42,804 bases of DNA from a virus (lineage: Duplodnaviria > Caudoviricetes): IMG/VR virus record IMGVR_UViG_3300042262_000097, positions 1-42,804 of that record; one strand, written 5' to 3'. This document shows positions 1 through 42,804 of this stretch, in pieces (within the stretch, counting starts at the first letter, position 1; every line of letters starts with the position of its first letter). The translations under genes were made by a program, and so were the position numbers. The notes under the pieces are model-generated. The model made no database searches and was not told the origin of the DNA. It worked only from the letters and a program-made list of their open reading frames with translations.

Positions 1-2
1 GG

Positions 3-281
3 TTTCTGTCGGCGCATGGCCTGCCCGTCGAGACCCCCGCCGCGCGCCTTTCCGAACTGACCACCCATCGCCGCGCCCGCGAAACCGCCATTCTGGAGGC
101 CCTGACCCAGGGTCCCGCCGGTCTCGATGCGCTGACGGCACGGGTCTACAGCGACGTATCCCCCGCCCTCCAGCCCGCAGCCCGCCGCAACCTTCTGGCG
201 CATCTCATTGATCTGTCTCACAGAAAGCAGATCACAGCCGACCGGCCCACGCTGCATTCCGCGACCTTCACCCGCTCCTGA
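3..281 (+). CDS. MBL-fold metallo-hydrolase, C-terminal part (partial, runs off window start)
   Basis: Manual translation FLSAHGLPVETPAARLSELTTHRRARETAIL...VYSDV...AARRNLLAHLIDL...RS*; the HG motif and HRxxRE followed by a winged-helix tail are typical of LACTB2-like MBL hydrolases. Confidence 0.7.
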   Translation, partial: FLSAHGLPVETPAARLSELTTHRRARETAILEALTQGPAGLDALTARVYSDVSPALQPAARRNLLAHLIDLSHRKQITADRPTLHSATFTRS

Positions 282-367
282 CCAGCGCCTGACCCATCCG
301 AGAACGCCACACATCGGCCCCGAAAAACTTTCTGCTCCAACCCTGTCATTTTTCTGCAATACCCCTC

Positions 368-396
368 TTGCGACCCCCGAAACCCGAAGCTATACA
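368..396 (+). promoter_or_regulatory. sigma70-type promoter of tRNA-Asn
   Basis: TTGCGA-17 bp-TATACA, 11 bp upstream of the tRNA. Confidence 0.6.
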
Positions 397-407
397 CCGC
401 CTCGTGT

Positions 408-482
408 TCCGGCGTAGCTCAGCGGTAGAGCAGTTGACTGTTAATCAATTGGTCGTAGGTTCGATCCCTACCGCCGGAGCCA
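408..482 (+). tRNA. tRNA-Asn (GTT)
   Basis: TCCGGCG acceptor stem, D arm AGCTCAGCGGTAGAGC, anticodon GTT at 440-442, T loop GGTTCGATCC, encoded CCA end. Confidence 0.98.
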
Positions 483-483
483 A
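435..483 (+). repeat. attL core (49 bp)
   Basis: TGACTGTTAATCAATTGGTCGTAGGTTCGATCCCTACCGCCGGAGCCAA, identical at 38911-38959. Confidence 0.95.
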
Positions 484-595
484 AAATCCCTGAAAGATCA
501 GAGACTTGGCATTGCATACATAGGTATGCGTCCGCCTGTCCGCGCGCGTCCACGGCGGACGCGGACGCAAGGCAGGGTCTTTTCGAATCGGTGAC

Positions 596-610
596 GTTCT
601 GCAAATGTTC
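596..610 (+). promoter_or_regulatory. Alphaproteobacterial LexA (SOS) box
   Basis: GTTC-TGCAAAT-GTTC, an exact GTTC-N7-GTTC direct repeat 4 bp upstream of ATG 615. Confidence 0.8.
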
Positions 611-614
611 TCAC

Positions 615-827
615 ATGTGGACGCATCGGCCAGATACCGCGTTTGACAAGACAAGTCGCCTCGTTCTGCGAGACGGCATTGTTGTCGGCCATGTGCATCA
701 GGGAATGCAGGTCAAGACGCTGCGCTGGTTCTGGGCTTTGACCACTGGCCAAAATGGAAGCACCGCCACCATGCAAGAGGCATTGGAGGCGGTGCGTCAG
801 GCTGTGCTATCTGATGAACAGAGCTAG
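615..827 (+). CDS. 70-aa protein under predicted LexA control; candidate antirepressor
   Basis: MWTHRPDT...RWFWAL...EALEAVRQAVLSDEQS; lone + strand gene facing the early-left operon, directly behind the SOS box. Confidence 0.6.
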   Translation: MWTHRPDTAFDKTSRLVLRDGIVVGHVHQGMQVKTLRWFWALTTGQNGSTATMQEALEAVRQAVLSDEQS

Positions 828-1078
828 TGCCCTGTCGGGCTGAACGCGATGCAGCAAGGCTGGCCATCGGTGCCCACCTGCATTTCTGACGGATAATCAG
901 ACGAGCTGATGAGATGCAGAAACATCCGACCAAGAATGTCACACCTTTGGCAGTCTTTTGCGCAGTGCTCACAGACCTGTTCCATAAACAGTAGTCCCTC
1001 TTGTCCATTTGATGGCCGCCAAGGCTTACCAGCTTCGGCGGCCATCATGGCGGCATGCTCAGTTGTGAGAAACGGCAT
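824..1078 (-). CDS. Cys-rich hypothetical phage protein
   Basis: MPFLTT...RPSNGQEG...CEHC..DCQRC...QPCCIAF; GGAGG RBS upstream of ATG 1078. Confidence 0.6.
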   Translation of the reverse strand: MPFLTTEHAAMMAAEAGKPWRPSNGQEGLLFMEQVCEHCAKDCQRCDILGRMFLHLISSSDYPSEMQVGTDGQPCCIAFSPTGH

Positions 1079-1095
1079 ATTCGCCTCCGATCCTG

Positions 1096-1326
1096 TCAGG
1101 CCAGCGCCTGCTTGCATCCGTCACAAAGCCGGATGTAGTGGCCGCGCGCGGTGAATGTCTGGCCGCAGCAGACGCAATGTCGGTCTTCCTGTTGCAGGCG
1201 GCTTTCCCAGGCGCGCGCCCGGACACAGGCATTGTCATAGGAATTTGCCCGCCCCAAGATCATGCCACCATATTCGACGGTGTAGCTGTTTCCGACGCCC
1301 CGGATTTCGACATGTGGCGCGCGCAT
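1096..1326 (-). CDS. Hypothetical protein with C-terminal zinc ribbon
   Basis: MRAPHVEI...CVCCGQTF...LCDGC; start overlaps the upstream stop (TGATG). Confidence 0.65.
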   Translation of the reverse strand: MRAPHVEIRGVGNSYTVEYGGMILGRANSYDNACVRARAWESRLQQEDRHCVCCGQTFTARGHYIRLCDGCKQALA

Positions 1327-1595
1327 CAATGCACCCTCCCGGCTGCGTCGATAGCGGCGGCAGGATCGACGCCGACCACCTCGGTATGACCGCCGAACGG
1401 CCGCGTGGCGGCCTTGATCATGCGCAGGGCGCAGAACGGGCAGTCGCAGCCCGAGTAGTAAACGCCGGTCTTCAGATCGGTCGTTTCCGCGACCACCAGC
1501 AGGTTCTTCATCTCGACGCCCTGCACAGCATTCAGCGCCGTTTGCAGCGCATCCAGCGCGGCGCGGACGGCCGGTTCTTCCAGAAACTTCTTCAT
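1326..1595 (-). CDS. Hypothetical phage protein (CxCxxC)
   Basis: 89-aa ORF, ATGA-coupled to the integrase stop. Confidence 0.65.
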   Translation of the reverse strand: MKKFLEEPAVRAALDALQTALNAVQGVEMKNLLVVAETTDLKTGVYYSGCDCPFCALRMIKAATRPFGGHTEVVGVDPAAAIDAAGRVH

Positions 1596-2794
1596 GCCTT
1601 CTTTCCTTTCGGGGCCAGCGACAGGGCCGCCACGGCCCGGCTGGCGGTTTCAAAACTGGCCGGGGTGTAGGTTTCCGCCAGCGTCGGATTGACGGCCATG
1701 CTGTTGCCCAGCACGTCGCCCACATCGTCATCGGTCACGCCTGCCGCACGGGCCAGCACCCCGAAGGTGCGGCGCAGATCGCGGAATTGCAGATCCGCAA
1801 CCGAGGGCATGGCGCCATGTTCCGGCGCAGCCGCATGGGCGCGCAGCGCCAGCCACCGCTTGTTGAACAGAAATTCGCTGAACGCCTGACCCGTCGCCTC
1901 GTCGCGGATCAGCGCATCGGTGGCCAGCAGCGGCCGGGCAGCGGTGCCGGCATTGGCCAGCGCCGCCCGCAGGGCTGGCACCGCCTCGTCATGCACCACC
2001 ATGGCCCCCAGATTGCCCCGCTTGGACCGGCGCAGGGTCCAGACCCAGCGCATGCGCGGTTCTGCCTCGCCCGGCGCCAGCCACGGCCGCAGCGCAAAGG
2101 CGCCGCGCTGCGCCTCGCGAATGTCGGTCTGGCGCTGGCCCTGCAAGACGCCCAGCCGGATCGCCAGCGCCATGGAATGCAGCCCCAGCGCCTCGGCCGA
2201 GGCGATCAGCGCACGCACTTCCTCCACCGTCGCCGCCCTGTTGCGCGGCGCGGGCGTCTTCACCTTGAGCCGCAGGCAGGGGTTCGAGTTCTCGCGCCGC
2301 CAGCCCAGAACTTCGGCATGGGCAAACAGAATGGACATCATGCGGATCAGCGCCTGCGCCATGCGCGGGCCGCGCGTCCGGTGCAGGGTTTCATACCAGG
2401 CGTGCATAACCGCCTTGTCAAAGTCTGCCGCGCGATGCCCGCCCCATTTGTCGCCGATCACCAGCAGCAGCTTGTCATAGCTGTTGCGCGTCTTCGGTTT
2501 CAGACCTTCCTGCCAATGCACGCCGCTGCGATACGATCCGATCAGATCGGCAATCAGGCGCGAGCTGCGCTTGCCCGGCGCGGCGGGCTTGCCCTCGCGC
2601 ATCGCCTGCACCGCGGCGTTCAGCCGATCCGCCTCTTTCATCGACCAGGACAGCCGGTCGGCATCCAGCTCCACCGGCACGGCACCGGCGGCGCGGTCTT
2701 CCGCACGGGGTTCCCACCACATCCGCAGCGATCCGTCAGACCGTTCACGGGTGCGCAGGCCGCGCGGCATCTTCGGTTTCGCGGCTTTCTTCAT
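1592..2794 (-). CDS. int: Tyrosine recombinase / phage integrase
   Basis: GQRQTDI (Arg), RRSKRG (Lys), QFRDLRRTF, VLGNS, ETY (Tyr); start ATG 2794 overlaps the Xis stop. Confidence 0.9.
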   Translation of the reverse strand: MKKAAKPKMPRGLRTRERSDGSLRMWWEPRAEDRAAGAVPVELDADRLSWSMKEADRLNAAVQAMREGKPAAPGKRSSRLIADLIGSYRSGVHWQEGLKPKTRNSYDKLLLVIGDKWGGHRAADFDKAVMHAWYETLHRTRGPRMAQALIRMMSILFAHAEVLGWRRENSNPCLRLKVKTPAPRNRAATVEEVRALIASAEALGLHSMALAIRLGVLQGQRQTDIREAQRGAFALRPWLAPGEAEPRMRWVWTLRRSKRGNLGAMVVHDEAVPALRAALANAGTAARPLLATDALIRDEATGQAFSEFLFNKRWLALRAHAAAPEHGAMPSVADLQFRDLRRTFGVLARAAGVTDDDVGDVLGNSMAVNPTLAETYTPASFETASRAVAALSLAPKGKKA

Positions 2795-3057
2795 GCCCGG
2801 CGGGCCTCTTCCAGCAGAATGACATTCGGGCCTTCGGGCCGCATGGGCACCGGCATGGTGCGCGGCAGGCCCTGCGATGCCACCCAAGCCTCAACCGCAT
2901 CGCGGCGCCAGATCATCGGATTGCGGCAGGTCGGCATGGGCAGCGGGAAAGCAAGATCTTCTTCCAGCCGCTGACGCGCCAGCCGGAAGGCGGCCGCCGT
3001 GGCGTAGCCGGTCAGCGCGGCAACTTCTTCGGCGCGGATGAATGGGCGGGCGGTCAT
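2791..3057 (-). CDS. xis: Excisionase / AlpA-like winged-HTH protein
   Basis: FIRAEEVAALTG...FPLP...IWRRDAVEAWV, directly upstream of int. Confidence 0.75.
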   Translation of the reverse strand: MTARPFIRAEEVAALTGYATAAAFRLARQRLEEDLAFPLPMPTCRNPMIWRRDAVEAWVASQGLPRTMPVPMRPEGPNVILLEEARRA

Positions 3058-3398
3058 GCCATGGCCTCAATAGCCCGCATCGCTTTGGAAGCGGCGATTT
3101 CAGCTATGTTCCAGGCATCGAACGCGTTAGCGTCCAGAAAGCTGTCCGCGATGTTCATTTTTGGCATCGCCTCACGGAAGAAGCGATCCATCGAAACGAT
3201 GGCCGAAATGATTTCCTGCATAGACGAGGCAGCGATAGCAATTCGCGCTTCAGCCAATTCCTCGGTGATAGCGGCGATCAGATCAGCAGCTTTGTTGTCT
3301 ACGTCAGACCCATGGGGCTTTCGTAGCGCCGCGATCAGACGATCAATATCCGAGCGGTCTATGGGGTCCATAACTGCCGCAATGCGATCAGCGCCCAT
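3054..3398 (-). CDS. Hypothetical early protein
   Basis: MGADRIAAV...; overlaps neighbouring genes at both ends. Confidence 0.55.
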   Translation of the reverse strand: MGADRIAAVMDPIDRSDIDRLIAALRKPHGSDVDNKAADLIAAITEELAEARIAIAASSMQEIISAIVSMDRFFREAMPKMNIADSFLDANAFDAWNIAEIAASKAMRAIEAMA

Positions 3399-3502
3399 CA
3401 CAGCCCCCTGCCCTTGACGTGTTCCCGGCGAAGCTGTTCCCACCGCTGGCCGATCATCAGGCCGCAGCCAAGGCCAAACAGCAGGGCAAAGACTTCCCAC
3501 AT
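3398..3502 (-). CDS. 34-aa membrane peptide
   Basis: MWEVFALLFGLGCGLMIGQRWEQLRREHVKGRGL; one TM-like segment plus basic tail, AGGA upstream, stop overlaps the next start. Confidence 0.5.
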   Translation of the reverse strand: MWEVFALLFGLGCGLMIGQRWEQLRREHVKGRGL

Positions 3503-3603
3503 GGCGGATTTCCTGAAAAACCCCCGACCGGCCGTCTGCGGGCGGGGTAGCGGTTTCGGGGCTGGCGGCGAGCAGCTCGCCACGGACGGCCCCCGGCGAA
3601 AAC

Positions 3604-3876
3604 TCAGGTCGCGTCAGGCAGCGCGGCGTGATCGACGGTGATGCGCAGATTGCGGCCGATGGTGCGCCGCATGGCCTCGGCGCTGGCGACCATGAGGCGG
3701 CCGCCCTGCGCCATGACGCGGCTGCCCTGTGCGGTGCCGGGCGGCATGGCGAGGCTGATTTCCGCGCCCTCGGCGATCTGACGGCCCCAGAGGGCGAAGG
3801 TGTCGCAGGCGTAGCGATAGCCGCGCAGCTCGTCTTCAGTCAGGGCGCGGTGCTGCGGCAGGCGGCGGTCGATCAT
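3604..3876 (-). CDS. Hypothetical early protein
   Basis: 90-aa ORF, ATGA overlap with the upstream gene. Confidence 0.6.
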   Translation of the reverse strand: MIDRRLPQHRALTEDELRGYRYACDTFALWGRQIAEGAEISLAMPPGTAQGSRVMAQGGRLMVASAEAMRRTIGRNLRITVDHAALPDAT

Positions 3877-4112
3877 TGGAAACCCGCCTCCGCTTCGTTG
3901 AGAGCGTCCGCGAGCTGGCGCAAGAGCGGTGCCACCATGCAGTGCGCTTCAGATGCGCAGTGATAGGAACGAAAGCGCCTGATGAACCTTTCCTTCGCGC
4001 CATTAATATCGCTCAAGTGCGTGGCGACGATGGCAAGAACGTCCAGCATATCCTCGGGCGACCCCCAGAAATGTTCGGCAACGTCGCTCTGATCTACGGT
4101 AGCCGTGATCAT
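3873..4112 (-). CDS. Hypothetical early protein
   Basis: MITATVDQS...; ATGA overlaps at both ends. Confidence 0.6.
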   Translation of the reverse strand: MITATVDQSDVAEHFWGSPEDMLDVLAIVATHLSDINGAKERFIRRFRSYHCASEAHCMVAPLLRQLADALNEAEAGFQ

Positions 4113-4360
4113 CCCCGCGCCCCCGGAAACATCAGCACGTTTTCCCCGGTCAGGATGTCGCGGGCGAGTTCGGCGCGGCGGCGCCATTGCAGCAGTTCTT
4201 CCATCGCCGGGCGGGCAATGACCATGAACAGCGCCGCGTCGGCATCGTTGTAGGTGTTGGCCTCGATCCGCTCGGCCGCGCTGATGCTGGCGGCGAGCAT
4301 GTCATCGGTGATTTCGCTCCCATGTGCGCGAGGCACGGGCGCCGTGTGTGCAAGCGGCAT
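4109..4360 (-). CDS. Hypothetical protein, first gene of the early-left operon
   Basis: AGGAG RBS; C-terminal NVLMFP motif common in alphaproteobacterial phage proteins. Confidence 0.65.
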   Translation of the reverse strand: MPLAHTAPVPRAHGSEITDDMLAASISAAERIEANTYNDADAALFMVIARPAMEELLQWRRRAELARDILTGENVLMFPGARG

Positions 4361-4390
4361 AATCGTCTCCTGTGCGGTCTACTGCACAAG

Positions 4391-4419
4391 AGTTAGGTGT
4401 TAGCTGTGCTCAGTGTCAA
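4391..4419 (-). promoter_or_regulatory. Putative PL promoter
   Basis: Minus-strand TTGACA (4414-4419) with a CTAACT -10-like element 17 bp downstream, ahead of the leftward operon. Confidence 0.5.
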
Positions 4420-4455
4420 CGGCTTTCGTGAGATAAATGCAATATTTTGTGAGGA

Positions 4456-4764
4456 TCATCTCACGGTCGGCATGGTTCCGAATACCAAAGCGCACTCTGT
4501 AGGGCTTTGACGCATGAAGACCTGCCAAGCTTCATCGACCCCGTGAACGGAGAGGCAAAAGGCAAGGTAAACGTTGATTTCCGCGCTTTGCAGTGTTGCC
4601 TTTGGCCCTAGCGGTATGCGCCGCAGCGCCATGAAGACCCTGCCAAGTTTTTCCAGTTCTTCCGCTGTCGGGCGAAGCTTAACCCCGGTCGATTTATCAA
4701 TGACATAGTGTTTTCCAAGGAATGTCTTTCCATAGGTAAAGCGATTATTTTCAAAGAACTTCAC
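4456..4764 (-). CDS. AT-rich hypothetical protein co-transcribed with cI
   Basis: 102-aa ORF; GTGA overlap with the cI stop; visibly lower GC than its flanks. Confidence 0.6.
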   Translation of the reverse strand: MKFFENNRFTYGKTFLGKHYVIDKSTGVKLRPTAEELEKLGRVFMALRRIPLGPKATLQSAEINVYLAFCLSVHGVDEAWQVFMRQSPTECALVFGTMPTVR

Positions 4765-5402
4765 TGAACCCTCCAGCTCGCGATAACCTTGCCCATCACG
4801 ACAACATTATTCCCGTCAACCACATAGACCCTCGCATCCGCAGGGTCCGCGCTGGCTGCCACCAGGACGGGCGGCTCGAACCTGCGCAACACGGTAACGG
4901 CGCTGGCCGTCGCGTTGCTGTAGATCTGGGCTACAACCACATCACCGGCCTTGAGCCGTTCGCTGGCGTGAGTATCAACCAGCATATAGTCACCAACCAG
5001 AAGGCCGCCCAGCACCATAGCGCCGCTTTTCACGCGCCAAATGTCGATGCCGGGCCTCTCCTTGCCCAGAACCTGCGCAATGCTGCGCACCTCATGCGCC
5101 AGCCCGGCTTCGGGGCCGGGAACCCATGCCGAGGCATCACTTTCAGAAAATCCGGGGGAAAAAGCCTGTGCTGTAGGGGCATCGGCCAAACCTGCGCGCG
5201 TAAGAAGCTCGCTCAGTTCAACCCCAATTTGCGCCGCTATGATCTTTGCCTGATCAAGCGACATCTCCTGATGCCCATTCATGATGCGCGAAATGACAGC
5301 CCGATCACGGCTTATAGCTGCCGCCAGATCGGCCGAGGTCTTCCCACTCGCACGAAGGCGCTTTTTGAGCCAATCCTTATCCACGGGGTCTAGATAGTCC
5401 AC
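4761..5402 (-). CDS. cI: CI-like repressor (XRE HTH + degenerate S24 domain)
   Basis: N-terminal HTH (SADLAAAISRDRAVISRIMNG), C-terminal S24-like fold (GDYMLVD, GDVVVA, VMGKVI); divergent from cro; true start may be GTG 5384. Confidence 0.88.
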   Translation of the reverse strand: MDYLDPVDKDWLKKRLRASGKTSADLAAAISRDRAVISRIMNGHQEMSLDQAKIIAAQIGVELSELLTRAGLADAPTAQAFSPGFSESDASAWVPGPEAGLAHEVRSIAQVLGKERPGIDIWRVKSGAMVLGGLLVGDYMLVDTHASERLKAGDVVVAQIYSNATASAVTVLRRFEPPVLVAASADPADARVYVVDGNNVVVMGKVIASWRVQ

Positions 5403-5407
5403 CGCCG

Positions 5408-5471
5408 CCTCACCAATAAGTGAGGTTGCCTCAATTTTTCTCTGGACGTGAGGCAGATTGAGCCGCTATAT
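5408..5471. promoter_or_regulatory. cI/cro operator-promoter region
   Basis: Inverted repeats CCTCAC/GTGAGG (5408-5425) and TGCCTCA/TGAGGCA (5427-5455), overlapping TGGACG...GCTATAT promoter-like elements. Confidence 0.6.
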
Positions 5472-5479
5472 GCGGTGTT

Positions 5480-5800
5480 ATGACTGAGCACCTCACACCA
5501 GCACAGGTAGTAGAACACATGATCGGGCCGCCCGAAGTGGTTGGCCCCGCAATCGGTGTCGACAGGACTACGCTCTACCAATGGTTGCGGCCCTCAAAGC
5601 ACCGCGATGCGGGCGACATCCCCAGCGCGCGCAACATGCGGCGCCTGCTGGCCTATGCAGCGGCGCGCGGCATCCCGCTGCGCGCCGATCATCTGATCTT
5701 CGGGGCGCACCGCACCGAGATCGAGGCACTTATGAAAACCCCGCGTCCGCCGATGCCCCCGGCCATTCCGGCCCCGGCACGACCGGAGGCGGCGGCATGA
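5480..5800 (+). CDS. cro: Cro-like HTH regulator
   Basis: IGPPEVVGPAIGVDRTTLYQW...GDIP; divergent from cI. Confidence 0.8.
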   Translation: MTEHLTPAQVVEHMIGPPEVVGPAIGVDRTTLYQWLRPSKHRDAGDIPSARNMRRLLAYAAARGIPLRADHLIFGAHRTEIEALMKTPRPPMPPAIPAPARPEAAA

Positions 5801-6192
5801 CCTCCCTGACCCACAGCCCTTTTGCCTGTCCTCTCGCAATTGCCTCGGGCTGTGGCGCACTGGCGGGGCGCCCTGCGCGTCCCGCCTCTTTTTCGGGTTT
5901 CCATCGCCGGGTTAGGCCCCCGGTGAAGGCCCCCGGCGGCGCGCGATACTGGCAAGCGGGCGCGGCAGCCGTCGGGGGCCGGACAGGCGCGGGAACAGAC
6001 GCGCCTGTTTCCCATTCAGACCGCCGGGGTTTGGTGTTCCCCGGCGCAGGCCCCCTGCGTTGCGCCCCCAGTAGCGGCGCAGGCGCGGGCCGGGCGGGCG
6101 TGAAAAGAGCAGACGCGCCCGCCTTCTCCAACATGGGGGGCGACTGCGCCCCTGTCCAGCCGTGCAACCGCGATCAGGAGGCCCTGCCATGA
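5797..6192 (+). CDS. Possible low-complexity hypothetical protein
   Basis: ATGA overlaps at both ends, but the sequence is Gly/Ala/Pro-rich and hairpin-dense. Confidence 0.3.
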   Translation: MTSLTHSPFACPLAIASGCGALAGRPARPASFSGFHRRVRPPVKAPGGARYWQAGAAAVGGRTGAGTDAPVSHSDRRGLVFPGAGPLRCAPSSGAGAGRAGVKRADAPAFSNMGGDCAPVQPCNRDQEALP

Positions 6193-6530
6193 CCGATGCC
6201 CCCCGTCGTCTGAGCCTCGCCGATCAGGCGCTGGCCAATGCGCTGGCCTTCGTGGCCCTGCCGGTGATCGAGGATGAACGCATGTCCATGGTGCTGGGCG
6301 AGCTGCCGGGGCTGTTGCCCGCTGCCTCGACCCAGATCCCCGCCATGGCGCGGCTGGTGCATGCCGGTGTGTCGATCATGGCCATCGCGCCCCGCCGTCA
6401 AAGCATGTCGGCGGACTGGTGCGGTGCCCTGATGGAGCTGCGCGCCGCGCTGGCAGAGTTCTTTTTCTGGCGCGGGGGGCTGGCCATCGACGCCCTGCGC
6501 GCCGCCACCGCAGAGCAAGGGGCTGCATGA
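6189..6530 (+). CDS. Hypothetical protein
   Basis: AGGAGG RBS, MTDAPRR... Confidence 0.65.
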   Translation: MTDAPRRLSLADQALANALAFVALPVIEDERMSMVLGELPGLLPAASTQIPAMARLVHAGVSIMAIAPRRQSMSADWCGALMELRAALAEFFFWRGGLAIDALRAATAEQGAA

Positions 6531-7462
6531 TGACAGAGACCTTCAAGCCGATTGACCTGAGCAATATGACCGGCGCCGATCTGGAACGCCTGCAAGAGGC
6601 GATCATTTCGCTTCGTGAGGCAGGAGACGAGCTGAAGCGCGGCTATGCCGAGCCGCTGCGCTATGCCATGTCGCCGGGCGGCACATGCGCCATTTATCTG
6701 ACGCCTCTGTTTGCCGCGACGTTGCCCGACAAGACCTGTTCCAGAACTGATTTCTACGTCGCGGAAGGAAAAGCGACGGCCGCGGCTACCCGTGAACAAT
6801 GGTTCAAAGCCCGCGAGAGGGAATATTTTTCCGCACGCCGGGGCGCACCGCATGATGAAGTGACAGAGCCGCAGGCAGCCGAGGAGTTCGACCCGACCGG
6901 CAAGCCGCTGGAACCGATGCAGGCCGAAGCTTCGTCCAAGCCCGGCCGGGCCGATGCCTGGACGGAACTGGAACTGTCGCAGGTGTTTGAGGCGGGCGTT
7001 GAAACGCTGCTGGCGGGCCGGGCACTGACCAGCGCGGCGCAGCCGCTGGCCGATGCGCTGGGTCGCACGGTCGCCGCCTGCCAGAAACAGTTGAAAGTCG
7101 CCCGCGAACGGATCGAGGAACGCGCCGCCGAACTGACGCCGCGCCCCGCCGATCCCGAACCCTTTGCCGATCCGGTGTCCCCGCCAGCCGCTGCCCGTGT
7201 GCAGCACAATCTGCCGACCGATGATCTGCAAGCGCATCTGAATACCCATGCCGCCACCGGCGGCTGGACGGCGGCCGACGATCTGCGCCTGTTCGATCTG
7301 TCCGAAACCGGCTGGCCGATGCATGAAGTCGCGCTGGAAATCGGAAAATCCAGCGACGAAGTGAAACGGCGGTTTGAGCTGCTGACCGACAAGAAGGGCC
7401 GCAAATTCGCGCGCGCCGATGTGCTGGACCGCCTGCGCCTGATGCAGCCGGTGGAAGCCTGA
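6527..7462 (+). CDS. DNA-binding protein with two Myb/GcrA-like HTH repeats
   Basis: AWTELE...LADALGRTVAAC and GWTAADD...EVALEIGKSSDEVKRR. Confidence 0.6.
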   Translation: MMTETFKPIDLSNMTGADLERLQEAIISLREAGDELKRGYAEPLRYAMSPGGTCAIYLTPLFAATLPDKTCSRTDFYVAEGKATAAATREQWFKAREREYFSARRGAPHDEVTEPQAAEEFDPTGKPLEPMQAEASSKPGRADAWTELELSQVFEAGVETLLAGRALTSAAQPLADALGRTVAACQKQLKVARERIEERAAELTPRPADPEPFADPVSPPAAARVQHNLPTDDLQAHLNTHAATGGWTAADDLRLFDLSETGWPMHEVALEIGKSSDEVKRRFELLTDKKGRKFARADVLDRLRLMQPVEA

Positions 7463-7465
7463 GCC

Positions 7466-8650
7466 ATGTCCGGCCCGCGCCCCCAATATAGCCTTGAGCA
7501 GATCAAGGACATGCTGCTGGCGCAGATCGACAGCGTGGTGGACCGCTATGCGCCCACCGCGCCCGGCGCCTATATCGACAAGGGCGCCTATTTCACGCTC
7601 AACCCCGGCCGGGCAGACCGCAACGTCGGTTCGTTTTGCATTCGCCTTTCGGGGCCGAAGGAGGGCCGGTGGAACGATTATGCCACCGGCCAGTTCGGCG
7701 ATCTGCTGGACCTGATTGCCCTGTCCTGCGGCCTGTCCAATGCCGACGCGATCCGCGAGGCGCGCGCCTTTCTGGGGCTGGATACCGAGACGCCCGAGCT
7801 TCGCCGCAGCCGCGAGAAATCGGCGGCCGAGGCGAAGGCAAGGCGCGAGGCGGCGGCGCGGCGTGACGCCGATCTGTCTGCCCGCAAGCGCAGGCGGGCC
7901 GCTGCCCTGTGGCTGTCGGCCGAGGAACATATCGCAGGCACGCCTGTCGAGCATTACCTGGCTGCCCGCGCGATTGATCTGCGCGCCCTGGGCGCCGCCC
8001 CGCGCGCCCTGCGGTTTCACCCGGATTGCACCTATGCCCACCGGGAAGACGACCCGGAAACCGGCGAGGTTTTCGAGGTGCAGACCCGCCTGCCCGCCAT
8101 GCTGTCGGCGATCTGCGACGGCGCGGGCGAGATTGTCGGCTGTCACCGGACCTATTTGCAGATCCAGCCCGGCGGGCTGTGGGGCAAGGCGCGCATCGCC
8201 TCGCCCCGCGATCCGGGTGCGATCCTGCCCGCCAAGAAGGTGTTGGGCGATTTCGCGGGCGGCGCGATCCGGCTGGGCAATGGCATCGGGCCGAAGGGCG
8301 GCAAGGCCGCGCCTCTGGCAGCCTGCCCGCCCGGCACCCGTGTTTATCTGGCCGAAGGGATCGAGACGGCCCTGTCCGCGCGCATCCTGCGCCCGGATGC
8401 CCGCGTGCTGGCGGCTGTCAGCCTGTCGAACATGGGGGCCGTCGATCTGCCCGCCAATGTCGCCGAAGTGGTGCTGATCACCGACGGCGACACCCACCCG
8501 CAGGCTGTGGCCGCGCTGGAACGGGCCGTGCAGGCCCATGCCGCGCGCGGCCGCGCCGTCCGCCTGTGGCGCAGCTATCGCCCCGGCGAAGACCTGAATG
8601 ATGCGCTGATGCGCGCAAAGAAGCAGCAAGAAGAGGAAGAGCGGACATGA
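7466..8650 (+). CDS. TOPRIM-domain DNA primase
   Basis: WNDYATGQFGDLLDLI N-domain, GCHRTYL, LAEGIETALS (TOPRIM Glu), ITDGD, GEDLND. Confidence 0.88.
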   Translation: MSGPRPQYSLEQIKDMLLAQIDSVVDRYAPTAPGAYIDKGAYFTLNPGRADRNVGSFCIRLSGPKEGRWNDYATGQFGDLLDLIALSCGLSNADAIREARAFLGLDTETPELRRSREKSAAEAKARREAAARRDADLSARKRRRAAALWLSAEEHIAGTPVEHYLAARAIDLRALGAAPRALRFHPDCTYAHREDDPETGEVFEVQTRLPAMLSAICDGAGEIVGCHRTYLQIQPGGLWGKARIASPRDPGAILPAKKVLGDFAGGAIRLGNGIGPKGGKAAPLAACPPGTRVYLAEGIETALSARILRPDARVLAAVSLSNMGAVDLPANVAEVVLITDGDTHPQAVAALERAVQAHAARGRAVRLWRSYRPGEDLNDALMRAKKQQEEEERT

Positions 8651-8880
8651 TTACCGGATCGCAAAAGCAGGCGCTGAAATGGCTGCAAGATCGCGGTGGC
8701 GATGCCGCCTTTGATCGAAACGGTGTAGCGATAGCCCGAGGCGAAACAGCGCCACACGTTCGCGGCACATGGAACAAGCTCAGCGTTGCCGGGCTGGTCG
8801 AATATTATAACCCGTCAGGTAAAGGGCGCGGTCGTATGCGCCTGACCGATGCGGGCCGCGACCTTTCGCAATCCGCCTGA
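8647..8880 (+). CDS. Small winged-helix-like protein
   Basis: ...LSVAGLVE...RLTDAGR; coupled to the primase, GAGGA upstream. Confidence 0.6.
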   Translation: MITGSQKQALKWLQDRGGDAAFDRNGVAIARGETAPHVRGTWNKLSVAGLVEYYNPSGKGRGRMRLTDAGRDLSQSA

Positions 8881-8892
8881 GGCGCCCCCATC

Positions 8893-9222
8893 ATGCCCGG
8901 AAATGGATACGGTGGTTACCGCACTACCGTCGAAAAAATGATGCGCGAACACGATGCCCTGCCTCGCCACCTGCGGCTACTGGATTGCTACACGGTGGCG
9001 AAATGGGCGGGTGGCAGCCTGCCCCGCGCATGGGCCGATACCCCCCCCCAATTGCCACCGGGCGAACGTCTGCGCCGCGTCGCGGCCCGCATCGCGGCGC
9101 TGGATGCCGAAGACACATTCCGTGACTACGGCCCGGCACATCCCGAATGCCCGGCTTCCTTGCACGGCAAACGTGCGCCCAAAAATGCGTGGTGGAATAC
9201 CCGCCGCAAGGTGCGCAAATGA
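8893..9222 (+). CDS. Hypothetical phage protein
   Basis: 109-aa ORF (MREHDALP motif); stop overlaps the helicase ATG. Confidence 0.55.
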   Translation: MPGNGYGGYRTTVEKMMREHDALPRHLRLLDCYTVAKWAGGSLPRAWADTPPQLPPGERLRRVAARIAALDAEDTFRDYGPAHPECPASLHGKRAPKNAWWNTRRKVRK

Positions 9223-11316
9223 GTGGTGAAGCCGATCCGCTTGACGCATGGCTGGCTGATACATCGTGGATGAGCGACCCGGCGCCGCCCCCGCGTGCTG
9301 TGGGCGCGGCGGCTCATAAGCCAGCGGCCCCCAAGAAGCCACCGGCCCGCCCCGTTGCAGGCAAGAAACCTGCCGCCCCGCAAAGCCCTGTCGACAAGCT
9401 GGCGGCCGAGCTGGACGCCGCGCCCATGGCGGCCGATCCGCAGGAACCGCCGGGCGCCGGGCTGGACCCGCCCGAGGATGCGCCGCAGCGCCCGCGTGGC
9501 GGCGACAGCGCCGGGCCTTCAGTCGGAGACGCCCCGCCGCCGCGCGGCCGGGAAAAGCGGCCCACCGGCGAAATCTGGAAGGGCTGCCCCGTCCGCCCGC
9601 TCGGGGTCAATGGCGGTGCCGCCTATTACCTGGACGTCCACGGCCAGATGCGGCCCATCGTCAAGCATGACGCGCAGTCGATCATGTCACTTTTCGGCAA
9701 GAAAATCCCATCGCTGTGCTTTGCCTTCCCCCAGTTTGACAAGGACGGCAACCGCAAGCCGCATCGGTTCGACCAGACCGGCGCGGCCATGGACATGATG
9801 GCCGCCGCATCGGAACGCGGGCTGTTTGACCCCGATGGATCGGTGCGCGGCGTCGGTGCATGGCGCGATGATGACGGGCAGCTGATCTATCACACCGGCG
9901 ACCGGCTGATATTGCCCGAGGGCGAGACGGACCCGCAGACCCATCACGGCCGCATCTATCCGGCCTACCCGCCGATCCCGCACCCGGCGCCGCCCGATCT
10001 GGCCGCCGATCCGGTGCCAGAGCTGCGCGCGCTTCTGGGCACATGGAACTGGGCGCGGCCCGACATTGATCCGATGATCTGTCTGGGCATGATCGGCATT
10101 CAGATGCTGGGCGGTGCGCTGGACTGGCGCCCGACCTTCTGGCTCACCGGCGCGCGCGCGTCCGGGAAATCGACCTTCCAGAAGTTGATCGAGCTGCTGC
10201 ATGGACCAAAAGGGCATGGTGCAATCGTCAGACGCGACCAAGAGCGGCATCACCGCGCGGCTGGGCCATTCCAGCCTGCCCGTCGGGCTGGACGAGCTGG
10301 AACCCGGTGACGAGGGCAGCGGCAAGGAAAAGGCGATCATTGATCTGGCCCGCATCGCATCCAGCGGTGGCCAGTGGTTTCGCGGCACGGCCGACCAGAA
10401 GGGCGCCAGCGGCAACGTCTACAGCGCCTTCATGTTTTCTTCGATCCTGATCCCCGGCGCCCTGAACGCCGCCGATCTGTCGCGCCTGATCATCCTCAGC
10501 CTCAATTCATTCGCCGAGGATGCCCCCGCGCCCCCACCCCTGCGGGCCGAAACATGGCGCAAGAGGGGCGCGGCCCTGAAGCGCATCCTCATGTCGCGCT
10601 GGTCCGGCTGGGCCGACCGGCTGGACCTCTGGCGCGAGGCGCTGGCGAAACACCGGATCACCGGACGGAATGCCGACAACTGGGCCACGATCCTCGCCAT
10701 GGCCGATATGGCGCAATCGGCCGACATGCCCACCGCCGCCGCGATGGACGGCTGGGCGCGCAAGGTGGCGCGATGGGTGGCCGCTGACCTGGGCGAGCTG
10801 GGGACGGATGCCGACGCCCTTGTCACCCGCCTGTTGACCCAGAAATTCGAGCCATTCAAGGGGCGCGAGGGCTACACCGTGGCGCAGTGGCTCATGGTGG
10901 CCGCTGCCCTGCCCGGCGCCCCGCCGATCCTTGGCAACGAGGGCGCCAACCAGAAAGACCCGGACGCCCTGCGCGACTATGCCCGCAAGGCCAACCTGAA
11001 GTTGGCGACCATCGGCCTGCGCGTGATCGGCGAAGGGCCGGAAGCCGCGCTATTTATTGCCAACAAGCCGGTGCAGGGCCTGCTGGACCTGTTCCGGGGC
11101 ACGGTATGGGCCGGAGGCGCGTGGAAGCAATCGGCTGCCCGCGTCAAGGGGGCCTATGTGGAAGATATTACCCGGACCCTTGCCGGTGTCGGCACGCGCG
11201 GCGTGAACATTCCATTCGCATCCATGCCCGGCCTGATCAGCGATCAGGACCGCGATGCCCGCGCGCAGGCCGCCGCAGCAGCCCCGATGCCCGAAGGTAT
11301 GGAGGATTTCGCATGA
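9219..11316 (+). pseudogene. Primase-associated P-loop helicase, split by a +1 frameshift at AAAA 10208-10211
   Basis: Walker A GARASGKST in ORF 9219-10310 and Walker B LPVGLDE in ORF 10201-11316; deleting one A gives a continuous ...LLHGPKGMVQSS... protein of 698 aa. Confidence 0.8.
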
Positions 11317-11441
11317 CGCGAGCCGCCCGTCTTTCTAGGCCCCTGAAATCCCCGGTTTCTTTGTGCTGGCCCGCACCCCGCAGGATGCCTATAATTCACA
11401 GGGCGGGATGCCCCCTTGGGCCTGCGGGTCAGGGGGGAAAC

Positions 11442-11728
11442 CACAACACCACAACGATTGGCCGAAGCGCCGTTGTGGAAAATGTTGTGAAAATCATCCA
11501 TAAAAATCAACGATTTAAGCCGTTTCACAACACCACAACGGCTTTCGCGCGCGCGTATGCGCGTCACGCGCGCGCGGCTATGCGCATGCGCCTGCGCGCG
11601 ATCACACGCGAGAGAGCGGCGTTGTGGCGTTGTATCGTTGTGGTTTTCTCTATCTGCCTGAAAAGAAAAGAGAAAATCATGGATATTTTCACAACGAAAT
11701 CCACAACGGGCCACAAAGCGGCGTTGTG
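11442..11728. repeat. Iteron-like CACAAC/GTTGTG array, putative replication origin
   Basis: 11 exact hexamers (11442, 11450, 11472, 11484, 11526, 11534, 11621, 11637, 11690, 11702, 11723) plus 2 variants, AT-rich patches, IHF consensus AATCAACGATTTA at 11505-11517. Confidence 0.7.
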
Positions 11729-11798
11729 GAAATCAACCGTCGCTGTCCGATATGACCGCAAGTCCCTGAAAACACTGCAAAAGGGGGGTTTTTGACCC

Positions 11799-12431
11799 AT
11801 GGCAAAGCCCAATTCCAAGTTTGATGAACTGGCCCGCGATGCCGCCGAGCGGATCGAGGCGGCGCGCGATGCCGGGCAGCAGCTCACCTTCCTGCCGGAC
11901 GAGCCTGCGCCGGGTGACAGCGAGCGGGCGAAGCGCGGCAAGGGCAAGGCTACGTCGCAGCTGCGCGACTGGTGCGCGGCGCGCGGCCTGCGGATGCCGG
12001 AAGATGTGCTGATCGAGATGGCGGGCATGGCCTCGACCGAAGACGCCTTTCTGACCGCCATGGCGCGCACCGAAGCGGTGCTGACGTGGGCCGAAGCGGG
12101 CGCGACGGGCTACAAGGGCAGCCCGTCCGCGCCCAGCACGGCGCAGCGGCTGGCGACGTTCCAGTTCATCTTCACGGCCCAGCTTCGGGCCGCCGAAGCT
12201 CTTCTGCCCTTCGGTCTGGGCAAGGTGACGCCGGATGTGGCGGTGACGCAGGCTGTCCAGGTGATAATGCCGGGCGCCGCGCCGCCTGCCAGCGGGCCGA
12301 TGACCGCCCGCGACGTGACGCCCAAGCCCGGCCAGATCGCCCCGCCGCCCATGCCGCACCAAATGCAGCAAAATCAAAAGGTTAGCAAAGGCGCGCCGCG
12401 CGATGCGGACGGCAATTCGCGGACGGAATAA
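11799..12431 (+). CDS. terS: Putative terminase small subunit
   Basis: 210-aa helical/basic protein immediately upstream of terL; positional call. Confidence 0.55.
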   Translation: MAKPNSKFDELARDAAERIEAARDAGQQLTFLPDEPAPGDSERAKRGKGKATSQLRDWCAARGLRMPEDVLIEMAGMASTEDAFLTAMARTEAVLTWAEAGATGYKGSPSAPSTAQRLATFQFIFTAQLRAAEALLPFGLGKVTPDVAVTQAVQVIMPGAAPPASGPMTARDVTPKPGQIAPPPMPHQMQQNQKVSKGAPRDADGNSRTE

Positions 12432-12657
12432 GCAACATGCGGAAATCATTGGAAAAATTCGGCACTTTCTGGTTGATCGAAAATCAACCGCCTCGCCCTG
12501 CCAGCCCCTCGGCCAGCGCCGTTCGGCAGGCCACCCCCCCTTTCGTGGCCCCCGTGAACGGATGCGGAACGCGACCCCGGGGGGGCATCCCGCGCGCAAT
12601 CTCGCTCCCCCGCTGTGTGACCCCATGCAGCCCTTTCGGGGCTTTGGAGGTTCGGGC

Positions 12658-14520
12658 ATGGGCGTGAAACCTTGGGAAGCCGAACGGGGTCAGGGGGTGC
12701 GGCCAGTCTTTGCCGCAGCGGGAGAGCCGCGCGCCACGGGTGGGGGGCTGTCTGAGGATCAGGTGGACCGCCTGCTTGGTCTGAACGCAAGCGAAGCGGT
12801 TGCCAGCCTAGACCTGCCGAATGCCGCTGACAAGATGCCCGATGCAGAGGGCGGCACCTTCCCCGGCCCCATCGCCGAAGCGATGTTCTGGGACGACGCC
12901 GATATTGTTGGCATTCAGGGGCCGGTCGGATCGGGCAAGACCACAACCACCCTGAAATCCCGCCTGCGCCGCGCGGTGATGATGCCCCGCAGCACGCGCG
13001 ATCTGTTCACCCCGGACGCGAGTGCCGAATTTGGCTGGCGCCCGCTGACCGAAGATGAACGCAAGGCCCAGCCCGATCTGCTGGCGCGCGGTGTGCCGGT
13101 TGCAGGTATCCGCCGGTATAAGCTGCTGGCCATTCGTGAAACCTACCGTCAGCTGTGGTCCACGACGATCCCCAGCTATCTGGAAACCTTCCCCAAGCAC
13201 TTCGGCGAGTGGTCAGGCGGCCGTGGCGATCCGGTGCGGCATGTCATGCGCTTTGACGACGGGTTGGGGCCTATCGAGTTCACAACCGAGTTCATGGCCT
13301 TCGGCGATGACGTCATTGCCGCCATGCGCGGCGTCCAGACCACCGACATCTGGCTGAACGAGGCTGACACCGTGCCGGTCGAGGTGCTGATTACCGGGAT
13401 CGGCCGGATTGACCGCTGGCCCGGCGCCTCGCATTTCGAGGGCTATCCCATCGAAATGCAGGGCTATGGGCAAATCGTCTGCGACTTCAACGCGCCGGAC
13501 GAGGAAAATTACACCTACGGCACCTTCCACGACGAAGCCAAGCGCGAGGAAATGGCCGAGGCGCTGAGCCGCGATCTGCCGGAAGGTGCCCGCCGCATCC
13601 GCATCACCTTCCACAACCAGCCGGGCTATGGCGAACCGGGGTGCGAGAACCTGCAAAACCTGTCGCCCAGCTACTACCCGCGCCAGATTGCCGCCATGCG
13701 GCTGAACGGGCGCGGCGATATGATCGACCGGCTGGTCTACAACAAGATCGTCTACCTGCGGGCGGGCGATCCGGTGTTCCGGCGCGAGTTCAACAAGCGC
13801 ATCCATGTGGCCGAGGCGCAGATCCCGGTGGAACAGGGCGTGCCGCTTCGCATCGGGCTTGACCAGGGCTTGCGCGGTGCCGCCGTGGTGGCGCAGTTCC
13901 TGCCGCCCTTCCACTGGCGCATCCTTGCCGAGCTGCATTTCCCCGATGCCCGCCTTCTGGCCGTGACCTTTGGCCAGCGGCTGACCGATCTGCTGGAAGG
14001 CCCGCGCTTTGCCGGGCATCGCGTGGAAGGCGGCTGGGGCGACATGGCGGGCGAACAGGGATCATCCTTGGCGGCCGATGAGAACGCCACCTGGAACAAG
14101 GCTGTGGGCACCGCCTGCGGCTTCCGTGTCCGGCCCCAGAAGATCGGCACCAACCGCATTCAGCCGCGGCTGGAAGCGGTGCGCGCGCCGCTGGAATTCA
14201 TGCACGGGGGCCAACCCGGCCTGTTGATCGACCCCGGTTGCAAGTTCCTGATCCGGGGTTTTCAGGCCCGCTATGTCTGGGCCGATGAAATCGACGCCTC
14301 GGGCGACAAGCGCAAGGTGCCGAACAAGAAACTGACCGAGGCCAATGTGATGGACGCGCTGCAATACCTGCTGCTGTCCGAAGGCAAGCCCTCGGGCCTT
14401 TCCAAATTCTCCTTCCCCGGCGCGGGCGCTGCCCCGTCGGAGCTGCCGCGCGGCCAAGGCCGCGCCCCTGCCGGTGGGCTGCAAACCGGCTTCGACGTGA
14501 CAAACCCTTATGGAGACTGA
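12658..14520 (+). CDS. terL: Terminase large subunit
   Basis: Walker A GPVGSGKT, WLNEAD, DFNAP coupling motif, nuclease IGLDQG...MDALQY; exact start uncertain. Confidence 0.9.
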   Translation: MGVKPWEAERGQGVRPVFAAAGEPRATGGGLSEDQVDRLLGLNASEAVASLDLPNAADKMPDAEGGTFPGPIAEAMFWDDADIVGIQGPVGSGKTTTTLKSRLRRAVMMPRSTRDLFTPDASAEFGWRPLTEDERKAQPDLLARGVPVAGIRRYKLLAIRETYRQLWSTTIPSYLETFPKHFGEWSGGRGDPVRHVMRFDDGLGPIEFTTEFMAFGDDVIAAMRGVQTTDIWLNEADTVPVEVLITGIGRIDRWPGASHFEGYPIEMQGYGQIVCDFNAPDEENYTYGTFHDEAKREEMAEALSRDLPEGARRIRITFHNQPGYGEPGCENLQNLSPSYYPRQIAAMRLNGRGDMIDRLVYNKIVYLRAGDPVFRREFNKRIHVAEAQIPVEQGVPLRIGLDQGLRGAAVVAQFLPPFHWRILAELHFPDARLLAVTFGQRLTDLLEGPRFAGHRVEGGWGDMAGEQGSSLAADENATWNKAVGTACGFRVRPQKIGTNRIQPRLEAVRAPLEFMHGGQPGLLIDPGCKFLIRGFQARYVWADEIDASGDKRKVPNKKLTEANVMDALQYLLLSEGKPSGLSKFSFPGAGAAPSELPRGQGRAPAGGLQTGFDVTNPYGD

Positions 14521-14524
14521 ACCG

Positions 14525-14722
14525 ATGAACCGACTGCTGAAATGGTTCCGCTTCGCGCATCTGCCGCAGCACCTGCAAGAGGTCAGCGCGCCCTGTGCCG
14601 AGCTGGCCACGAAGATGGACGAAGCCTTGCCCGAAAGCGCGGAAAAGACCGCCGGGATGCGCAAGCTGCTGGAAGCCAAAGACTGCTTCGTCCGCGCGAA
14701 GCTGGAAAGCATGGAGGGCTGA
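14525..14722 (+). CDS. Small helical-hairpin protein, possibly Acb2/Tad1-hairpin-like
   Basis: FxFxHLP.HLQEVS.P..ELA...LP..AEK.AGMRKLLEAKD..VRA; GGAG RBS; the link to the sponge family is recalled, not verified. Confidence 0.5.
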   Translation: MNRLLKWFRFAHLPQHLQEVSAPCAELATKMDEALPESAEKTAGMRKLLEAKDCFVRAKLESMEG

Positions 14723-14725
14723 CGA

Positions 14726-15016
14726 ATGGATTTCGGAGAAGCAATCCGCGCCCTGAAGGCCGGAAAAATGGTGGCCCGCGCGGGCTGGAACGGCAAGGGC
14801 ATGTGGCTGGCAATGACGCCCGGCAGCACCTTCCCCGCCTGCTACGCCAAAGACGGGCACGCGGCCAAACACCGCGCCGCCGAAGTTGGCAGCGAGGGCG
14901 AAATCACCCTGTTGCCGCATATCGACATGCGCGCGGCTGACGGCAGCATGGTCATCGGCTGGCTGGCAAGCCAGACCGACATGCTGGCGGAAGACTGGGA
15001 AGAAGTGGAGTTCTGA
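14726..15016 (+). CDS. tad2: Tad2-like (DUF2829) anti-defence nucleotide sponge
   Basis: Family signature MDFGEAIRALKAGKMVARAGWNGKGMWL...PHIDM...GWLASQTDMLAEDW. Confidence 0.85.
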   Translation: MDFGEAIRALKAGKMVARAGWNGKGMWLAMTPGSTFPACYAKDGHAAKHRAAEVGSEGEITLLPHIDMRAADGSMVIGWLASQTDMLAEDWEEVEF

Positions 15017-15018
15017 CC

Positions 15019-15312
15019 ATGCCCATGTTCCGTAAAAAGCCGGTCGTGATCGAGGCGCTTCACTACACCGGCGACAACGTGCTGGAAGCGCTTCACTACA
15101 CCGGCAAACACCCGAGCTGGGACAAGTGGTTCACCTCGGAAGAACAGTATGCCGCGCATGTTCGCGCCGACCGTGGTGCGTTTCGCATCATCACCCTTGA
15201 AGGCGTGATGGAGGCAATGCCCGGCGACTGGATCATCAAGGGCGTGCAGGGCGAGTTTTACCCCTGCAAGCCCGACATCTTCAACGCAACTTATGACCCG
15301 ATGGAGGGCTGA
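15019..15312 (+). CDS. Widespread phage protein (RKKPVVIEA...GEFYPCKPDIF family), candidate Acb4-like sponge
   Basis: FRKKPVVIEA, TLEG, PGDWIIKGVQGEFYPCKPDIFNATY; internal 18-bp duplication (15055-15072 / 15088-15105). Confidence 0.55.
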   Translation: MPMFRKKPVVIEALHYTGDNVLEALHYTGKHPSWDKWFTSEEQYAAHVRADRGAFRIITLEGVMEAMPGDWIIKGVQGEFYPCKPDIFNATYDPMEG

Positions 15313-15315
15313 CAC

Positions 15316-15831
15316 ATGGCCAAGACGAAACCCGATACCGCCGCCGAGGTCGAAGTGACCGAAACGGACATCCCCGAACTGGCCCCGGCCGAGGGGGTGA
15401 ATGCCCATGGCATCGGCCCCGACACCGACGGCGGGCCGAACCCGGATTACCAACCGGACACCCCGGACGATCCCGATGCGGATGTGCCGGGCGACGGCGA
15501 TCCGCTGGCCGATCCCGGCGCGGCCGATCCCGATACGGATGCGACGGGCGGCGGCGATCCGCTGGCCGATCCCGCCGAAAACGCGCCGGACTTCGCGCAG
15601 ATCGACGCGGCCCGCCTGCCCCGCCTGCTGGAAGCGGTTGCCGCCCGCAACACCGATGCCCACCGCGAAGCCCTGTGGGCCGAGCTGGAACGCGATCACG
15701 GCGCCAGCCTTGAAAACGGCCGGCTGTTCCTCGCGGGCGTCAGCGGTGCGGGCACCGGCACGGCGAAAAGCCTGCTGGACAACTGGGCCAACGCGGCACG
15801 CCGCAAGCTGATGGAGCTGGGCAATGTCTGA
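15316..15831 (+). CDS. Protein with acidic Asp/Pro-rich disordered N-terminus
   Basis: DTPDDPDADVPGDGDPLADP...; 23-bp repeat at 15495-15517 / 15552-15574; GGAGG RBS. Confidence 0.7.
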   Translation: MAKTKPDTAAEVEVTETDIPELAPAEGVNAHGIGPDTDGGPNPDYQPDTPDDPDADVPGDGDPLADPGAADPDTDATGGGDPLADPAENAPDFAQIDAARLPRLLEAVAARNTDAHREALWAELERDHGASLENGRLFLAGVSGAGTGTAKSLLDNWANAARRKLMELGNV

Positions 15832-16039
15832 AAGTCTGCATCTGGCCCCGTTTGACAAGACCAAGCGGATTGAACTCATCCCTGCATCGAATGGCGGATG
15901 GGTGGTTTCTGCGGTGCCCGACGATCCCCGCATGATGCACGGCATCATCGGCGCCTTCAGCAACAGTTACGACCTGCTGGTCGCGCTGACCAAGGCGCTC
16001 ACCCCGTCCGGTGATGACAAGGAGGCCCCCCATGTCTGA
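15824..16039 (+). CDS. Hypothetical protein
   Basis: 71 aa, IELIPASNGGWVV motif; overlaps both neighbours. Confidence 0.65.
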   Translation: MSESLHLAPFDKTKRIELIPASNGGWVVSAVPDDPRMMHGIIGAFSNSYDLLVALTKALTPSGDDKEAPHV

Positions 16040-16274
16040 CCCCAACACCGCGACCGCCGACGAAATCCGCCAGTTCGTCGAGCGAGTCGAGCAGCTGGAA
16101 AGCGAAAAGAAGGACATCGCCGACCAGATCAGCGAAACCTTCGCCGAAGCCAAGGGCCGGGGCTATGACGTCAAGGCGCTGCGCGCCATCATCGCCCTGC
16201 GCCGGAAGGACAAGGATCAGGTCGCCGAGGAAGAGGCCGTGCTTGAAATCTACAAGCAGGCGCTGGGGATGTGA
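16032..16274 (+). CDS. gapR: GapR / DUF2312 nucleoid-associated protein
   Basis: EIRQFVERVEQLESEKKDIADQI.E.FAEAKGRGYDVKALRAIIALR...LEIYKQALGM; AAGGAGG RBS. Confidence 0.92.
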   Translation: MSDPNTATADEIRQFVERVEQLESEKKDIADQISETFAEAKGRGYDVKALRAIIALRRKDKDQVAEEEAVLEIYKQALGM

Positions 16275-16810
16275 TGACCCTGCACCTCGCCCCCTTTGAA
16301 GACCTTGCCGCGAAAGTGGTTTTCGACCGGCTGGACGTGAACGACCATCTGGAATGCGAGCTTGTGCGCGGGCAACCCGCGACCTCGCTTGCGCTCTGGG
16401 CCGACTGGCGTTCGGTCGAGCCGTTGCGGCTGGCCTCTTTCGTGGTTCATGCGGGCGGGGTGCCCTTCGCTGTCTTCGGTCTGTCCCATACGGGGCAGGC
16501 CGGGGTCGCGGCGGCCGCCTTGCTGGCCCGCGATCATGCCCGTTTCCGCTTGCCGCTGGCGCGGCTGGCGCTGACCATCCGCCGCCACCTGCCCGCCTTC
16601 GCGGCTGAACGCGGCGTTCACCGGATCGAGGCGCGCAGCTGGGACGAACACCCCATGGCGCCACGCCTGTTGTGCGGTCTCGGGTTCCGCACCGAATGCC
16701 GGATGCCCGGATTTGGCTTGACCGGCGCCCATGTTTTCCGACAATGGGCGTGGCTGGCGGCCGAACACCCGCCCGCCCCTGTTTCCGCTTGCCAAGACCA
16801 CCGGGAATAG
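16274..16810 (+). CDS. GNAT-fold protein (T7 gp13-like)
   Basis: PFAVFG, HRIEARS..H..A.RLL..LGF..E C-terminal GNAT motif. Confidence 0.65.
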   Translation: MTLHLAPFEDLAAKVVFDRLDVNDHLECELVRGQPATSLALWADWRSVEPLRLASFVVHAGGVPFAVFGLSHTGQAGVAAAALLARDHARFRLPLARLALTIRRHLPAFAAERGVHRIEARSWDEHPMAPRLLCGLGFRTECRMPGFGLTGAHVFRQWAWLAAEHPPAPVSACQDHRE

Positions 16811-16820
16811 GAGCTACCCC

Positions 16821-17006
16821 ATGTGTTTCGTCAAAACGCCGAAGCCCCGCCCTGCCCAGGTGGCGGCTTACGACAACACCGAAGCGACCCAGCAGGCCGA
16901 CCTTGAAGCGGCCCTGCGCCGTCGCAGGCGCGGCGCTGCCGCCAATATCCTGACCGGGGCGTCAGGCATCCCGGCCACGCCGACACTGGGCGGGGTCGCA
17001 TCGTGA
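16821..17006 (+). CDS. Small virion protein (T7 gp6.7-like position and N-terminus)
   Basis: MCFVKTPKP...RRRRGAAANILTG...TLGG directly before the portal; AGGAG RBS. Confidence 0.65.
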   Translation: MCFVKTPKPRPAQVAAYDNTEATQQADLEAALRRRRRGAAANILTGASGIPATPTLGGVAS

Positions 17007-18664
17007 CCGCACTTTCCCCCGTTCTGGAAAAAGACCCGCGCGCCGAGCTGGCGGCGCGGCGCTGGTCCGAGCTGAAGACGGCGCGCAGCTGGCACGAACA
17101 TCTGTGGGAAGACATCGCCCGCCTGATGCGCCCCGGCCGGGGCGGCTTCGGGCTGGACGATCCGTCCGGCCGCACCATCGAAAAGCCGCTGTCTTCGGCC
17201 CCGATCCATGCAAACGACAATTTCGCGGCCGGGCTTTACGGCACTCTGACCAATCCGGCAAACCGCTGGTTTGGGTTCAAGACGAACGACGGCGACCTGA
17301 ATGCCTGGCACGATGCCCGGCTGTGGCTGGATCATGTGACCGACCGGGTTCTGGCCTCTTTCGGCCCCTCGGTCAGCCCGTTCTATTCGGCGACCACACA
17401 GGTGTTTTCCGACCTGTCCAGCTTCGGCAATGGTGCGCAGTATGACGAAGTGGTGTTGTCGGAACGCCGTATCCTCGACGTCACCCTGTCGCTGGCCGAA
17501 GTGGTTTTTGAAATCGACGGCTTTGGCCGCGTCTGCGAAGTGGTGCGCAAGTTCAGCCAGACCCCCGCGCAAGCCATGTCGATGTTCAAGGGCAAGAACC
17601 TGCCGCCCAAGCTGGTGGAAATGGCCGAGAAGGGCGACAGTTCCAAAGTCACCTTCTACCACCACGTCCTGAAAAACGATGACTGGCGCCCGCTTTACAA
17701 GCTGGGCCTGCGGGGCAAGGCATGGATCAGCCGCTATGCCTGCGAAATCGCGGGCACGCTGGTATCGGAAAGCGGCTATGACGAAATGCCGTTCTTCGCC
17801 CCGCGCTGGCAGGTGGACAGCGGGCAGACCTATGGCCTTGGCCCCGGTTTCACCGCCCTGCCCTCTGCCCGCGCCTTGCAGCGGATGGAGGATGCCACGT
17901 TGCGCGCCGCACAGCGCGCCGCCGATCCCACCCTGCTGGCCCCCGACCGGCAGGATTTCCCGCTGAACGGCCGCATCCGCCCCGGTGAAGTGGTCTATGG
18001 CGCGGTCGATACGCAGGGCCGCGCGCTGTTGCGTCCGCTGGATATGTCGGGCGGCATGAACCTGACCTTGCAGGAGCGTCAGCAGAAAATGGAAGAGATC
18101 CGCGACGCCTTCCATTACACGCTGATGAACCTTGCAGGCCGCACCGGCATGACGGCGACCGAGGTCATGGCGATCACGGAAGAACGGCAACGCCTCTGGG
18201 CGCCGCATCAGGGCCGTGTGCAGGAAGAATTTCTGGCGCCGAAGATCAGCCGCAGGTTCTCGCTGTTGTGGCGCGCGGGCCAGATCAGGCCGCCGCCGCC
18301 GGAAATGGCCGGGGCAGAGCTTCAGGTGGAATACCAGTCCGCCGCCGCCGCCGCACAGCGCAGCGTGGAAGGCAATGCCGTTCTGCGCATCATTCAGGAC
18401 GTGGCGCCGCTCATCCCAATCACCCCGCGCATTGCCGAACGGTTCGACCCGGACGGGCTTTTGGAAACCCTGATCGACGCGCGCGGCGCCCCGGCCCGTG
18501 CCTTCCGGTCGCGCGAAGCTGCCGACCAGATCGCGGCCCAGCGGCAACAGCAGGAACAAGCCATGATGATGATGCAGGCGGCGCAGGCCGGTGCCGGTGT
18601 GCTGAAGGACGCCGCCGGGGCCGAAGCCGCCCTGGCGCAATCTGCCGGGGGTGCCCCGCAATGA
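17003..18664 (+). CDS. Portal protein (podovirus head-tail connector)
   Basis: 553 aa; LTNPANRWF, DLSSFGNG, PRW...YGLGPG, MTATEV motifs of the T7 gp8/BPP-1-like family. Confidence 0.93.
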   Translation: MTALSPVLEKDPRAELAARRWSELKTARSWHEHLWEDIARLMRPGRGGFGLDDPSGRTIEKPLSSAPIHANDNFAAGLYGTLTNPANRWFGFKTNDGDLNAWHDARLWLDHVTDRVLASFGPSVSPFYSATTQVFSDLSSFGNGAQYDEVVLSERRILDVTLSLAEVVFEIDGFGRVCEVVRKFSQTPAQAMSMFKGKNLPPKLVEMAEKGDSSKVTFYHHVLKNDDWRPLYKLGLRGKAWISRYACEIAGTLVSESGYDEMPFFAPRWQVDSGQTYGLGPGFTALPSARALQRMEDATLRAAQRAADPTLLAPDRQDFPLNGRIRPGEVVYGAVDTQGRALLRPLDMSGGMNLTLQERQQKMEEIRDAFHYTLMNLAGRTGMTATEVMAITEERQRLWAPHQGRVQEEFLAPKISRRFSLLWRAGQIRPPPPEMAGAELQVEYQSAAAAAQRSVEGNAVLRIIQDVAPLIPITPRIAERFDPDGLLETLIDARGAPARAFRSREAADQIAAQRQQQEQAMMMMQAAQAGAGVLKDAAGAEAALAQSAGGAPQ

Positions 18665-18948
18665 TCTGGAACATACCGAGCGTCTTCCAGACCGTCTTTC
18701 CGTCGAAAGCCATGCAGGCCGCCCGCCTTGCCTCACGCCGCTGGCGCAAGGCTTTCGCCGATGAACCCGAACTGCGCGCCGATCTGATCCGCTTGGGCGG
18801 TGTGCTGACCATGAACCCGCCGCAGGGCGTGACAGCCGAGCAACTGGCCTATGAGGCCGGGCGCCGCGACTTCGCCCTGCAAATCCTCGCCCTTGGGGGC
18901 ATTTCGCCCTTCGACCTCAACCGCATGATGGAAGATCCCGATGCGTAA
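18661..18948 (+). CDS. Bbp19-like small protein
   Basis: AYEAGRRDFALQI motif, between portal and scaffold. Confidence 0.65.
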   Translation: MIWNIPSVFQTVFPSKAMQAARLASRRWRKAFADEPELRADLIRLGGVLTMNPPQGVTAEQLAYEAGRRDFALQILALGGISPFDLNRMMEDPDA

Positions 18949-19891
18949 TCTGCTTTTCCCCCTGATCCTGCGTCTGCCGCTCTTTGAGGCCCCGGACGGT
19001 GGCGCTGGCGGCACCCCGCCCGCCGATCCCCCGCCCGCCAATCCCCCGGCCGATCCGTCTGCGCCCCCCGCCGCGAAATGGTGGCAGGGCAGCGATTTCA
19101 CCGCCGAGGAACAGCAATGGCTGGCCGCGCGCGGGCTGACCGAAGATGACATGACCGCCGTCATGCCCAAGCTGGTGAAGGGCCACCGCGCCGCCGAACA
19201 GCGGATCGGCAAAGGCCTTGACAACATCATGGACCGCCCGGCCAAGGATCAGAAATTCGCCGACTGGGCGCGCGCCAATGCCGCCGCGCTTGGCCTGCCC
19301 GACAAGGAAGACGGCTATGCCGTCGAGCCGCCGAAGGACTGGCCCAAGGGCATGGAATGGAACGCCGGTCTGGAAGCGCAGGCCCGCAAGCTGGCCTTTG
19401 ACATGGGTGTGCCGCCCGAGGCCCATCAGGCATATGTCGGCATGTTCGCCGCCGAAATGCGCCGTGTGTCCGAAGCCGCCACCGCCGACTTTTCGGCCGC
19501 GCAAGCGCAGATGATGACCGATCTGCAAAAGGACTATGGCGACCAGACCCCGGCCGTGCTGACCCGCGCCCGGCAGGCGGCCAGCATGGTGGCTGAAAAG
19601 GCCGGGATTTCCGGCGAGGGGCTGGAAGCCCTGACCGGGCTGCTGGCCGACAAGCTGGGTGATGCTGGCGTGATCCGCATGTTCAACGCCATCGGTGAGC
19701 TGGGCGGCGAAGATGTGCTGGTTGGCCGGGGGGATGGCCTCTCGATGACCCCCGCAGAAGCCCGCGCCGAAATCGCCAAGATGTCGGCCCCCGGCGGCGA
19801 CTGGTATCAGGCCAGCGCCACAGGCAACCGCGCCAAGATGAAAGAGCTTCAGCCGCGCATGGATTTCCTGTCGAAACTCGCGGCGCGCTGA
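18941..19891 (+). CDS. Capsid scaffolding protein
   Basis: Pro-rich N-terminus, LGLPDK..GY, LQKDYG, IGELGGED; located between portal and capsid. Confidence 0.75.
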   Translation: MRNLLFPLILRLPLFEAPDGGAGGTPPADPPPANPPADPSAPPAAKWWQGSDFTAEEQQWLAARGLTEDDMTAVMPKLVKGHRAAEQRIGKGLDNIMDRPAKDQKFADWARANAAALGLPDKEDGYAVEPPKDWPKGMEWNAGLEAQARKLAFDMGVPPEAHQAYVGMFAAEMRRVSEAATADFSAAQAQMMTDLQKDYGDQTPAVLTRARQAASMVAEKAGISGEGLEALTGLLADKLGDAGVIRMFNAIGELGGEDVLVGRGDGLSMTPAEARAEIAKMSAPGGDWYQASATGNRAKMKELQPRMDFLSKLAAR

Positions 19892-19893
19892 TC

Positions 19894-20100
19894 ATGGCGA
19901 TTTACGAGCTGCAACAGGTAGCCCACGCCCGCGCTGCCATGCTGATGCGGGGGTTCGAGCCGCTGGCGCTGGAAATCGGCCCCGCTTTCCACCGCAGCCT
20001 CGGCGCGTATGTCAGCCCCGAAGGCATTCTTCTGGACATGGACGTCAGGGTGCTCACCAATATGGAAGGGTTTCGCGTGGTGGCGGCCAGCGGCAACTGA
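19894..20100 (+). CDS. Hypothetical protein
   Basis: 68-aa ORF 2 bp after the scaffold gene, followed by a terminator. Confidence 0.55.
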   Translation: MAIYELQQVAHARAAMLMRGFEPLALEIGPAFHRSLGAYVSPEGILLDMDVRVLTNMEGFRVVAASGN

Positions 20101-20122
20101 ACCGCCCAGAAGTCCCCAAGAT

Positions 20123-20152
20123 CCCGCGCGGCCCCCGTCGCGCGGGTTTTTT
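20123..20152 (+). terminator. Intrinsic terminator
   Basis: CCCGCGCGGC-loop-GTCGCGCGGG followed by T6. Confidence 0.8.
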
Positions 20153-20154
20153 CT

Positions 20155-20194
20155 GGACTTTCCAACGGACTTTTTCAGGGACTGTTGACAGTCC
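20155..20194 (+). promoter_or_regulatory. Putative capsid-operon promoter with operator array
   Basis: GGACT at 20155, 20167 and 20179 (12-bp period); palindrome GGACTGT-TG-ACAGTCC overlaps TTGACA (20185-20190). Confidence 0.55.
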
Positions 20195-20362
20195 GATTTC
20201 TCCGTAGCAGCGATAAAGGCGACGGGCACCCCGGCTTGCCGGGTCCAGACGACAGCAGGAAAGCACTGCCGCCAACAGGGGCGCACCCTCAGGACGGGTC
20301 CGGTATCGGGCACCCCTTCCGAAAGCTCACAGCAACATCGTCAGTTTTCATAAGGAGGGGTC

Positions 20363-21304
20363 ATGCCCTACTCGGAAAATCTGGAACAATTCCAGAAGTA
20401 TCAATACAGGAACAACGTGGCCATGGCCGCGCAGCAGATCACCAACCCGCTGCTTCCTGCCGTGACCATCATCCCCGCCGACGGCGAGGCGCAATCGGTT
20501 TCCGAACTGCTGAACCAGCTCGACTATGTTCGCGGCGAACCGCGCAATCGGCGCAACGTGGAAAACCCGGCCAAGGGCAGCCGCCGCTGGGTCGTTTATG
20601 ACGAGACCAACGAGGTCAAAAGCGGGCAGTATCTGGACCGTGCCGACAAGGTGAAGATGGCCGCTGATCCCACCTCCACCGTGGTGCGCGCCCATACTGC
20701 CGCCGTGACGCGCGGCTACATGGACAACCTCCTGGGCATCGAAAAGGATGGCGCAGGCAGCTTCGCCATCACGCGCGGCGGCATCTATGGTATCGCCCGC
20801 GAAGGCAAGACGCCGGGGGTCGGCACCCCGCTGCCTGCGGGCCAGTATCTGACGGAAGATGCCAACGGGCTGAACCTCGACAAGCTGATTGTCGCCGTTG
20901 AAATGCTGCACCTGGCTGACTTCGGCATCGACGCCGATCTGGACCCGCTTTACGCGGTCATCTCGCCCAAGCAGAAATCCGATCTGCTGCGCATCGCGGC
21001 GGCCCCGACTGCCGGGAACATCAACGCTTTTGATGTGCGCCAGCTTGAGAGCGGCAAGCCGACCATGCTCATGGGCGTCAACTGGATCATGACCAACCGG
21101 GTGCCGAAGAATGCCAACGGCAAACGGCTGGTGGCTGTCTGGTCAAAGATGAACATCATCGGCGGCGAATACGAGGGCATCAACGGCGACATGTGGAACG
21201 ACACCAGCGCCGATAATACCCCCTATGCCCGCGTCCGCGCCAATGTGGACGCCGTGCGGGCGCAGGATGCGGGCGTGGTCATCATCCCCTGCACCGAAAC
21301 CTGA
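20363..21304 (+). CDS. Major capsid protein
   Basis: 313 aa; QY..NV.MAAQQ..N.L, ISPKQ..DLL, MGVNWI.TNR; strong AAGGAGG RBS; follows the scaffold gene. Confidence 0.85.
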   Translation: MPYSENLEQFQKYQYRNNVAMAAQQITNPLLPAVTIIPADGEAQSVSELLNQLDYVRGEPRNRRNVENPAKGSRRWVVYDETNEVKSGQYLDRADKVKMAADPTSTVVRAHTAAVTRGYMDNLLGIEKDGAGSFAITRGGIYGIAREGKTPGVGTPLPAGQYLTEDANGLNLDKLIVAVEMLHLADFGIDADLDPLYAVISPKQKSDLLRIAAAPTAGNINAFDVRQLESGKPTMLMGVNWIMTNRVPKNANGKRLVAVWSKMNIIGGEYEGINGDMWNDTSADNTPYARVRANVDAVRAQDAGVVIIPCTET

Positions 21305-21364
21305 TCTGGCAGCCCGGTCCTGCCGGGCTTTCCTTCCCCGATCCCGTTCTGAAAGGAGGGCCGA

Positions 21365-21802
21365 ATGGCCATCGTCAAAGTCAAATCCGACCTCACGTCC
21401 GGCGAACCTGATCCGGCGCAGCATCGCGGGCGCCCGATTGTCGCCGCCTTCACCGTCACCAATGCCGCCACCGACAGCAATGGTTCCCGCTATCACCTTG
21501 TTGACCTTCCGTCCTGCGCCATTCTGGACGCGCGCACCGCGTTTCAGGTGCAGAACTGGGGCTTCGCCGCTATCCGCGTCGGCACCCAGACTGATGTGGA
21601 TGCGCTGGTTTCGGTGCTGAAATCGGCGGGCAACGTGGTTTCCCCTGTTGTCCAGTTCGACGCCAAGCACGGGAAGCCGCTGTGGGAAGTGCTGGGCCTT
21701 GCCAGCGATCCCGGCGGCAATATCGGCCTCTTTGCCCATGCCATCGCGGATGCGACCGGCGCGGGCACGATGCTGGGCGAAATCCACTACCGCTTCCGCT
21801 GA
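21365..21802 (+). CDS. Capsid cement/decoration protein
   Basis: Beta-rich 145-aa protein directly after the MCP; AAGGAGG RBS. Confidence 0.6.
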   Translation: MAIVKVKSDLTSGEPDPAQHRGRPIVAAFTVTNAATDSNGSRYHLVDLPSCAILDARTAFQVQNWGFAAIRVGTQTDVDALVSVLKSAGNVVSPVVQFDAKHGKPLWEVLGLASDPGGNIGLFAHAIADATGAGTMLGEIHYRFR

Positions 21803-21820
21803 TCCCCTGTCCCAACACCG

Positions 21821-21840
21821 GGGCCGCCTTCGGGCGGCCC
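21821..21840 (+). terminator. UUCG-loop hairpin (terminator-like, no U tract)
   Basis: GGGCCGCC-TTCG-GGCGGCCC after the capsid genes. Confidence 0.45.
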
Positions 21841-21860
21841 TGCCAGCCGGAGCCGCAGCC

Positions 21861-22448
21861 ATGCCCGCCCCTGTTTCCACTTCCAGCATTGTCGCACAGG
21901 CATTCCGCTTTCTTGAACGCACGCCCGTTTCATCGCTGGCCGATGACAGCGAGGAAGCCACGGCAGCTGCCGAACAATACCCGGTCGCCCTGCGTCACGT
22001 TCTTGAGCGTGTGGATTGGTCCTTTGCCTCGACCCGCCGCACCCTTTCAGCCGCCGAAGACCTCTATCCCGATCCGGTCTTGCCGTGGCTTTACCTGCTG
22101 CCCGAAGATGCGGTGAAAGTGCGCGAAGTCGGCGATGTGGGAACCCGCTGGCGGATCGACCGTGACGGCCTGCGCAGTGATGCGGCTGCACCGCTGCCCG
22201 TGCGCTACACCGGCATGATCCGCGATGAAACCAGCCTTCCCGCCATGGTCCAGACTGCCCTGTCGCTGCGCCTTGCATGGCTTCTCGGCCCGCGCTTTCT
22301 GGAAACCCAGAGCAAGATCGACGGTCTGGATGCCCAATACCGCGACACGCTGAAACAGGCGGCGCGCGAAGATGCACGCACTGCCTCCCCCGGTCGCTAC
22401 GACGGCCTGCCGGATCAGCCGGATTGGGCAATGGAGGCGCGCTGGTGA
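21861..22448 (+). CDS. Tail tubular protein A / adaptor
   Basis: DWSFASTR, YLLPED, ALSLRLA motifs; positional support. Confidence 0.8.
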   Translation: MPAPVSTSSIVAQAFRFLERTPVSSLADDSEEATAAAEQYPVALRHVLERVDWSFASTRRTLSAAEDLYPDPVLPWLYLLPEDAVKVREVGDVGTRWRIDRDGLRSDAAAPLPVRYTGMIRDETSLPAMVQTALSLRLAWLLGPRFLETQSKIDGLDAQYRDTLKQAAREDARTASPGRYDGLPDQPDWAMEARW

Positions 22449-24661
22449 AAACCTCCCCCCCGCAGGTTGCCTTCAGCTCGGGCGAGCTTGATCCGCTTCT
22501 GGCACGGCGCTTTGACTATCAGCGATTTCAGACCGGGCTGGCCCGGTGCCGGGGCTTTCTGCCCCTGCCGCAGGGCGGCTTCACCCGTGCCCCCGGCACG
22601 GTTCACCGTGGCGAGACCCACAACAACCGGCCCGGCATCCTGCTGCCATTCCAGTTCGCCGCGAATGATGCCCTCGTGCTTGAGTTCACGCCCGGCATCA
22701 TGCGCGTCTGGCGCTACGGCGCCCTGATCATGTCAGGGGCGGTGCCGTTCACACTGGCAACCCCATATGACGCCAGTGCGCTGGAACGGCTGCAATGGGT
22801 CCAAACCGCAGATGTGATTTATCTGGCGGACGGATCGCAACCAATCCAGATGCTCAGCCGTCGCGCGCTGGACTACTGGACCCTTGAACCCGCCGCCTTT
22901 GATCTGGGACCGTTCAAGGTTCAGAACCTGCGCAAGACCAGAAAAATTCAGGCATCCGGCTCCACAGGCACCGTCACGCTGACAGCCAGCTGGGATTACT
23001 TCCGCGCGGGCCATGTGGGCACGCTGATCCGGCTGGCGCCAACGGACAACACCGGCGTGCCTTTGTGGACGTCGAATGAAAGCCTGACCGTGGGGGCACT
23101 GCGCCGGTATGGCGATAACATCTATGAGCTGACCGCCGGGACGAATGCCGGTGAAAACCCTCCGATCCATACCGAGGGGGTTTCCATGGTCAATAACGAC
23201 CCGACCAAATGGCGCTTCGTGTCGGACGGTTCCGGCGTTGTCAGGGTAAAGACCGTCACCAACGGAAATTCGGCCACCGCCGAAGTTCTGAAGACCATTC
23301 CCAAGGGCTGTGTGGACGATCCGACTTATCGCTGGTCCGAGGGCGCATGGTCGCCCCGGTCTGGCTGGCCGACCGTTCTGGAACTTTTCGATCAGCGCCT
23401 TGTCGCAGCCGCAACTGCATCTGAACCGCGCACAATCTGGTTTTCAGCGGTTGGCGACTTCACCAATTTTGCGGACGGGACCGAGGCAGACGAGGGCTTT
23501 GCCTATGCCATCAGCGGTGACAGCAGCGTCAACCGCATATTGAACGCCCGGCGCGGCCGCAGCGGTCTGCACCTGTTTGCGCTGGGGGAGGAATATGTCA
23601 CCCGACCCGAGACACGCAACCAGAGCATCGGGCCGACGAATATCGTTTTCGAGTCTGTCGGCATGGCCGGATCGAACGGCGCTCGCCCTGTGGCCCCCGA
23701 CGGAGATCCCATTTTCATCAGCCGCGACGGGCAGCGGATCATCCTTTTGTCTTACGACATTCAGCGCGACGGCACGCGCGAAACCCGGCTGTCTTTGCCT
23801 GCGCAGCATCTTGGCGGCGCCGGGTTCCGGCAACTGGCTTGGCAGGCGATGCCCTCCCCGACGGCATGGATCAGGATGGCCGACGGGACGCTGACCGCAA
23901 TGATTTATGACCCTGCGGAAGACGTGCTGGGCTGGGCCACGCTGCCACTTGCGGGCGGGCGTGTCATCAGTCTGGCCACCGTTCCGGGGCTGGCAGGAAC
24001 ACAGGACACCCTGACCATGATCGTTGCGCGCACGGTGGATGGTGTGACCAGGTATTGTGTCGAGGAACAGGCCGAAACCTTTGCCACCGTCAACGGTGAT
24101 GCGCCGCCGTACGATGCCAATTACCTTTTCGCGGCCCAGCGGTGCACCGCACCCGCCGGTGAAACCAGCGCCAGCTTTCAGCTGCCTCATCTGGCCGGGC
24201 AAACAGTCCACGCCTGGACGGATCAGGGGTCATTTCTTGAGATCGAGGTCGCACCGGATGGACAGCTCATGTTGCCGGTGGCGGTCAGTCAGGCGTGGAT
24301 CGGCCTTTTCGATGAAACCCACGAGGCGGTGACGCTGGACGTTCAGGCCGCGATCCCCAATGGCAACTCGACGGGGCGGCGCAAGCGGCTGACCGGCGTT
24401 GCTCTGGGTGTGCATCGCACATCGCAGGGCCGTGTCAGTGCGATCACCGCGACCGACGGCCGTGCCGCGCGCATCAGTCAGGAGCGGAATGTGATTGGCT
24501 ATCAGGTCGCAACCTCTTTGACTGCCGTTCACAGCGGTGTGGTGGATACTGGTCTTGTATCGGACCCGGCGCACGAGCTGTCCATCCGTATCCGGCCTTA
24601 TGGCGGGGCGCCGCTGACAATCACGTCCATCGTTCCCACAGTGCAGGAGGCAGGCGGCTGA
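22445..24661 (+). CDS. Tail tubular protein B / nozzle
   Basis: FSSGELDP...PQGG..RAPGT, QTADVIY, GWP.....FDQRL, WFSAVGDF. Confidence 0.85.
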   Translation: MKTSPPQVAFSSGELDPLLARRFDYQRFQTGLARCRGFLPLPQGGFTRAPGTVHRGETHNNRPGILLPFQFAANDALVLEFTPGIMRVWRYGALIMSGAVPFTLATPYDASALERLQWVQTADVIYLADGSQPIQMLSRRALDYWTLEPAAFDLGPFKVQNLRKTRKIQASGSTGTVTLTASWDYFRAGHVGTLIRLAPTDNTGVPLWTSNESLTVGALRRYGDNIYELTAGTNAGENPPIHTEGVSMVNNDPTKWRFVSDGSGVVRVKTVTNGNSATAEVLKTIPKGCVDDPTYRWSEGAWSPRSGWPTVLELFDQRLVAAATASEPRTIWFSAVGDFTNFADGTEADEGFAYAISGDSSVNRILNARRGRSGLHLFALGEEYVTRPETRNQSIGPTNIVFESVGMAGSNGARPVAPDGDPIFISRDGQRIILLSYDIQRDGTRETRLSLPAQHLGGAGFRQLAWQAMPSPTAWIRMADGTLTAMIYDPAEDVLGWATLPLAGGRVISLATVPGLAGTQDTLTMIVARTVDGVTRYCVEEQAETFATVNGDAPPYDANYLFAAQRCTAPAGETSASFQLPHLAGQTVHAWTDQGSFLEIEVAPDGQLMLPVAVSQAWIGLFDETHEAVTLDVQAAIPNGNSTGRRKRLTGVALGVHRTSQGRVSAITATDGRAARISQERNVIGYQVATSLTAVHSGVVDTGLVSDPAHELSIRIRPYGGAPLTITSIVPTVQEAGG

Positions 24662-25218
24662 TGTGCGGACCACAGGTTCTTGCGTTTCTCGGTATGGGTG
24701 GCGGCGCCACCGCTGCGGGAGCTGCGGCAGGCGCAGCAACGGCCGGGGCAGCGGCAGGCGCGTTCAGCGGATTGGGCACGCTGATCAGCGTCGGGGGCGC
24801 TCTGATACAGGGCGTGTCAGGCATGCAGGCAGGCAGGGCGCAGGCCGCTGCCCTGGAACAGCAGGCGCAGGATCAGGCGCGTCTGACCGCGCAGGAAGAT
24901 CAGCGGAAACGGCGCGAATATCTGACTGCAATAGCGACGCAGCGGGCCGAGCTGGCCGCGCGCGGTGTGTCTCTGGACAGCCCGACCGCGATTGCTCTGG
25001 GTCAGTCGGCCGCGCGGGAAATGAGCTTTGACAGTCAGGCAATCCGTTCCGGCGGCGTTGCGCGGCAACAGGAATTGTCCGCCGAAGCACGCATGGCCCG
25101 CGCACAGGGGATGACATCCCTTCTTCAGGGCACCTTCAGCGCGGCCGGAAGCGTCCTGCGCGGCAATCCCGACCTGTGGCCGGGTTTTAATCGGAAATCG
25201 TCAGGGGGCTACGCATGA
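24661..25218 (+). CDS. Internal virion (ejection) protein, gp14-like
   Basis: MCG start, Gly/Ala hydrophobic N-terminus, QRAELAARGVSLDS motif. Confidence 0.75.
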   Translation: MCGPQVLAFLGMGGGATAAGAAAGAATAGAAAGAFSGLGTLISVGGALIQGVSGMQAGRAQAAALEQQAQDQARLTAQEDQRKRREYLTAIATQRAELAARGVSLDSPTAIALGQSAAREMSFDSQAIRSGGVARQQELSAEARMARAQGMTSLLQGTFSAAGSVLRGNPDLWPGFNRKSSGGYA

Positions 25219-27365
25219 CGCTGACCGTTCCACGCGCAGGCACCTTTGCGGGTCGCGCCGCTGACATTCGCATAGCGACGCCGCAGATCGGCAACGCGAT
25301 TGCTGAATTTGGCCAGACGATCCAGACCCGCGAACTGGAAATGAAGGCCGAGCAGGATCAGACCCGCATGCGGCGCACGCAGCTCGACATGGCGAACGAT
25401 CTGGCAACTGCGCGCCAGCAGATCGAACAGACGAGCGACCCAGACCAGATTGACAGCCAATGGCCGGAACAGCTTCAGGCCATCCGCCAGAAGTATCTTG
25501 GACCGGACGAAAACGGCAATCCGCGCTGGACCCCCGATATTGCCGAACGGCTTGACCTCGATCTGACCGAAATCGCCAACCGCCATGCGCTTTCTTTGGG
25601 CAACCGTGCCATCGGCCTGCGCCAGTCGCAACAGGCGGCAAACTGGATCGGCATGCGCAGCGACATCACGTCCCGCGCCGCCGTGGCCGATCCCGATACG
25701 CTGGACGCCTATTTCGCCATCGGGGATCAGACCATTGCCGACCAGCTGGCGCGTGGCACCCTTTCCCCCGAGCAGGCAGCCCAAGAGCGGCAGGCGCTTC
25801 GGTCGGATGTGTTCACGGCGCGCGGCCGCGCCATGGTTGAAAGTGACCCTGAAGGGTTTCTGAAGGCAACGGAACCGGGCGCCGATGGTGCCGTGGGCGA
25901 CTGGTCTGCCCTGGGTGAAAATCTGGCCACCTTCCGACAGGCGGCCAAGGGCGAGATTGCCGACCGTCAGGCCCGCGCCAAAAAGGATGCGGAAGCCGCG
26001 GCCAAGACGCGGCAAACAGAGATCAGCAAGCGACTGGACGAAATGACCGGGCTGATGGAAAAGGGCTTCACCGTAGCGGATGAAGCATTTCTGAAAGACC
26101 CCGAAGTTCAGTCCAACCCCAGCTTCGCGGCCGCCAGCGCCGCGCAATCCCTGCGCGACGAAACCCCCGGCATTCGGCTTATGACAGTGCCCGAGCTGGA
26201 CCGGCAGATTGCCGCAGAAATGGCCCGACCTGTCGCGCATACCTATCAGACAGAACGATTGAAATTGCTGAAGCAATGGCGCGATGACAAGGCAAAGACC
26301 GCGAATACGGACTTTGTAACCATGGCGCGCGATGCCGGAATGAAGGTGCCGGACCTGCCCGCTTTTGACCCGACCGACCCGGCACCCTTCGTGCAGGGAC
26401 TGGCCGCACGCATGGATTACGACCAATGGGCGGTCAACGCCGGACAGACCAAAACACAGGCCATTCTCAGCGCCGATGAAAAGGCCGGACTGGTGAAGGT
26501 CATGGACCCGAAAGCGGATGTGGCGCCAAAGATGGCGCTCATGCGCAGCATGCTGGCTGCTGGTCAGGGGCGACTGGGCAAGCTCGCCAGCGTGACCGAA
26601 GCTGACCCGGTATTCAGCCGCGCCGCCCGTCTGCTGGCCGACACCGGCGATGCGGCACTTGCGGAACAGATGTTGCGCGGTCAGCAGAAAGCGGCGCTTG
26701 GGACCGTGAACCTGCCGACCGAGCGGCAGATGAACACGGTTCTTGACGAAATCACCGGCGGCACTTTCGACGGCAACCCCGGCCTGAAGGCCGAGCTGCT
26801 GGCGTCCAGCCGTGCTCTTTATGCTGATGCGGCAGCCGGGATCAACCCGGATGGCGCCAGCAGCCTTATGCCCTTCATGGATGATGAAGACGCGCAGAAC
26901 CTGTTTTCGACATCAGTGCAACGCGCCTTGGGCGCCCGTGCCGACCGATCGGGCCAGTTGTCGATCGGCGGTTTGCAACCCGTCAATGACAAGCCCGTCT
27001 GGCTGCCCCCCGGCATCGGCGCCGATGATGTGGAAACCACCTTTGACAGCGTGGAAGACCAGCTGCGCGGCAAGGTCCGTATGCAGGTGCAGGGCGAAGC
27101 TGTCTATGGCTGGGACGCCGCGCAGCCCGACCCCGACCGCCTGAGGGCCTTGCGCGCCGCCAGCGTGACCGGGCTTGCCCCCGATCTGGGCAGCGATCCC
27201 GCCACCCGGTTCCGCAACATCGCCCTGCGCCGCGTCGGCCAGAGCGATCTTTACGAACTGACCTATACCCATAACGGCCGGACTTACACCGTGCCGCAGG
27301 CCGATGCGACCCGCACCGCCTATCGCTTCCGCCTTTCCGATCTGATGCGCGAGGCTGCGAAATGA
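25215..27365 (+). CDS. Internal virion (ejection) protein
   Basis: 716-aa helical protein, ATGA-coupled within the ejection module. Confidence 0.7.
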   Translation: MTLTVPRAGTFAGRAADIRIATPQIGNAIAEFGQTIQTRELEMKAEQDQTRMRRTQLDMANDLATARQQIEQTSDPDQIDSQWPEQLQAIRQKYLGPDENGNPRWTPDIAERLDLDLTEIANRHALSLGNRAIGLRQSQQAANWIGMRSDITSRAAVADPDTLDAYFAIGDQTIADQLARGTLSPEQAAQERQALRSDVFTARGRAMVESDPEGFLKATEPGADGAVGDWSALGENLATFRQAAKGEIADRQARAKKDAEAAAKTRQTEISKRLDEMTGLMEKGFTVADEAFLKDPEVQSNPSFAAASAAQSLRDETPGIRLMTVPELDRQIAAEMARPVAHTYQTERLKLLKQWRDDKAKTANTDFVTMARDAGMKVPDLPAFDPTDPAPFVQGLAARMDYDQWAVNAGQTKTQAILSADEKAGLVKVMDPKADVAPKMALMRSMLAAGQGRLGKLASVTEADPVFSRAARLLADTGDAALAEQMLRGQQKAALGTVNLPTERQMNTVLDEITGGTFDGNPGLKAELLASSRALYADAAAGINPDGASSLMPFMDDEDAQNLFSTSVQRALGARADRSGQLSIGGLQPVNDKPVWLPPGIGADDVETTFDSVEDQLRGKVRMQVQGEAVYGWDAAQPDPDRLRALRAASVTGLAPDLGSDPATRFRNIALRRVGQSDLYELTYTHNGRTYTVPQADATRTAYRFRLSDLMREAAK

Positions 27366-30268
27366 TGGACTTCCCGCAGAAGGACGCAGACCTTGGGGGT
27401 ATCGCGCCGCCGTCTGACATCACGCCCCAACCAGACCCGGACCTGCCGCCGCCCGAAACCGGCCTTGACGCCCCCCCCGATATGGATGCGGGCTTTTCCG
27501 ATGTTGTGTCGGCAGGCTGGACGGCCGAGACGATCCGCACCGACGCATGGGACTACACCGCCACAAAGCGCCGCGCCCTTGCTGACCAGATGTTTGACAG
27601 CCTGCCCGCCGACCGCAAATCCCGCGTCTGGCAAAAATTCGCAGACAATTCGACCGGCTGGACCACCTTTGAAGAACTGGTCGTGAACGAGGCCGCCGAG
27701 CTTGCCAAATCGCCAGAGGCCGCCGCCGACTGGGCAGGTTTCCCCCTGTCGAAACAGGCCATGGAACAGCGCATCCTTGAAGAACGGCGGCGCGAGCTGG
27801 ACGCGGCACAGCGCATTCTGGATCAGGACGGCGGCGGTTTCGCCGAATTTATCGGATCGTCCGCCCGTGCCATGACGGATCAGGCCAGCCTGTTGATGTT
27901 GCCGCTGGGTGGTGGATCGGGAAGCGCCGTGCGCATCATCGCCAGCGAAGCCGCCCTGGGCGCCCTTGGTGAAGCGGCCGTTCTGCCGCGCGAGTTTCAG
28001 GTGGCGCAGGAACTGGACCTGCCCGACCCGGACCCCATGGCGCGCATCCTGACCGGCGCCGCCCTCGGGGGTGGCCTGTCGGCGGCGGTGCTGGGCATCG
28101 CCAAAGGCGTATCGCATTGGCGCGCCCGCCGTGCCGGGGTGGATGCGGCCCGCCCCGCCGAGGTCGATCCGCTGGATTTCGAGGCCCGTGTTGACGATGC
28201 GGAGGACGAGCTGACTGGCACCGCCACGGTGCAGCAGCGGATCGGCGGCAAAATTCCGCCGGATGCAGGCACCCTGCCGGCCATTCTGGACGCCTCACCC
28301 GCTGGCACCTTGCCACGGATCAGCGCCGACGCGCCCGCTGGCTGGGCGGAGATCCGCAACGGCATTTTTGCCGGGGAGAGCGGTGGCGACTACAACGCTC
28401 TTTTCGGCTTCCAGAACCGCCGTGGCGGCGCATTCAGCCGCGTGCGGCTGACGGAAATGACCGTCGATCAGGCATTGGCCTTTGCCGCTCCGAACGGGCA
28501 ATACGCCCAATGGGTGAAAAGCAAGATCGGCCGCATCGCCACACCCATGGGCGCATATCAGATCGTCGGAAAGACACTGCGCGCCGCAAAGCACGGGCTT
28601 GGCCTGCGCGGTGACGAGCTGATGACAGCGGACCTTCAGGAGCGGCTGGCGCACTGGATTTACCGCCAGCAGGGCACCGGCGCTTGGGAAGGTTACAAAG
28701 GGCCGCGCAAGAGCTTTGTGCCTGTCGGCGCCGAAGCGGACGCGCCGCGCCTTGGCCCCACATCGCGCGGCTACACCGGCACCAACCAGATGCGCGTCAG
28801 CGACAACATGCGCATTGATGTGTCCTATGAGGTCGTAGACGCCTCGACCCTGCGGCGCGCCAGCGGCGACCTTCAGCCGCGTGACCGTACCGGGATCAAC
28901 AGCGACATCTGGATTGCAGAACAGGCGGCGCGGCTCGATCCGGCGCAACTGGGCCGCAGCCCCAATGCCTCGACCGGCGCACCGATTGTAGGGCCGGATA
29001 ACATGATCGAAAGCGGCAACGGCCGTTTCGGCATCATCGCCCGTGCCTATGAGCGGCACCCTGACCGTGCCGCCGCCTATCGCAACTTCATCGAGGCCGA
29101 GGGCTATACCATCCCCGAAGGCGTGAAACAGCCGGTGCTGATCGCCCGCCGCACCTCCGAACTGGATCACGCGGGCCGCGTCCGGCTGGTGAACGATGCG
29201 CAGGACAGCGGCGTTGCCGTGCTGCGCCCGGTCGAAATGGCGCAGGCCAATGCCCGCAACCTGTCCGACCGGCGCATGGCGCTGTTCCGGGGCGATCTGG
29301 ATATTGCCGCGCCCGAGAACCGCGACTTCGTGCGCGGCTGGCTGGAAAGCCTGTCCGCCGCCACCCGCAGCGCCGTCACCGACGGCGACAATGCGCTCAA
29401 CAGCTATGGCCGTCGCATGGTCCGCGAGGCTGTTTTCGCCCGCGCCTGGCCGAATGCCGATCTGATCGAGATGATGACCGAGGGCGCGGCGGGCGAGATG
29501 AAATCGCTGATGGACGCGCTGGTGCGCGCCGCGCCCGACTGGGCCATGTTGCGCGCCGACATCGCGGCGGGCCATGTCGCACCGGAATTTGACCTGACCG
29601 GCAATGTGCTGGACGCGATGCAGCTGATCGTGGCGGCCCGTCAGACCGCCCGGCGCGAAGGCCAGACCATCGCGGCCGCCATGGCCGACCTGCTGGACAG
29701 CCCCGACCTTCTGGACGGCGCCATAAGCCCCGTCACCCGCGCCCTTCTGGGTAAATTCTGGCGCAAGGGACGCACCGCCCCCGAGGATGAAATCGCGGGC
29801 TTCCTGTCGCGCTATGCCGCCGAGGCTCGGCGGGCCTCTGATGCGGCAGGCGGGTTTCTGGATGCCCCCAGCCCGGTGGACGTGTTGCGCGCGCTGGACC
29901 GTAGTGCGTTTGGCGATCTGCCCGACGATGTGGCTGCCGCCCTTGGACAGCCTGCCCCCGCGCGTGACCCGGAACCCCTGCCGGATGCGGGCTTTGATCA
30001 GGGCGCAGACAGCCCGGAGGCCGTCGCCATTGATAATGGGGTCCGCGACGACATGGCGCGCGCGTTGGCGCAGAAACCGGCCCAGACACCGACGCCAGCG
30101 CGCGACGATGCTTTGGCCCAGCTGCGGGCCGAGTTCGATGGCTTGACCCTCGATCTGGGCGAAACCCAGCTCAGCGCCCGCGATCTGCTGGACGAGCTGG
30201 ACGCTGACGACGCGGCCGAGGCCGTCATTCAGGCGTGCGGCATCATCCCGAAAGGAACAGCACAATGA
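27362..30268 (+). CDS. Internal virion protein with muramidase and DdrB-like ParB domains
   Basis: TM-like segments; GESGGDYN...TPMGAYQIV..TL...LQE (lysozyme-like, ~28340-28700); YEVVDA...LQPRDR...LDP..L...GAPIV...IESGNGR (DdrB-ParB-like, from ~28826). Confidence 0.75.
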   Translation: MMDFPQKDADLGGIAPPSDITPQPDPDLPPPETGLDAPPDMDAGFSDVVSAGWTAETIRTDAWDYTATKRRALADQMFDSLPADRKSRVWQKFADNSTGWTTFEELVVNEAAELAKSPEAAADWAGFPLSKQAMEQRILEERRRELDAAQRILDQDGGGFAEFIGSSARAMTDQASLLMLPLGGGSGSAVRIIASEAALGALGEAAVLPREFQVAQELDLPDPDPMARILTGAALGGGLSAAVLGIAKGVSHWRARRAGVDAARPAEVDPLDFEARVDDAEDELTGTATVQQRIGGKIPPDAGTLPAILDASPAGTLPRISADAPAGWAEIRNGIFAGESGGDYNALFGFQNRRGGAFSRVRLTEMTVDQALAFAAPNGQYAQWVKSKIGRIATPMGAYQIVGKTLRAAKHGLGLRGDELMTADLQERLAHWIYRQQGTGAWEGYKGPRKSFVPVGAEADAPRLGPTSRGYTGTNQMRVSDNMRIDVSYEVVDASTLRRASGDLQPRDRTGINSDIWIAEQAARLDPAQLGRSPNASTGAPIVGPDNMIESGNGRFGIIARAYERHPDRAAAYRNFIEAEGYTIPEGVKQPVLIARRTSELDHAGRVRLVNDAQDSGVAVLRPVEMAQANARNLSDRRMALFRGDLDIAAPENRDFVRGWLESLSAATRSAVTDGDNALNSYGRRMVREAVFARAWPNADLIEMMTEGAAGEMKSLMDALVRAAPDWAMLRADIAAGHVAPEFDLTGNVLDAMQLIVAARQTARREGQTIAAAMADLLDSPDLLDGAISPVTRALLGKFWRKGRTAPEDEIAGFLSRYAAEARRASDAAGGFLDAPSPVDVLRALDRSAFGDLPDDVAAALGQPAPARDPEPLPDAGFDQGADSPEAVAIDNGVRDDMARALAQKPAQTPTPARDDALAQLRAEFDGLTLDLGETQLSARDLLDELDADDAAEAVIQACGIIPKGTAQ

Positions 30269-32751
30269 CAAATATGGCGGATTGCATCGCCCGCGCCATG
30301 GACTTTGGCGAGATCGACCGCGCGCGCGGACAGGCGGCGCTGGACCAATACACCCAGCTTGTCGCGCGCTATGAAACGATCATGGGGCCGGACGCCGCCG
30401 CACAGCGCGCGGCCGAGGATATGAAGAAGGCGACCAAGGCCGCAAAAACCCAGCGTGCCCACAAGGTCGTGAACCAGCTTCAGGCCATGCGACGCCTGAA
30501 AAACCTTGTCGAAACCGCACCCGATCCGGCCTTGGCCCTGCGCAACCTGCTGGAATATTCCGAAGGCTCCGGTTTCCGGGGCGAAAGTGTGCGATCCATT
30601 CAGGAAGCCTATGAGGTCAGTATCGCAGCCGGGCTTTCGGAAATGCTGGAAAAGGTCGGGCTGAATGTCATCGGTTCAAGCCGCGATGCCGAGCTGCTGG
30701 AAAAGATCGTGCTGGAAGCCCATGGCACCGCCACCGGCGACGCCAGCGCCAAGGGCTTCGCCACCGCCTTGCAGCGCACGCAGCAGCGCATGCGGCGCCT
30801 GTTCAATGCCCATGGTGGCAACATCGGCGAGCTGGCCGATTACGGCCTGCCCCACAGCCATGATGCGGCGACGATCCGGCAGGCCGGTTTCGATGCCTGG
30901 GCCGCACGCGTCCACGAGCTGGCCGCATGGGACCGCATCACCGATTTCACAACCGGCCAGCCCTTTGCCAGCGCCCCCGGCAGCAAGCCGCCCCGTGCCG
31001 AGGTTGATGCCTTCCTGCGCGATGTTTACGATGGCATCACCACCGGCGGCTGGGATCGGCGCGAACCTTCCATGTCGGTGGGCGGCAAGGCACTTTACAA
31101 CCAGCGGGCCGAACACCGCGTCCTGCATTTCCGCGACGGGCAGGCATGGCTGGATTACAACCGCGACTTCGGTGCCTCCGATCCGTTTTCGGCCATGATG
31201 AACGGGCTGCATGGGATGGCGCGCGATGTGGCCCTGATGCGCGTTCTGGGGCCGTCCCCGAAGCTGGGGCTGGAATTTGCCGCGCAGGTTGCGCAGAAGC
31301 GCGCCGCCGATCTGCGGAACCCCAAGCTGGCCGACCGCGTATCCGCGTCGGCCAAGCTGGCCCGCGTGATGCTGTCCCATGTAGATGGTGCCGCCAATGT
31401 GCCGCATAGCATCGACATGGCCCGTTTCTTCAGTGGCACCCGTGCCGTGCTGGCCTCAGCCCAGCTGGGCAGCGCCGTGCTGTCATCTGTGACGGATGTT
31501 GCCACGATCACTTCAGCAGCGCAGCACATGGGCATGAATGCGCGCAATGTGCTGGGGCGGTCGGTCGAGCTGATGAAAAGTCAGGCCACCCGGCAGACCG
31601 CCGCACGCATGGGCTATGTCGCGGGATCGCTGGCCGATGCGGGCAGCGGATCGGCCCGCTATTTCGGGCGCATGTTCGGCAATGGTTTACCCGAGCGGCT
31701 GGCCGGGTTCACCCTGCGCGCAACCGGACTGAACTTTGTCACCGACATGCGCAAGGTCGCCTTTCAGATGGAGTTTGCGGGCTTCCTGGCCGAACATGCC
31801 GACGCGGGCTTTGCCGCCCTGCCGGACCCGTTGCGCCGCGCGATGGAGGCGCGCGGCATCACCCCGGCCGACTGGGATCTGCTGCGCGCCGCTGACGCCC
31901 GGTTCCGCGCCCCCAATGGAGCCGATTTCATCAGCCCTGTCTGGTGGCTGGAACATCAGACCGCCCTGCCCCGCGTCGAGGCCGAGGGGCTGGCAATGCG
32001 CATGCAGGCATTGGTGCAGGAACAGTTGGAATATGCCATCCCGACCGCCAGCCTTGAGGGCCGTGCCCGTCTTCAGGGTGATGCGCCGCCCGGCACAGTT
32101 TCCGGTGAGCTGCTGCGGTCTGCCATGACCTACAAGAGCTTTGCCCTGTCTCTCACTTTGGGCCAGTATCGCCGCTTCGCGGCAATCGAAGGCCGGTGGA
32201 ACAAGGCCAAATATGCCGCCAAGGCCAGCGCCATGCTTCTGGTTCTGGGCGCCGTCGCGGTTCAGCTGAAGGAGCTGGCGAAGGGAAACGATCCCCGCCC
32301 CATGACGGAAGGCAAGTTCTGGTGGGCTGCGTTGTTTCAGGGTGGCGGGCTGGGCATCTTCGGCGATTTTTTCGCTGCCGAACAGAACCGCATGGGTGGC
32401 GGACTTGGACAGACTGTCGCCGGGCCTGTCATCGGTTTTCTGGGTGACATGGCGCAACCCTTCGCCAGTAACCTGAACTCCATAATTCAGGGCAATGACA
32501 CTCATCTGGGGCGCGATGTGTCGGCGTTTGCACAGCGCAACACGCCTTTCCTGTCGTCATCGTGGTATGCCCGCACGGCCTATAGCCGCCTGGTGATGGA
32601 CGAGGTTTCGCGCTTCCTCGATCCCGAGGCGGATCGGCTCTGGCAGCGGCGCCTCAAGAAGCAACTGAAGGATTATGGCACAAGCCCATGGTGGGCACCC
32701 GGCGAAAAGCTGCCTGCGCGCGCCCCCGATTTAGGTAATGCACTGCGCTAA
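30265..32751 (+). CDS. Large internal virion protein (gp16-like position)
   Basis: YGLPHSHD, RVLHFRD, YKSF, QGGGLGIFGDF motifs typical of podovirus ejection proteins. Confidence 0.75.
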   Translation: MTNMADCIARAMDFGEIDRARGQAALDQYTQLVARYETIMGPDAAAQRAAEDMKKATKAAKTQRAHKVVNQLQAMRRLKNLVETAPDPALALRNLLEYSEGSGFRGESVRSIQEAYEVSIAAGLSEMLEKVGLNVIGSSRDAELLEKIVLEAHGTATGDASAKGFATALQRTQQRMRRLFNAHGGNIGELADYGLPHSHDAATIRQAGFDAWAARVHELAAWDRITDFTTGQPFASAPGSKPPRAEVDAFLRDVYDGITTGGWDRREPSMSVGGKALYNQRAEHRVLHFRDGQAWLDYNRDFGASDPFSAMMNGLHGMARDVALMRVLGPSPKLGLEFAAQVAQKRAADLRNPKLADRVSASAKLARVMLSHVDGAANVPHSIDMARFFSGTRAVLASAQLGSAVLSSVTDVATITSAAQHMGMNARNVLGRSVELMKSQATRQTAARMGYVAGSLADAGSGSARYFGRMFGNGLPERLAGFTLRATGLNFVTDMRKVAFQMEFAGFLAEHADAGFAALPDPLRRAMEARGITPADWDLLRAADARFRAPNGADFISPVWWLEHQTALPRVEAEGLAMRMQALVQEQLEYAIPTASLEGRARLQGDAPPGTVSGELLRSAMTYKSFALSLTLGQYRRFAAIEGRWNKAKYAAKASAMLLVLGAVAVQLKELAKGNDPRPMTEGKFWWAALFQGGGLGIFGDFFAAEQNRMGGGLGQTVAGPVIGFLGDMAQPFASNLNSIIQGNDTHLGRDVSAFAQRNTPFLSSSWYARTAYSRLVMDEVSRFLDPEADRLWQRRLKKQLKDYGTSPWWAPGEKLPARAPDLGNALR

Positions 32752-32836
32752 ACCGCATGATATGGTGACCGGAACGCGGCCCGCCTAGCCGCGTAAAGTC
32801 AACCGTTTGCCAGAACTGCCCTTGCAGAGGCTGAGC

Positions 32837-35332
32837 ATGACGGTTGAGCTTTATTCCCCGCCGCAACTGATTACGGTGTCCGCAACCGGGCCGCATTCGG
32901 TCCCCTTCGCCTATGCCGAAGGGGCCGTGATTGTCTATGTTGTGGAGGCCGATGGCGCAGAAAACCTGCTGGACCCGTCAGCCTACAGCGTTGAGCCTGC
33001 ATCGTCTCAGACGCGGGGCAATCTGTATCTCAACACGCTGGCGCCCTATCTGGGCAAGCGCCTGCGCATCCTGCGCGATACCGACCTTGAACAGGGCTGG
33101 GTCGGGCTGGGCGGTGAGCGTGAACGCGGACTTGAAACCCAGTTGGACCGCACCGTCATGGCGGTGCAGGAGCTGGACCGGGCCTATCGCAGCACCCTGC
33201 GCATTCCCAACACCGATCAGCCGCCGCTTTCCCCGGCACCCGGCAAGGTGCTCATGTGGGATAATGAAAGGCGTATCGTCCCCGGCCCGAATGCCGAGGA
33301 CATTGCCCAGGCGCAGCACTATGGCGAGATCGCAGCCGATGCGGCAGAACGTGCCGAGCTGGCAGCGGGCGCCCTCGGTTCCGCCGCCTATGGCGATGGT
33401 GTGCCTTTCTTCGTATCGGCCGCACCCATGACGATCCCCCTTCTGGGGAACTACATCGTTGACAGCGTTTTCATCTCGGGCCTTGTGCAGCAGCGTGGCG
33501 TTTCGTGGTCTCAGACAGGCAACGTTCTGACGATCACTGAGCCGGGCGCCGTCGGCATGTACGGCTGGTATCGCTACCGCATTGTTGCTGGTGAGTTTGC
33601 CGGGCAGTCCAACACCTTCAATGGTCGCATCGCGGCTGTGCCCGCAGCAAATGGCGCTGCTTGGCCTGTCGGTTCTGTCATCAGCGATGGCACGGTTGAA
33701 TATCGGTATACCGGGGCACCTGTTGTAGACATCGCAGATATGCCGGGATGGGTGCCGCATGGCGACGCACGCCCCGAGCATCACACTGCGAACGTGCTAC
33801 CCGGAATAACCGATATGACGGAGGCCTTGCAGTGGGTTTGGGATAAATATGGCAGCGGGCCGCTGCGGCGCGTGACGTATCTGATTACCGACACCCTGAT
33901 TATAGACCCACAGCGAAATCGTAATTGCGGCTTCTGGGGTGATGCCTTGCCCAGCCGATACCCGGAAACGCAACAACCGGGTGGCCCAGCGGAGTGGGAC
34001 GAGTGCCGCATCCTGTGGGGCGGGTCGGCAGGGGCGAACGTGGCTATGATCGCCGCATCGCCCGAGGCTATTGGGGTCGAACCTGCAAACGGGTTTGCAG
34101 ATACAATCTGGGGCGTGCGCCTGCATAATCTTACACTGGACGGGAACAACGCCGCCGGGTTTGGTTTTTATGGGGCCAGAGTGCAGCAGGTTGATTTTGT
34201 ATCGCTCAACATCACCAGAACAGTAACTTCCGGGTGGTCGCTGAATGGCACATATTCTGGCCGCACCATGAATTGCAAACTCTACCGCAACCTTGGGCGT
34301 GGAGGTGAAGAGGGATATGCGGATACCCGCTGGGGATGGACCAGTCAGGATAAAGTCAACGCGCTGATCCATTTCAATCTGCACGCAGAAGCGAACGGCG
34401 GCAACGAGGAGTTTCGCGAAAGTGACCCTGTGCTCAGGACAATGTCTTGCGGTTACTATTGGGGGCCGCACCGGGCTGGATTGATTTCCGGTATCACCGC
34501 CGAAAACAACTATGGGGCAAATCTGGTAATCTCCCCCAGCGGCGGCGGAAATTGGGTTCATGGTCTGTATACCGAAAAAGGGTGTTCGCTTCTGGGTATC
34601 TCTGGGGCTGATGCTGTTGCGAATGGGCACGGAACGCGCCGAATTGGCGTCATGTTCGTCGGCACGGCAGCGGCGATCAACTGCGGGATCAATGGCGGTG
34701 GGATATTGGTCAAGGACAGTATCGTCCTGACCGGAACAGAGCCGACATCTACGCGCCGGGAAAGCGGATTTGAAATATCGAACCTTGTAGGCAATGCGTC
34801 ATGTGCGGTCTACGCAGGTTGGGCAAACTACCGCATCATTAACTGCGCATCAGAATTCGTGCCAGTCGGGTCGCAACCCTTGGCCGCTTTCACTGCGCGG
34901 GGCGGCATCCAGTTCGAACCCGGTGGTGATGCGCTTGCGCACTATGACGAAGGCACTTTCACCCCGTCAATCGCAGGCGCGACGGTCGCTGGCACGCATA
35001 CATATTCCGTCAGGAGCGGCAGATATACGCGCATCGGGAACAGGGTGTTCTTTGATGTCTACATCGTCCTGTCGGCGACTGATGGCATGGCGTCCGGCGC
35101 GGTGCGCGTTACTGGTCTGCCGTTCATTGCCAATGCAACTGGCAACACGTTCTCAGCCGTGACCATCCCATACTGGCTTGGCCTGACGAGCGAGATTTCT
35201 GGCGGCGATATCCAGTATGGCACCGACTACATTTCAATTTATCGCGCCACGAGTGGTAGTGCCTCCACTCTGAACGGAACCGAAATCACGGCGACCACGC
35301 GACTGAGGATTACTGGGAGCTATCAACTATGA
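32837..35332 (+). CDS. Tail fibre/tailspike 1 (virion anchor + beta-helix)
   Basis: T7 gp17-like N-terminus (LRILRDT...LETQLDRTVMAVQE), AT-richer beta-helix-like body, C-terminal YDEGTFTP...GRYTRIGNRV domain. Confidence 0.85.
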   Translation: MTVELYSPPQLITVSATGPHSVPFAYAEGAVIVYVVEADGAENLLDPSAYSVEPASSQTRGNLYLNTLAPYLGKRLRILRDTDLEQGWVGLGGERERGLETQLDRTVMAVQELDRAYRSTLRIPNTDQPPLSPAPGKVLMWDNERRIVPGPNAEDIAQAQHYGEIAADAAERAELAAGALGSAAYGDGVPFFVSAAPMTIPLLGNYIVDSVFISGLVQQRGVSWSQTGNVLTITEPGAVGMYGWYRYRIVAGEFAGQSNTFNGRIAAVPAANGAAWPVGSVISDGTVEYRYTGAPVVDIADMPGWVPHGDARPEHHTANVLPGITDMTEALQWVWDKYGSGPLRRVTYLITDTLIIDPQRNRNCGFWGDALPSRYPETQQPGGPAEWDECRILWGGSAGANVAMIAASPEAIGVEPANGFADTIWGVRLHNLTLDGNNAAGFGFYGARVQQVDFVSLNITRTVTSGWSLNGTYSGRTMNCKLYRNLGRGGEEGYADTRWGWTSQDKVNALIHFNLHAEANGGNEEFRESDPVLRTMSCGYYWGPHRAGLISGITAENNYGANLVISPSGGGNWVHGLYTEKGCSLLGISGADAVANGHGTRRIGVMFVGTAAAINCGINGGGILVKDSIVLTGTEPTSTRRESGFEISNLVGNASCAVYAGWANYRIINCASEFVPVGSQPLAAFTARGGIQFEPGGDALAHYDEGTFTPSIAGATVAGTHTYSVRSGRYTRIGNRVFFDVYIVLSATDGMASGAVRVTGLPFIANATGNTFSAVTIPYWLGLTSEISGGDIQYGTDYISIYRATSGSASTLNGTEITATTRLRITGSYQL

Positions 35333-35412
35333 TCCTCGACATCATCCCCCGCCGCCTCTGGCGCCGTCTCGCCGCTCACCTTCTTTCCCACTCTGAACGG
35401 ATCGACCCATGA
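35329..35412 (+). CDS. 27-aa bridging mini-ORF
   Basis: MILDIIPRRLWRRLAAHLLSHSERIDP*; ATGA overlap with both tailspike genes. Confidence 0.45.
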   Translation: MILDIIPRRLWRRLAAHLLSHSERIDP

Positions 35413-37319
35413 CCCTGCTTTCCCCCAAAATGGTTGATCGCGGCCCGCTGACGCCACAGGTATTTGGCGCGAAGGGCGATGGCGTCACCGATGATAGCGC
35501 CGCCTGGGCGGCCTTTCAGGCGGTGGCCGGGCTGAAATTCGTGCCGCCCGGAAACTACCTCGTGAATGGCGCGGTCCTGCAATTCGTGACCGGCTGCTAT
35601 GGCAATGGCGTTTTCAATGACAGCTCGCCGCCGGACTACAACTGGGGGTATTGGGATCAGGTCTGGGGCCAGCGCGAAGGCCACAGCCTGATTACCCATT
35701 TCCGCGATCTGGACGGCAACAGCCCCCCGCCGATCAGCCCGGCTATCAGGCTGCAAACCCGCGTGACCTATTCCTATACGGGCGACCCCAGCGGCGCGCC
35801 GGACTTTGCCCGTGGCGCGGGCATCTACCATGAGCTGATCGGTCAGGGCGATTTCGCCACCGTGGGCGAGGCCCAGACCGGCAATTTCTGGGGGATTGGC
35901 TCGACGGTCCACAACAAATTCGCGGGCCGCATGGGGATGGCCGCGATCATCGGCCGGGCTTGGGACGCAAGGGAAAGCGAAGTCCCGAACATTCGGACAT
36001 ATGGCGCCAGCAAATCGACCGCCGCCGGGTTTCAGGCGCATCGCCGCTCGCTGTTCTCCAGCGGCGCCTATATGATCGCCTGCGAGGCATTCGTTTCCAG
36101 CCGGGCCGATGAAACCCTTGATGTTCCCTACCTGAACGATGACAGCCTCGTCTTCGAGGAAGGCAGCGGCTTCACCACAGCGTTTCACGCCAAAGTATTT
36201 GGCGGGAATGACACCTACAAAGGCGCGCCCGTCACAGCGGGCATGATCATCAGCGGCAACGCGGGCGCCCGGCATGGCTGCTATAATGGTATCGTTGTCG
36301 GCGGTGGCGCCTTCAGGATCAACAATCAGGGCGGCGGCGCACCGGGCACTGTCGGTATCAATCTGGCCAGTCACCGCGAGGGCCGCTATGCCGAAATCGG
36401 GGTGAAGTTTCGCCGCAATCACCGGCATATGTGGTTCCGCGAGGGTGGGCGCATCCAGTCAGCCTTAACCCGCTTCCTCAATGAAAGCGGCGCCTGTGGC
36501 CTGTCCATCGAATGCAGCGGTAATGCCAGCGGCAATTCGCCCTTCTTGTCTTTCAGGGACAGCACCGACAATACGTTCAGCCCGTCGGCGCGCACGATTG
36601 CGCTGGCCGAGGCATTCCCGAGCAACTTCCAATTGACCAGCCAGCTGGGCGAAGTGCGCCTTCAGGCCGAGGGCGGCGCCGGGATCTATGTCGCCACTTC
36701 GTCGCGCTTTGCCCCCGCTATTTCGCAGGACAACACCAAGGCGTTGGGTGGCCCTGACCGGCGCTTTTCCGAGGTCTTTGCCGGGACCGGCACAATCAAC
36801 ACTTCTGACGAGCGGCTGAAAGAGCAGGTAACGGACCTGTCCGATGCCGAACGCCGCGTGGCGCTGGCCTGCCGGGGCCTCATCAAGAAATACAAGTGGC
36901 GGGATGCCGTCATCAGCAAGGGCGCTGATGCCCGCTGGCATTTCGGGATCATCGCGCAGGAGCTTATGGCTGCGTTTGCGGCCGAGGGGCTGGACGCCAT
37001 GGACTATGGCGTGCTGTGTTACGACGAATGGGAGGCCCGCCCGGAACAGGTGCTGACCACCCGCTCCCTCAAAGAACCTGCGGTCTATGAACAGGTTCTG
37101 GTCGCCCCCGAGCGGGCGCAGATGGTCGAGGTTGATCCCGGCGTTTTTGAACAGGAAATCCAGCCCGCCGAGTACCGCGACGGAACGATGATTTCCCCGG
37201 CCACCTATGAAGAAACGACAACCGTTATTCCAGCCGTCGCGGCGGGCAACCGCTATGGCGTGCGCTACGACGAGCTGTCTGTTTTCATCCTGTCCGCGCT
37301 GATCCCGGAGGCCGCGTAA
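35409..37319 (+). CDS. Tailspike 2 with C-terminal S74 intramolecular chaperone
   Basis: N-terminal FGAKGDGVTDDSAA motif; INTSDERLK...HFGIIAQE...RYGVRYDEL. Confidence 0.88.
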   Translation: MTLLSPKMVDRGPLTPQVFGAKGDGVTDDSAAWAAFQAVAGLKFVPPGNYLVNGAVLQFVTGCYGNGVFNDSSPPDYNWGYWDQVWGQREGHSLITHFRDLDGNSPPPISPAIRLQTRVTYSYTGDPSGAPDFARGAGIYHELIGQGDFATVGEAQTGNFWGIGSTVHNKFAGRMGMAAIIGRAWDARESEVPNIRTYGASKSTAAGFQAHRRSLFSSGAYMIACEAFVSSRADETLDVPYLNDDSLVFEEGSGFTTAFHAKVFGGNDTYKGAPVTAGMIISGNAGARHGCYNGIVVGGGAFRINNQGGGAPGTVGINLASHREGRYAEIGVKFRRNHRHMWFREGGRIQSALTRFLNESGACGLSIECSGNASGNSPFLSFRDSTDNTFSPSARTIALAEAFPSNFQLTSQLGEVRLQAEGGAGIYVATSSRFAPAISQDNTKALGGPDRRFSEVFAGTGTINTSDERLKEQVTDLSDAERRVALACRGLIKKYKWRDAVISKGADARWHFGIIAQELMAAFAAEGLDAMDYGVLCYDEWEARPEQVLTTRSLKEPAVYEQVLVAPERAQMVEVDPGVFEQEIQPAEYRDGTMISPATYEETTTVIPAVAAGNRYGVRYDELSVFILSALIPEAA

Positions 37320-37320
37320 C

Positions 37321-37710
37321 ATGAAAGACCAACTTGCAGATCATGCGCGGGACTGGCTGACGCTGGCCTTTGCCGGACTGGGCATCACATTCGCGCCGCA
37401 TGAATGGATCGGCGGCCTGTTCCTCGCCCTGGCAGGGGCCAGCTACGCCCGCCACATTGAGCCGGAACAGGACCGGCGCGAGCTGTGGTCGGTCATGGTC
37501 GCGGCGTTCATTGCCAGCCATGCCGCCGCCATCGCGGTTCAGCGGTGGGCGCCGGGCCTGCCGCTTCAATTGGTCATGCTGGGCGCCGGGTTCTTTTCGC
37601 GGCGTGCGACCCGCTGGGCGCTGCGGCTGGCCGGACTGATCGAGGCGCGCGGCGACCGCATCGCGGATCGCGTGGTGGACCGCATACTGCCACCCGATGA
37701 CAAGGTTTGA
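37321..37710 (+). CDS. Putative holin
   Basis: Several hydrophobic segments; directly upstream of the endolysin. Confidence 0.7.
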   Translation: MKDQLADHARDWLTLAFAGLGITFAPHEWIGGLFLALAGASYARHIEPEQDRRELWSVMVAAFIASHAAAIAVQRWAPGLPLQLVMLGAGFFSRRATRWALRLAGLIEARGDRIADRVVDRILPPDDKV

Positions 37711-37722
37711 TGGAGCTGTCTA

Positions 37723-38373
37723 ATGACGAATTTCAAGGGAGCCGCCCGGCGGCTGGATGATATCGACCTGCCCCGGATCGGACGTTTGATCGGCGTGGGT
37801 GAAGACGAGCTGCACGCGGTCATCGACGTGGAAACCAGCGGCGGCGGTTTCGATGATCAGGGTCGGCCAAAGATGTTGTTCGAGCCGCATGTTTTCTGGC
37901 GCGAGCTGGGCGAGGCGAAGCGCCGCCGCGCTGAAATTCAGGGTCTTGCCTATCCCAAATGGCGCCCCGGCGCCTATCCGCGTGACAGCTATCCCCGCTT
38001 GCTGCTGGCCATGCAGATCGACCGTCCCGCTGCCCTGCGCGCGGCCTCATGGGGCCTTGGACAGATCATGGGTTTCAACTGCAAACTTGCGGGCTATGCC
38101 ACGGCCGAGGATATGGTGGCTGATTTCCTTGATGACGAGGACCGCCACCTTACAGCCATGGTGCGCTTCATCGAAAGCGCCGGTCTTGACGATGACCTGC
38201 GCCGCATCCATGCGCTGGCGCAGCCGTCCACACCCGCTGACTGGGCGCCCTTCGCGCGCGTCTACAACGGCCCCGGCTATGCGACCCATGGCTATCACAT
38301 CAAGCTGGCCGACCGGCATAGCTGGTGGCGCAAGATCCGCGATACGCCCTATGTGCCGGAATGCCGCGCGTGA
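37723..38373 (+). CDS. Endolysin, N-acetylmuramidase (DUF3380-type)
   Basis: VETSGGGF...GRPKMLFEPHVF, SWGLGQIMGFN, FARVYNGPGY. Confidence 0.92.
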   Translation: MTNFKGAARRLDDIDLPRIGRLIGVGEDELHAVIDVETSGGGFDDQGRPKMLFEPHVFWRELGEAKRRRAEIQGLAYPKWRPGAYPRDSYPRLLLAMQIDRPAALRAASWGLGQIMGFNCKLAGYATAEDMVADFLDDEDRHLTAMVRFIESAGLDDDLRRIHALAQPSTPADWAPFARVYNGPGYATHGYHIKLADRHSWWRKIRDTPYVPECRA

Positions 38374-38666
38374 CCCGCATCGGCATCACCTTAGTGGCCG
38401 TCTTGCTGCTGTCTGGCGCGGCCTATCTCTGCGGTCGCAATGACGGCCGGGCGCTGTGCGAGGGCGCCCACGCCGTCGCTCTGGCCCGGGCACAGGCGGC
38501 AACGATCCGCGCCGCCGAGCAGGCCAGCCGCACAGAAGCCGCCCGTCTCGCCCTGCAAGCCGAACGCGACGATCTCGCCCGAGAACTAGAGGATGCCGCC
38601 CATGCGGATGACGATGCCACTGGCGGCCTGCCTCGCAGCCGCGTTGACCGCCTGCGCCAAAGATGA
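38370..38666 (+). CDS. i-spanin (Rz-like)
   Basis: N-terminal TM segment plus coiled coil; GTGA overlap with the endolysin. Confidence 0.75.
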   Translation: MTRIGITLVAVLLLSGAAYLCGRNDGRALCEGAHAVALARAQAATIRAAEQASRTEAARLALQAERDDLARELEDAAHADDDATGGLPRSRVDRLRQR

Positions 38667-38844
38667 GCCGCCGCCGTCGCAGGCTCTGGTGCCGCCGTCG
38701 CTGCTGGTGGGCTGCGCGGCGCCGGTCGATCTGCCGCAGCGCGATCTGACCGGCGCAGAAGTTGAAATTCTCTGGGGTCGCGACCGCAGTGCATTGCGCC
38801 AATGTGGGGATCAGATGCAGGCTCTATCCGACTGGATAGAATAG
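38602..38844 (+). CDS. o-spanin lipoprotein (Rz1-like)
   Basis: Lipobox ALTAC, Pro-rich, WGRDRSALRQC; overlaps the i-spanin. Confidence 0.8.
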   Translation: MRMTMPLAACLAAALTACAKDEPPPSQALVPPSLLVGCAAPVDLPQRDLTGAEVEILWGRDRSALRQCGDQMQALSDWIE

Positions 38845-38910
38845 AACGCAAGACACCTATATTGCGAAACACCATAATAAGTAACACATTGAAATTAAAC
38901 ACAATTTTGG

Positions 38911-38959
38911 TGACTGTTAATCAATTGGTCGTAGGTTCGATCCCTACCGCCGGAGCCAA
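38911..38959 (+). repeat. attR core (49 bp, tRNA-Asn 3' half)
   Basis: Identical to 435-483. Confidence 0.95.
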
Positions 38960-39235
38960 TACCCATTGATTTCATTGGGAAAATTGGCAGCACCACAAAC
39001 CTACTAACAACCTACACACAGTTCTTTCGTGCCTTTTATGGGGCTGCGAAGGGCTGGAAGTAGTCACGCGAACGTGAACGGCTTGCCTTGTCCTAAGACT
39101 TCGACAAACGTTCCGATGCCTGCTTCGACGCAACTTCGAAGGCGTTGCGACAGCGTTCATAGCCTAGAATGCCGAAAATCTTCATGCTAGCCTTCGTGAG
39201 TAGTTTGAACCCAAAATTCGGCGGAGTAGACCTTC

Positions 39236-39766
39236 ATGGCGACGTATGCATACATTGATAATTCAAACATCTACATTGAAGGATGCCGCGTATCCGCTGT
39301 TAAAAAGGGACTAGCCAAGAACATCTACGACGCGATGGGTAGCGGAATTGTAGATCACACTTGGCAACTGGATTACGGCAGACTTTATGATTTTCTTTGC
39401 GCCGAAGGTGACGTGGCAAGGTTGTGGGGATCACCACCGCCCGGCGATACGTTTTGGGACATGCTGAAAAGAAAAGGATTTAATCCAACGGTTTACGACA
39501 AGAACTTCGCCAATCAAGAAAAGAAGGTTGACGTTGCAATCGCGCATAGAATTACAAAAGACGCCTATTCTATGATGGATCGAACGAAAGACGAAATTTT
39601 ACTTGTGGCGGGCGATACCGACTACGTTCCAGTCATAACCGATCTAATTTCGGAAGGCTTCAAAGTTGAAATAGCCTTCTGGGACCATCTTGCGCGCGAA
39701 TTGAAAGAAGTTTCGACCAAGCACATACCGTTGAATGCCCATCACGATCACCTAACTAGGAAGTGA
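39236..39766 (+). CDS. NYN (PIN-like) domain nuclease
   Basis: YIDNSN, EKKVDV, LVAGDTDY acidic motifs intact; GGAG RBS; AT-rich. Confidence 0.9.
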   Translation: MATYAYIDNSNIYIEGCRVSAVKKGLAKNIYDAMGSGIVDHTWQLDYGRLYDFLCAEGDVARLWGSPPPGDTFWDMLKRKGFNPTVYDKNFANQEKKVDVAIAHRITKDAYSMMDRTKDEILLVAGDTDYVPVITDLISEGFKVEIAFWDHLARELKEVSTKHIPLNAHHDHLTRK

Positions 39767-39790
39767 AAGTGTTGCTTCGAAACTTGGCAT

Positions 39791-39826
39791 AAAAAAGACC
39801 CCCGAAACCTTGCGGTAACGGGGGTC
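39791..39826 (-). terminator. Intrinsic terminator between convergent genes
   Basis: A6-GACCCCCG...CGGGGGTC. Confidence 0.65.
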
Positions 39827-39858
39827 AGGTTGCTTCCTACTGGCCTTGAGGAAGATCG

Positions 39859-40734
39859 TTAGAAGGCGGCTGCGGGGATGCCCACAAGGGGCGCGTCGGG
39901 GTCGATACCCGCAGCGGTGCAGGCTTGGCGCATGGTAGCCCCTGCGGCGACCCGCAGCACGGCTACAGGCGGGAAATCGGGCCGTCCTGCCCCTGCCAGC
40001 CAAGCGACGTGCTGCGCCCTGTCCGCAAGCCGTTGCTGGCCCAAGGGTTCGCCCCATGTGGGCACATAGCCCGGCGCTAGGGTGAACAGGAGCAGACAGC
40101 CCGCAGGCGCTTCCGGCGGCACGTCGTCAAGCCCGACCGTGACCAATTCCCCGAACGGCCCCCGAAGGACCAAGTCGCCCTTGGGGCTGCGGTCGTTCTG
40201 CGACGAAGCTGCAAGCCATGCGGCGATTTCGGCTGCGGCGGTCATTGACCTTCCCCCAAGATACGCCCAAAGTTCGGCAAGCCTTTCGTTGCAATCAATG
40301 ATTGGGCCGGGGCGATGAACGTCGCCCGTCATGGTCATGTATCGACCCGACGAATAGATTTCGACTTGCTTCGTCTTTCGCCCCTTGGGAACGAAACCCT
40401 TGACGACGATATGCAAACCGCGACCGCTTGGGCTGATTTCGGCATAGCCGGGGAACTGTTCTAGGACAGCCCTTTGCAGTTCGGTCGGTTCTTCGCCGGG
40501 CTTTACGTCAAGGTCAATCAACGTGTAGGGGTCGCGTTCGGTCAGAACGAAGCCGATGCCTGCGACCCTGCCAGCGGCATACAGTTCACAAGCCTGTTCG
40601 AACGTCCCCCAAGTCGTCGGGTCGGTCGAAGACGCCAAGTGCAGGGTGTGAGGGTTGACAGGCTCTTTCGCTTGGTTGCGACAAACCCATTGGTCAAAGT
40701 CTTTCAGTTCTTGCGGGATATTCTGCGGGTTCAT
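39859..40734 (-). CDS. AEP-family primase-polymerase domain protein
   Basis: IPQELK..DQWV, STDPTTW, GIGFVL, IDLD, YAEISPSGRGLH, EIYSSGRY.T.TG. Confidence 0.82.
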   Translation of the reverse strand: MNPQNIPQELKDFDQWVCRNQAKEPVNPHTLHLASSTDPTTWGTFEQACELYAAGRVAGIGFVLTERDPYTLIDLDVKPGEEPTELQRAVLEQFPGYAEISPSGRGLHIVVKGFVPKGRKTKQVEIYSSGRYMTMTGDVHRPGPIIDCNERLAELWAYLGGRSMTAAAEIAAWLAASSQNDRSPKGDLVLRGPFGELVTVGLDDVPPEAPAGCLLLFTLAPGYVPTWGEPLGQQRLADRAQHVAWLAGAGRPDFPPVAVLRVAAGATMRQACTAAGIDPDAPLVGIPAAAF

Positions 40735-40780
40735 CTTCGGCCTGTTAGTAGCGCATGAGTAAAGCAGGCACATTGCGCCC

Positions 40781-41389
40781 TTCCGGCACCCGATCTGGAC
40801 GGGGTGCAGGTCAACGTCGCGGCGCCATGAGCGCGGCAACATCGTAGAGGCGGATGGGCTCTACTGGGGGCCAATCCTGGCTGGCTACAGCGGCGTCCGG
40901 CGGGAGGAAGTTCTCGGGCTGGAACCCCGTGATGTCGTGTCCGTCGACGGAATTCCCTGCTTTCACATCCGCGACAACATGCACTGCGGGGTCAAGACCT
41001 TCAGCACGGAGCGCCTGGTTCACATCCACGAGCACCTGATCGAGCTGGGCTTTCTCAAACATGTTGAAGATATGCGTCAGCGAGGCGCCTCGGCCCTCTT
41101 CCCCGAGTTGATCGCGACAAATGAGAGCCAGTCCTTCGGTGACAAGATCTATTACAACTGGGCGAAGGCGTTGGTGCTACAGCTGGACGGCAACCCGAGG
41201 GAGCTCTGCTTCCACTCGTTCCGCCATTATGCCATCGCCCACCTGAAGGAGTTGCCCGAGGTCAGCGAGAAGCAGCGCCGTGACCTAGTCGGGCACAGCG
41301 GCGGTGACGTGCATGACGAGCAATATGATGTCGCCACGTCGATGACCGTGATGAGTGGCGTGGTCGCGAAGCTGCCGCGATTGTTCTGA
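40781..41389 (+). pseudogene. 5'-truncated tyrosine integrase (catalytic domain only)
   Basis: FRHPIWTGC...YWGPILAGYSGVRREE...VKT...FHSFRH...LVGH...YD; in-frame stop just upstream, no N-terminal domains. Confidence 0.85.
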
Positions 41390-41419
41390 CGCGCTGACGA
41401 CATAAATGCCTTACGGGCC

Positions 41420-41622
41420 TATCCATTCCGCGCCTGTCGTCATCAACATTCTCGCCCGACGACGCGACCCGGCCCCGCCGCCACTTCTACTGACCCACAC
41501 CGCGCTGCGCCTGACCCACGAACCCGTGGCCGATTGCGCTCGCTACGACAGCCTCAGGAGGACCAGCCGACATGGAACGCACCCAGATCTTAGACCTGAT
41601 GGGCAGCCTCAAGCTCTACGGG
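41420..41622 (+). pseudogene. IS21 remnant (istA 3' end + istB 5' end)
   Basis: HSAPVVINILARRRDP...EPVADCARYDSLR followed by MERTQILDLMGSLKLYG. Confidence 0.8.
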
Positions 41623-42444
41623 ATCGGGGCATGCAACCAGCTGGGCAGATTGGACCCTGCCATCACGCGACCTGGCCGGTTTGACCAGATCCAGCGAATG
41701 CCACTTCCGTCGCTTGCAGATATCAGGCTGATCCTGGGCAAGGTGCTGGAGGCTAAGCTGCCGGAAAACGAGATCGACACGCTGGCCCGCGCCGCCACGG
41801 GCAAGACCCCCGCCGAACTCGATGCCGCATTGCGTGCCGCCACCGCGGACGCGCGGCGGCAACGGCTGCCCATGTCATCCGACCTGATGCGCCGACACCT
41901 CGGGATCGATCGGCCCAACCCGGCGCTTCTGCGTCGTATCGCGGTCCGCGAAGCCGGTCACGCGCTTGCCGCCGAACTGCTGATGCCAGGCTCTGTCGTA
42001 AAGCTCAGCCTCTCTGACCGCGACGGTCGGGCCGAACGCCGTTCGACCTTCGTCGAGCTGACGGTCGAGGAGATCGAAAGAGAGCTGCTGATCCTGATGG
42101 CCGGTCGCGCGGCTGAGAGGCTGGTGCTTGGCACGATCTCCGGCGGCGCAGGTGGAGACAGTGAGAGCGATCTTGCCTTGGCCACAGGGCTAATTCTGCA
42201 AATGGACCGAGAGCTGGGCCTTGACCGCAATGGCGATGGCTGGCTGGGGCCTGCCGACATGCACAGGCTGACCGAGGAGGAGAAGCAGAGGGTGCGGGCG
42301 AAGCTGGGTCAGGCCATGAACCACGCTGCGAAACTCCTCACGCCACACATCGACCAGCTAGATGAAGTGGCAGCCGCGCTCATCGACGTCCGAGAGCTCC
42401 ACGGCGCGGCTGATCGCCGGACCGGATCGAGAACCCAAACTTAG
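41623..42444 (+). pseudogene. FtsH-like AAA+/peptidase M41 C-terminal fragment
   Basis: ACN...LDPAITRPGRFD, REAGHA (His of HExxH lost), MAGRAAE, SDL..AT; Walker A/B missing; in frame with the istB start at 41572. Confidence 0.8.
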
Positions 42445-42605
42445 TCGTAGCTAACCTCCGGGAACTGCTTGGACCGTGCGACCAAACTGGATAACCTTCC
42501 CCTGTGCTACAACTGTAGCACATCGACGTAACACAGACAGCGACCCGCGCAGCGCAAATGAAAGCGTTTTCAATGGCTTAAAATGCGGTCGAATTTTGCT
42601 CCGCG

Positions 42606-42628
42606 CCCTACCGCCGGAGCCAAAAATC
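42606..42628 (+). repeat. Third tRNA-Asn 3'-end copy (att of the older element)
   Basis: CCCTACCGCCGGAGCCAAAAATC, identical to 466-488. Confidence 0.88.
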
Positions 42629-42647
42629 TCTAGGATTTCAGCTCCTT

Positions 42648-42674
42648 ACAAAGCCTCCTCACGGGGGCTTTTGT
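42648..42674 (+). terminator. Intrinsic terminator, probably the displaced original tRNA terminator
   Basis: ACAAAGCCTCC-TCAC-GGGGGCTTTTGT. Confidence 0.65.
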
Positions 42675-42804
42675 GGTTCTGAAGGCTGCGGAAGTTAGGC
42701 TTAAGGGCCTGCGGTGCCAGGCCAGCAGGATTGATGCCGTCGGGCGCGGTCACATCATCTGCGCCGTCCGATGCGGCTGTACGCGCCTCCAGCCTCCGGC
42801 CCCT

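Follow-up and report, generated by a model that had tools for sequence, protein, structure and literature searches.

A variable slot behind the terminase gene of a temperate phage carries a Tad2-family gene and two orphan candidate sponge families

We analysed a phage genome of 42,804 bases, here called the window, in which three small genes lie directly behind the terminase large subunit gene (terL). We consider it likely that they form an accessory counter-defence cassette, in which a Tad2-family sponge predicted to bind 3'cADPR has an orphan family on either side (gene 1 and gene 3), and at least one of these would sequester another immune nucleotide. This reading builds on what can be observed directly, namely the genes themselves, the Tad2 assignment with its pocket, the turnover of the slot and the fusion proteins that join verified sponge domains to each orphan family. 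Through domain fusions, the gene 1 and gene 3 families are linked with Tad2, Acb4 and Sequestin in a single network. An initial annotation of this DNA had proposed a multi-signal cassette; synteny and fusions speak for this idea, while the function remains predicted.

The cassette and its Tad2 gene

The virus record coincides with the whole window and has a completeness rating of 100%. Its genes include an integrase, a repressor, a head–tail connector portal, an internal virion protein, a tail spike and an endolysin, a set that identifies the phage as temperate and suggests that it is probably short-tailed. Four of the six genome matches of terL relatives are located in Meridianimarinicoccus, Roseobacter and Paracoccaceae assemblies, which points to a host of the Paracoccaceae/Roseobacteraceae type; the remaining two are labelled Alphaproteobacteria and Rhodoferax.

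All features given next lie on the plus strand. terL (12403–14520; phrog_2, true start uncertain) is followed by gene 1 (14525–14722, 65 aa), the Tad2-family gene (14726–15016, 96 aa) and gene 3 (15019–15312, 97 aa), and then by gene 4 (15316–15831). The C-terminal domain of gene 4 is found both in relatives that have the cassette and in those that lack it, as traced by tblastn in close relatives and by eye in others, and delimits the slot on its distal side. The gap between the terL stop (14520) and gene 1 is 4 bp, and the following gaps are 3, 2 and 3 bp up to gene 4 (15316). A GGAG sequence is found a few bases 5' of each start of the trio, within the end of the preceding gene, so that the last codons of terL provide a ribosome-binding site for whichever gene adjoins. 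The tandem arrangement described initially, with gaps of 2–4 bp, an RBS-like GGAG for each gene and the quoted motifs, was thus confirmed. Its placement between terL and the portal needs qualification: the trio is directly behind terL, but the portal (17003–18664; PF12236, E 6e-99) is not adjacent, as five ORFs intervene (15316 to 17003).

The three genes are not chance ORFs, because all fall into large families of phage proteins (PHROG 1761/5120 for gene 1, 1048/872 for the Tad2 gene and 419/1810/4502 for gene 3). Their GC3 of 0.78–0.83 matches that of terL, portal and capsid (0.80–0.81) and thus gives no compositional sign of foreign origin. The same variable region contains a GapR-like DNA-binding gene (PF10073; 16011–16274), which only some relatives have there. 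Elsewhere in the window, a second primase-like ORF (39859–40842, minus strand) lies past the lysis genes, beside a low-GC stretch at 39–40 kb.

The middle gene was assigned to Tad2 on the basis of a full DUF2829 signature, and this assignment is borne out. The protein matches PF11195 end to end (model positions 1–73 of 73, E 7e-26, 91.1 bits against a cut-off of 25) and, by sequence, the structures of SptTad2 and HgmTad2 (E 2e-19). It has the full-length domain of the family (SptTad2, 8WJD; HgmTad2/AcrIIA7, 8KBI–8KBM; SPO1 Tad2; ModTad2) and also the insertion between β2 and β5, which measures about 33 residues, compared with 41 in HgmTad2 and 24 in SPO1 Tad2.

According to the structural study, the gcADPR pocket of HgmTad2 is formed by W21, N22, S90, T92 and D93, and dinucleotide binding needs R31, S47, F70 and N85 (PMC10680739). 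Aligned to that account, the window protein keeps all five gcADPR-pocket residues (W21, N22, S82, T84 and D85) and none of the four dinucleotide residues, which correspond to T31, a gap, L62 and I77. By a hand count in the accessible portion of the homologue table of Hadary et al., Tad2_70 and Tad2_83 look closest to the window protein, with about half of the residues identical; in the plaque assays given there, type I Thoeris is blocked by either homologue, and Tad2_70 is also active against both Pycsar systems (PMC12393519). Taken together, the pocket mapping and the activity of these homologues predict that the window Tad2 most likely binds 3'cADPR and possibly also cUMP and cCMP, while binding of c-di-GMP or cGAMP is probably not to be expected. 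By analogy with Tad2_70 and Tad2_83, it would act as a gcADPR-binding tetramer that blocks Thoeris.

Gene turnover behind terL

To place the cassette among its relatives, we compared 28 related terL loci besides an identical one. Of these, 21 are distinct; the terL tree and identities refer to the relatives' rows, with the window's own row left out. The slot behind terL is a hotspot in which the Tad2, Acb2, Acb4, gene 1 and gene 3 families are swapped. Across the 21 relatives it holds Tad2 three times (one locus being cut by a contig end), Acb4 once (in L169; PF13876, E 3e-29), Acb2 once (PF24729, E 6e-11), gene 1 three times and gene 3 twice. Tad2, Acb2 or Acb4 is thereby present in five of the 21 terL lineages, five slots hold only other genes, and seven hold nothing beyond gene 4. 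Gene 1 and Tad2 occur together in a single relative, gene 3 sits behind gene 4 in both relatives that have it, and the exact trio was found, among related terL loci, only in the window and the identical contig. The turnover is recent, as judged from two pairs of near-identical loci with different contents: L163 and L164 are identical at 781 of the 800 bases leading to the start codon, after which L163 continues with gene 1 and L164 with Tad2, and L168, which is empty, is 94% identical to the Tad2-bearing L265 in the C-terminal part of terL.

Breakpoints among the relatives fall at GGAG–stop–ATG junctions. In the window, this arrangement with a gap of 2–4 bp recurs at the ends of terL (14505–14527), gene 1 (14711–14729), Tad2 (15005–15021) and gene 3 (15301–15319); the other 20 gene ends inspected show mostly overlapping junctions, and the pattern was chosen after the trio junctions had been seen. 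Two of the junctions share an exact 13-bp repeat, which spans ribosome-binding site and stop codon and closes gene 1 (14711–14723) as well as gene 3 (15301–15313), although exact 13-mers recurring within 1 kb are not rare, with about 14 instances in the window. Recombination between the two copies would yield the order gene 1–gene 4 found in L163. We propose that genes may enter and leave the slot by short-homology recombination at these junctions.

The slot also takes up HTH, MazG-like, DHH and membrane-type genes. The DHH/DHHA1 phosphoesterase and MazG-like genes (L177:7943–10228, L182:1718–2161 and L270:6961–7404) are possible signal- or nucleotide-degrading enzymes. An orphan helical family of 80 aa with no significant Pfam match (L173:7887–8120, L178:2684–2926 and L182:827–1069; also in L179, L267 and L269) occupies the terL slot of three lineages, with gene 1 as its neighbour in one and Acb2 in another, and is a further anti-defence candidate. 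Another orphan family, with proteins of about 115 aa that likely form a coiled coil, lies directly behind terL in two lineages (L174:7393–7749 and L175:1789–2127). By eye, L177 may also encode a very distant gene 3-like protein.

The two flanking families

The gene 1 family is large (2,111 clusters; 6,169 at 50% identity). The AlphaFold model of the window protein (pLDDT 96) consists of a short helix and a two-helix antiparallel hairpin (residues 15–34 and 39–64), which is a common fold. The initial annotation had likened this protein to the Acb2/Tad1 hairpin. The likeness stands at the level of the fold, given the confident model, the BFVD matches and weak PF24729 matches of homologues; against it are scores below the PF24729 cut-off, hhalign results that are not significant and the inactivity of eight relatives described below.

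Gene 1 has two long antiparallel helices in common with the Acb2/Tad1 superfamily (PF24729), whose members are its nearest named folds in BFVD. With six close matches of 36–44% identity set aside from the 50 listed, 12 of 44 rows are named Acb2/Tad1 hairpin proteins, the best of them among the matches listed having a TM-score of 0.71 and an E-value of 0.025. PF24729 matched 16 of 112 gene 1 homologues weakly (best E 0.029) and is given as an 18% lead by the Atlas. Gene 1 itself had no match at E ≤ 1 to Pfam, PF24729 included. Comparisons by hhalign with one Acb2 clade and with a nine-sequence PF24729-type alignment did not outscore reversed or shuffled controls, and a search of solved structures by sequence and profile returned nothing significant. 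Solved Acb2/Tad1 structures were absent among the matches listed by Foldseek and by VIA against the PDB, where generic helical hairpins fill the lists. With profile scores at the level of controls, homology to Acb2/Tad1 is no more than plausible.

The polar residues invariant across the gene 1 family are H12, E40, K41, R46, E50, K52, D53 and R57; unlike Acb2/Tad1, the family thus has an invariant set of its own, with H12, K41, R46, K52 and D53. The Acb2 ligand residues are Y11 and K26 for dinucleotides and R67 and T74 for trinucleotides (PMC10312549). Compared with these by hand, gene 1 is devoid of a K26-like lysine, that is, one 15 residues past an N-terminal aromatic residue as in the Y11/K26 pair. 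MAFFT places R46 on the Acb2-type helix-2 trinucleotide arginine and D53 on the threonine, with a register seven residues off being equally plausible by eye.

Members of this family have already been assayed as sponges. In the screen table of Tal et al., in which rows were located by motif, eight of them are among 124 pocket-bearing sponge candidates (PMC12265669). Seven were predicted to be hexamers and one a dimer or hexamer, a trait shared with Acb2/Tad1. Of the 40 protein-by-system combinations in the same tables, 37 were transformed, and culture collapse was recorded in none of the 37 (seven for Thoeris I, eight for Thoeris II, eight for cGAMP CBASS, six for cCMP Pycsar and eight for cUMP Pycsar). 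The family members listed there were thus inactive against 3'3'-cGAMP CBASS and Thoeris I/II, unlike Acb2/Tad1. Tal et al. note that such negatives may bind signals outside their panel. Since eight relatives were inactive in all 37 tests, the ligand of gene 1, if any, is by analogy probably other than 3'cADPR, His-ADPR, 3'3'-cGAMP, cCMP and cUMP.

Fusions and neighbours provide a second line of comparison. Among 51 longer gene 1 relatives scanned (at least 150 were listed), three carry a Sequestin fusion, one a PF24729 fusion and one a WDGH fusion. The gene 1 motif appears 22 times in the Sequestin table of Tal et al., where the two rows examined are both fusions, and once in the homologue tables of Hadary et al., within a fusion protein listed under Tad1. 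Elsewhere the gene 1 domain is found fused to the gene 3 domain, fused to WDGH and as tandem duplicates (P0451, P0401, P0489 and P0362–P0365; L069). A known sponge lies within 600 bp in three of 41 non-redundant gene 1 loci. Conversely, gene 1 was near a known sponge in none of 184 sponge loci, a figure to which Acb2 and Sequestin contribute through narrow profiles that undercount. From its sequence relatives and its model, we lean towards gene 1 being a sponge.

Few orphan families of small phage proteins are as abundant as that of gene 3, which comprises at least 7,998 clusters (90% identity). Gene 3 was initially regarded as Acb4-related, and this relationship was rejected: PF13876 matched none of 112 homologues at E ≤ 1, the hhalign probability was 1.35% over 13 columns, and in fusion proteins the two are separate domains. 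In size, gene 3 resembles Acb4 (PF13876; SPO1 gp1.3, PDB 9E4W), but neither its sequence nor its profile shows detectable similarity to that family. The frequent fusion of the two may be the source of the earlier assignment.

The protein carries a net charge of −4 and appears to have an SH3-like core. Its match to PGDYG (PF14083), which is also the Atlas lead, reaches 12.9 bits and is below the cut-off of 27; weak matches to PF14083 are seen in 51 of 112 homologues (best E 7.5e-4). A search of solved structures by sequence and profile gave nothing significant. The Acb4 fold was absent among the matches listed by Foldseek and VIA against the PDB, the best of which were weak SH3/Tudor-like chains. 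Three Tad2 chains appear in non-significant Foldseek rows (TM-score about 0.27) and are absent from the VIA list; hhalign of gene 3 against Tad2 gave 0.4%. Neither gene 1 nor gene 3 matched the Sequestin family PF21825, and a narrow Sequestin profile likewise found no match in them. Within gene 3, a 28-bp near-duplicate with a spacing of 33 bp (15045–15105) encodes two successive alike peptide stretches, the protein being of the same length as its homologues.

Known sponge domains are present in eight of 120 long forms of gene 3: Acb4 in four, Tad2 in three (one of which also contains Sequestin) and PF24729 in one. Two gene 3–Tad2 fusions are 66–73% identical to both window proteins. Lockin is a further fusion partner; of the two families described in PMC12265669, Sequestin (PF21825) is thus fused to gene 1 and both Sequestin and Lockin are fused to gene 3. 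The other 112 long forms contain no sponge Pfam domain; three contain a dATP/dGTP pyrophosphohydrolase, two contain DUF551, and a seven-member cluster looks MazG-like by eye.

Gene 3 was fused to a known sponge, or lay within 600 bp on the same strand, in ten of 184 known-sponge loci, compared with none in a 3.6-fold larger outer zone (p 2e-7); the Tad2 anchors among these loci, having been chosen for their resemblance to the window Tad2, are not independent. Starting from gene 3, a known sponge adjoins in one of 75 loci. A GapR-like gene is near Acb2 in four of 53 loci, which indicates that such adjacency is not specific to sponges. That gene 3 is itself a sponge, with a new SH3-like fold, is a tentative proposal drawn from these sequence associations, which we hold at somewhat below even confidence.

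Proposed role and alternative readings

Signalling immunity can be set off by head and packaging proteins. For type I Thoeris, a capsid trigger is stated in a preprint (PMC13251945). The gene spacing suggests that the cassette would be co-transcribed with terS–terL and the head genes; a promoter and terminator scan of 11000–19000, a weak test of co-transcription, stayed at chance level, and the interval from terS to the cassette was free of predicted sites. Sponge oligomers would then build up at the late stage of infection or once a prophage has been induced, at the time when late proteins elicit signalling, and Tad2 would remove the Thoeris signal, with gene 1 and perhaps gene 3 removing others. 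Gene 1 could form an Acb2-like hexamer with a pocket of its invariant H12, K41, R46, K52 and D53, and its signal, outside the panel of Tal et al., might most likely be a cyclic trinucleotide or another CBASS/Thoeris-type signal. In the most far-reaching version, which we regard as rather unlikely, all three genes would be sponges, with gene 3 founding an SH3-like family and gene 1 being an Acb2-fold hexamer for a signal in no current panel.

The alternative that survives best, though we judge it unlikely, is that Tad2 is the sole sponge and that the two flanking genes encode accessory modules of a general kind, such as binders of pool or housekeeping nucleotides, in a permissive slot and in mosaic proteins. 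It would account for the negative outcome of all 37 tests on the gene 1 family, for the fusion of gene 3 to pyrophosphohydrolases and many unknown domains, for the non-sponge genes that occupy the slot and for the clustering of GapR with Acb2. However, when a long gene 3 protein has any further Pfam domain, that domain set includes a sponge in eight of 13 cases, gene 1 combines an Acb2/Tad1-like fold with Sequestin fusions, and Sequestin itself was found via fusion to sponges (PMC12265669). Quite improbable is a role of gene 3, and possibly gene 1, in anti-defence through binding of a defence protein by an SH3/Tudor-like surface, in the manner of Tad3–Tad8 on Thoeris proteins. That the cassette tunes housekeeping second messengers of the host such as c-di-GMP, rather than immunity, can practically be set aside: HgmTad2 and SptTad2, the closest solved relatives, co-purify with c-di-GMP (PMC10680739), but R31, S47, F70 and N85 are replaced by T31, a gap, L62 and I77 in the window Tad2.

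The preferred reading, a counter-defence cassette with at least one further sponge, has precedents. Sponge clusters in variable slots are already known, and the present one adds two orphan sponge candidates. The acb4 cluster of SPO1 is a sponge cluster in a variable slot (PMC11722364). The anti-signalling hotspot of N4-like phages (Ab09 gp59–61; PMC13251945) is a variable locus between core genes, like the terL slot, and gathers Tad2, Acb4, Sequestin and uncharacterised inhibitors; it lies between the primase-polymerase and the virion RNA polymerase, whereas the present slot is behind terL of a temperate phage and has other orphan families. An October 2026 review counts seven verified phage sponge families and, in the portion consulted, does not name the gene 1 and gene 3 families among them (PMC13712596); the hotspot preprint adds a RyR-like sponge family (PMC13251945). 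A description of either family was not found in the accessible parts of the literature searched, including PMC13243611 and PMC13728456. Searches for PF14083, phrog 419/1761 and PF24729 returned, as the only mention, PF24729 cassettes in mycobacteriophages. Gene 3 is absent from the main-text passages of sponge papers that were available, PGDYG is likewise without a literature match, and motif searches of the accessible data of the Tal et al. screen did not find gene 3 (PMC12265669).

New sponge families have been recognised because their members cluster with known sponges or are fused to them, and the same logic flags genes 1 and 3, two families of thousands of proteins each, as sponge candidates, with the terL slot supplying further orphan genes as candidates. 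As a predicted sponge that failed against five signals, the gene 1 family is a ready bait for an untested or new immune nucleotide. Should all three genes be sponges, with gene 1 tuned to a signal in no current panel, its cargo, once purified, would be a second messenger so far undescribed in bacteria.
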